This document shows, one piece after another, positions 1 to 64,000 of a stretch of 64,000 nucleotides of DNA (the stretch's first letter is position 1; each line of letters starts with the position of its first letter). Below the pieces are notes generated by a model that searched no databases, was not told the DNA's origin, and worked only from the letters and a program-made list of their open reading frames with translations. The stretch is from Octopus vulgaris (lineage: Eukaryota). The stretch is taken from contig OX597823.1 of NCBI GenBank assembly GCA_951406725.2, positions 103,106,001 through 103,170,000 of the forward strand. Direction: 5' to 3'. Position numbers and translations under genes: made by a program.

Positions 1-81
1 TTAGAAAATATTTTTCGTTTTTAACCTCGTATATAGTATGCACTAGGGGAAAATGCGGATTATGCTCGAGGATTTACGGTA
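1..81. mobile_element. terminal part of a Tc1/mariner-like MITE cut by the window edge
   Basis: Ends CTCGAGGATTTACGG-TA, resembling TA-flanked TIR ends; the other end is not visible. Confidence 0.35.
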
Positions 82-567
82 TGTATCTACTCAGCAAGGG
101 CACCCAAGATTCCTTACAAATTGTGACCAAGAAAGGAGTGGAGATTTCAAGGAGCTGTCTTCTCTCCAGACAAAATGTTTCCCATGCAAAAAGCACTTTT
201 TGGTGTGCAGTTCAATGTGGTAGGAAGGTTTAAATAGAAAACATGAAATATTTGCAGAAATTGGTCTAGTTTCATCCCTTAAACATACAGCATAGGCTTG
301 CACTCAAGGTAATGCAGAAGTGAATTTTGGAAGGTAGGAAGGGCAGTAGATTACTATGGACATACAATTTACATTGTATTTTTATTTGTTTCAGTCATTT
401 GATTACGGCCTTGCTGGAGCACCGCTTTTAGTTGAACAGATCAACTCCAGGACTTATTCTTTGTAAGCCTAGTACTTATTCCTTTAGTCCCTTTTGCTGA
501 ACTGCTAAGTTACAGGGACATAAACACACCAACATCGGTTGTGAAGCAATGGTGGAGGGGACAAACG

Positions 568-603
<36 letters not shown>

Positions 604-3600
604 GAACAGGCTTTTTTCAATTTCTGTCTACCAAATCCACTCACAAGGCTTTGGTCAGCGCAAGACAATAGTAGAAGACACTTGACCAAAGTACTGCGCA
701 GTAGGACTGAACCTGGAACCATGTGGCTGGTAACCAAGCTACTTACCATACAGCCAACCCTGAGCCTATATATGTTCATATTGGTTTGAAACAAAGTTTT
801 GTCTGGCAGAAATGAAGAGATCAAATGCGGGTAAGGTAACAAGTCAATGAAAATAATTTTCCCACTCCATTCAAATGGACTTATGACCAAAAGTATACCG
901 ATTCTGACCATTACCATTAACAAGTTGAGTAACTGAAATTATGATCATATCTACACCAACTACATAAATAAGAAAACACAGGCTGATCTTTTCTGAGTTG
1001 TTTGTGAGAGCTGCACTATCTTGATTGTTGAAATGCAAATTGATTGGTCTGGTGTGTTAGTGAAGGGGCTTCTCATGAATTAAACAATATTTCATCATAT
1101 ATCTGTCACATTACAGAAGCATTTTATTCCTATTTCTTTACTGCCCACAAGGGGCTAGACACAGAGGGGACAAACGGATTAAGTTGATTATATCGACTCC
1201 AGTGCGTGATTGGTACTTAATTTATCGACCCCAAAAGGATGAAAGGCAAAGTCGACCTTGGCGGAATTTGAACTCAGAACGTAACAGCAGATGAAATACC
1301 TATTTCTTTACTGCCCACAAGGGGCTAGAAACAGAGGGGGCAAACAAGGACAGACAAACAGATTAAGTCGATTATATCGACCCCAGTGCATAACGTACTT
1401 AATTTATCGACCTCGAAAGGATGAAAGGCAAAGTCGACCTCGGCGGAATTTGAACTCGGAATGTAACGGCAGACGAAATAATGCTAAGCATTTCGCCCAG
1501 CGTGCTAATGATTCTGCCAGCATTTTATTCCTGGGCACGTAAAAGCATCCACCACACTCTCGGAGTGGTTGGCATTAGGAAGGGCATCCAGCTGTAGAAA
1601 CTCTGCCAGATCAGATTGGAGTCTGGTTCGCCAGCCCTCAGTCAAATCGTCCAACCCATGTTAGCATGGAAAGCGGACATTAAACGATGATGATGACATG
1701 GAATTCCATACGATAAAGTATATTTCCCTTTAACTTTTATGTAACATGAAATCAACAGAAAATATGGCTTTACAGAAATTCCAAATTGCAAAAAAGTTTT
1801 TTCTGGAACAAATACATGTGATACCTATAATTAAAACAACTGGTTCTATTAATGTCTTGTCACACTATAATCTTATATAAAGTTTAACATTTCAGTGTTT
1901 AAACTGGCCATATCAAACCCAAATATTCTGCCTGTTTTATGTCCAAACTGGCCAGATCTAGACTCTCACACCTTGCTCTTTTTCTTGTTTCAGTCATTCA
2001 ACTGTGGCCATGCTGGAGCATCGCTTTTAGTCGAGCAAATCGACCCCAGGACTTATTCTTTGTAAGCCTAGTACTTATTCCATTGATCTCTTTTGCTGAA
2101 CCGCTAAGTTACGGAGAGGTAAATACACCAGCATCGGTTGTCAAGTGATGTTGGGGGGACAAACACAAACACACGCACATATATATACGGTGGGCTTCTT
2201 TCAGTTTCCATCTACCAAATTCACTCACAAGGCTTTGGTCGGCCCAAGGCTATAGTAGGTGCCACGCAGTGGGACTGAACCCGGAACCATGTGGTTGGTA
2301 AGCAAGCTACTTACCACACAGCCACTCCTGCACCTACCCTACAACGCCATTCTAAAAATAATTAATCAGATCATTCAAAACTCAAAGCTATAAGGTGATG
2401 CATGATTAATTCAAAACAATGTAAATAAATAAACATTACACTTGACAGAGTAATCTGAATGCTAAAGAGTTACTTTGCAAAGTAACAAAACATTCATCAG
2501 TTGTTACACATGTGATTGACCATGACATTTTGGTACCAACCTACCTGAGCCACCCTTTTCTATGATTCTGACTTCCTGTTACTAAGTGATCTAAATTAAA
2601 TAAATTAAAACTTGGCATTAAAATTTCACTTCTATTTATGTTCCAAACACCATTTTAATAAAAGCAAAGTTATTTTATTAAATTCTTCAAAAGCTGTGTA
2701 TTTCAACAGAAATTTGGTAACAAAAGGGTTAAGGAATCTACAGTTAGAGTGGTCAGCCCAATTTAAGTTTTAAGTTTGCCAGGGATTGGTCTAGCATAAT
2801 GGTGGTTCACAATACAAGTCACCAACTAGAAGGGCCAATCTAATGGCTCTTTTCTCTATAATATGTGAATGTTGCACATGCATAGCCATATGGTAAGAAA
2901 CTGGCTTCCCAGGCACATACTTTCAGGTTCAATCCTGCTGCATGTTTTCTGAAGTCTTGCACTGACCAAAGCCTTGTGAGTGAATCTGGTTGACGGAAAC
3001 TGAAAGAAGCCTGTTGTATGTGTTACTGTCTTGACTTCGTGTTGATAGTTGTGAAACAAGTGTTTCTGTAATGCAAGCAGTTTCCTCCATTTACAGTCTT
3101 ATGTGAAAACATTTCTGGTCATTGGGGAAAATATTACCTTACTTGGAAGCAGTTGAGGGTTGGCAACAAGAGGGGCATCAGCATCTGGCCATAGAAGATT
3201 TGCCTCAACTAATTCCATGCCAACGTATAAAAGTGGATGTTAAAATGATGATGATGATATTACAACACTTCAAGTGGAACGTTAGAAGCATTGATCTCAG
3301 AGGACTTGTGAAGGTCATAAGTACTTCTCTTCCTTCCAGACTCAATAATCTTTTATCTTTTACTTGTTTCAGTCATTAGACTGCAGCCTTACTAGGGCAC
3401 CACCTTGAAGAACTTTTTAGTTGTATGAATCGACCCCAGGACTTATTCTTGTTAAGCCTGGTACTTATTCTATCAGTCTATTTTGCCAAACCACTAAGCT
3501 ATAATGACATAAACACACTGACACAGGTTATCAAGTAGCAGTGGGAGACAAAGACACATCATCATCGTTTAACGTCCGCTTTCCATGCTAGCATAGGTTG

Positions 3601-3911
3601 GACGATTTTTGACTGAGGGCTGGCAAACCAGATGGCTCACCAGGCTCCAATCTTGATGCCCTTCCTAACGCCAACCACTCCGAGAGTGTAGTGGGTGCTT
3701 TTTACGTGCCACCGACACGGCGGTACTGGCAACGACCTCGCTCGAATCTTTTTACACATGCCACCGGCACAGGTGACAGTAAGGCGACGCTGGTAACGAT
3801 CACACTCGAATAGTGCCTTTTATGTGCCACCGGCACAGAAGCCAGTTGGCTGCTCTGGCAACGATCTCGCTCGAATGGTGCTCTTGGCACCCTGTATTAC
3901 TTGTATGTATG

Positions 3912-3953
<42 letters not shown>

Positions 3954-4552
3954 CATACATGACAGGCTTCTTTCAGTTTCTGTCTACCAAATTCACTTAC
4001 AAGACTTTGTCGATCCGAGGCTATAGTAGAAGACACACCTGCCCAAGGTGCCACACAGTGGGTCTGAATGCAGAACCATGTGGTTGGGAAGCAAGCTACC
4101 ACACAGCCATGTCTGTGGCTAGAAGTTAAAGAAAAAATTATTTTCTTACATTGTCCCAAGATACCCAACATTATCATTCTTTTAGCATCTGTTTATTATG
4201 TTGACATGGGTTTCACCTGCAGGATAGCAAATAGCTACGTATCTTAATTAGACACCATCTCTAAGACTTAACATCTTGAAATTTCATACCAAGACTTCTT
4301 CCTGTTCTATGGACACCTGGGAACAAATGTCAAAATGTCCACTTAAATTTATCGAAACAAATAGGTTAACATGTTCCGTTCAACAAGTATACCTGTCTGG
4401 TAATTAGCTACAAACTGCATAGATGAAAAATCCTGACCTAAGTTTAGTGTGTAACTGATGTTTAATTAAGTAAAGAATTAATTTTTCTTCAAGAATCACA
4501 GCTAAATGACTCAACAGGAGTTCTGTGTCATGAGGACCAAAGACTTGATGTG

Positions 4553-5753
4553 TTTCGTGTTGCATGATATGTGTGAGAGAGAATTGTGATGTCATAGGAG
4601 AGAAATGGGACTGCATGGATGATGGCTCACTTGCATTTAATGAGGCTGCAAAGAGAGAGACTTGGAGATGCCACTATGAAAGGTTGCTAAATGAAGAGAA
4701 TGAATGGGAGAAAGATAGTCTGCTGAATGTTGGCCCAACAGGGAGCAGCTATCTGAATTGACAGTACCCTGGTAGATAAAGCAATTAAAAGTATGAAGAC
4801 AAGGAAAGCCCCCGGCCCATCAGGAATCACTGCAGAGATACTTAAAATATCTGGCAGTTTGACTCTGCTGCCCTCATCTGTACCTCATGTTGGACTCAAT
4901 TCATGCAGTATTGTGGAGAGGAGGATGCCTAGTTCCTTTTTGAAGACATCTACATCCACATTGTGTAGGTTTCTTATGTATGTATTTTGTATATATATAT
5001 ATGCATGAAGTGGTGAAGCACAACCTTCAAACTTTAGGCCTCACCAAGGTAATGACTAGTGACCGAGACTTTTGGAAATATGCTGTGCTTGAGAAGACCC
5101 AAATGAGACCATAATCTCGTGGTCTATGCCAGGGGCGTAACCAGCCCACTTATGTGTACCTTTTCCTCCTTTGGACACTAAAACTCTGCTTGCAAAGACC
5201 TGTTGAGGCAAGTGAAAGTGAAATCAAAGTCAAAATCAAATTCAATGACTGGCGTCCGTACTAGCGGGGTACAAAGAGCACTCTACGAGTGTGATCATTG
5301 ACAGAGTGGCCCTTAAAAGGCACCATTCAAGTGTGATCGTTACCAGCGTCGCCTTACTGGCACTCAAACCCTGTGCTAGTAAGTGTTAAGAGCACTATCC
5401 GAGCATGATCGTTGCCAGAGTGGCTATCTGGCCTCTGTGCCGGAAGCACGTAAAAGACACCATCCGAGCGCGACCGCTACCAGCATCGCCTTACTGGCAC
5501 CTGTGTTGGTGGCATGTGTAAAAGATTCGAGGGAGGTCGTTGCCAGTACTGTCTGACTGGCCCCATGCCGGTGGCACGTAAAAGCACCCACTACACTCTC
5601 GGAGTGGTTGGCGTTAGGAAGGGCATCAAGCTGTAGAAACTCTGCCAGATCAAGATTGAAGCCTGGTGCAGACATCTGGTTCACCAGTCCTCAGTCAAAT
5701 CATCCAACCCATGCTAGCATGGAAAGCGGACGTTAAACGGTGACGATGATGAT
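4553..5753 (+). mobile_element. RTE-type LINE fragments (internal piece plus 3' end)
   Basis: W..HYERLLNEENEW and KAPGPSGITAEILK at 4553-4860; 3' UTR and (GAT)n tail at about 5005-5753. Confidence 0.75.
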
Positions 5754-7094
5754 ATGCATGTATGTATTTGTAAGAACCCTCGTCTGGACATTATGTTTGT
5801 AAATGACCATCAACATCATACAGGTGATGTTCATTTCCAGTGAAAAATATACCTAGTCATGGGGAAACTTTAACCTGTCTGGAAACAAATGAAGGTTGGC
5901 AATAGCAAGGGTACCCAGCTGTAGAGAAACTGTATCAACAAATTCCATCTGCCCATGCAAGCCTGGAAGTGGGACTGTTAAATGATGATGCAAGATTCAC
6001 TTGCAACGCATTGGTTAACCCAGGGCTATAGTAAAAGATAATTGCTCAAAGTACCACACAGAGTGGGACTGAACCTGAAACCACTTATACTATACTACAC
6101 ATGCCAGTGCCTAGCCAAACCTATCAATTCACACCTCATATTAGCCATAGAATATACTCATTTGCATTATTTGAGAAGACCAGAGAAGAACTCTTTGATT
6201 CCCAGAGGCTTGCTCAATTCACATGGTTTCAACATTTTTCACATACTAAAATTTTTAGTCATTAAAGTTTCTTCAGTCAATTTTTTCTTATCTTAATATA
6301 ACAGCAACTTCTTACTGTCTGCTTTGTATAAAGAGAGATTACCAACTAAGTTACCAGTAAATACCTATTACCTTGTTCCCATGCTAACCAAGCCACTCTA
6401 TTTGCACCGGAACAACTTCAAAGCTCTTATGACAGAATACAAGCAGCAGAACTTGTCTGCTTCTTGCAACAACTGATCCTGTCATTCTAAGGCATTTTGT
6501 GCCTCCTGCTCACTATTTTGCATCTGGTGCATCTAAAATTCTTATTTCTTCTCAATGTTATCAATCCCAACTTATTTTTACTGCTTTCATTGTTGCTGAG
6601 TGCATAATTTTGAAGTGATTCCAACTAGTTTGTATTATATATGTTGAGAAAGACATCTTCCTAGTATGATATTAAAAAGTCACTGAATAAGAAATATTTT
6701 TATTTTGTAAATAATAAATGATTACTAATAATATAAATACTACAACAGTATCAGGCAAAATCCAAGAAGTTTGGACAAATGTGACATAGAGTGGCAAAGA
6801 ATTTTTCAGTTTGATTAAAAGAAGTAAAAATCACAAAGTAACAGCTGTTTGTACTATTCAACTGACCGATTAGTTTACAGATCAACTAATCTGCTGCTGT
6901 TGTTGTTGTTGTTAAGCAACAAGATGGGTAAGGGTGATGGTCTTGGGCTTAGAGGCGGGAGACCCCAGACCTTAGAAAAAAAACCCTTTGGTCGTCTTGT
7001 TGTAGTCGAGGGCTCTTCGTTGACACCTGACACCACTGGGAGGTGGCCCTTGAAGTCGCTGGAAATGGAGATCTCCAGATCCAAATTTTTGCTG

Positions 7095-7126
<32 letters not shown>

Positions 7127-8377
7127 GCTGCTGCTGCTGTTCATTCCAAATTTAGCCTTGATTTTGCAGGCTTATGATAAAAGACACTACAGCCATGACT
7201 ATCCCATCTTTTTGCATACTAAGGATTACATTATCCATTTTTAGAGACTATTTGTATTGGTAGGATGAACCAACAACCAGTCATTTCTGACAGACGCACA
7301 AAAAATTGCTTTTTTATTTTATTAAAGGTAAGGATCTAAATGACTTCTTCAGTTGGTGTGGCTTATAACAGTGTTCATAATAGTGGGCCTGAGAAAGAAT
7401 GGAAAGGGGACAATATTCATATGCCATTAATATCTGAATTGATGGTTGATCTGATTATATTTGATGTCCATACCTTTCCTTCTTGGGACACAAAACTCTG
7501 CTTGCGAAGACCTTTTGAGGCAAGTGAAATCGAAATCAATCAAAAATCAATGGAAATTGTAGTTGTGATACCAGTGCTGGTGGCACGTAAAAGAACCATC
7601 TGAACGTGGCCGATGCCAGCACCGCCTTGACTGGCCTCCGTGCCGGTGGCACGTAAAACGCACCAACCGATCATGGCTGTTGCCAGCCTCCCCTGGCACC
7701 TGTGCCGGTGGCACATAAAAAGCACCCACTACACTCATGGAGTGGTTGGCATTAGGAAGGGCATCCAGCTGTAGAAACACTGCCAGATCAGACTGGGCCT
7801 GGTGCAGCCTCCTGGCTTTCCAGATCCCAGTCGAACCGTCCAACCCATGCTAGCATGGAAAGCGGACGTTAAACGATAATGATGATGATGATTAACAAAC
7901 TTATTATGTACAGTGCTCTGGTGCCCTACAATTCATCAAAAAAGTAACCCAAAATGCATGAACAGTACATAGAATATGCACAGGAAGCTAACAGTGAGGA
8001 ATATTGATATATTTCTTCCTTAAAACTGTTGATAATGAAAACAAAAAAACAAAAGAAAAAGAGTACTGTTTGTTAGTTATGATAAAAAGGGTTTTTCTTT
8101 TTCTGTTAGGGTGTAATATATGATTGTAAATCTGCAAAATTTGATGCTACAGATCAAAGAAGTATGAAGTTAGAAAGTTTGTTTTGGACAATATAATTCT
8201 GAGCTGCATTCTTTGAATGTAACAGTTGTGGTTATGTCTAAGCCTGTGAACTTAGTATTGCTTATGAAGGAAAGGATTTGAGTGTTGCATAGAGCAGAAC
8301 AGGCACCACCGGCACTAGATATACACAAAATGATGATAAACATTTCAGTGACGTTCAGAGGAAAATAAAATAGGTTA

Positions 8378-8470
8378 TCCTCCTCCTCCTCCTCCTCTTC
8401 ATCATCATCATCGTCGTCGTCGTCGTCATCATTATCATCATCACCACCACCACCACCACCATCATCAATA
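8378..8470. repeat. compound trinucleotide microsatellite (TCC)(ATC)(GTC)(ACC)
   Basis: Read directly; many other (TA)n, (CA)n, (GA)n and (ATT)n tracts occur across the window. Confidence 0.9.
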
Positions 8471-8954
8471 ATATTTTAATATCCATTTTTCCATGCTGGC
8501 TGCCATTCTACATATTTTCGCTTGTCTCAACATCTTAAGATCAGACCTCATCATTCCCCATCTTTCACATTCAGTGCTCATGTTTCACGATACCATGTCG
8601 TAACATCATACATCGTACACATTCTTTTGCATGAAAGAGAGAGAGAGAGAGAGAGAGAGACAGTGAGAGAGAGACAGACAGACAGACCAACTGACAGAAA
8701 CAGAGATACACTTTGTTGTCAATAGAGATAACAAATGCCAGGATTTATTCCATTTTTTCCTTATATCCTAACTACTTTACTTTCACTACAACCACCTCTA
8801 TACAGTTTACACCACCCAATGAAACAAACATTTTCAACTATTACCTACAATTGATAATTTACTAAGCTAACAGAGTGATCTTTATTTCATGCTTTATTCC
8901 TCTATCTAACATTCTATCTTTGTGATAGATATTTAACATCAAAACTGGAATAAC

Positions 8955-9364
8955 TGTAGTGATGCTACTGTGTAAGGTTCAGCGCAGAATGGGACTACTT
9001 CCAGGTGGCCACCAGAAGTCTTCCCCATGCGCATGTGCGGGAAACTGACCCCTGAGGAGCAGTAAACTCGATCACCCTCTCTGGCCATTTCAGCCCTCAG
9101 GAACAGACGTGCATTTGGTAGTCTCTGATAACTATACCGACTTAGCCGCGGACAACATCGAATCACTTCAACCAACCAACAAGAAGCTGTACAACAGATT
9201 CAGCTGCCGTTTTCCCTTCAGAAATACGTACACCATCACGAATAATAAACAACACTGCTGTCTTTCCCAGATAACCTGACTTCGTCTGTTATATTTAACT
9301 AAATTGAATGTGATGGGATCGGATCGACACCCCTTCAGTGATACCGATTCCAGATCCTGTTACA
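8955..9364 (+). repeat. 5' LTR (410 bp)
   Basis: Direct repeat of 13791-14208; TG...CA ends; contains AATAAA. Confidence 0.95.
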
Positions 9365-9795
9365 ATTGGTGACCCCAAGTAAAAAAAAATAAAAAAGAAC
9401 AGAAGACGCAGCGAACAGGTTTTGCCAGTTAGAGCACTGAACACTCAGTTTTCACTTTCATTTTTCTTTTCCTTTCAGGACGGCGAAGGTGCGTAAAAAC
9501 AAAAGTTTATTCATCGCACTCAGTACACTAAAAAAAAAAAAAAAAAAAAAAAAGAAACACACACATTATTTTTTTTCTTTTCTGTACCTTTGTTTTTCCT
9601 TTGTGCACACACACACTTATTCTTTACTACCCACGAGGTGCACACACACACTTATTCTTTACTACCCACGAGGTGCACACACACACACACCAGTACACAA
9701 AACACGAATTTTGATTTGCTTTGTCTATTCCATGTGTTCTCCACTTCTCGTTCTTCCTTCTGTCCCCTTTCTGACAGGCGATTCTTCAGACAAAC

Positions 9796-10468
9796 ATGGC
9801 TGCATCAGGTTTGCCTTCATTCACAGGGGATGTGGGTCTGTGGTTTGCCCAGGTGGAGTCGCATTTTGACGCACATGCCATTCCTCCACAGCAGCAGTTG
9901 CATCTGCTATATTCAAGTTTGCATCCCCGACTCGCCACATCGGTCAGGGATCTCATAATAAGTCCCTACCCGGACGCCACATACGCGTCCGTAAAAGCCG
10001 AAATCCTCCACCACAACACGCGGTCAGAGGAGAGTAATTTTAAGGAGCTGATGGCCGAGGAACAGTTGGGATACAGGACTCCATCCCAGTTCCTGCGCCA
10101 CCTATGGGAGCTGAGCGGGAACGCAGCAGACGTGCCGCTCTTACGGAGGATTTTCTTCTCCAGGTTGCCTGCCCACGTGCAGACAATGTTGGCCACGGTA
10201 CTGGAGTCTGTGTCAGTAGACCAGATTGCTACGATGGCCGATAAAATATTGGAATTTCCGAAACCATTTCCATCGCGAGGCCTGTGCGCATGTACAGAGC
10301 CCCCCTCCGACAGTTTCTCCGACGCAAAATTCACTAGCTGAGCGGCTCGATGCGCTCACGCGGCGAATCGATGATCTGTGCCGTGTGATCGGGCGCCGAC
10401 CACGCAGTCGTAGTTGCAGTGGCTCTGCCGAAAAGGCAGAACGGTGTTTCCAGCCCTCGGAAAACTAA
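9796..10468 (+). pseudogene. Gypsy gag, frameshifted near 10335
   Basis: LWFAQVESHF...LGYRTPSQFLRHL...LRRIFFSRLP; continues in another frame as ERLDALTRRI...RSRSCS...KAERCFQPSEN*. Confidence 0.85.
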
Positions 10469-10499
10469 ATCCAGAGGAGGTGAGCACGTCACCTTCCTT

Positions 10500-13400
10500 C
10501 TCGTTTCCCAAAATCGTGCGTTCTTTGTAAAAGATCTGGTGTCAAAGAAATTCTTCATGGTGGACACCGGCTCTTGTTGCAGCATCTGGCCCCTTCGTCT
10601 GACTGCAGACAAGCCCAAGTGCTCTTCAATTGTCTTGCATGCCATTGACTCGTCTCCCATAACCACCTTCGGTCAGATTTTGCTGCGCCTCGACATCAAC
10701 CTTCGTTGAGACTTTCAATGGGTTTTCGTCATCGCTGACATCCCACATCCTATTCTCGGCGCTGATTTCTTGGATAGGTTTAATCTATTGGTGGATGTCA
10801 GGCATCGGAGGCTTCTTGATAGCATGACGTCGCTCTCTACGCCGACTGGGAGTTCCACCAATGCGGTCCTTAGCCCGACATTCTTTGTTGCCTCCTCTGG
10901 AGACGCTTTTCACTCTCTTTTGGCTTCATTTCCGGAGCTAGTGGACATTGCCTTTCAACCGGAAAAGCCTACCCACTCGACCCTCCATTTTATCACCACC
11001 ACTGGGCCACCTGTATTTTCGCACCCACGGCGCCTTGCGCCTGACCGACTAAAAACAGCTAGGGCCGAGTTTGAGCACATGCTTCAACTTGGCCTTATAC
11101 GCCCCTCCACCAGCCCATGGGCGTCTCCCCTTCATTTGGTGCGAAAGGGCGAGTCTGATTTTCGCCCGGTAGGAGACTATCAACGCCTCAATGCCGTAAC
11201 AATAGCCGACAGATATCCAATCAGAATCTACAGGACTTTACGGCAAATCTCCATGGTTGTACCATTTTTTCGACGGTCGACCTTATACGCGCGTACCATC
11301 AAATACCGGTCAACCCAGCCGACGTTCCGAAAACTGCGATCACTACCCCTTTTGGGTGTTTTGAGTTTTTGTATATGAGTTTCGGTTTGCGGAATGCTAC
11401 TAGCACTTTCCAGCGTTTCATTGATGAGGTTGTCCGCGGTCTTGATTTTGTGTTTGCCTATGTCGATGATATACTCATTGCGAGCGACACACATGAAAAT
11501 CATCTCCAGCACCTTTCTCAGCTTTTTCAGCGTCTTCGTGCTTATAGTATATGTATAAATCCCGACAAGTGTGTTTTTGGACGCTCTTCCCTAGATTTTC
11601 TAGGCCATCATATTGATTTGAGTGGAATCAGCCCCCTGTCGTCAAAGGTCGATGCCATTCAACGCATCGCACCCCCCACTTCCTTGCGCCAGCTCAGGCA
11701 TTGTCTAGGGATGATCAATTTCTACAGACGTTTTATTCCCGGTTGTGCAGATAAGCTACTTCCTCTCACCAGGCTATTAAAGGACACTCCTAGAAAGGAC
11801 GGTCAAGTCACCCTCTCTGTTGAGGCACTGACAGCCTTTGAGTGCATTAAGGAGCTGGCTTCTGTTTCTTTGCTTGCACATCCGGTTCCTGGTGCTTCTC
11901 TCTCTTTGACTGTTGACGCATTGGACACTGCGATTGGCGCTGTGTTACAACACACAGTGGATGATCATATTCGACCTCTAGCTTTCTTTTCCCGCCAACT
12001 GCAACCAGCTGAACGACGATACAGTACCTTTGATCGTGAGCTCCTAGCAATCTATCTATCGGTTCGTCATTTCCAGCATCAACTTGAAGGGCGAGATTTT
12101 GTGATCTATACGGATTACAAGCCCCTTACGTTTGCCCTGTGTTCAAAAACGGACAAACTCTCACCTTGTGCTTTCCGGCACCTGGATTTTATCTCTCAAT
12201 TCACTAGTAACATTCGACACATACCTGGAAAAGAGAACGTTCCTGCTGATGCTCTCTCTCGCCTTCCAGTCTGCACCCTTTTGTCTCCTGCTGCTATCGA
12301 CTTAACTGCCATCTCGCAGGAGCAGCCACCTTTGGCGTCGTTAGACTTAACTTCTCCCAAGTTCTCCTGTTGCCAGTTTTCCTACCTTCCGCTTCCGTCA
12401 GCCGAAGGCACCATTCTCTGTGATACTTCCACTGGTTCTCCCAGGCCACTTGTGCCTGAGAATCATCAACGCTCAGTGTTTGAAGCACTGCACTCCTTAT
12501 CACATCCTGGCATCGCTGCCACCCTTAAGCTGATCACTGCTCGGTTTTTCTGGCCGAATATGCGTTGCACTATTACTTCTTGGACACGCACCTGCTCCAA
12601 GTGTCAATGGTCCAAGATTCAACGGCACGTTCGTGCCCCGCTTGGACATTTTCCCCCTATGGAGGCCCGTTTTCGCCATGTCCACATCAATCTGGTTGGA
12701 CCATGGCCTGTGAGTCGCGGGTTTTCTTATCTGTTAACTTGTGTCGATCGTTTCTCCCGCTGGCCAGAAGCCATTCCGATAGCAGACATTTCTGCTGAGA
12801 CTGTTGCGCAAGCCTTCATTTCAAACTGGATTTCCCGTTTCAGAGTTCCGTCCAGATTGACTACTGATCGTGGACGTCAGTTTGAAGCTTCGCTATTTCG
12901 CGAATTGTTGTGCATTTTAGGTGTGCATCATATTCACACTACCAGCTATCATCCAGCATCTAATGGATTAGTTGAACGGTTTCATAGACAGCTCAAGGCC
13001 GCTCTTCGTGCCTCTTCAGATCCACAGTCCTGGATTGAATTTCTGCCAATTGTGCTTCTCGGTTGTCGGACTGCTGTCAAGGCAGACCTGGGGTTTTCTT
13101 CTGCAGAGCTGCTGTATGGTACCACACTGGCATTGCCTGGTACGATGTTGGTGCCAGACACTTCCCAGCTCCATGATCCGGCAACCTATGTCGCCAGACT
13201 GCGTTCATATTTCTCGAATCTTCCACCCATGGTTCCCAGGAAACAATCTCCACCATCCCATCTCCCGCCGGATATGGACACTTGGTCGCATGTTTTTGTT
13301 CGGGACGACTCTGTGAAGGGCCCACTTGTTTCTCCCTATAAAGGACCTTTCCGTGTGCTTTCTCGCACACCTAAGGTTTTCACCATTGAAATAAATGGTC

Positions 13401-13660
13401 ATTCGAAGACCGTTTCCGTGGACCAACTGAAGAAAGCATACTTTGAGATATCTTCATCTTTTGATGACAACCTTGCCACACCCACCTATGCACCTGCACA
13501 AGCACCTTCACCTGCACAGACACCTTTGCCTTCACCGGCTCCTACAACACCACCTTCGCCGTCAACGGGTGCCCCGAGCACACCATATGTTACAAGATCG
13601 GGCAGAACAGTGCATTGGCCCAAGAAACTCTCAAAGACAATTCTTATTTATCTTTCTTTC
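10500..13660 (+). pseudogene. Gypsy pol (protease-RT-RNaseH-integrase), disrupted
   Basis: PR VDTGS; RT SPWASPL...YVDDIL; RNase[14 protein letters not shown]; [33 protein letters not shown]. Lesions: in-frame TGA at 10707, frameshift near 11220, first catalytic integrase Asp appears as Asn (HINLVGP). Confidence 0.92.
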
Positions 13661-13790
13661 TTTCAAATTTCTTGTTTTTTGTATGACATTGTGTACCAAA
13701 TCTTCTGTGGGGATCGGCAAGCCATCTGTTTTTCTGCAGCACCACTACAAATTTTCTTGTCTTCGTACTTCTGCACTCGAGGGGGAGCCA

Positions 13791-14208
13791 TGTAGTGATG
13801 CTACTGTGTAAGGTTCAGCGCGCATGTGCAGAATGAAACTACTTCTGGGTGGCCACCGGAAGTCTTCCCCATGCGCATGTGCGGGAAACTGACCCCTGAG
13901 GAGCAGTAAACTCGATCACCCTCTCTGGCCATTTCAGCCCTCAGGAACAGACGTGCATTTGGTAGTCTCTGATAACTATACCGACTTAGCCGCGGACAAC
14001 ATCGAATCACTTCAACCAACCAACAAGAAGCTGTACAACAGATTCAGCTGCCGTTTTCCCTTCAGAAATATGTACACCATCACGAATAATAAACAACACT
14101 GCTGTCTTTCCCAGATAACTTGACTTCGTCTGTTATATTTAACTAAATTGAATGTGACGGGATTGGATCGACACCCCTTCAGTGATACCGATTCCAGATC
14201 CTGTTACA
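13791..14208 (+). repeat. 3' LTR (418 bp)
   Basis: Differs from the 5' LTR by an 8-bp indel and about 9 substitutions (counted by eye). Confidence 0.95.
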
Positions 14209-14544
14209 TAACCATGAAATTTAATTCCGTAGTCACAGTTAATGCTTGTGGACCAGCTTTCATGCAACAAATATTTAATTTTTGCTTACATAATCATTGC
14301 TAATAATGGAAATGTGATACATGGGAAGGAGAGATTTTTTCTTTTTTATAGATGAGATATGTTATAATATGTGAAATATGTTATAATATTCATGTGAGCT
14401 ATAGACAAGTGTAAAAAAAGTCAAAAGTGAGCCACTGCAAGAAGTTTCTGATTTCTCATATCTCAGCCTGCTACAGATTTCACTGTACATGTTGTGTGTC
14501 TATTGCTTTCACTAGATATATAACATCAATTTCCTACATCATAA

Positions 14545-15000
14545 TGATCATTTTTCTTCCTGCCTTTAGCCCTCCAATGCAGAGTATAGGCCACTTATAG
14601 TTGAATTCCATGTCGCATAATTTTTCGCTTCTGTACTTATACTCTGCCATGAATGTCCCCCTTTCTCTAGTTCCTTTTGCCTTGATTTCTGCCACGAGTT
14701 CTTAGGCCTACCTCTCCTTCTATATCCATCCGGTTTCCACCGTAAAGCACTTTTCACTACATTTGGTGTATCTTTTCAAATTGTGCTACCAATCCTCTTC
14801 CACTTTTTCTTAAATATTTGCTCCCTAATCGAAACTTGATTTGTTCTTTGCCATAGCTCCATATTGCTTATGTGTTCAGGCCATCTAATTTTAAGTATAC
14901 TACTCAAGCATCTGTTGATGAATGATTGTATTTGCTTATTTGACTTAACTGTTGTTCGCCATGTCTCAGCCCCATTTTACGTTAGTGTTAAAGATTCTTA
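14545..15000 (-). mobile_element. RTE-clade LINE 3' fragment
   Basis: GAETW...RCLSSILKIRWPEHISN..ALRWKPDGYRRRGRPKNSW. Confidence 0.8.
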
Positions 15001-15639
15001 TTTTGTTCTTTATTGAAATTACACTTGCGCTCCATACTTTTTTTTAATAATGATCATTTATGTTCATTTTTCCTTACTGGCATTATTTGGATGAGTATCA
15101 ATGTGGATTGTCTCTTACCATGGTCCTTCATCAGCAACAAAGAAAACAATCAATTTTTGTCATTTTGTCTGTCATGTTCTTTCTATGTAGACAGAGGTGA
15201 GCATAGATTTTTACCACCAAGTTGCCATTCCTGGACCTACTTTCTACATCTTGAGCTTCCCAGGTGGCACTGGTAATTTTGAGCTTACTCTCTCTTACTA
15301 ACTTGTACTTTGTCTTGGATATGTTAATATATACATTAACATATCAGGCGCTTTGATCTTTAGACCAGGATTCCATTCATCTATGTCCAGATTCTTTCTG
15401 GCTGCACACTTGGCTTATTGAAATTTATCTCCGCTCTTCATTATTCATCACATTCAAGAGATAAATGCTGGTTTCTTGGTACAAAGCCAATTTTTGTGGT
15501 GAAGAAACAGATTATTTAATGGTTCCTAGTGTATTACTAGTATTTATATTGCCAACTTCCACATGGAGGAAATATGAAATTGACCCTGGCATGATTGAAT
15601 TCAGAACACAGAAGGGTTAAATTAAATACCGTAAGACAT

Positions 15640-16046
15640 TTAGTCCGGTGCTCTACCGTTTTTGAAAGGTGAACATATGATATTCACCGTTTCGAAATTA
15701 ACATTTATTTCCGGTTCCGATTTTAAAGCTTATCATGTGAGAGTTGTAATTTCGCCGAGTTGTCATTAAGATCGTTTTTTTTTGTTCCTCTAACTGTTAT
15801 ACCAGCATGATTAAGATAAATATATTTTATCCGTTATACAGAAGGAAACATCGAGTAAGATTTGTATAGAGATCCCCAAATCGTTAAGCAAGAATGTTAT
15901 TTCGTTTTTCTTTTAAGGGCTTCAGAACATGCGAATGAATGAGCTCCCTTCACTCTAGTCTAGTGTCACTCCGTCAAATCAAATTATATATGCTAGTTGT
16001 CTTCGTGGCATTTATATTCTTAATTTTATAAATATATTTCATATAA
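15640..16046. promoter_or_regulatory. probable NPRL3 promoter / 5' UTR region
   Basis: Repeat-free, locally CpG-richer stretch immediately upstream of the ATG, with an ETS-like CCGGAA on the - strand at about 15709-15714. The TSS cannot be determined from sequence. Confidence 0.45.
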
Positions 16047-16161
16047 ATGGCTGATTTGGATCCGATCGTTATCATTTTGGCGACGTCAGGCTCTAAAGGG
16101 AATCGAATTTTATTTCGTTACCCACACGAAACTACCAAGAAGAATGCAGTTGCCTCTCGAT
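16047..16161 (+). CDS. NPRL3: NPRL3 coding exon 1
   Basis: ATG at 16047; [38 protein letters not shown]; donor GTAAGT at 16162; ends phase 1. Confidence 0.93.
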
Positions 16162-16951
16162 GTAAGTGGTTTGTGTTTCGTTTTTTGATCGATTCTTGAA
16201 AACCCCCACTACTCGATCTATGATTTTTTGTTCTTTTTACTTTTTAGGCCTTCCTTTCAATTATGACACTTCCAAGTCCCGCAACTTAATCTGTGGTAAA
16301 TTAGTAAATTAAGAAATAAGAAACTTTCAAAAATTTATCCCTACACATTTTTTTTATTTCACTCCACTTTTGTATTAGCTTCGGTTAAATTGATTTGTTT
16401 TTATTGAAAAATTCAAAACTAAACGAAATTTACTCAAAATGCTTAATAGAGTCACGCGTAAAGAAATTGAAAGTGCAGAGAACAAATTATTTTACACGCT
16501 TTAGTAATTTGCCTTCAACAGCGAAAGAAAATAATTAACCGGCGCTTGTAACATGCTTATGGTGTGTTAGGGTTGCAAAGTGACAATCTTGTGACACCCA
16601 CAAACCCCGCAGTTCTCAGTCGGGAAAATTATAATGATAGTTGGTATACTAAGAAATTTGTTGTTTCAGACAGGACCCTTTATTGGAAGTGGGGAACTTA
16701 ACATTAAATATAGGAAAAGACATGGTTTTTCTCCGAATGATGGAATTTACGGCTACAAACGTTACCAAAAATTTCATAATTCTATATTCGATACAGTATC
16801 TTATAATTTATTGTTTATAGCATAACTTTGAAGGTTTTACATTTATCTTTTTTTTTAAATATCTTACTGGTTTATCTTTGATTTCTTTTACAAATCCTCT
16901 AAGTATATTTCATTTAGAATCGGTTGTTATGTAGCAGAGCCTGTTCTTTTA

Positions 16952-16987
<36 letters not shown>

Positions 16988-17012
16988 TGCATGATGTGTA
17001 TATATATATATA

Positions 17013-17057
<45 letters not shown>

Positions 17058-20000
17058 TTGCTATTATGCAAAAGTGTCGTAAGTCCAAAACGTTGCTTTT
17101 TCAGAAAACGAAAAAATAGTAAAACATTTGTACTACACTTTGACAATTTTTGATATCTTGGCATCTGGAGATACGATAGTTTGACCAAAAGAACCGGCTA
17201 TTGCAAGCAAAAATTATTATGGAGAAAAACGCATTTGGTTAAAGTTGGACATACGACAGTTTAACATAATAGCAACGATATATATATTCTAAAACTACTT
17301 ACTAAATTATATTTATTCTGAACTGATTGTGCGGAAGTTAAACGATGATATTTCGCGATGGAAGGCATTTTTAAGAGATTTCACTCTAAAACCATTTTTT
17401 TTTCTTTTGATCCACTAGTATGATGCTAAGTGGATGAGGAATTAATTTCTTCCCTGAATAGTATATCAGTCCATCGTTGATTACTTTTCCCTATGCTTGA
17501 ACTAAGGTACATAGAATGATCTATCCTGATCTTCGATATGCAACCAAACGTTTACAGCAGAGTCTCTAACACTTTTTCTCACTTCACTATTTTGGTTCAC
17601 ACTTGATCCATTGTTGAACTGCAGCAGTTCAGGCTAAACATCGACAGTACAAACAACAATCGTATATATATCACGAAGAGCCTTCTAAAGCTACGGGCAT
17701 CGTTTCTTCTCTCTCTCTCGAACCCCCCCCCCCCACTCTTCTTCCATTTATGTTTAACCAATGTCCTCATATGAACAATTACTCTAAAATCTTTGATGAT
17801 GATGACAGATGTTTACTCTCATAAATTATAAAACTTGTTATCTTTAAGTCTGTCATATTGTTGAAACAGTTCAGTAAAGTTGTAACTGATTCTGGGTTCA
17901 AACTTCACTTAATTCACGAGTTCAATCACTACAGCCATCATACACTTTGAATAATTGGGCTTCTTAAAAACACATAACCTGTTTTGATAATTCAGGCAAA
18001 TACTGACATTTGCAGAATTAATTAACTCGTGCTAAAACAGAAAATATTTTAATTTTGTACATGATAAAAAAAAGACAAAGAAAAAGGATTTACATTTTTT
18101 ATTTCCATTGTAGCCAATGTTGGGACGAATCCTTATGCTGTTGTTCCTATTGATGACCTTTGTGCAAAAGTGTAAGTTCCACATGAGGAAATCTCATTTT
18201 TTCTGTATGCATGAAGACTAATGGGAGAGAGCAAGGGAATGGTGCAACCATCGTACAAGACTAAATGACACGAACAGTATAAAGGAAATGTAAAATCTCC
18301 AACCTGCTTATACCAACCTGGCTCTGTAATACAAATGTCTTCTTTCCATAAGTTTTGACTTAATATCTACCACCAAACCTTAATCACAATTTATGTTCTT
18401 AACACTAGGTGAATGATAACTAAGTTATTTTACTAAATTCTTTGTTATATTTAAAATAATTGAAAGAAACATAGGGCATCTCAAAATAAATACAGTAACA
18501 AAAGGGTTAAAGTTTTTTAAATAGGAAAACCAATTTGAGATAAATTGAAATTAAATGTGGTCTGGGGTATATTCTGGATAAACTGGTTATGTGTGTGGTT
18601 TTTCTCAATTTGTATAACTGTTTATTAATATAGCAACTAAATTGTTTTTATAGCTGTTTTTTTTTGTTTTTTTTTTTTGCTACTGCTAAAAAGTCTTCAA
18701 TGAATTAAAAGTAGAACCTTTTAGGCTGGTGAAAACAGAATTACATCTTGTGCAGGAGCATAACATAACACTATGGCTAAAAGGATTGATAGCATGGTCA
18801 TGTGGTTAGTAGTTTGGTGCCTTACTCTTAGAGTTCAAAACCACTTTATTCCTTGGAAACAAAGCCAACTAATGCTTATACACTGAAGAAAACAGAACTA
18901 TTTTTAGGAGATAAACAGATAAAAATTATGTAAAATTGTATATAGGAATAGCTGAACCTTAATTGATGAAGAAAAGTGTGTGTGTGGCTGTGTGGTAAGA
19001 ATTTAGCTTCCCAACCACATGGTTTCAGGTTCAATTATACTGTGTGTAGCACCTTGGGCATATGCCCTGGGCTGAATCGATTTCGTTGATGGAAACTGAA
19101 AAAAGCTCGTCGTTATATGTGTGTGTATGTGTATACACACACTGTCCAACAATCATGTGTGTGGTTGTTAGACAAGAAATTGGGGAACCCTCATCTATTG
19201 AATAACAACAGGAGAGTCCATAATGTGTGTGTGTGTGTGTATATATATAATATACATATATATGTGTGTGTGTGCATGTAAAATGGATCTTCATCAGTTT
19301 TGACAACAGGGATTCAGTTGTTCTATCAATAGTGATATCTCTTCACTGAATTAGAATGTTTGTGGCTGAATGTTCCACAGTCTTCTGTACCATTAACACA
19401 ATCCTCTGATAGAATCTGCAACAAAGTTCTACCTTTGAATTACAGGTGTAGTCCATCTGATAGGCGTACATAGTTTCCATTTACCTTAATTTCAATAACA
19501 AGACCTGGATCAATCCTAGGCAATAGTTAAAGACATTTATCTAAGATACCACACAATGAGATTGAACCCGAGCCCTCATGATTGCTAAGCAAACTTTAAC
19601 CACCCAGCCATCCTGCATCCAATGTGTGTCAGTGTTTATTCTTGCTGAGATTGTCTGTTATCTTTCAGCCATGAAAATAGTAGGCCAATAGTTTGGTCCT
19701 GTCATTTTATTAGGATGAGATATTTTGGTTAGTGTTCATTATATGATCTGAGATACATAGATGAAAAGAAATACTTTGAAAAACTAAAAAGTCAAACTTC
19801 ATTTAATTCATGCATCATAAGAAAATACATGAAAATCAAATGGAAATTGTAGTTAAGATACCCGTGCTGGTGACACGTTAAAAGCACCATCCAAACGTGG
19901 CAGATGCCAGCGCCGCCTGACTGGTGTCTGTGTCAGTGACATGTAAAAGCACCAACCAACCGTGGCCGTTTGCCAACCTCATCTGGCCCCTGTGCTGGTG

Positions 20001-23000
20001 GCACGTAAAAAGCACCCACTACACTCACGGAGCGGTTGGCGTTAGGAAGGGCATCCAGCTGTAGAAACACTGCCAGATTGGACTGGATCCTGGTGCAGCC
20101 TCCTGGCTTCCCAGACCCCAGTCGAACCATCCAACTCATGCTAGCATGGAAAATGGACGTTAAACAATGATGATGATGATGATTTTGAACCAAAGAATGA
20201 AATCATTTTCTGTTTCCATTGCTGATGTAGGAGGAAGCCAGTCTAAAGCAACCATACTGTCTAGTTTGCTACTTCTCTTTACTGAATTCAGACTTCACCT
20301 TTATTATTCAGCTGATGAGGTAGCTTCTGCCACTGATTACTCTACCTGCTAGAAATAGTAGCCATATCCCCTTCAAACTATAACATATCTTTTTTTTAAA
20401 GAAGGATACATTGGAAAGTGTAATCTGGTGTATATTCTGCCTGAGAAAAAGAAGAAATGGTTATTGTTAGAATACATTTGATCCTAGATCTGTTTAGTCA
20501 GGGCTGACCTGGGGCTAAATAGTAATAAAAGCAATTTAACTATTCATCTCCTTTCTTATAACAATGAATTATTTTTCTGTGGTGAGGGCAGTTTTTTTTT
20601 TGTTTCTTGTTTGTTTTCATGAATTTGAAAATAATTTCTGTTTTTCTTACCTTTTCTCTTTAGTGAAGAAACTGATTCAAATAAAGAAAACGAAACATTA
20701 CTTGGGTGAGTGGAAATTTTTTGCATAAATCTTGTTTCCCCTGCTAGAACATATGACAAACATCTTGCTGGATTTGCTTCAGCTCTCTGTCCTCTCTCAG
20801 TTCAAAATCTATCAAGGCCAACTTTGTCTTTCATTCATTCAAACTCGATAAAATAAACTACTAGTCTAGGATGATGAAATGACAGAATTGACAGAACACT
20901 GGATAAAATGCCTTGCATTATTTGTTCCATCTCTTTGCATTCTAGATTCTTTGGTGGTAGATTTAATGTCACATTAACACCATCACCTGGTCTTTGGATA
21001 CTATTAGTGTTGTAAGCATTTGGGCTAAGCCTCTAGTTTGAGCATGACTTCCTTTCTTTCTCACACCAGTCTCAGACTCCTGATAAAAAAGGATCATAGA
21101 TTTTGCTCTTCCCTTTCTGGTTAAGTAGATTAAGAAAACATTTACAGTTATACAAATCAAAAACGGTTTGAGAACGATGTGTTTGGTGACAACATGTCTT
21201 CAGTTGTTACTAGCAACTGTCTTCTTGTGGTCAGTTTGACTAACACATAATAACAAATTGTTCTCAGGTCACTAAGGATATTTGGATTTTTCATTGAAGT
21301 CAACATCTGCTGGTGGATGAAAGTCATGCTACTAAGAGCATAAGTTGTTAAGCAGAACTGTGAAGTAACTATTTCTGTACCTGTGGTATTTCCAGTCCTC
21401 GTTTAATTTTCTGCATCAACACTGATGTCGACAGATGCTTTCAAGAGATTACTGATCAAGCTAGCAGAACTCTGTATCAAGTAGAAGTGACAAGTGAGAT
21501 AGACTAGGTCTCCTGTGGGATGGAGAGATGGACCAAAGAAAAACAAGGCCCAAACAAAGAATTACTAATTGTCTAATAAATTTGTGTCAAAAGTATTTAG
21601 AATAATTATATTTCCATCAGCGTCACCTTACTGGCACCTGTGCCGGTGGCATGTGTAAAAAGATTTGAGCATGGTCGTTACCAGGACTGCCTGACTGGCC
21701 CCTGTGCCGGTGGCACGTAAAAGCACCCACTACACTCTTGGAGTGGTTGGCGTTAGGAAGAGCATCCAGCTGTAGAAACTCTGCCAGATCAAGATTGGAG
21801 CCTGGTGCAGCCATCTGGTTCGCCAGCCCTCAGTCAAATCGTCCAACTCATGCTAGCATGGAAAGCGGACGTTAAACGATGATGATGATGGTGTGAAGTG
21901 GGTCTGAACGTGTGGTGTAACAATGACTAAAACTGGACGGAGCAAATGGAGGAAAAGAACTACTTTAACATCTTGAATATAAATGCTAGGTAACCTTGTA
22001 AACTAAAGGTTTGTGGGTTCAAATCCTGCAACATTTATTTTATTGCAGCTTAGGGAAAGGACAGCAATCAATTAGTTCCTGTCTTCAACAATCATTTTGT
22101 TGTAATATTGAACAAACACACCACTTTTTTTGGAAAAATTGTTTAATGGCTTAATTAGAGGAGGAATATAGCATCCCTGGCCCTTTTGCAGGGTGGGATT
22201 GTGGGCTAGAGATGAAGTTATCTTCAACCAGAACCCTGGCCTAAATGTTTGCTATCATGTCAATGTTCTGCTAATATTTATTTCTTTATTACCCACAAGG
22301 GACTAAACATAGAAGGGACAGACAAAGGTATTAAGTCAATTACATCGACCCCAGTGCGTAACTGGTACTTAATTTATCGACCCCGAAAGGATGAAAGGCA
22401 AAGTCGACCTTGGCGGAATTTGAACTCAGAACGTAACGGCAGACGAAATACCGCAAAGCATTTTACCCAGCGCACTAACGTTTCTGCCAGCTCACTGCCT
22501 TCTGCTAATATTGTTGTGTTGCATGCAATTTACATGTTTATATAAGACTATTTAAAGTGGCTACTAGTTCAATGTCAGAATTGGCTGTTCAGTTGAACAA
22601 AGCTTCTAGAGATCATGTACATCTATGGCATTATTTGGTTAAACACTGTATAACATGACATTGGGATTGCTAGTTAATCATAACAAACTCCCACTTGATG
22701 ACCAGATATGACAGAGGCTTTGCTGCTAGAGCAAGAATGAAAGAACCTCTGAATATTGGCGCTAGCATGAAAGCCAGCAATCTTGGTTTATGATGTCAGC
22801 AAAGAGGTACTTGAACAACTAATGTGAATGGAAAGGTTTTATTAAGAATGCTTTCGCAAGACATTCATACTGTATTATTTTTGTCAATAACACTAACCAC
22901 AGCTGAAACTAGTAAAAAACTAAAAGAACAAAGAATTTTTTTTTAACCCTTTCGTTACCAACCCGGCTGAAACCGGCTCTGGTTCTGAGTACAAATGTCT

Positions 23001-26000
23001 TGTTTTTATAAGTTATGAATTAAAATCTTCCACCAAACCTTAGTCACAATTTATGTTCCTAACACTAGCTCAATGATAACTATGTTATTTTACTAAATTC
23101 TTTGTTGTATTTTAAGTAATTGAAAGAAACAAAGAACATCTCAAAATAAATACAGTAACGAAAGGGTTAAGTGACCTTTGGTGTTTGAAACTTGTATTAC
23201 CAAACTGGGCATTGAAAGAATGTGATTTTAATCTACAAATTTTTTCTACTATTTTCTGTTCCTCGTTTCTTTATTTCTTTCAAGTAATTTTTTTTTTTCC
23301 AGGAGCCACAATATTGTGGGTTTCAATTTTCAGAACCTTGGTACTTTACTTGCTGCTGATACCATCCTCTGTGGGAAACGGTTTGATGTTAAAATTAAAG
23401 ATGTCCGTTTTGTTGGCTATCCACTCCATCTCAACAACCCAAACAGCAAACATGTACAGACTATACAGTCCTTTAATGTGGTCATTGTTTTAAAAGTAAA
23501 TACTTTTGTGTCAATATTTTTCTATGCTACTTCTTAATATTCTCTACTAATATTATCTGCAATATGCGTCCAACTCTCTCCATTCTTCTCTCTTTGTTTC
23601 ATCTCTGTTTCGTTAAAATGCTGGAAGGTTGTTTAATTGGCTGAATGAGTAGACGTTCATAGTAAGTTTAACTGTCCATGTATGAAATTGTATGGAATAA
23701 TATATATATATGTATATTTTATCATTTATTTATTATTGGCCTAATTTGACAGTGAGACACCAATGGATATGGCTCTATATATTTATTAACATAACCCACA
23801 TTGTATTGGTAATTGAGTAATTAGCATTTTATAGGACTTTAATTCAACTCCACTGCAGGCCTCTCTTTATATTTCAAGTAAATCATTTAATCTTACTCTT
23901 TTCAGTTTTTGCTGAACCCCAGGTCGGTCCTGTTTTGAGCAAACTTGTTATTGGGGAGTTTCAGACATAGCATATCTAGGACTGCTTTATTAATTGGGTC
24001 TTTTCTAAGGGAAACCTAGAAGCTTCTTATATCGGGGACTGATGCTCACTTATACCAGTTCATCTTACTGGTAGGAACAGATACTAAACCTGAGAGATAT
24101 CACATTGAAACAAAGATATCTGTCTTTCATGTGGAATGAATTAAGCACTAACCTTTTGAAATCGTCATCATCATCATTTAACGTCCGTTTTCCACGCTAG
24201 CATGGATTGAACAGTTCGACCGGGGTCTGGGAAGCCAGGACGCTGCACCAGGATCCAGTCTGATCTGGCAGAGTTTCTACAGCTGGATGCCCTTCCTAAT
24301 GCCAACCACTCCGTGAGTGTAGTGGGTGTTTTTTACGTGCCACCAGCACAGGGGCCAGAGCAGGCTGACAAACGGCCACCATTGGTTGGTGCTTTTACGT
24401 GTCACCGACACGGACGCTAGTCAGGCGGCGCTGGCATCTGCCACGTTCGGACAGTGCTTTTTACCTGTCACTGGCATGTCTTAACTACAATTTGCATGGG
24501 TGTCTTACTTTGTAAAATATTAGCAACCATTTGTATATGTATTCCATTAGTGGTACCATTTCATTTTTTTTGTCTCAAATTGGTGCTTCTAATGTCAAGC
24601 ATCAATTGTATTAAGGTCTTAACTGTTATTTCATCATTTGTAAATATACTCAAGCAATAATAATGTCCAAATGAAGAATTCTCTCCCATTACAGTTTTAT
24701 AGCAACTGATACTTATTTTTTTTTCAAAAGGCATGTGTTGATACGACAGTAGTGAACTATTACCAGGATCTTGCAAAGCAAATCACTGTTGCTATTCGTC
24801 ATGAAGAATGCCGCTGTAATTACTTGGCTCAGCAAGCCAAAGCGATGCAACAAGTCCATGATGAATCACCTTTCAGTGAAGGTAACTCTATTTTTACTTA
24901 TTCAAACCATAACTGTCTGCAAGTGCTGTAGGACAGGCAAGCCCCCAGTATTGGTGCTACAAATTGGTTTCAATTTCTGGGTATATCTATTTCACTATTT
25001 TTTTAATCCTTTTTTGTTATTATTTGGCAGTAAGCTCATAGAATCCTTACAGTGTCAGAAATATTGCTTTGCATTATTTCTTCCTGCTCCATACTTGCTG
25101 ATTTTAAAATCCTGCTGATTTCAGCTTTGCCTTTCGTTCTTTTGGGGCTGAGAAAATAAAATACCAGTTAAATAATGGAAATGATGGGATCAACTAATCC
25201 CCTCCTCGGAATTTCAGGCTTTGTATCTTATTTAGAAACAATTATTATTTGACAGAATTGGTAGAACATCAAGAGAAACTACCTTGCAGTATTTAAAGCA
25301 GCTCAGAGGTTAACTTAGCTTTTTATCCTTTCAGAGCTAAAAGAATAAAGTACTGGAGTGAATGATATTGACAAACACTCTGCCCACTCCCACTCCTTGC
25401 CAAAATTTCAGCCTTTCTAAGTTAAAAGACTTATTCGTAGTTATTATACAGTTACTTATAATTATTATATAAAAACAGTTAAAAGAAGAGAAGCAGGGTT
25501 AATGCTGTTATTGTCAGTTTGAATCACATCAGATGATGGCTGAGCATAAGTTCTACAGAGTTGCAATTTTGAGATGAAATGTATAGTGAAGTAAATCTCA
25601 TGTAATGAATGCAAAAACTAATTTCTGTCTGTCAGTGTGTCACACTTCAGCCTCCTCTCTCACTATTCATTGACACTTTTACTATTGCTCATACTGGGGT
25701 GAGAGTAATAGTAGGTATAGAGATGGTGAGGGCATTGGCAAAGACAGACAGGGGGAGAGAGACAAAGAAATTTAGGGAGAGTTGATGTTTTTATTAAAAT
25801 TAGTAGTGTTGATGGTGGCAGTTGGAGTAATAATAAGAGAGAGAGAAAGAGGGACTGAACACTGAACCAGCATGGTGAACTAACATACTGAACACTGATG
25901 GTAATGGGTATGAGCTGTAGTTGTGATAGAGGCAGAGATGGTGGTGGTAGTAGCGGAGGCTGTTAGGGATGACTGAGAGTAAGTGATGTGAAAGACAGTG

Positions 26001-27602
26001 GTGATGGTGGTGGAGGGGAAGGCGGCGAAGTCAAAGGTATTGATGGTGGTGGCGTCAGAAGTTTGAATGGTATGTGTGTATGGCAGATGTGGTGGCGGTA
26101 CTGTTGTTTATCATGCAGCTTTGCAATAAATTCCAAGTCAACAAATTATTTCATTGTTTTGATGAAAATTGTTCATTGCTTGAAAAATATTGTTCAAGTT
26201 TAATAAAATTTGATATGTACTCAATGCATGAAGTGTCATTGTTGAGTCCAAGGCCCAATGAAGGGCCTTCCACAGGAGCTAGCTTAAAAGCCACCCAAAT
26301 AGGGCAGCTTTTAAGCTAGTGCTAACATGTTTGTGGCAAGACTAACTTTAATTAATCAATTAAACTATAGCAGTGTCTAAAAGTAAATGAAAGGTAAGGG
26401 AGGCAACTCGGAAGAAAAAAAAAAGAGGAAAATTTTAAATGATTTGATGGTCCAGAGACCACAACTTCCAGTTCATTGAAATTGGAAATAGGTAATATGG
26501 AGGCGTGGCTGTGTGGATAGGCATGACTGTGTGGTAAGACGTTTGCTTCCCAACCACATGGTTCTGGGTTCAGTCCCACTGTGTGACATCGTGAGCAAGT
26601 GTCTTCTACTATAACACCAGGCCAGCCAAAGTCTTGTGACTGGATTGGATAGATGGAAACTGAGAGGAGCCCATTGTGTGTATATATGTGTGGTGTATCT
26701 CCTTGACATTGTGAGATAGTTGTGAATAAGTGTCACTGACGTACCAGCAGTGTCATTCATCTCCAATATTCTGTGTGAACCTGTTTGGCCATGAGGAAAT
26801 ATTACCTTGCTTGGGATCAGGTGACAGATAGGATCCAGCAATCCATGAAAGCATGGAAAAGTGAATAGTATCTAATAATGATGATGAGTGACAACTCCAA
26901 ACATGTATTTGTCTGATTCTTCAGCATAGTATAATCTTTAACATGTGGCTATATCATCATCATCATCGTCTAATGTCCGCTTTCCATGTTAGCATAGGTT
27001 GGACAATATAACTGAGGGCTGGCGAACCAGACGGCTGCACCAGGCTCCAATCTTGATCTGGCAGAGTTTCTACAGCTGGATGCCCTTCCAAACACCAAGA
27101 TGCCCTTCCTAACGCCAGGATGCCCTTCCTAACGCCAGGATGTCCTTCCTAACACCAGGATGCCCTATGGAATCAGAGAAATATTTCTGCATGCTGGTAT
27201 AGCAAATTAACATTTGCTAATGGCTTCAAAGAATGTTGGAAGTGAATATCACAAATTTCCTTTTTAACTTCTGAAATCAATTGAGTCAGCTACTCATTGA
27301 TTGATTTCCCTCATTCTGTGATCACGTTATCCATTGTTTCCATTTTCTTTAGGTCTGTAGGTTATGGCTTGACTACTATATCTAGCAGGTTGATTGACCA
27401 TATAGCAGTTGTCTTCCATGGCACTTTAGGCGTGGCTCTGTGGTAAGAAGCTTGCTTCCCAACCACATGGTTCTGAGCTCAGTCCCACTGCATGGCACCT
27501 TGGGCACGTGTCTTCTACTATGGTTTTGGGCTGACCAAAGTCTTGTGAGTGGATTTGGTAGGCAGAAACTCAAAAGAAGCTCATTGTGTGTGTGTGTGTA
27601 TA

Positions 27603-27646
<44 letters not shown>

Positions 27647-28234
27647 ATTGAAGAAATGGAGTTGAACGAAGATTGAACAGAAATCGTTTTATTGCATTCT
27701 ACACGTGTTTCGAAAGGCACAATTTACCAAATTCCGATTGAATAAGGAGACCATATTGTGTCTTTCTCTTCAGGAAGAAATAGGAAATCCGTTGGAAAAA
27801 ACAAAAACAGAACAGAAGCGGAGCAAAACAAATCGAACGAGGCTCCTAAAGTTTGGCCATGGGCTCTTAGGAGCCTCGTTCGATTTGTTTTGCTCCGCCT
27901 CTGTTCTGTTTTTGTTTTTTCCAACGGATTTCCTATTTCTTCCTGAAGAGAAAGACACAATATGGTCTCCTTATTCAATCGGAATTTGGTAAATTGTGCC
28001 TTTCAAAACACGTGTAGAATGCAATAAAACGATTTCTGTTCAATCTTCGTTCAACTCCATTTCTTCAATTCACTAATAATATTAAAATTCAATTATCCGC
28101 ACCAACGCACGGTTGCAACACCATAGGGTTGTACCTCCAACCGTGCTGTCTTCTGCTGTGATTTTTGCTACCAAGGTATCGGTTAAACTTTTGATTAATC
28201 TGCAACAAGATTATTCATCTTTCTATTTCACAAA

Positions 28235-28266
<32 letters not shown>

Positions 28267-29262
28267 GTATATGTATGTATATGTATATATATATATGTAT
28301 ATTGCACTGGTATGGTCATGCAGTGAGAATGGATGAAGATAGGTGTGTGAGAAAGGGCCAATCCCTAGCAGTTGAGGGAGCCCGTGGAAGAGGTAGACCC
28401 AGGAAAACCTGGGACGAGGTGGTGAAGCACGACCTTCGTACTTTAGGCCTCACTGAGGAAATGACCAGCGACCGAGACCTCTGGAAGTATGCTGTACGTG
28501 AGAAGACCAGGCAGGACAAGTGAGCCCAGACCACTTATGAATGCCTTTCCTCCCTTGGACACAAAGTCTTGTTGAGGCAAGCGAAGTCGATATAGAACCT
28601 CATCCGACGACAGGCACCCATGCCAACCCCCTTTGCTTGCGAAGATATGTTGGGGCAAGCGAAATCGAAATCGAATTGAACCAGCCAGGATCCCTGGTCT
28701 GGTGGTACGTAAAAAGCACTATCCGACTCGTGGCCGATGCCAGTGCCGCCTCCACTGGCTTCCGTGCCGGTGGCACGTAAAATACACCAATCCGACCGTA
28801 CGACAGGCACCCATGCCAATCCCCCTTTGCTTGCGAAGACATGTTGGGGCAAGCGAAAGCGAAATCGAATTGAACCAGCCAGGATCCCTGGTCTGGTGGT
28901 ACGTAAAAAGCACTATCCGACTCGTGGCCGATGCCAGCGCCGCCTCGACTGGCTTCCGTGCCGGTGGCACATAAAATACACCAATCCGACCGTGGCCGTT
29001 TGCCAGCCTCGCCTGGCACCTGTGCAGGTGGCACGTAAAAAGCACCCACTACACTCACGGAGTGGTTGGCGTTAGGAAGGGCATCCAGCTGTAGAAACAT
29101 TGCCAGATAAGACTGGAGCCTGGTGCAGCCTTCTGGCTTCCCAGATCCCCGGTCGAACCGTCCAACCCATGCTAGCATGGAGAACGGACGTTAAACGATG
29201 ATGATGATGATGTATATATATGTATATATATATATGTATATGTATATATATACATATATATA

Positions 29263-29303
<41 letters not shown>

Positions 29304-30641
29304 CAACCCATGCTAGCATGGAAAACGGACATTAAATGATGATGATATATGCATGTGTGTCTGTGTTTGTCACTTGACAACTGATGTTGGTGTGTTTATG
29401 TCCCCATCGCCTAGTGGTTATAACCCATAGAAAAGTACTAGGCTTACAAAGAATAAGTTCCGGTGTTGATTTCTTTGACTAAAATCCTTTAAGGCGGTGC
29501 TCCAGCATGGCTGAAATCAAATGACTGAAACCAACAAAAGAATATTCCAAGTGTAGCACCTGGTCCTCAGGTGTCTTTACTGGAGTTCTCTCTGATTTCT
29601 CAGAGGCACTGGAAAGGATCTTGGATGCAACCATTCTTCCATAGAAACCTGAAGCACTGTTGTTGTTGTTATTGTTTTTAAGGCCCAAATGAACAATAGT
29701 ATTCCAATCATGACCATCCTATCTTTTTGTATGTCCATAATTATATCAGCAAATATGTACCTTTTTTTAATACATTTAACCCTTTCGTTACTATATTTAT
29801 TTTGAGATGCTGTGTTTCTTTCAATTACTTTAAATATAACAAAGAATTTAGTAAAATAACTTAGTTAACATTAAACAAGTGTTAGGAACATAAATTGCGA
29901 CTAAGGTTTGGTGGAAGATTTTAATGCAAAACTTATGAAAACAAGACATTTGTACTACAGAGCCAGAGCCGGGTTGGTAACGAAAGGGTTAAGACAGTAG
30001 GATGAGATTTGAGAGAGATTTGCCTGCTATTTCTAACAGACCAAATAACTATATACAGGATCCCCTGTTCACTGCAGAGGTACTGTATAATTGAGAAGAA
30101 TTTAAGTATTTGACAAAGCTGAGATCAAATGCTTGCTTGTTTATATCTTGGAGCAGTACTATCCACTAGTAAATAAGGCAGATTGGTTTTTGATTATCTC
30201 TGATTAGAAAATTCAGGATTGGCATTATTTATCACAATATTGTGAGACAAATGAAAAGTGATTAGTTGATTAATTAAGGTTATTAAAATAGAATATTGAA
30301 AAAATAGTCATTTAAACTGATCATTTCTCTAAAAATTATATTGAAATGTTTTTGTTTTTTAATTTTTAAATTTTTATTTTTTCTTTGTTTCAGTTTCAGA
30401 ATGTCCTTACAAGATGATTTTAAGACACAGCCAGTTGGCACGGGAACTGAAATATGTTTATGATAGGTATGTTCAATATTAATGGATATCAGCTCAGTTT
30501 GAAGGCTGAGTAAGTGGTCCAGTTATTTGATCAGTGGAACTATATACTCAATCTATGGTAGAGTGACTATAGAGTAAGGGACTGAATATTCCACAGAAAA
30601 TATATATCCCTAAAGGAATTCTCAGATAGAATCAGCATGGC

Positions 30642-30674
<33 letters not shown>

Positions 30675-33600
30675 CAAAGCTGGTCTTTTTGAATTAAATG
30701 AACAGTCCATGGCACCCAGACTTTCACCCAATTTCACAAGTGGATTTGGATGGAAACCAAAAGAAGCCTAAGGACCCATCAAGCCAAGTGCACCCATGCT
30801 GGTGGCACATAAAGAACATCTTTTGAATGTTGGGCCTGACGGAGGCAAAGTGGCTGAATTCCTTTTGTCCCATTAAGCCAAGCAAAATCACAGTCATGAT
30901 AGATACTAGTGTCATGCAAATTGGCATGTAAACGCACCCTGGTGTTATGCAAATAGCACCCGTGCCAGTGGCATCTAAAAGCACCCATTACACTCTCAGT
31001 GTGGTTAGCATTAGGAAGGGCATCCAGCCATAGAAAACCATGCCAAATCAGACTGGTGCAGCCTTCCAGCATGCCAGCCCAGTCAAACTGTCCAACCCAT
31101 GCCAGCATGGGCAACAGATGTTAAATGATGATGATGTGTGTGTGTGTTTGTGTACATCCTTGTCTTGACAACATGTGTTGGTAGTAAATAAGCATCACAA
31201 TCATACAACCAATGTTGGTCATTTCCAGTCTGCTGTGTAACATGTCTGACCAGGGGAAATATCTCCTGCTTGGAAACAGATGAGGGTTAACGACAGAAAG
31301 GATATCTGACCATAGAAAATCTGCTACAACAAATTTCATCTGATCTATGCAAGAATGGAAAAATGGACATCAAATGATGATAATGTATCATCATCATTTC
31401 TTGTGGCACAAGTACTACTGGCCCCTCTTTGTAACTGGCAAGACTAAGACCCCTTTTGGCTGAATGGAACTACAGAAGAGAGGAAAGCAGTTTTATGCTA
31501 GGTGTTATATATGTGTGTATGTATGGAAAACTAATATATATGTGTGTGGATGTTCTGCGTGTGTATATATATATATCTCTCTATATATATACATGTGTGT
31601 GTGTGGATGTATCAACCAAAAGATATTCACAACCATAGCTAAGATGGTATTAAAAAGTATAAAAACAAAATTGTAACAAAATCTTAAAAATGTACATTGT
31701 ATATATCTCTTAAATGCTAAAGGGAATCTGAATCAACTTATATATCATGCCTGAGGATTAGAAAAATACTGATAATCGTTTCTGTCTGTCTACCTGCACA
31801 GGTGTATTTGTGTGTAGTGTATATTTCTTGTGAACCTTGCTAGAGAACCTGGTTCATATATCAATTTTGGCTGTTTCTCTTGCCTCGTTTATGTTCTTGG
31901 GAAAATCATGAATATCGCAACTCATGTTTCTTTTGTAAAGGCAATAGAACTGATCCCTTGTTGGATATGTCTTATTCTAAGAATGTCCATTATCCTTTAA
32001 CATCTGTGTTTCCAGGATGACGGCAGTATATCACCACTTGTTTCAGTCTTTGTTATCTGAGGCACACAATCACAGAGAAAATAGCCAATTTTTGTCAGTT
32101 GTTATCTCTTGTGATTTTAGCATGATCTTACAGTAGGGACTCGGTGCAATTTGCATTTTATCATGTCACTATCACTAGAAAGATTGTTTGCCAAGACTGA
32201 AGAATCTTCTTTATCCTGTATCAGATATAACTAAGAGTAGCTGCCCTTTTGAGTGGGATGCTTTCACTGAAGGCTTGTGGAGTACACAATATACATAAAA
32301 GGTAAATGGGTTACTGGTGGTTTTGAGAATAAGTATGTAGTTATTTGATCAATTGAACTACTTGTTCATTGAATTAGTGTGTAAGTCAATGAAGTATTCT
32401 ACAGACATGTACAGTCTTTAAAGTAATTCTTTGGTGAAATCAATGAGACATTGTGATAAAACTAAACCTTTAAATTACTAGTATAATCCATCCAGTATGT
32501 CTCCACACAGTTATTGCCTACCCAGTTTCACTCACAAACCATGGGTCAACCTATGGCTATTGGTAAAAGACATTTGTCCAAGATCCCACACGTTTAAAAT
32601 GAATCTCTTGTTCATCACTCCTTATTACAATGTGCTTGCAGGCACACACACACACACAAACACACAAACACACACACACACACAGCCTTGTGGGGAGAAA
32701 AAAGGTGTACCAGCAACCTATTGAAACCCAGATCTAGAGCAAGAAATGGGGATTGGCTTGGACATAGCCTGCGGAAACCTGTCTTCAAAATTACAAATCA
32801 AGCCTTCTGCTGGACACTCAAAGGTGACAGACTGAAAAAAAACCTGGTCCACAGAAACTGAAGCACTGACAGGAGGCGGTGACACCCAGGTCCAAATGTG
32901 ATGCATTGCCAAAGATCAAGGCAAATGGTGATCTCTTGTTGGTACCCTGTGCTCCACAAGGAGCCAACGGAATTAGCAAACACACGCACACACGAATAAA
33001 TCCATGTATTTATTTGCTTATAAATTTGTTGCTGATTCTCTAAACTGTTTCCTTCCAGTCTTTGCAAAAATGGAATTGTTCATTTGTATGTCAACCACTG
33101 GGTTATGGTCAACTTCTGCTTACCTCACAGAGTCCACTTAAATTCTCTCAACAACAAAGCATTAAAGGTAATTAATTATTCCACTAATACAGTAGCTAAG
33201 TTGTAATGACACAGAGCCATTTGCCCTGATGTCATTACTTCATTTATTTATTTCTTTATTGCCCACAAGGGGCTAAACATAGAGGGGACAAACAAGGACA
33301 GGCGAAGGGGTTAAGTCGATTACATCAACCCCAGTGCATAACTAGTACTTAATTTATCACCCTGAAAGGATGAAAGGCGACCTCAGCTGAATTTGAACTC
33401 AGAACGTAACGACAGACGAAATACGGCTACGCATTTCGCCCGCCGTATTAACGTTTCTGCCAGCTCGCCGCCTTACTTCATTTATTACTGTTGATATGAT
33501 ACTGTATCTTTAAGCAAAGTTCACGTCTCTGTATGACCCTAATCATCATCATTTAATGTCCACTTTTCCATGCTTGCATGGGTCAGATGCAGATGTTCTA

Positions 33601-35583
33601 TGGTCAGGTGACCTTTCTTGTCATCGACCCTTACCTGTTGAAGGCTGGAAACAAACAACATTGCTTACTCTGTGGAGTGGTTGGCATTTCCTACCCATGC
33701 CAGCTGGAAAGCAGACATTAAATGAATAATAATAATAATGGTGATTGGGTAGAAAGTTGTGAGCTGGCAGAATCATTAGCATGCCAGGCAAAATGCTTTG
33801 TGGCATTTTGTCCCACTTTATGTTCTGGGCTCAAATTTTTCTGAGGTCAACTTTGCCCTCCATCCTTTCAGTGTCAACAAGATAAGTTCTAATTGAAGCA
33901 CTGGATTGATTTAATCCCTCCCCAAAATTGCTGGCTTTGTGTCAAAATTTGAAAACATTACATTCTGAATTTGAATGCTATCAAGGTCATCTATGCCTTT
34001 CATCCTTTTGAGGTTGATAAAATAAGTACCTGTGGATCATTGGGTTCAATGTAATTGACTTATCCCTTTCCCCCAAATTTTAGGCTTTTTGCCTAAAGTT
34101 GAAAGAATTGTTTGTTCTGGGTTTTTTTTTATGTTCTGAGTTCAAATCCTGCCGTGATCATTTCATCTTTCAAACTTTGAGGATCAGTCAAATACTTTAA
34201 ACTGATTAAACCTTGATGTCAATATGATCAACTTTTCCACTTTCCACAAATTTCCAGTCTTGTGCTTCTGTTGAAATTCTTTATTATTAAAACTATTATA
34301 TCACTGGTTTAGAGAAATTGTAGAACTTGTTATTTGTTAAAAATACTTAATCGTGTAATTATTATTTTCTGATATGATATGTGTAAAAGCACATGGCCTT
34401 CTGGTTAGGGTGTTGCATTTAGGGTTGCAAGGTTGTACTTTGATTCCCAAACTGGAGTTGCATTGTGTTCTTGAGCAAAACACTTCGTGTTGTTCCTGTG
34501 AATGGGTAATCTTGGTGTGGACTGGCATTCTGTCCTGTAGGGAATGTTGGCTTGCTTGCCTAACCATTGAGGTGACGTCATTTGAAGGTTATAACAATGC
34601 AATGAAGCACATTATGACAAGCAATGCATAATCACATTTGATAGTCTTGTTGATATAGTGATATGAATTATATTCATTATATCCAGTGTTATTTAATTTA
34701 GGTCAGCCCTAATCAAACAGACATCAGTGACATATAGTTGACTTTTTTTTTTTGTATAATTTCAGCCTGAAGCAATTGACAAATGTTTAGAATCCCTAAG
34801 GTAAATATCTTGTTTCTCAATTATTAGTACCATTTTTTTTCCAGCATGCAAGTCAATGTAGTGTATAGTGCCAACATTCAAAACATTGTCACTATCTTTG
34901 CAAATCCTGTTGCATTTCACATGGAATCTGTGGTCCTCCAAAGTCATCTTGGTGTATAAGTTGTCTTCCCATTTTTGGCTGGGAAATTGGGTCTGAAAAA
35001 TTCAACTTGTAGGCTAAAAAGTACAGTAAATATTTTGATATCTGATTGTTTGTTAATCCTTTAGTTTTCCTAATGCTCTGATGTTAGACATCTTTTACTT
35101 ATTTCAGTTACTAGACTATGGTCATGCTGGAGTACCACCTTGAATTTTTAGTCAAATGAATCAACCCCCAGTACTTTCTTTTATAAGAAGTGATACATAT
35201 TGTATCTTTCTCTTTTGCCAAACTACTAAGTTACACATCAACATCAGTTGTGCTGCTTTGACTGGCTATGCCAGTGCCGTCTTGACTGGCTTCCATGCCG
35301 GTGGCACATAAAAAGCACCAACCGATCGTGGCCGCTGCCAGCCTCCCCTGGCACCTGTGCTGGTGGCACGTAAAAAGCACACACTATACTCACGGAGTGG
35401 TTGGCGTCAGGAAGGGCACCCAGCAGTAGAAACACTGCCAGATCAGACTGGAGCCTAGTGCAGCCTCCTGGCTTCCCAGACCCCGATCGAACCATCCAAC
35501 CCGTGTTAACATGGAAAACGGACGTTAAACGATGATGATGATGATAATATATATATATACATACATATACACGCACACACACG

Positions 35584-35625
<42 letters not shown>

Positions 35626-38600
35626 CCATGCTAGCATGGAAAACGGACGTTAAACGATGATGATGATATATGATGAGCTTCTTTCAGTTTCTGTCTACCA
35701 AATCCACTCACAAGGCTTTGGTTGGCCCGAGGACATAGCAGAAGACACTTGCCCAAGGTGCCACGCAGTGGGACTGAACCGGGAACCATGTGGTTGGGAA
35801 GCAAGTTTCTTGTTGATATATTCATATAAAGTTAGATTTATTTGAATTTTTATTGTTTAGCATTCTTCATGCTGGTGCTTTATGATATATTGATGTGCTC
35901 ATAGCTGTTGTATTTAACATTTTACTAGTCATAGGATATCATGGTTGCTTTGACAGGTTAGACAGAGTTTATTGAGATAGATTTCTTTATGATCAGGTGC
36001 CCTTTCTGTCACCAACCTTTACCTGTTTCCAAGCAGACAGATTGATGTGATTGCAACAGCAGTCAAAATGTAATTAGCTGCTAGTGCCGGTGTTACTGTT
36101 CTTTCGTTGTTTAGCATCTGTCATCTTGGCTCAGCTGCTGTTCACAGTCTTTTTTCTGTCTGTCTTAAGTAGCCAAAGTGTGCTGAATTTTTATTGAAAG
36201 AAGCTTGCCAAAAGATGAAATTGTTGTTGGTGCTTGTTCTATGAGAAATCGTGATTGGTCAGATTTTCTTTTTTTTTTTTATGTTGGTAATATTCTAATG
36301 AATTGTGGCATTGGATATAATAATCTGATTGCTAACATTCCTGCTACAATAACATCAATAGAATTGGATGTTGATATATTGATGTCAAAATATGTGAATT
36401 TCATCTCTCCATGTTCATTATATACAACATAAATGTAATGCATCTAATCTAAAGTATAGTTCTTTAGTATTCATAGTTATAAACATCAACATCAAAAAAT
36501 CAAATGGAAATTGTAGTTGTGATACCTGTGCCGGTGGCATATAAAAAGTGCCATCCGAATGTGGCCGATGCCAGCGCCGCTTTGACTGGCTTCCGTGCCA
36601 GTTGCACATAAAAAGCACCAACTGATCGTGGCCGTTGCCAGCCTCGCCTGGCATGTAAAAAGCACCCACTACACTCACGGAGTGGTTGGCGTTGGGAAGG
36701 GCATCCAGCTGTAGAAACACTGCCAGATCAGACTGGAGCCTGGTGCAGCCTCCTGGCTTCCCAGACCCCGGTCAAACCGTCCAACCCATGCTAGCATGGA
36801 AAACGGACGTTAAACGATGGTGATGATGATAAACTTGTTAGATATATTAAAATTCAGTGGTTTCTTGTTATATGTTTTGTTCCCTTTGTTGTAGGCCCTA
36901 TCATGGTATACTACTTCTGGTTGACTGTGACACTCTTCTGAAATCCTTACCGATTGACTGTTCTCCAACTTTAGTTAGACTTATCAGCTGTGTAAACCCT
37001 ACAAAGAACCTTCAGACTCTCTCTTTAGATGCTGATCTCAGTTTGTCTCAGGTAATGAGTTCTTCAGTTCTTTTTTTACCGTTTGTAGCCATTTTATTCA
37101 TCTTTTTTTTCATGCTTGCATTAACTGAGTAGTTTATTTGTTGAAAAAATTGTTTTCATTGCAACTATGTGCCTTCTTACTGCTAACTTACACAACTGTG
37201 GAGTAGGAGTAAAGCATGTTCATAAGAATGTTATAATTTGCTTGAAACATTGCAGACAATATAAAAACAATATAAAAACAGTGATGCTGAGAGCAACAAC
37301 AATGCAGTTTGATGAAAATTAAATATGAATAAGAACAAGAACATAGATTGAGCTTTTACTTTGAGAAAAAATTTATAATCTTTATATTTTGTGTAAAAAT
37401 GCCTCTTATCAAAGTATGAAATGAATAAGAGGATGTCTGGTTTGTTTGTTGTGTCTGGTTTGGTAAGAGATTTTTTTACCTGAAATAAAAGGATTAAGAT
37501 AAAATTTCAACTTTTCTTATATCCAATTGTCCTCCATTTGCATCACATTTTTATATAAATTGATTTATCAAATAAATTCATATTGGTGTATTTTTTCACT
37601 AGGTTTTCCGTTTGGTCAGCCATTTAGTTTACTGGGCTAAAGCAATGATCATTTACCCTCTTTGTGAAAATAATATGTATGTCTTGTCTCCTCATACAAA
37701 CCCTATTAGGTAAGTCTTTTATCTTGTATTTGAGAGATTATTTTTTAAAATTATATTTATTTATTAATTTAATATTGCATTTGGTGAGCAATAGTGTTAT
37801 TGACTGTTTCTGCAACTCAAGTAAAGCAAATACAGTTCAGGATGTTTCTGGTTTTAAAAGCACCATTTTTGTTTTTGCTGACGTTTATTTATATACACGT
37901 ACAGGCTCAGGTGTGGCTGCGCTGTTGCATGGTACGAAGTTTGCTTCTTAACCACATGATAGCCAGTTCAGTCCCATTGCTTGGCACCTAGGAAAAATGT
38001 CTTCTAATATAGCCTTGGACCAACTAAAGCCTTGTTAGTGGATTTGGCAGATGGAAACTGAAAGAACACTTTATATATGTATATATATACCTATGTGTGT
38101 GTGTGTCTGTCCCCCACTACACTGCTTGACAACCGGTGTTGGTGTGTTTACATCCCCATAAATTAATGGTTTGGCAAGGAGACCGATAGAAGAAGTACCA
38201 GGTTTAAAAAAAGAAGTACTGGGTCAGTTCATTTGACTAAAAATTCTTAGGTGCAGTGCCCCAGCATGGTCACAGTCTAATGACTGAAACAAGTAAAAGA
38301 TAATAGACAATGTACACATATCGCTGTGCCGGCAGCACGTAAAATAGCACCCACTACACTCATGGAGTGGTTGGTGTTAGGAAGGGCATCCAGCTGTAGA
38401 AACAATGCCAGATCAGACTGGATCCTGGTGCAGCGTCCTGGCTTCCCAGACCCCGGTCGAACCGTCCAACCCATGCTAGCATGGAAAACGGACATTAAAC
38501 GATGATGATATCGTGTGTACATGATATGTACACTCTAAGGCGGCGAGCTGGCAGGAACGTTAGCACACCGGGCGAAATGCTTAGCGGTATTGCATCTGTT

Positions 38601-41600
38601 GTTGCGTTCTGAGTTCAAATTCCGCCGAGGTCGACTTTGTCTTTCATCCTTTTGGGGTCGATAAATTAAGTACCAGTTACGCACTGGGGTCGATGTAATT
38701 GACTTAATCCGTTTGTCTGTCCTTGTTTGTCCCCTCTATGTGTAGCCCCTTGTGGGCAATAAAGAAACAGATATGTACACTCATATACATATTTATGCTT
38801 CTTAGAAAGGAGCGAGAGAGAGAGAGAGAGAGATTCAGCTTGTGTTGAAACCAGCATTGCATGGTTCCAAACCATTCAGCCATGCTTTTGTCAATGGCAT
38901 GTTTTTATTTTCATTGTTGTTACCATTGAACATCCAATTCTTCATATACTGCACTTACATGTTATTTTCTGTCGTTTATTCTGTGAACCGATTTCTTTTT
39001 TGGCAGCAATGTACATTTGGTTGAGCTGTTTGAGAGAGATTTTCCGAATGAAAGTTTACCAGTTGTTCTTTCCAAATATTCCCTCCCAATTCGGATGAAT
39101 GAATATCGAGATGCTCTGGACACATCGCAGAAACAGGTAAATTCATCCTTTTAAATTAATCTTTTACAGCATTAAAAAACTTTTTTTCTCCTAAAGAATT
39201 TAAATTGGCTGTTATCATTCATTTATTCTACATCTCGCTCACAGTAATGTTTGTTGTTGTTGTAATAGTAATTTGTCTTCCTCCTCCTCCTATTTAGCAT
39301 TTCCACCATTTTGTTGTTACAGAGTCAGAAGTGTAAACTGGTCGTATGGATGCTGCAACACCAGATATTGATCCAGCTCCACACGTACATCTTCTTGTCT
39401 GTGCCCACGCAAAAGAGCAAGAAGAAGAAACTAACAGATTCCCTCTTGTCGTCCACACCACTGTCACAGTGTCTCCTCGGTAGGAGCATCCCTGATGTCA
39501 CCATTGATGAAAACTGCGTGCTAGAGAGGACTCAGAGTTCTTCAGATATTGCATCAGGTATGAACAGGGATGCTATAGCCATAACTCTCTCTCCCTCATA
39601 CACACATCTATACATATGAGTCTGGCGTCTTTGCTGCATTCGTTTAGCTTCCTTTAGTGTTTTCCTGGACGGACATTATTTTTCCCTATCAAAATAAAAT
39701 TCAAATGTTTTATAAAATAGGGTAGTATAAAGCACTCATGTTGGTGCCATTTAAAAGTGCCTGTGTGATACCACGTAAAAAGTGCCATTGTGGTACCATG
39801 TAAAAGCACGCAGCACACTCTGTAAAGTGGTTGGTGTTAGGAAGGGCATCCAGCCATAGAAACGATCTCAAATCAGACTTGAGTCTGGTGCAGCTCCCCA
39901 GCTTGTCAGCTCTGGCCAAACTGTCCAACCCATGCTGGCATGGAGAACAAATGTTAAATGATGATGATGATGGTGAAAGTAGATTATTTATATTAACTTC
40001 ATTTTCAATTGAAGAGTACAATAAATTCATGAATCTGACAACAAATACTCTTACAAAGCATTATGCTAAGCTTTCATTACACACACATGTAAATCTGTGT
40101 ATATGTATGTGGTCACACACACGACTGTGTGTACATTTATGCATTCACAAATATGATTGTACTTACATTATTTACAATTGACGGATATTTGTCCTCATCT
40201 TGTTTGTTGTTAACACAATCTTTCGGCTGATATACCCTCCAGCTTTCATTAGGTATCTTAGTGAATTTCAAAATTTCCCCAAGGCACCTGATGAAGGCTG
40301 GTGGGTATATTAGCCGAAACATTGTGTTAACAACAAACAAGATGAGGACAAATATCTGTCAATTGTAAATAATGTACATAATTCCTCATCTCTTTAGAAC
40401 TGATTGTATTTGTGCATTCACTTACACACTTAGTGTTGGATGCTAACATTCACTTTTTCATGCTTGCATTGGTCAGACAAGGTTTATTAAGGCAGATTTT
40501 CTATGGCTGGATGCTCTTCCTGTTGGCAACCATCACCTGTTTCCAAGCAAGATATTTCCCCATGGACCTACATATTTTCACAGAAATGACCATATAATGG
40601 TTTCTTCATTCACTCATTGCCTAGATGTCTAGAATTTTGATCATGCATGTGTGTTGCTGTTGTAGAGCCAAGATCAACTTTGATGAACAAACCTATGGCA
40701 TGTAGACAGTCAAATGAATAATGAGGCATGACCCACAAACTTATTGTGTCAGATACAGAGTACATTCCAGAAGTTTTCAGACTTTTTCGGGAGTGACATT
40801 TATTAATTTCAAGGAAGTACAAAACCCAAATCTCCTTCAAAGTAGGATCCTCTGACTGCAATGCACTTTTAGCACTCAGCTGTTTCATAAACATCACTCA
40901 GTACTTTGGGAACAGACTTTGCACATGTTCAGATCTTCAGGAACAATTCTGTGTACAGTTGCCACATCCACTTCAATCTGGATGCTTATTGCTTTTATAA
41001 AGACATAGGAGTTTGCATCTTGAAAATTGTTCCTTTTCTTAACCAGCTCTACTGTTCTGGTGTTCCTCTCCCTTCTACACATCATCATATCTCACCTCAT
41101 CCCTACCATCCTTGCACCTTGTGCCCACAAAAAAGTTCATCCATTAGAGTATGGAGCATTTCATAAATTTCCACAGCATTTTTGCCCAGTTTAGCACAAA
41201 ACTTTATTGCATATCAAGCTTCTAAATGTCCTGGTTGCATTCTGCAAACTGGTTAGCGCTTCACAAGCAGTGTTTAGTAGGGTGTGTTCAAAGTGTTGTT
41301 GCAGCCATCTCCTTCATTCTGGAATAACCAAAATTGTTAGGTCAGCTTATTAGATGTATTGTAATGATATACTAAAATTACAATAATCTAGGCCAGTTAT
41401 AACTGCCTCTCCTAAACAAGTCTTAAACCTTCTGGAATACACCTCAAATACCATGTCTTTGCTCAGATGTAGTCTACACCGCTAACTTTCACGTACAGTA
41501 GTTAATCATAAAGAGTGTGATCTAATAGCCACCACTGTCTATTATTCTCTTTTCACCAGTTGCACTCTCTCCATGAGCTGCTCTCTCTCTCTCTCTCTTT

Positions 41601-43590
41601 TTCTATTCCTCCACACCCCTCTCTGGATGTCTGGCTTCAAGCAGCAGCAAATTAACTGATAAAAGAAAAGATTCATAGACTCTAGTTCAAAGTCACAAAC
41701 ACCTTGCATTTTGTTTGAATAAAATCAGTGGTAGCTGCAGCAGACAGGCAGGCTTTGTTGTCATGCAACAGGATAGTGTTGTGGTAGTGTTCTGATGTAT
41801 GTATATGTTTTACACACACACACACACACACACAAACAAACAAGTTACTATGTTGAATGTAGAGAATGACTGAGATAAAGGGAGTGTCTAGCAGTATGGT
41901 AGAGAAGGCAATTAAAAACTTGAAAACTGGGAAAGCCCTTGGTCCATCTGGAATCACAGTAAGGTAGGATTTGGGCTGGTCACCTGTATAGTTAATCAGG
42001 TCATTCAGGAAGGTGTAATACCCAGTGACTGGCAGAGCAGTATAATTGTTAGCTGCTATTATAGAGGCATCAAACTCCTAGATCAGGTGATGAAAATCAT
42101 GGAAAGAATTATTGCTCAATTAATTAGGAGCAGAATTAGGCTAGATGAAATGCAGTTCGGCTTTGTCTAGGGAAGAAGTACTACTGACACTATTTCATAG
42201 TCAGGTAACTGTAAGAGAAGTACTTAGCTAAGAATAAACATGCATATTTAGGAGTGATTGCATTTGTAAAGGCAGGGATTGCATGGGTGGGCTGGAATTT
42301 GCTGAGGCAAGAAAGTATCTTCCTCCTGTGTTATTTTTGGTGCTTATATATTTGTTATTGTTTAAATATAAGTGCATCATTTGCAGTGGGGCACCACATG
42401 CTTGTTTTTTCAAAATTACTCAACAAAAACCTTGATTTTAATAGGATCAACTAAGAACCATAAATTTATTGATACACAGTGTCTTATGATTGTGGAAGAC
42501 ATTTTAGTAAAAAAAAATTAAAATAACCCAAAGCTATCTTCTGTAAACAGTGAAGCACAAAAAACAAATATTCAAGGCTTTACAACTGTAGCTTCTCAGG
42601 TTACCTTTGAATTCTGTTTATCAAGCAGACTATAAGGCCAAACAACATGAAGTAAGAACAACTTCAAACCCAAAAATGCAGATGTGGATTTTAAACCAGG
42701 TCATAATAATGAGTGGAAAACATTTAAAGCATAGACATTTTAGTAATATAATATGAAGCTACAGATAGAAGATATATTCCTGCTTAGAACAGACCATACT
42801 TGGCAGAACTACTCCCCATTTATATAAATTAAATATTTCAAACTAACAACTTCAGCAGTCCTCTTCTCTGAGTAAGTTGAACACTCTTGAACAAAAGAGA
42901 AAGTATTATGTAATGTTGGGTTTCTCAACTTACAAATGTGCTCTACTAGCTTAGAACTGAGTGCTCTCATCTTTATGCAACCTATATCATCTGTTCATTT
43001 GTTGTATATTTGTTTTCCCATTTTTCTTGTGCTAGAAAATATAAGTACCATCATCATCATTTAACATCCATGCTGGCATGTTAATATATTTATTTATGTG
43101 ACTTTGTGTGTGTGGAACCATTAATCCCAATGTTTTTTTCTGTTGAAGTGTGTAGGCTTGAAACGTCAAAGACTTTTCCATTTTTCATGACCTTCAAACT
43201 AATATACCTTGCTTGTTGTTCCTTCATCTGTCTCTGTCTTTTGTTTTTTGGTCATTTGAACAACACACACATATATTTATCTTTTATGTTTTCAGTAAAC
43301 AGTGATGAAAGTGTTAACTTGGGTATTCCTCATTCAACATCATCTCAGTTATCGAAATCTCCATCCCTTGATATACTCCACTTAGAAGATAGTACTCGTG
43401 ATTCTTTGCTGAAGATTCTCACCCCGGAAGAATATGATGCTGTTGCACGGTTGCCTGCTGCTCGCAATGCTGATGACCTGAAACTTTTCTCTAAGTATAT
43501 AATCTAGTTTTTCTTTTCAACAATGCCAAATAATGTATTTTTCTTTTTTTCCTCAGAAAGGATGAGTGAATTTTAATGAGTTACACACAC

Positions 43591-43640
<50 letters not shown>

Positions 43641-44190
43641 ATGTGAGGGAATATTATTCCAAACTTACAGGGAAAAATTCAATTTAGAAATACTAAATCA
43701 AATTTATATTATAAATCTATTATATGTAATTTTCTAGATGGTTTGATTTAATTTTTCATTTTGAATTGATAAAAGGTGTTTTTTTTCTAATATATATATA
43801 TATATATACTAGATACTATTCTGGCTGTTTATGTTCTGAGTTCAAAACCCACTGAAGTCAGCTTTTCTTTTCATCCTTTCAGGGTTGATAAAATAAAGTA
43901 AGAGTCAAGTACTGGGGTTTGTGTAATCAACCAATTCCCCTCCCTTCAAAATCAGAAACCATTATTATTATTATTATTTAAAGAGGAGAGCTGGCAGAAT
44001 TGTTAGCATGCTGGATGAAACGTTTAATGGTATTTTGCCCATCTTTACATTCTGAGCTCATATTCCACTGAGGTGGACTTTGCCTTTCATCCTTTCAGCG
44101 ATAAGTTAAGTACCAGTAAAACATTGGGGTCTATGTAATTGACTTGTCTCGTCTCACCAAATTTCAGGCCTTGTTCCTTTAGTAGAAAGG

Positions 44191-44225
<35 letters not shown>

Positions 44226-45621
44226 TATTTAAGGCAGCGAGCTGGCAGAGTTGTTAGCATGCTGGATGAAATACTCAGCAGTATTTCGCCCATTGCTATG
44301 TTCTGAGTTCAAATTCTACTGAGGTCGACTTTGCCTGTCATCCTTTCAGGGTTGATAAATTAAGCCTTCTGAGTGGATTTGGTAGATGGAAACTGAAAGA
44401 CGCCTATCATGTGTATATGTATATATGTATATATATGTGGATGTGGCATGCAAGAGAGACGTCTGCACTGGTATGGTCATTTACTATGGATGGATGAGGG
44501 GAGATGTGTGAAGAAGTGCCACTCCCAAGCACTTGAAGGAATCTGGGGTAGAGGTAGACCCAGGAAGACATGGGCTGAGGTGGTCAAGTATGACCTTTGA
44601 ACGTTGGGTCTCACAGAAGCAATGATGAAAGACTGAGACCGCTGGAGATATGCTGTGACTGCGAAGACCCGACAAATAACGTGAGTTCATGGCTGTTTCC
44701 TGCACCAGCTTCACATAGAAGCCCCAGCCCTTCCAAAGTGCCTTGGATCGCAGGACGGCTTGCTGTGCTTGAGGAGCCCTATTGAGTGAAGTACATCAAC
44801 ATCAAAAAATCAAATGGAAATTGTAGTTGTGATACCTCTGCCGGTGGCACATTAAAAGCACCGTCCGTACATGGCTGATGCCAGCGTCACCGTGACTGGC
44901 TTCCATGCTGGTGGCATGTAAAAAGCACCAACCAATCGTGGCCGTTGCCAGCCTCCCCTGGCACCTGTGCTGGTAGCATGTAAAAAGCACCCATTACACT
45001 CTCAGAGTGTTTGGCGTAAGGAAGGGCATCCAGCCATAGAAACACTGCCAGATCAGACTGGAGCCTGGTGCAGCCTCCTGGTTTCCCAGACCCCGGTCAA
45101 ACCGTCCAACCCATGCTAGCATGGAAAATGGACATTAAATGATGATGATGATATGTGTGTCCCCTCCATTACTGCTTGACAACTGGTATTGGTTTGTTTA
45201 CATTTCCATAACTAATATGACCAACAAAAATAGACCATAGAGTAAGTACCAGGCTTTAAAAAAAAGACTTGGGGTCAGTTCATTTGACTAGAAATTCTTC
45301 AAGGCAGTGCCCCAGCATGGCCATAGTCTAATGACTGAAATAAGTAAAGGATATAAAAGATAAAAGCACCTATTTCTACAGGGATTGTTTCTGATTTCAA
45401 ACTCCACATTCAGGCTATTTCTTTTTTCCTCTCATTATCATGTTTATCCTCATTATCATTCCAGACTCTGCTGTTACTTTAATGGAAAACATCATCTTGA
45501 AGAAATCATGTATTATGAAGACTTGCGCCGCTCTCAAGTTGTTGCAATACTGGATAAGTTCCGTGATATTCTTGAAACCTGTACCCATGAAGATCCAGTT
45601 ACATCCATCTATGTACGGTAG
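16047..45621 (+). CDS. NPRL3: NPRL3 (GATOR1 complex subunit, nitrogen permease regulator 3-like), whole spliced CDS, 14 coding exons, 1761 nt / 586 aa
   Basis: Exons: 16047-16161, 18114-18171, 20664-20705, 23303-23495, 24731-24881, 30394-30466, 33059-33167, 34766-34800, 36895-37051, 37603-37709, 39007-39136, 39323-39557, 43296-43494, 45465-45621. All introns are GT-AG and the phases join without stops. Motifs match NPRL3 as I recall it: [113 protein letters not shown]. Confidence 0.96.
17056..17277. mobile_element. MITE inserted in a (TA)n tract
   Basis: Imperfect TIR of about 33 bp: CGTTGCTATTATG..TGTCGTA.GTCCAA / TTGGAC.TACGACA..CATAATAGCAACG; TA flanks. Confidence 0.85.
18114..18171 (+). 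CDS. NPRL3: NPRL3 coding exon 2
   Basis: ttgtag acceptor; (S)[18 protein letters not shown]; donor GTAAGT; phase 1 to 2. Confidence 0.8.
20664..20705 (+). CDS. NPRL3: NPRL3 coding exon 3 (42-nt symmetric small exon)
   Basis: Strong pyrimidine tract plus tttag; (V)[13 protein letters not shown]; donor GTGAGT; phase 2 to 2. The gene also reads through without it. Confidence 0.65.
22947..23166. mobile_element. piggyBac-type MITE
   Basis: TIR CCCTTTCGTTAC / GTAACGAAAGGG with TTAA TSD on both sides. Confidence 0.9.
23303..23495 (+). CDS. NPRL3: NPRL3 coding exon 4
   Basis: ttttccag acceptor; [43 protein letters not shown]...FNVVIVLK; donor GTAAAT. Confidence 0.9.
24731..24881 (+). CDS. NPRL3: NPRL3 coding exon 5
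   Basis: [50 protein letters not shown]; AG/GT boundaries; phase 0 to 1. Confidence 0.93.
26279..26319 (+). mobile_element. Helitron-like 3' terminus (hairpin followed by CTAG|T)
   Basis: CTAGCTTAAAAGC-cacccaaatagggca-GCTTTTAAGCTAG followed by T; 5' end not located. Confidence 0.35.
27079..27166. repeat. 20-bp tandem repeat, about 4.4 units
   Basis: GATGCCCTTCCTAACGCCAG units at the truncated end of an RTE fragment. Confidence 0.9.
27697..27776 (-). ncRNA. minimal type I hammerhead ribozyme motif, intact core
   Basis: UUC-CUGAAGA-[stem II GAAAGACACAAU/AUUGUGCCUUUC]-GAAAC-ACGU-GUA^GAA; stem III reduced to palindromic ACACGUGU; followed by AAUAAA. Confidence 0.75.
27940..28019 (+). ncRNA. 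mirror hammerhead motif with a G12-to-A lesion
   Basis: Same fold but C-AAAAC instead of C-GAAAC at 28005. Confidence 0.65.
28301..29211 (+). mobile_element. RTE-type LINE 3' end (ORF C-terminus plus 3' UTR with internal duplication and (GAT)n tail)
   Basis: [34 protein letters not shown]; UTR with repeated GTGCCGGTGGCAC-GTAAAAAGCAC units, ending GGACGTTAAAC(GAT)n. Confidence 0.85.
29780..29988. mobile_element. piggyBac-type MITE, same family, opposite orientation
   Basis: TTAA-CCCTTTCGTTAC ... GTAACGAAAGGG-TTAA. Confidence 0.9.
30394..30466 (+). CDS. NPRL3: NPRL3 coding exon 6
   Basis: (V)[23 protein letters not shown]; donor GTATGT; alternative in-frame acceptor would start at 30400. Confidence 0.9.
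32690..32975 (+). mobile_element. degraded RTE-clade 3' fragment
   Basis: [13 protein letters not shown] remnant, similar to the family at 14545-15000. Confidence 0.55.
33059..33167 (+). CDS. NPRL3: NPRL3 coding exon 7
   Basis: (S)[36 protein letters not shown]; ccag / GTAATT. Confidence 0.92.
34766..34800 (+). CDS. NPRL3: NPRL3 coding exon 8 (35 nt)
   Basis: [11 protein letters not shown](R); ttcag / GTAAAT; required to restore phase between exons 7 and 9. Confidence 0.88.
36895..37051 (+). CDS. NPRL3: NPRL3 coding exon 9
   Basis: [52 protein letters not shown]; tgtag / GTAATG. Confidence 0.95.
37603..37709 (+). CDS. NPRL3: NPRL3 coding exon 10
   Basis: [35 protein letters not shown]; ctag / GTAAGT. 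Confidence 0.95.
38539..38770 (+). mobile_element. tRNA-derived SINE (family B) with a Meta-domain-like core
   Basis: GGCGGCGAGCTGGCAG..GAGTTCAAATTCC..TTTCATCCTTT.GGGGTCGATAAATTAAGTACC. Other copies at about 1130-1520(-, two in tandem), 22277-22500(-), 33245-33473(-), 33750-34270(+), 43820-44365(+), 53930-54190(-). Confidence 0.8.
39007..39136 (+). CDS. NPRL3: NPRL3 coding exon 11
   Basis: [43 protein letters not shown]; ggcag / GTAAAT. Confidence 0.92.
39323..39557 (+). CDS. NPRL3: NPRL3 coding exon 12
   Basis: [25 protein letters not shown]...SSSDIAS; tacag / GTATGA. Confidence 0.92.
40164..40376. repeat. 213-bp imperfect palindrome in NPRL3 intron 12
   Basis: TACATTATTTACAATTGAC..GTTAACACAAT.. 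mirrored about position 40270. Confidence 0.93.
40283..40328 (+). ncRNA. minimal hammerhead motif, slightly decayed
   Basis: GGCAC-CUGAUGA-A-GGCUG..UAGCC-GAAAC-AUU^GUGUU; a more decayed mirror copy lies on the - strand at about 40212-40257. Confidence 0.6.
40754..41450 (-). mobile_element. internally deleted mariner DNA transposon
   Basis: Degenerate TIRs (..ATTCCAGAAG.TTT.AGACTT / AAGTCT.AAA.CTTCTGGAAT..); transposase remnant [18 protein letters not shown]. Confidence 0.7.
41860..42230 (+). mobile_element. RTE-type LINE internal fragment
   Basis: [48 protein letters not shown] remnants. Confidence 0.7.
43296..43494 (+). CDS. NPRL3: NPRL3 coding exon 13
   Basis: (V)NSDESVNLG...[25 protein letters not shown]; ttcag / GTATAT. 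Confidence 0.9.
44440..45152 (+). mobile_element. RTE-type LINE 3' end
   Basis: [21 protein letters not shown] plus the same UTR and (GAT)n tail. Confidence 0.8.
45465..45621 (+). CDS. NPRL3: NPRL3 coding exon 14 (terminal)
   Basis: [51 protein letters not shown]; ccag acceptor; TAG at 45619-45621. Confidence 0.95.
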
Positions 45622-46107
45622 CACCCATCTGACACAGAAACTATTTCTGTAGCTTCTTTGCTACACATGCTGTAACAGTTTTATAGGTTCCATTAATTGT
45701 GTGAAAGTTTGATAATTGTCTTGACAACCAATTAAAACAAATGAAAGTGGAGGAGAAAAAAAAAATATAAAACAATTTCAATTAGTTACATTGATTGATT
45801 TCTCCAATTTTTAAATTTACCATTAAATTATTCTTATTTATATATTTATTTCCTTTTCATCATCCCAAATATTTCAGTTTGGTTCCTATGCTTGTTAAAT
45901 TTTAAAGCATGACAAGAAAACAGCGTGTGTGTGTGTGTGTGTGTGTGCATGCGCATGCAAAACACATCTATCTAAGGAAGATAATCACGCAATTTTTCTT
46001 TTACTGTTACACGATTGGTATTATTTATTCAAATGACAATCTTACCATCTGCCTCTCTTCTTATCAATTAGTTATGAGAGACATGTAAAAACTAAAGAAC
46101 CATTGTT

Positions 46108-46156
<49 letters not shown>

Positions 46157-46705
46157 TGCAGGTGTGGCATAGGTGCAGGCATGGCCGTGTGGTAAGAAGC
46201 TTGCTTCTCAACCATATGGTTCTGGGTTCAGTCCCACTGCGTGGCATCTTGGGCAAGTCTCTCCTACTATAGCTTTGGGCTGACCAAACCCTTGTGAGTG
46301 AATTTGATAGATATAACCTGAGAGAGGCCTGTTGTACATATATATATATATGTGTGTGTGTCCATGTTTGTCTCCCCACCATCACTTGACAACCGATGTT
46401 GGTGTGTTTACATCCCCATAATTTAGCGGTTCAGCAAAAGAGACCGATAGAATAAGTACTAGGCTTTCAATTTGTTTGACTAAAGGCAGTGCACCAGCAT
46501 GGCCACAAATGACTGAAACAAATAAAAGAATATATACACGTATACTGTATAGTATATATATATACTGTATAATATATATATATATATCACGTGATCACAT
46601 GACCGACCAGGCTATCAGATGTTGCTACACATCGCTGGTCACAATGTGCTTCACATTGCTTTAGCCTTCAAAAGATGCCACCCTGCTGGCTAAGCGAGCA
46701 GGCCA

Positions 46706-46736
<31 letters not shown>

Positions 46737-49700
46737 CTGTATTATATTTATATATATATATAATATACATATACTGTGTTATGTATATACTGTATAATAT
46801 ATTTATGCATGTATGTATGTATTGTGCAGTGTATTTATAATATATAGAGGTATATATTATGTGTATGTCATAATTTTAATCTGTAATGATGTTTGATTCA
46901 TGAATGAGAACATTAACTATAATGGACAAAATTTTTCTGAATTGGTGGTTAATGCTTGTCACATCACAACACAGAATTCAAAATCGAATCTAAAAAGAAT
47001 GAGATTTGATAAGTGACTTTGGTGGTGAAAATATATTGGGATTAGAAAGGAAATATTGTCTCAGGATGATCAAAAAATTATCAAGATATTAATGTTTGAC
47101 GTAAGGCCAACCCATTTTATTTTGCTGATGATGGAATGCTCTAATGTGAACCAGGATTTTGTGTCATGTCACAAAGGATAGTTACTAGTATTGATAGGTT
47201 AGCAATGATCTGAAACATCAGTGTCCGCTTCATCATATGATTTGCAACCATACACTTTTTCAGATTGTATCATGTTAGCTCAGTCTGGAAATTGGTGCTA
47301 ATCAGAAATAAATTCTGTAATAAAACTATAGCAACAATTGTTAGCCATAAGTGTGAATTGATAAACTTCTCTGCTTTCCTCCATTGTTTTCAAGTTAGTG
47401 TGGGTTGAATGATTTTGTAAATTCATACATTTGCAAGTATTAGTGGATTTTTGCTAACCACTCAATTAAGAAGTGTGAATTTGAGACGCTATATTATTCT
47501 CTTCTATATTAACTGAATCTTTAAATCTCAATGGAATGCTTGAAACTGCCATCTTTGATTTGGTAATCACTCAATTTCCATTCTCAATAACAATAATGAT
47601 AATTATTGCTATATCTGATTTATATGTATTTAAGTTTTATTCATATCTTTGGCATATTTTAATTATTCCGGTTGTGAAGTTAACATGTTAGGTTACTGAC
47701 CACATGGTAATGAATTCTTATGACACTTGAATATTGCACACGAACTTGCTCCTGTTCAACTGGCCAATAGTAGGTTCTGCTCCCTAATTTATTATTGAGT
47801 GGTGACCCATGGGCATAGAGTCTGTTTGAGCAGAACTGACTAGGGACTCCTCAGTTACATCAACAGCCTTTGAGTTAATGATATCATATACATAAGTACA
47901 AGTTATGTAAGGGGAGCCTCTACATGATCACTTAATCTGTTAGAAATAGCAATCACATATCCCTCTAATCATACTCTCTGTCTTAAAAGTGATAGGACAC
48001 ATTGGACAGTGAGGTCCTGGCTATACAAAAGGACAAGATGGTCAGAGCAATCAAACCAACCCTATTGTCTTAAAAAGAAAAGCATAACAACGTAATCTTA
48101 AACACCCATTTATCTGGAGAGAAAAATGAGGATCACTGCTGGAATACCTTTGCTCATTTGATCATGGGTCTGCTCAATCAGGGCTGGTTTAGGGTTAAAC
48201 AATAATATATATTAGCACTTGAAACCATTGTGTAGTTTTAGTATACCCACATGACTGATAACACTATATTAGTTTAGTACACAAGAAATGCATAGTGTAA
48301 TAGTTTTTAATAGATCAGTAAATTTGATGATGTATTTTGTTTCAATATGCTATAACTGTATAATTCTAACATAATGATGATGTTTTTGACTTTTTATGGT
48401 CTAAATATTATTAAATATTATTGAAAAAAAAATCACTCCTCATTAAAATTCCTCATTATTCATTTTGATACTAATGATGAATTTAAGAAATAATTTCACG
48501 TAACTTAGATACAATTTAGACAAGTGTTTCATCACCTTGAATTGTGAATTTCTGCCAGAATCCTGCCTTATAGTAACAATCTTCAGATCTCAACACTTTT
48601 TTTTACATGGTCTTATGTACTTTTTGAAAAACCTGTTGTCATTTTTTTCTTCCATTGTATCATTATAAACCCAGGATGAGTATTTTAAAATTGTTATGCT
48701 TTTATATTTTATCTTATTTTATTTTTTTGATTAGCTGCTAAATTAGAAGGCATAAATTGAAATGAAATTAGTGGTTATACTCATTGGGAAAATATTCTGT
48801 TATGTCTGTTGTTAGATTTGCAAACAAAGCCCTTGTTTGTAGCTTGAAAACTGTTATTAGGTCAGCACTATAGAAAAGCCTGTAGCAAGAGAATCACTTG
48901 TGACATTGTATTCAGTCAGTAAGGAGAGGTTGTACCTTATGAGTAACAAACACTGCACTTAGTCTACCTAACTGTAATTAAGATGCACAGCGGGGTAGTT
49001 TTCAGTACTGTATACCAATGCTGAGCTCCAATCCTCTCATGGGCCTGGAGAAGGCAACATGAAGCTGTTACTGTGCATCTTTTCCAAAATACAGACATAT
49101 CCTCCTCAGAAATAAATAGGGCTGATCATTCATCAATGGATAACTCTGCTTAGAAATGCTAATATTTTATTTGTAATACTTTTTTTATAACTTAATTGTA
49201 ATATGAAACAATTAGAGAAAAAAAATGTACAAAACAAATTCACACACACACACACACACGTACATAAGCAAAACATCTAATTTATATGTTGTTTATTAAT
49301 TTTGTTTATCTTTTGTTTTTATTTTTGTATATTGGCTGTGAAATTGTTATTGATTTCTTCCACATTTCTTAATTGGCTTGAATATTTTAATTACTGAGTT
49401 CCTGGCCAATTTGTTTCCATCATTAAAACTGTAATTTATCATTACAGTCATATAAAGAAAAAAAAAATTTTTTAATCTATTTTGTCTTAAATAAAAGAAA
49501 AATATTGTATTCCTTGTTGTTTTAGTGTTTTGTAAAGAGTCAACAACTTAGTAAGAAGTTGTGTGTATATCATCATCATCATCACCACCATTGTCATCAT
49601 CACCATCATCAATATCACTTGGTACATGCATCAAAGAAAAAAATTTTTGTTGTGTCTTGCTCTTTTGGCATTCTTATCATTAACCATTTTACATCTCAAA

Positions 49701-49759
49701 CTGGATGCATTTTATTGTGCAACCAACACTAGAGAATCTATCTGGGACAGAATTAAAGA

Positions 49760-50580
49760 ATCTCTGTAACATGTATCCATATCTGCTGGATGTGTAATGC
49801 CAGTGTGCACACACAACAGAGTATAAGTGCCCTGTGAAGAGAGTTGGACCTAAGAAGCATCAGATGTGTTGTGCAAGAGAGATGACTGTGCTGGTATGGT
49901 CATCTGTTACGTATGGATGAGGAGAACTGAGTAGAGGGAACCTGTGGAAGAGGTAGGCCCAGGAAGACCTGGGATAAGGTGGTGAAGCATGACCTTTAAA
50001 CGTTAGGTCTCATTAAAGCGATGATAAGAACTGAGACCTTTGGAGATATGCTGTGCTTGCGAAGACCTGGCAAGCCAAGTGAGACTGTAACTGTGGCCTA
50101 TGCCAGGGCAGCATAACCAGCCCACTTAAGAGTACCCTTCAATCATTGGGCAAGAAACTGCACTTGTGAAGATCTGTTGAGGCATGTGAAGTTGTCATGG
50201 CCGATGACAGTACAACCTGATTGGCACTAGTGCCGGTGGCACATAAAGAGCACTGTTTGAGCGTGGTCGATGCCAGTGCTGGTGGCACGTAAAAAGCACC
50301 ATTTGAACGTGATCGTTGCTAGTGCCACCTGACTGGCTCCCCTGCCGTAAAAAGCATCATTCGAGCATGGTTGATGCCAATGCCAGCTGACTGGTCCCGT
50401 GCTGGTGGCACGTAAAAAACACCCATTGCACTCTTGGAGTTAAGAAGGGCATCCAGCTGTAGAAATTTTGCCAGATCAGATTGGAGCCGGATGCAGCCTT
50501 CTGGCTTACCAGCCCTGTCTAACCATCCAACGCATGCCAGCAGGGAAAGCGGATGTTAAACGATGGTGGTGATGATGATA
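49760..50580 (+). mobile_element. RTE-type LINE 3' end, degraded
   Basis: GRGRPRKTW remnant and the same UTR with several hairpin units. Confidence 0.75.
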
Positions 50581-51592
50581 TATATATATATATGTGTGTG
50601 TGTGTGACAGACTTCTTTCAGTTTCTGTCTACCAAATCCACTCACAAGGTTTTGGTCAGCCTGGGGCTATGTTAGAAGGCACATGCTCAAGGTGCTATGC
50701 AGTGGGACTGAACCCCAAACCATGTGGTTGGGAAGCAAGCTTCTTTGCACACAACTATGCATTTCATTTTTCTTTCTTAGTTGATTTTATCTTTACACAT
50801 GCATTTACTCAGATATTTCCTTTTAATTTCCATTAGCTGAATTTTTTTTATTAACAACTTCCTGTTTCATTCCTCAAATTTCATACAAACATCAGAGGGA
50901 TGAAACTTAATCATGAAATTCAAAGTTGCAGTATCAAATACATACATACATATATATATATATATCATCATCATCAGTTAATGTCTGTTTTGCATGGCTC
51001 AGATTGTTTGGCTACAGTTGGCAAACTGCACCAGATTCTAGTTGTCTATTTTGGCTTGGTTCCTATGACTGGATGCTGTTCCTAATGCCAACCACTTTAC
51101 AGAGTGTACTGGGTGCTTTTTATGTAGAATCAATATGGGTTCTTTTTATGTGACACAAACACAGGGGTTGTGCTACACCAAATTCTCTGTCATTGAACTT
51201 GCTTATGTCACGGTTACATTTTCAGTTATAACATTGTAGAACGATAGTGAACTTTTCATGGTAGTGGATTGTATTTGAAGAATATGAAGAATACGTTGCA
51301 AGTAAGAGAGATCAACCTCATGCTAGAATATGAAGAATTTTTTACAAATTTAATGTGCCAACCAACCAACCTTTAAATCTAGTGTCCATAAGATGAAACC
51401 TTGAAACGATTACTCAACCTGCTAGAAAAAGCAGCTAAATCTTTCCCATCCCATCCTCTAAGACTGAAGAAAACATTGGATAATATAATTCTAAACATAT
51501 TTTGATTGAAAAATAGTAATAAAAAAAGATGAGATAGCTTCAATTATGCCTTTAATCATAAGTCTTCTCAATCACGGCTGACCTGGAGTTAA

Positions 51593-51813
51593 CCATTTCG
51601 TTACTGTATTTATTTTGAGATGCTCTGTGTTTCTTCTAATTATTTTAAATATAAGAAAGAATTTAGTAAAATAACATCGTTATCATTGAGCTAGTGTTAG
51701 GAACATAAATTGTGACTAAGATTTGGTGGAAATTTTGAATTCAAAACTTATGAAAACAAGACATTTACACTAAAGAGCCAGAGCCGGTTTCAGCCGGGTT
51801 GGTAACAAAAGGG
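51593..51813. mobile_element. piggyBac-type MITE, same family
   Basis: TTAA-CCATTTCGTTAC ... GTAACAAAAGGG-TTAA; partial copies also at about 18311-18510 and 2530-2732. Confidence 0.85.
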
Positions 51814-52561
51814 TTAAACAACATTAACGATAATAACTAATGAAGTAGTTTTTATATGGACATTCAATTAGCTAGAAACAGTAATCAAATTTCCTTTAAA
51901 TTATATTCTACCATCTTTAAAAAATTAAAGTATGTGTCAAATAGTATAGTCTTAGATACAATGCCTGAAAAATAAAATGAGATAGTCAAGGCTGGAATAC
52001 CTTTGATAATAGAACAATAAAAACTGGTTATAAGTGGAGTAAAATGATCCCGAGCATAAGTGAAGAACTTGACTGACAGGAAGCTTCTTACATGACCATT
52101 AATGTTAAAAGTAAAGAATATTACTAAAAGAATAGGGTATGTGTATGCTTGTACAATGTGATAGTAATAAAATACACAAGGCAGAAGTGTGAAAGGAAAT
52201 GGAATAAAGTGAATAAAAATAACAGAAATATGTGTCACATGAAGAACACATCAGTGGGATTAAAAGTATCAAATATTTGTGTAGCTAAAGACAAAAAGAA
52301 AGCTTCATTGTAAATTCCTCGAGTTGAATAACAGTAAGTCAACACTAATTTATCTAGATAGAAATCATGTAATATTTTTGATGGCAGAACACAGCTGGAC
52401 TCTTGGTAGAGTCAATTGATAAAATCATATTTTTTAGCAGAATTTGTGTAGATTGGTTGTTAAGTATTTGAAGAGAATTTTTGTCAGTGAAATAAAGTGA
52501 ATCAGAGAATGAGGAATGTTACAATATAGCGGTGTTCTTGAATTGCTTTAAATAAAAATAA

Positions 52562-53860
52562 TATAATAATAATGAAATTATTGTATACAGTGCTCAGGTG
52601 CACCACAACTTGTCAGAAAGTGCGTATAAAGCATATGCAGTAATGTACAAATGTCTGGGAAGCGAACAGTGTATGAGTCAGATACATGCTTGCTTGTGTA
52701 TATGGAAGGGAGAAAATCAAGTGTAGTGTTGGCGAATCTCGAGAAGCATGGAAGCTTTGAAGGATGCAGTGCTCCGACAACTAACAACTGATGCCCGCAG
52801 TCTGTTCCATGCTTCAGCAACTCTTAGCATGAAAAAATGTTTCCGAAAGTCATGGGAGCTGTGCTGTTTTCTGACTTTGTAAATATGTCCACAAGTGTTA
52901 GACGGGTGGAGTTTGATGAGGTGCTCAGAGTTATTGTTTGTAAGATGGTTAATAATTTTATGGGTGTCTGCCAAGTCAGCTGCCAGACGGAGTTTCAATG
53001 TGTCCATGACCAGGGAAGTAAGGCATTCAGAATATGGCAAATGCCTGATGGAGAGTATTCTTTTGGTTGCACGTTGTTGAACGGCTTCCAGACGATTAAT
53101 ATCCTGGGCAAGATAGGGGGTTCCAGACCGGTGATGCAAATTTCAGGTGAGGTCTTACCATAGCTATATAAAGCCGGAGAGCAGCTCACAAAGGACTTGG
53201 TGAGTGATGCCAAGACACCCTCAGCCTTCTTGGCAATTTTAACGATGTGTTTTGTCCAACGCAAATCGCTGTCGACAATAACACCCAGGTCATGTTCACA
53301 CAAAGACTTTTTGAGATTTGTGTTGTGGAGGGAGTAAGTGGACGTTGGGTTTCTCCTCCCAAAATGCATGGTGGTACATTTGTCCACAGCCAGCTTGAGT
53401 TGCCAGTCCATGATCCACTGTTGCATTGTGTCCAGGTCTGATTGCAATAAAGATCTGTAGTGTACAGGATCTGTCCTCTTTATTTCGAGGTACAGCTTGA
53501 TGTCATCTGCATATTTCAGCACTGTGGCATTCTTTAAGTTGGCATCTATGTCATTAACATATGCAACAAATAAAAGGGGGCCAAGAACAGATCCCTGTGG
53601 TACACCAGATGTCATCTCATAGGGTGAAGAGTGCTGTCCTAGAACTGTGACAACCTCTTTTCGGCCGAAAATAAAGGACTTCATCCAGTTATGGAGTTCG
53701 TCTCTTACGCCCAACGCAGAGAGTTTCACCATAAGTCTTTTGTGTGGCACAGAGTTAAAAGCCTTAGCAAAGTCCAGGTAAACAACATCCACCCAGGATC
53801 CGCGATCAGTGATTTGGGTAATGTCCTCAAGAAACTCCTTGAGTTTCTTGAGGACATTAC
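52562..53860 (-). mobile_element. CR1-clade LINE, 5'-truncated
   Basis: RT motifs VDVVYLDFAKAF, SGVPQGSVLGPLLF, KYADD, W..WQL; C-terminal FFMLRVAEAWN; (ATT)n tail. Confidence 0.9.
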
Positions 53861-54289
53861 TTGAATCACTGATAATCCTTTCTAATTCCGGTACAAAGTC
53901 AGCAGTTTTGGTGGGAGTAGAAGTCAATTACATGAACCCCAGTGCTCAACTGGTACTTACTTTATCAAACCTGGAAGGATGAAAAGCAAAGTCAACCTTG
54001 GCAGCATTAAACTCAGAATGTAAAGAGCCAGAAATAGATTTGAATTTTGGTACAAAGCCAGCAATTTTTAGGGTAAGGGTAGACGATTACATCAATGCCA
54101 CTACATGACCTTGGAACATAAAGAGCCAGAAGGGAAATGCTGCAAAGTGTTTTGTCTGACCTGCTAATGATTCTGCCAGATTGCTATCTTGAACTTGCTT
54201 TAAAATTATAATCCCAATTTAACCTTTGAAATATTGTAATACAAGGTTTTCCTTTCAGCTAACAGCAGCAGCAACAACAACAACCACCA

Positions 54290-55580
54290 CCTTTCTAGAC
54301 CTAGTCCTACATGCTCTATTTTGGCTACCTTCACTAGGAATATATTGGATCTCCTCTGAGGATCCACTTCTATGCAGAGCATCTTTATAGCATGGGATGG
54401 CATTGTGAAAAGCTACTTCATCCGAAGATAATGATGAAACCTGCTCCCCTATATTATTGACCATATTTTTAAGTATGACAGGTGGGTGATTAGACCCTTT
54501 GTCGATATAGCATAGCTTTTCATTGGGTTTATGAAAGGGCTTAGAGCTATTAGATCCTAAATCTAAATTGATGTCTAGAAAATTGACATTTTTTAGGTTT
54601 GTGTCTATCATAATTATCCAGCTTTTTCTTTGGAAGAATGCAATGAGATTCTTTCTGAGGCCATCAAGTTCATATTATGGGTGACTATAAGGCCATCATC
54701 CCTATATAACCCTATGTTTAACGAAGGAAATTCAGTTTTTTAAACTATATAAAATGTGAATGCTTATTAACATGCACAATTCTGCTCTGACATATGTCCA
54801 TTCTTTTTTACTCAGGTCAAAAAAAGTAGAGATTTCCTGGCATTTTACATGGTACATACTCTTTGGCAAAATCTAGTGCTCTGAGAAGTATAAGTCTGGA
54901 TATAGATGGGTAAAAGTCTACTATGTAAAACAGTGTAAATTTACAGGTGTTCTTATCTCTGATGCCTTTAAAACCAGTCTGTAATCAACCCATGATTATC
55001 CCAAAGATGTAAATTGAAGGCCCTACTTAATTTATCTAGAATTGAATCTATTTCTGTTTTTGTTGGGTTAATCAACCTACATTTAGGGTTTCTATTAAAA
55101 TTATTTTTATAGTCTTTAAGGGTGATAAAAGGGGAAGGGATTCTACTCTGTCACTAACATTAAGGTCGGAAGCGATTCTTCTTGCTTCAATGTTCACCTC
55201 TCTGTATAAATTATTTGTTTTTTGTACGTATCTGTGATGCTATTTAATAAGAGCCTGTTATGAAGATTTTTGTTGATTGCATATAAATTTTTTGCTTTGT
55301 CTGATTTCACAAAAATGTTGTCTGTTTTTAATATTATTAATTTTTCTTGCATAGTTTTTTTGTACTAGATCTGTGATTTTTCTAAATTTAATTCTCCTTG
55401 CCAGTTTAAACAGATCCCTTTCAAAAGGCTCTATTTCTTTGATAGCTGGTGGGTTTCTTCTGGACTTAAATCTGTATTTGTTTGTGTTTTCTTGTTTTTT
55501 TTTTATCAAAGAAATACACACAACATCTAATTTTGCAGATGAACTCCTCTGTTTTTTCTGTGAGGCTTTTTAAATATTGC
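54290..55580 (-). mobile_element. older degraded copy of a related Penelope-like (Naiad-type) element
   Basis: NFLDINLDL..KPNEKLCYIDKGSNHPPVILKNM..SSLSSDEVAF and FKSRRNPPAIKEIEPFERDL fragments; many stops and indels. Confidence 0.8.
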
Positions 55581-56112
55581 TTATTCACATGCACACACAC
55601 ACACACACATATAAAACAAGTAACAAGGATTTCTGATATCCACATGAGGTTAAAAATTAGCAGAGGAGGGTAACCTAACACACAATTGACATTCTGTTAC
55701 TGATGAAGATAGAGTTGAATGCATTTAATCTGTGATGCTATGATTTCTGGCAAGTCACTATTTATAAGTAGTAAATAATTAATTTGCTTAGCATTAGACA
55801 CTGAAAAACCCGTTAGTAACAGTGGTGAGTGAAATGCTATCAATAACATTACAGGAAAAAGAAAAAGGAAAAAAGAAAGAAAAAAAGAATTTAAAATCAC
55901 CATGGTTTATATAGATATTTGTATGTTACAGAAGAGTGGTGAGTCCCTGTAGAACAATGACGAGTCTCTGTAGAAGGCCTTATAAAACAAAGGCCAGTTC
56001 TTGGAGAGATAACTCTAAAATATATTGGATTCTTTGGTGAGTTCTTACTCACGCACATACATACATACATATATATATACTTTATTTAAAGCAGCAGAAA
56101 ATTCAACAAAAC

Positions 56113-56150
56113 CTGTTACTCTGAGTTTCCCGTTGCTGTTCATCGGACAG
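56113..56150 (-). ncRNA. hammerhead-like motif at the 3' end (pseudo-LTR) of the Penelope-like element
   Basis: CUGU-CCGAUGA-ACAGCAACGG-GAAAC-UCAGA-GUA^ACAG; stem I CUGU/ACAG, stem III ACUC-A-GAGU; C instead of U at core position 4; weak stem II. Confidence 0.6.
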
Positions 56151-56298
56151 TTTTTGCTAGAATGGAACCAATATGTCAATTCTATCCAGACTATTACAAA
56201 CGCTACACCTTCAAAAAATGGACTTGTTTGATTGGCCCTTTAGAAATAACGGTCAATTTTCGGGCGATAAACAAAAATGAGCTCAAAAAAATATATAT

Positions 56299-56945
56299 GT
56301 TAGTTAGTTAGTTAATTTGGCTCAAAAGCAAATAGCAAGGCCATGTAGGGGGACATCGAGTTAAGTACAGGGTGGTGTTCATGTAAAGAGTTCAGGCCAC
56401 TTGAGGTCAAGGGAGGCTTTGAACAAAGCGGTCATTGGCATCTTCATCATCTCGTCTGGCAGCTTGTTCCACGGATCCGCAACCCGGACGGAGAAAGCTC
56501 CTCTCCTTCGATTGAAATGAAATTGTCGCAGGTAGAGCTTTTTGGAATGACCCCGCAGCCGACGCTCTGGAGCAGGAGTGAAGAACAGCTCTTTCGAGAG
56601 GTTACACTTTCCGCTTATGATGTTGTGGGCGAGAATGAGATCACCACGGCAGCGGCGTTTTTCTAGAGAATAAAGGTCGAGCGTCCTCAGCCTTTCTTCA
56701 TAGGACAAATTTTTGAGACCATGAACCATGCGGGTAGCCAGCTTCTGGACTCTTTTGAGATGCTGTATGTCTTTGAGGAGATAAGGAGAAGAGGCTTGAA
56801 TCCCGTACTCCAATATGGGTCTCACCAGCATGACATAGAGTGGTAGGAATATGGCTGCTGTGAGCATTCCGAATGACCGTCGAATCAAGAACAGAATTCC
56901 GCGTGCTTTGTTGGCAGCATGGACGCACTGGGCCGAAGGCAAAGT
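56299..56945 (-). mobile_element. CR1-clade LINE 3' fragment nested in the 3' non-coding region of the Penelope-like element
   Basis: LVRPILEYG, RVQKLATRMV..LSYEERLRTLDLYSLEKRR.RGDL, FSVRVADPWNKLP; short (TAAC)n tail at about 56299-56314. Confidence 0.88.
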
Positions 56946-59402
56946 TTAAGACATGAGTAAGGGAGGGGGGACGTAAAGTTGCATGACTCTATACAAGTAT
57001 CGTATAGGTAGAGAAAAAAACGAAAGAAAGAGAGAGAAAAAAGAAAAAAAGGGGGAAGGAAAAAAAGAAGAAAAAAGGAGAGGTGGGGAAAAAAACGAAA
57101 TAAGAAAAATTACATATACAAGCTGTGTAACCACGTATATTGACATATATATAGAGACAAGTACACAAACACACGAGTTCAAGTGGATACATACACATAT
57201 GATTATGTATGTGTGTGCTTAAGTACAAACATACGCTCACTTACACATACACAGAGATGTATGCTTACAAATACATATTCGTGGCTATACACATATTTAC
57301 ATCAAAATTCTAATTTTTGACAACATTGCTTTTAAAAAAATGAAAATTATACGAAAGACATGTAAAATATAACACCCTATTTCGGATCATCTATAAATTA
57401 AAAATCAAAGTAAGCCTATACAATATAATAACATGAAATAAACTAAGCCGAAGGTTTTTCCTAAGGAATATGTAGAAATATAAACAAAATAAATAAAATA
57501 TATGCATGAGACTTTGCTATACGGAATGAAATCTGCATAGCGCGAAACAAATCCATCGTTGTGTTTACATACTAGTCCAAGAATCAAAATCAAAGTTTCA
57601 AAACTCAAAAATACAAAATATATACTCAATCCATATGGTATATTTATGTTTGACATTTTAAATTTGGTTGCGTGCCTGCATAAGTTCATCAGCTCACTTC
57701 TTTGATTCAAAGAATTATTGTCTTTGAATAAAATATAAAGTTTCTCTAACAAGCAAAGATTGCATCTAAAATTATTCTTGTGTGCTCCATGCCTGTATGG
57801 TGCCGCTCTGTCCAGAATGCTTCATGTCACGTTGAAAGGTGGGGTTTCCTTTTCTTTTAGTTCTCAGACATATTTTGCTAGGCTGGTCCTCTTCCTATTA
57901 TCTGGGTATTTAAATGAATTTTTATGCGAATAAAATTGCGTTTTAAACGAATTTTCCGAAGCCCCTGTATATGTCTTGTATTCCGATGAGCCTTCTATTT
58001 GTACCTTGGCTCTATAAACTACCCCTTTTACTAGACATTTCCCTTCTAACGGACAGGAGGATTCATTTATGCAATTGCATTTCTTAATGGGCTCGGCACC
58101 ATGTTTAATCTCAATCAGATTCCTATTATGCTGGCTAATGTAAGAGGCAAAATTTCTCCAACAAGAATAGCTAACCTTCAGGGTTCTTCTATTAAATATC
58201 CTATAGAATTTATGGTCCTGCTTAAAATGCCTAGAGACTAATTTCAAAAATTCCTTACCTATATTAGTCTTTACGGCCAAATTGAAAGCCGGGTTGAACC
58301 ACAAAACTTTCCTGGTCCTAGTTCTTCGCGCAGCATTATTATCAGCATTAAGCTGGTTGTATTGGATCTTCTCAGAGAATCCACTATTCCTTAATGCGCT
58401 ATCGTAATAAGGTGCAGCATTATGGAATGCTGCCTCGTCCGAAGAAATTGAAGATATTCTTCTACCTACATTGCTGACTAAGTTCCTAAGGATAACTGGT
58501 GGATGGTTTGAATCTTTGATAATAAACGATAGTTTTTCATTGGGCTTACGGTAAGGTTTAAATCTATCCGACCTTACATTAAAATTTACGTCTAAAAAAA
58601 TCTACACTATTCAGGTTAGTATCTATTGTAACCCGTAAGCCCATCCTTTGAAAGAAAGCTATAAGGTCCTTCCTACGTCTATCTGATTCATGGCCGTTTA
58701 AATTATGGGTGGCTATAAGGCCATAATCCCTATATAAACCTGCATCTATAAATGGGAATTCTATTTTTAGATTATGAAGAATAAAGGCTCCTATGAGCAT
58801 ACATAACTCAGCCCCGTCATATGCCCCATCGGTACATCGAAAAGAGAATCCTCACTCTTCTTAATCCAGGTGGAATCCTCAAAAAAAAGAAGTGATTTCC
58901 TCGCATGCATGATAATATCAATTTCCGAGCTATCGATGCCGACATACTGCTTGGCGAAGTCCAATGCCCTTAGGAGTAACGTCCTAGATATTGACGGGTA
59001 AAAGTCAATAATATCGAATTGTGTAAAACTGCAATTATTCTTATAGCTAATACCTTTAAACCACTCTATGGCAGACTTACTATTCTTCCAAATTCTCAAG
59101 TCTACTTCACTATCTAACTTAGTTAAAATACGGTCCAAAATATTTTTGCTAATAATGCCTATCACAGTTTTAGCCGGATTTATCAATCTACAATTGGGGT
59201 TTCTATTAAAATTGGCTTTATGGTCTTTTAGTGTAATAAAAGCTGGCCGTGGGGAAAGATATTCAATCCTATCACTAATCTTAAGATTGTTAGCTATTCC
59301 TCTTGCTTCCAAATTCACCTCTTTGTATATATTTGTGTTATCTTTTTTGTATGTATCTGTGACACTATTCGAAATCAGGCGCTTATATATATATATGGGT
59401 TA

Positions 59403-59436
<34 letters not shown>

Positions 59437-59469
59437 TGAGAGAGAGATGGGCTTTGTATTATTCCTGCT

Positions 59470-59695
59470 TAGCCCTTTAGCATTTGGATTACTCTGTCAA
59501 ATATGAGTGCTTGTTTATTCCCATTGTTTTGAATTAATCCTTCATTATTGCATAACTGACATTTCCATGATGTGATTGTTTATTTTAGAATAACATTGTA
59601 GGATAGGTGTGAGAGGCCATATCTAGTCAGTTTGAACATAAAACAGGAAGAATATTTAGGCCCAATGTGGATGGTTTAAGTGCCAAAGGGGTTTT
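59470..59695. mobile_element. second piggyBac-like MITE family, degraded
   Basis: CCCTTTAGCA ... TGCCAAAGGG ends; a related copy at about 1883-2472 is split by a SINE. Confidence 0.6.
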
Positions 59696-59769
59696 ACATT
59701 ACATGAAAGCCAAAAATGTTCAGAGATTATCTTCTAAGACATTAAAACATTCTCATTTTTCATTTCATT

Positions 59770-60116
59770 TCAGTTGGCATTTTTCACTGATACATATGGA
59801 TTATATTTTATGAAAAATCGAAGTGGTTTATTAACCCATATTTCATCCCCAGTTATATTAATTCTTTTGGAAATGTCAATCTCAGAATCTTCCACAGTAT
59901 CTCCACTTGATAACCATAAACGGTTGCTGGTTATCAAATCTTCTTTGTTGAATGTTTCCTTAGTGACATCAAGAGCCTGACAAAGTTTAGAAGGCCCACT
60001 ACATAAGTTCTTCTCTTTTATTGGTTTCAAAGGGTTCTTTTTTGAACGCAAACTTTGCATTTTCTCAAGCCCTGATATGGGTTGAAGTGCTCGTATCAAA
60101 ACAGCACAGCCATCTC
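59770..60116 (-). CDS. MPG: MPG terminal coding exon
   Basis: (G)DGCAVLIRALQPISGLEKM...NPYVSVKNAN*, 347 nt. Confidence 0.93.
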
Positions 60117-63100
60117 CTGCAGAAAACGAATTTTAATTTCAATTAAAAAAAATATTTCTATTGAGGTTTTTATCTTATAAATATGTCTGGTAAAATAGTC
60201 AACAATAAAAAATTAACTATTTTGAAATCAACGACATACAGAAAACATATATTAAGACCAAAATTTACAACTAAAAATGGTAGGTCAACTTACACAGTAA
60301 AATGACTTTGGAGGACTAAAAATTCCATATGAAATGGAATCCCTAAGTAGGGAGAAGGAGAGAGAGAGAACCATCAGTGTTCCCCACTGCCACTCATTTT
60401 GTTAAGTAACAATTAATTGAGTTGAGGTAGTTAACAAAAGAACAAAAAAACAATAACAAAGAATTATCACAAATCCAATTAACATTTACAAGCAGTTTAG
60501 TTACAAACTACCATTATCAAGCTTTGCTGCCTATTTCATTAATAGTTTATAAATGTAATGACATATAAGAGAATTATTTTTAAACTGCCTCAGGTCAATT
60601 CTTAATCAACAAAATAAACTGTTGTTTAATTGACATTTAATGTTTATTAAGATTCAATTACATATTAACATGATTTTTTGAAAGTTTCTTTTGTAAGAGT
60701 TTAATTTTCTTTTTCTCTGGTTTATGACTTTATACCCAAGTCACAAGCAAGAGTGCTACACACAGTGTGGTGAATCTTCATGTGGAGCTGAAATAACTTT
60801 TAGTTTTAAAAGTCAATCATAAAATAAGTCACAATACTTAGTGACAGAACAAACTGGCTATAGAGGCGATTCATTGGGTGAGATATTTCTATAATATATA
60901 CAAGTGTTATATACTTCAGTAATATATGATATGCCTATAATTTATCATAATTTATCATAGGCGTAGGAGTGGCTGTGTGGTAAGTAGCTTGCTTATGAAT
61001 CACATGGTTCCGGGTTCAGTCCCACTGTGTGGCACGTTGGGCACGTGTCTTCTACTATAGTCTCGGGCAGACCAAAGCCTTGTGAGTGGATTTGGTAGAC
61101 GGAAACTGAAAGAAGCCCGTCGTATATATGTATCATCATCATCATTTAGCGTCCGTTTTCCATGCTAGCATGGGTTGGATGGTTCAACTGGGGTCTGTGA
61201 AGCCGGAAGGCTTCATCAGGCCCAGTCAGATCTGGCAGTGTTTCTACGGCTGGATGCCCTTCCTAACGCCAACCACTCCGTGAGTGTAGTGGGTGCTTTT
61301 TACGTGCCACCTGCACAGGTGCCAGACAGAGCTGGCAAACGGCCACGAACGGATGGTGCTTTTACGTGCCACTGGTACGGAGGCCAGGCGAGGCAGGCAA
61401 CGGACACAAATGGATGGTGCTTTTACGTGCCACCGGCACGGGGGCCAGGCGAGTGCGTGTTTGTGTGTGTTTGTTTGTGTTTGTCCCCCCAACATCGCTT
61501 GACAACCAATGCTGGTGTGTTTACGTCCCTGTAACTTAGCGGTTCAGCAAAAGACACCGATAGAATAAGTACTAGGCTTACAAAGAATAAGTCCTGGGGT
61601 CAATTTGGTCGACTAAAAGGTGGTGCTCCAGTATGGCCACAGTCAAATGACTGAAACAAATAAAAGAGTAAAGAGTATAATATATTATGATAATATTCTA
61701 GCTTCGTTCAGTATAACTGTATACTGAATGGTTTAGCATAATGCTAATGAGAATAGTATTAAATTAGTATATGTTAACATCATCATCATCATCTGTTTTC
61801 CATGCTAGCATGGGTTGGACAGTTCGACCGGGGTCTGGTAAGCCATGGAGGCTGCACCGGGCTGCAGTCTGGCTTGGCAACCACTCCATGAATGTAGTGG
61901 GTGTTTTTTACGTGCCACCGGCACAGGGGCCAGAGGAGGCTGGCAAACGGCCACTATAGCACTATTCAGTATAACTATATACTGAATGTTTTGTTATAAT
62001 GCTAATGAGAATAGTCTTAAACAGGATTAAAATACCTTAAAATACCTTAACTAGTATACTGTCTGATAGAAATAGTAAGGTCTAAATATGTAAAAGAAAA
62101 TAATATCAAGTTGTTGAGATTTATTTTTATTGTAGTAGCAAACAGGTTTAATTCTTGAAAAATTTGAATACAGTCATATTCTCTGAGTAAGGAAAATTCC
62201 AATTTTTGAAGTTCATATGGGATTAGTCTACCTACAGCTTTTTCAGACCCTGTGAGACCTATTCCTCTTGAACTCTACATGCTGATGGCTGTAGATAAAA
62301 CATGAACAATGATGAAGTTCCTGAAGTTACGGAGAGGAAATGGTTAGTGTATAGCTTGGAATGCATGGGGGGGGGGAGTGGGTGTCTTGCTTTCTTTCAT
62401 CTGACACAACATGGATGTAGAGAAAGAAACAAGAAAGTCAGGTGGTCCTGACACAAAGCAATGAAGTTGGAACAATGGTACAGGTTTAATTTTCATTTGC
62501 AATGAAGGAAGAATACAACAATGGTTTCAGTTTACAAATAATTGTGAGATTATCATAGTTTTTACTTGTCCTTTTATTTCTGTATTCCATAGGAAAGTAA
62601 AATATTTGTACTAAATTGATGGTGATACAACAACATCATCATCATTGTTTAACGTCCGTTTTCCATGCTGGCATGGGTTGGACGGTTCGACCGGGGTCTG
62701 GGAAGCCAGGAGGCTGCACCAGGCTCCAGTCTGATCTTGCAGTGTTTCTACAGTTGGATGCCCTTCCTAACGCCAACCACTCCGTGAATGTAGTGGGTGC
62801 TTTTGCCACTGGCACGTGCCAGGGGAGGCTGGCAGTGGCCACGATTGGAACACATCTATATAATTAGTCATTGGGTAAATATTGCAGTGTAGGCAGATAA
62901 TCTCTGGGAAATTCAAGCCCAAAACTTGATTTCAAGTCTTAGTTATTTCACATAGCTAAAGAATTTGTTAAAGGGATAAGCATAACGCAATAGAATTTTC
63001 AATCTCTCCCACATCTATAAACTTAATATCTACATGGAGAGAAGTTAGTTAAATTCTATCCAGTAAGTCAGGCATTTTCTTTCTCTCTTCTTCACAATCC

Positions 63101-63983
63101 GAATGCACTTCAGTTTAGAATGTCTGTAAACTAAATCTATATGAAATAAAAATTTACTTTGCATTCACAAACCCTTGGCATATTTTACTCCCCACTCCTT
63201 CATTTCAACTCTCAGACACACAATCAAGAGAAACATTTGTAATTCATAGATGTCTTTAATCAGTTAACTATTCAGGACCCCTAGTGAAACCACTGAGCAC
63301 CCCTGTCACACTGCCAAATTCTGTTCTAAATATAAAAAGGTTTGTCTATATTTCATCTCATGGTATGTTCGAAACCCTTACGTGATCACTTGGCCACCAA
63401 GAAATAGCAGCTAAATCACATCCTACCATTTTAGAAAAGCAAAGACGCTGTAGCTAGTGTAGTTATAGAGTCCTAGATATACTATGCCTGAAACTGAAAT
63501 AGGATTTTCTTGCCTGGAATTCCTTTGATCAGTAATATGTTAAATGAGAGCTAACCTGGAAATAAACAACATCAATAGGAAGGAAATCTTACCAGAACTT
63601 GAGATATTCATACAACTGTACATACCATATATGGTATACACATAAAGAGTTCCTGGAGGCATGAACATAGCTTCAGTCCGTTTTGTTCTTCTATTGTTGT
63701 AAGAATGGGAACATGCATCTTCAATGCCACAGTATGCTTCTGTTTCCACTATTTTACCACAAACCTGAGAGCCATCATCGAATGCTCGTACAATATACTT
63801 GCCAAGAAGAGCTCTGCTAAGTTCTACACATTCTTTTTGGTAGAAAGTGCCTATAAGCCTAAGGCATGGATCAAACAGTTTTTCAATGCTTGAAGAACTT
63901 TCCTCCTTGTTTTGTTTGGCAAAATATTTACAAGTGGTTATTTCAGAATCTTTATGCTCAGCTTGTCTCTTTTTTGATGCCAT
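59770..63983 (-). CDS. MPG: DNA-3-methyladenine glycosylase (MPG/AAG), 2 coding exons (63983-63593 and 60116-59770), 245 aa
   Basis: Motifs LSRALLGK, GKIVETEAY, CSHSY, RTEAMFMPPGTLYVYTIYGMYSCMNISS, GDGCAVLIRALQP, LCSGPSKLCQAL, PLRFF. Donor G|GTAAG at 63593 and acceptor TTTTCTGCAG at 60116 join in phase 1. An extra upstream exon beyond the window edge cannot be excluded. Confidence 0.95.
60960..61676 (+). mobile_element. tRNA-derived SINE (family A) with an internal TA/TG microsatellite, split by an antisense RTE fragment
   Basis: A box TGGCTGTGTGG, B box GGTTCAGTCCC, tail GACTGAAACAA..AAAGA. Other copies at about 385-768(-), 1975-2335(-), 3350-4115(-), 27429-29545(+), 35095-35810(-), 37903-38300(+), 46171-46530(+), 50590-50760(-). 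Confidence 0.85.
63593..63983 (-). CDS. MPG: MPG first visible coding exon
   Basis: MASKKRQ...IVETEAY...YGMYSCMNISSS, 391 nt, GTAAG donor. Confidence 0.93.
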
Positions 63984-64000
63984 ATTTCTTTGCTTTCACT

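Follow-up and report, generated by a model that had tools for sequence, protein, structure and literature searches.

The palindrome and its setting

The window analysed here is a stretch of 64,000 nucleotides of the Octopus vulgaris genome (contig OX597823.1, positions 103,106,001 to 103,170,000, forward strand). The only host exons found in it are two of MPG (methylpurine-DNA glycosylase), at 59770-60132 and 63540-63995 on the minus strand, and a Pfam scan of 77 of the 173 candidate frames between 14,000 and 57,000 gave no match; the intronic position that the preliminary description assigned to the palindrome is putative. The window also holds the pol of an LTR retrotransposon (9775-13795, plus strand), with RT, RNase H and integrase domains in a broken frame, and broken copies of other Hydra-like Penelope-like elements (PLEs) at 57405-59399 and 54255-55569, both on the minus strand. 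In one of these broken PLEs, which over 192 aa shares 43% identity with the parent protein described below, the cysteine linker is still present (KCNCINESSCPL).

The feature under study is a palindrome with arms of 209 bp (27641-27849 and 27867-28075) that differ at two positions, 27817/27899 and 27711/28005. A 17-nt spacer (27850-27866) separates the arms, and the right arm extends 160 bp past the palindrome (28076-28235). This geometry agrees with the preliminary description of the locus, as does the (TA)n setting, since microsatellite flanks both ends. To the left a short repeat that is very abundant is present twice (26501-26689 and 27427-27599), together with a 20-bp unit with four occurrences (27078-27177); to the right is a 194-bp duplication (28627-28993). 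The features are listed below, with the evidence for each in brackets; in the numbering used throughout, q1 is window position 27850.

27586-27640, no strand: microsatellite of (TG)n/(TA)n on the left, target of the insertion (sequence)
27641-27849, minus: inverted "B arm", q18-q226, which terminates at site B (sequence comparison)
27697-27776, minus: minimal type I hammerhead whose core is intact; the cut is predicted to fall between 27700 and 27699 (sequence)
27850-28235, plus: direct "A arm", pseudo-LTR (pLTR) plus tail, q1-q386 (identity to other copies)
27850, plus: q1, likely capped transcription start of the element and hotspot of 5' truncation/inversion (arm-start counts)
27850-27866, plus: the "spacer", which is the first 17 nt of the direct arm and no special loop (other copies continue into the upstream element)
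27940-28019, plus: hammerhead with core GAAA changed to AAAA at 28005 (a CpG transition), predicted inactive (sequence; sampled arms)
28023-28028, plus: AATAAA, downstream of the predicted cut site (sequence; common to the sister family)
28075-28084, plus: site B, AT-rich, end point of the inverted arm and likely second priming site (copy survey)
28076-28235, plus: the "tail", 5' UTR of the element's ORF, on one arm only, ending at site A, 28226-28235 (tandem copies)
28236-28300, no strand: right (TA)n microsatellite (sequence)

The direct arm begins exactly at q1, and the A that precedes it is accounted for by the partner arm. The whole of 27850-28235 is colinear with the end of a 3.62-kb PLE: it is 99% identical to copies that retain upstream element sequence and 96.9-98.4% identical to three copies with frames of 885-908 aa (L036, L037 and L040). 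The length of about 160 bp first given for the tail is right; its supposed uniqueness is not, since a genome search returned 1135 candidates for it and it corresponds to the 5' UTR of the element. We identify the palindrome, with very high confidence, as a real and ordinary truncated PLE insertion.

The parent element and its relatives

What had been taken for an ORF-less cassette, a unit in its own right, belongs to an ORF-bearing element, of which it is one end in truncated form. A genome search with 27840-28235 returned 1708 candidates, 40 of which were scored, and the 1853 exact occurrences of an 18-mer from q193-210 put the number of arms at no fewer than 1,853. Most of the top copies run upstream of q1 into a common 3' UTR and ORF end. 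Intact ORFs of 899-908 aa were found, and some copies stand head to tail in units of 3622-3625 bp; in these tandem copies the ATG lies 46 nt beyond the end of the tail. The element shows tandem or partial-tandem pLTRs, an inverted truncated copy and a one-sided tail.

The single 908-aa ORF carries the RT motifs QFDI, PMGS and LYRDD and, at its C-terminus, a GIY-YIG-type domain whose residues (VYQ...YVG...R...E...N) align with those of homologs. By sequence, neither the protein nor its profile matched any entry in Pfam or the PDB, and among 63 aligned homologs RVT_1 was matched in one and GIY-YIG (PF01541) in three. A model predicted from these 63 sequences (mean pLDDT 79) found telomerase RTs as its top six Foldseek matches (E 1e-9). 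In all, 107 protein homologs were found, one of them from Argonauta hians. Residues 488-559 and 633-772 of the L037 ORF are low-confidence inserts missing in most homologs; the second is Ser/Asn-rich, and both recall the Asn-rich inserts of rotifer Penelopes in the excerpted account of PMC3846280.

The parent is an endonuclease-positive PLE. According to the part of PMC8557442 available, PLEs of the Hydra clade share an RW motif, DKT, CxxC/CxH around a conserved E/N, the absence of CCHH and a (TA)n target. The parent family has RWL, DKT, CNLC and CPH (FPH in one copy), lacks CCHH and prefers (TA)n. The CxCX5C linker of the clade, which most aligned homologs have, is missing from L036, from L038 and from the sister family, and we therefore file the element as Hydra-like rather than as a member of the clade. 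Hydra-clade elements, including the 2507-bp Hydra-1_Obim, have in common with it a hammerhead with a palindromic helix III, whereas the parent unit is 3.62 kb long with two low-confidence Ser/Asn-rich inserts (PMC8557442, in excerpt); the hammerhead listed there for Hydra-1_oBim also differs from that of the parent element.

Insertion units of endonuclease-positive PLEs, as described in excerpts of PMC8557442 and PMC3846280, likewise show partial tandems, an inverted truncated 5' copy, a tail on one arm, an AT-rich target and a hammerhead in the pLTR, with a tail of 30-40 bp instead of the 150-160 bp seen here. The layout of inverted pLTR plus tail is already published, and the copy statistics given below add to it. 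In the anole element PAc the ORF begins inside the hammerhead, whereas in the parent family the ATG comes only after the whole of the hammerhead and the two end sites. The parent family itself was not found described in the PLE literature covered, which was available in part.

A sister family (L028:2520-2900 and L250-L279) is 72% identical and has 2713 candidates in the genome. It targets (TA)n, lacks the cysteine linker and uses the same two end sites; TGACGTCA and TATAAA lie a short way upstream of where its alignment begins. In addition, the flanks of eight loci (L069, L132, L169, L171, L176, L184, L189 and L198) contain unrelated minimal hammerhead-like motifs, several of them with palindromic loops (ATAT, GCGC, AATT, AGCT), which suggests that the genome holds many PLE families.

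The hammerhead motif

The preliminary description recognized a minimal type I hammerhead of the PLE kind in an inverted pLTR, and this identification stands, as do the elements of its layout: CTGAAGA, the palindromic ACACGTGT, GTA and AATAAA. Each arm carries one such outward-facing motif, but the GAAAC attributed to both reads AAAAC in the right arm (28005 G>A), and the reported 12-bp stem II has 11 of 12 pairs, with one A.C mismatch. The core boxes CUGANGA, GAAA and UH are present in the left arm; the right arm lacks GAAA. At the window locus only the left motif is intact, because the change at 28005 breaks the right hammerhead core. The equivalent position is G in all 88 motif-matching arms of a 74-locus sample, and L031, outside that count, has the same change as the window.

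An Rfam search (E <= 10) matched no hammerhead family and returned only hairpin miRNA models, sub-threshold. Conservation was followed across 15 hand-picked variants, in which 93.9% of the cells in helices I-III are paired. Five of the 23 pairs are altered on both sides, a number reached in one of 500 shuffles of these variants, with most of the two-sided changes coming from a single sister-family row and helix I invariant. In the sister family ACATATGT replaces ACACGTGT and GTC replaces GTA. We read this pattern as a sign of structural selection on the motif.

The minimal type I hammerheads of metazoan PLEs, in the excerpts of PMC4209133, have a short helix I, a long helix II that begins with G and a palindromic helix III, as here; helix II is longer in the parent element (11-12 bp plus an inner hairpin). 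Pairs of minimal hammerheads on opposite strands, 100-700 bp apart, are also reported in that text. When two copies of the motif are folded together, the palindrome of one molecule pairs with that of the other (-40.7 kcal/mol, compared with 2 x -15.4 kcal/mol for the single copies), in agreement with the same source on a dimer model and on low activity. The hammerhead is the ordinary pLTR motif of the element, and it is predicted to need either a dimer or a helping protein in order to work. A read-through RNA of the window locus is predicted to form a rod of 209 bp, at -403 kcal/mol against -15 for the motif, so that the one intact motif would be buried. The proposal that either strand gives essentially the same ribozyme RNA thus fails on two counts, the mutated core on the plus strand and the rod.

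We also considered whether arm starts record ribozyme cleavage in vivo. The cut site is where 22 arms begin; at three control positions the numbers are 4, 12 and 25. Three of the 22 (L233, L238 and L249) read as internal deletions, and 12 of the 25 starts at the third control begin with TG and look like deletions of 1-2 nt; the corrected number is 19, against 4, 12 and 13. A Poisson test gives p 0.07 relative to the control with 13 and p 0.002 relative to an expected 9. Further mild clusters of starts lie near q72-76, q122 and q152. The excess is weak and was not taken to show in-vivo cleavage. At a single locus, L203, both arms begin at the cut site and flank a foreign GC-rich palindrome of 549 bp (3062-3610), which is suggestive support for cutting in vivo; the insert is possibly a captured RNA, and it had no match in Rfam. 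At another locus about 60 GC-rich bases are fused to the 5' end of an arm (L223:2745-2812); they resemble large-subunit rRNA but had no match in Rfam.

Copy survey and the origin of the mirror arm

Our main reading, to which we give a probability of about 0.88, is that the window holds the 5'-truncated, ORF-less pLTR end of a protein-coding PLE inserted in (TA)n, with a mirror arm likely derived from two primings of one capped RNA. Twin priming itself, taken as a separate part of this reading, we hold to be probable. A related process is familiar from LINE-1, in which a second nick primes internally and gives rise to a 5' inversion. The PLE studied here would differ in that its second priming site is fixed and its arms often overlap, which produces true palindromes.

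Two sets of copies bear on this question. The first is unselected and comprises the first 100 of the 1853 18-mer matches, which fall in 74 loci on one contig; the second was selected by a pattern search for palindromes whose centre lies at q1, which gave 41 matches at 37 loci. In the unselected sample nearly all arm ends run into (TA)n, and arms end at fixed AT-rich points, either site B (q226-236) or site A (q377-386). These 74 loci comprise 45 A/B, one B/B, one ?/B, no A/A and 27 that are one-armed within the stretch fetched, so that A/B accounts for 45 of the 47 head-to-head pairs; under independent use of the two sites at equal odds, 45 of 46 has a p of 7e-13. Among 26 distinct loci of the 37 centre-selected ones, 23 are A/B, one is B/B, one is A/A and one is unresolved. 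One A/A and one B/B locus thus run counter to a strict A/B rule.

In 46 A/B loci (BLAST definition, with the complex L176 and L185 left out), 13 have no overlap between the arms, the B arm is longer in 12, the A arm is longer in 11, and the two are within 10 nt of each other in 10. In the 21 of these 46 loci with enough overlap, divergence between arms is 0-3.4%, against a median of 4.5-12.3% to other loci. Unequal or non-overlapping A/B arms and low divergence within a locus are what two primings on one RNA predict, although gene conversion or one dominant source copy could also keep divergence low.

A second line of evidence comes from the point at which arms begin. Seventy-one arms start at q1 after a non-native base, compared with six at the control position q11. 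The preceding base is G in 42, A in 17 and T in 12, a share of G that departs from 0.33 with p 5e-6. In 41 q1 junctions, a set enriched for centre-selected palindromes, this base comes from the partner arm in 14 and is untemplated in 27, of which 17 are G. Untemplated G occurs on A arms as well as on B arms, and L088 and L103 have it on each of their two arms. An extra G copied from the cap marks the 5' ends of full-length LINE-1 copies, and the native context of q1, CAGTT, resembles the initiator consensus. We infer that q1 is the likely capped transcription start of the element. The Penelope of D. virilis has an internal TATA-less promoter with an Inr, according to the available part of PMC2377424. 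A start hotspot with an extra G is consistent with a capped sense RNA that was primed twice.

The insertion could then have proceeded as follows. The RNA of the element would start, capped, at 27850, and the endonuclease would nick both strands of the (TA)n target. From one nick, reverse transcription would be primed at site A (28226-28235); from the other it would be primed on this same RNA at site B (28075-28084), which lies 150-160 nt further upstream. Template jumping or microhomology would then join both antisense cDNAs by their 3' ends. In the window, the A cDNA would have reached the 5' end of the RNA and the B cDNA would have ended 17 nt short of it. Some junctions lie on short native palindromes (TTTCGAAA, GAATTC, GAGCTC-like), and symmetric junctions at such sites point to the use of inverted microhomology in joining. 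In vitro, an anole PLE shows two starts of reverse transcription that flank the tail, with both strands cleaved and extended (PMC11167929, in excerpt). How the inverted pLTR and one-sided tail form is stated as an open question in the available part of PMC8557442, and our literature search, at the level of titles and the beginnings of abstracts, found neither twin priming nor a cap-derived G applied to PLEs; older reviews and supplements may differ. The window copy itself is likely a dead end.

The closest competitor keeps the same parent and derives the mirror arm from self-priming, or fold-back, of one strand, followed by cleavage at site B and a later central deletion; we regard it as rather unlikely. 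Self-priming on an antisense template has been proposed for rotifer Penelopes (excerpts of PMC3846280), a micro-palindrome, AAACAGTTT, is native at q1, and symmetric centres on short palindromes occur at L146, L169, L190, L192, L193 and L203. The ten nearly symmetric pairs and the palindrome-seated junctions are likewise what a snap-back predicts, and a perfect fold-back followed by a one-sided deletion can mimic unequal arms at individual loci. However, in 25 of the 46 A/B loci the B arm has sequence that the A arm lacks, and the non-overlapping arms among them are impossible by fold-back without a subsequent deletion. Untemplated G at the sense 5' end of either arm argues for a capped sense template, and at one and the same centre the loop faces one way in L080 and L087 and the other way in L085 and L093.

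Very unlikely, in our view, is the independent, non-autonomous palindromic ribozyme cassette of the preliminary description, propagating as such. In its support are the 37 palindromes centred at q1, six of whose junction types recur 2-5 times; copies that start at q1 also retain the two end sites along with the likely promoter start, so that transcription and mobilisation in trans are possible in principle. Against it, the 37 palindromes have 21 different junctions, and that of the window is found once. Identical junctions occur on differing variants (GAACTAGG or GAACGAGG), with the loop in either orientation, and must therefore have formed independently. In the unselected sample, moreover, centres range from beyond q-1300 to q353. 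The mutated right core and the burying of the motif in a rod also speak against a ribozyme cassette. Non-LTR retrozymes, in the excerpts of bioRxiv 10.64898/2026.07.22.740005, are similarly ORF-less, with a type I hammerhead and kinship to PLE pLTRs, but are defined by short head-to-tail monomers that each carry a hammerhead; the window is head to head with one intact motif, the tandem units found are 3.62 kb long and ORF-bearing, and short tandem monomers are lacking. The independent-family reading was rejected on its variable centres, the unique window junction and the independent origin of the recurrent ones. The alternative considered alongside it, ordinary pLTRs with random inversion points, holds as regards the pLTRs; the inversion points are not fully random, given the hotspot at 27850.

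Finally, a fold-back artefact of assembly has a negligible probability: none of the listed contig pieces covers the entire locus, but the arms differ at two sites, have different flanks and end at distinct family-typical points, and the layout recurs at dozens of loci with separate junctions.

The window locus is ordinary, and its value lies in its family. With slightly better than even odds, we propose that the copies of this young family record how a PLE inserts: opposite (TA)n nicks would prime one capped sense RNA at two fixed sites separated by 150-160 nt, every two-armed insertion would be A plus B, and the enzyme would do so without a cysteine linker. If true, a single step would account for both the inverted pLTR and the one-sided tail, and this would count against the published model of antisense self-priming. 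The cysteine linker is thought to be tied to (TA)n targeting; the parent enzyme has lost it, and the family targets (TA)n without CxCX5C. The family, which has over 1,800 arms and includes several intact ORFs, yields base-level predictions of the transcription start and of the two priming sites, which are suited to an in-vitro system such as that described in the available part of PMC11167929. For the octopus genome, these insertions spread long hairpin-forming DNA, which should be annotated as PLE fragments and not as ribozyme genes.
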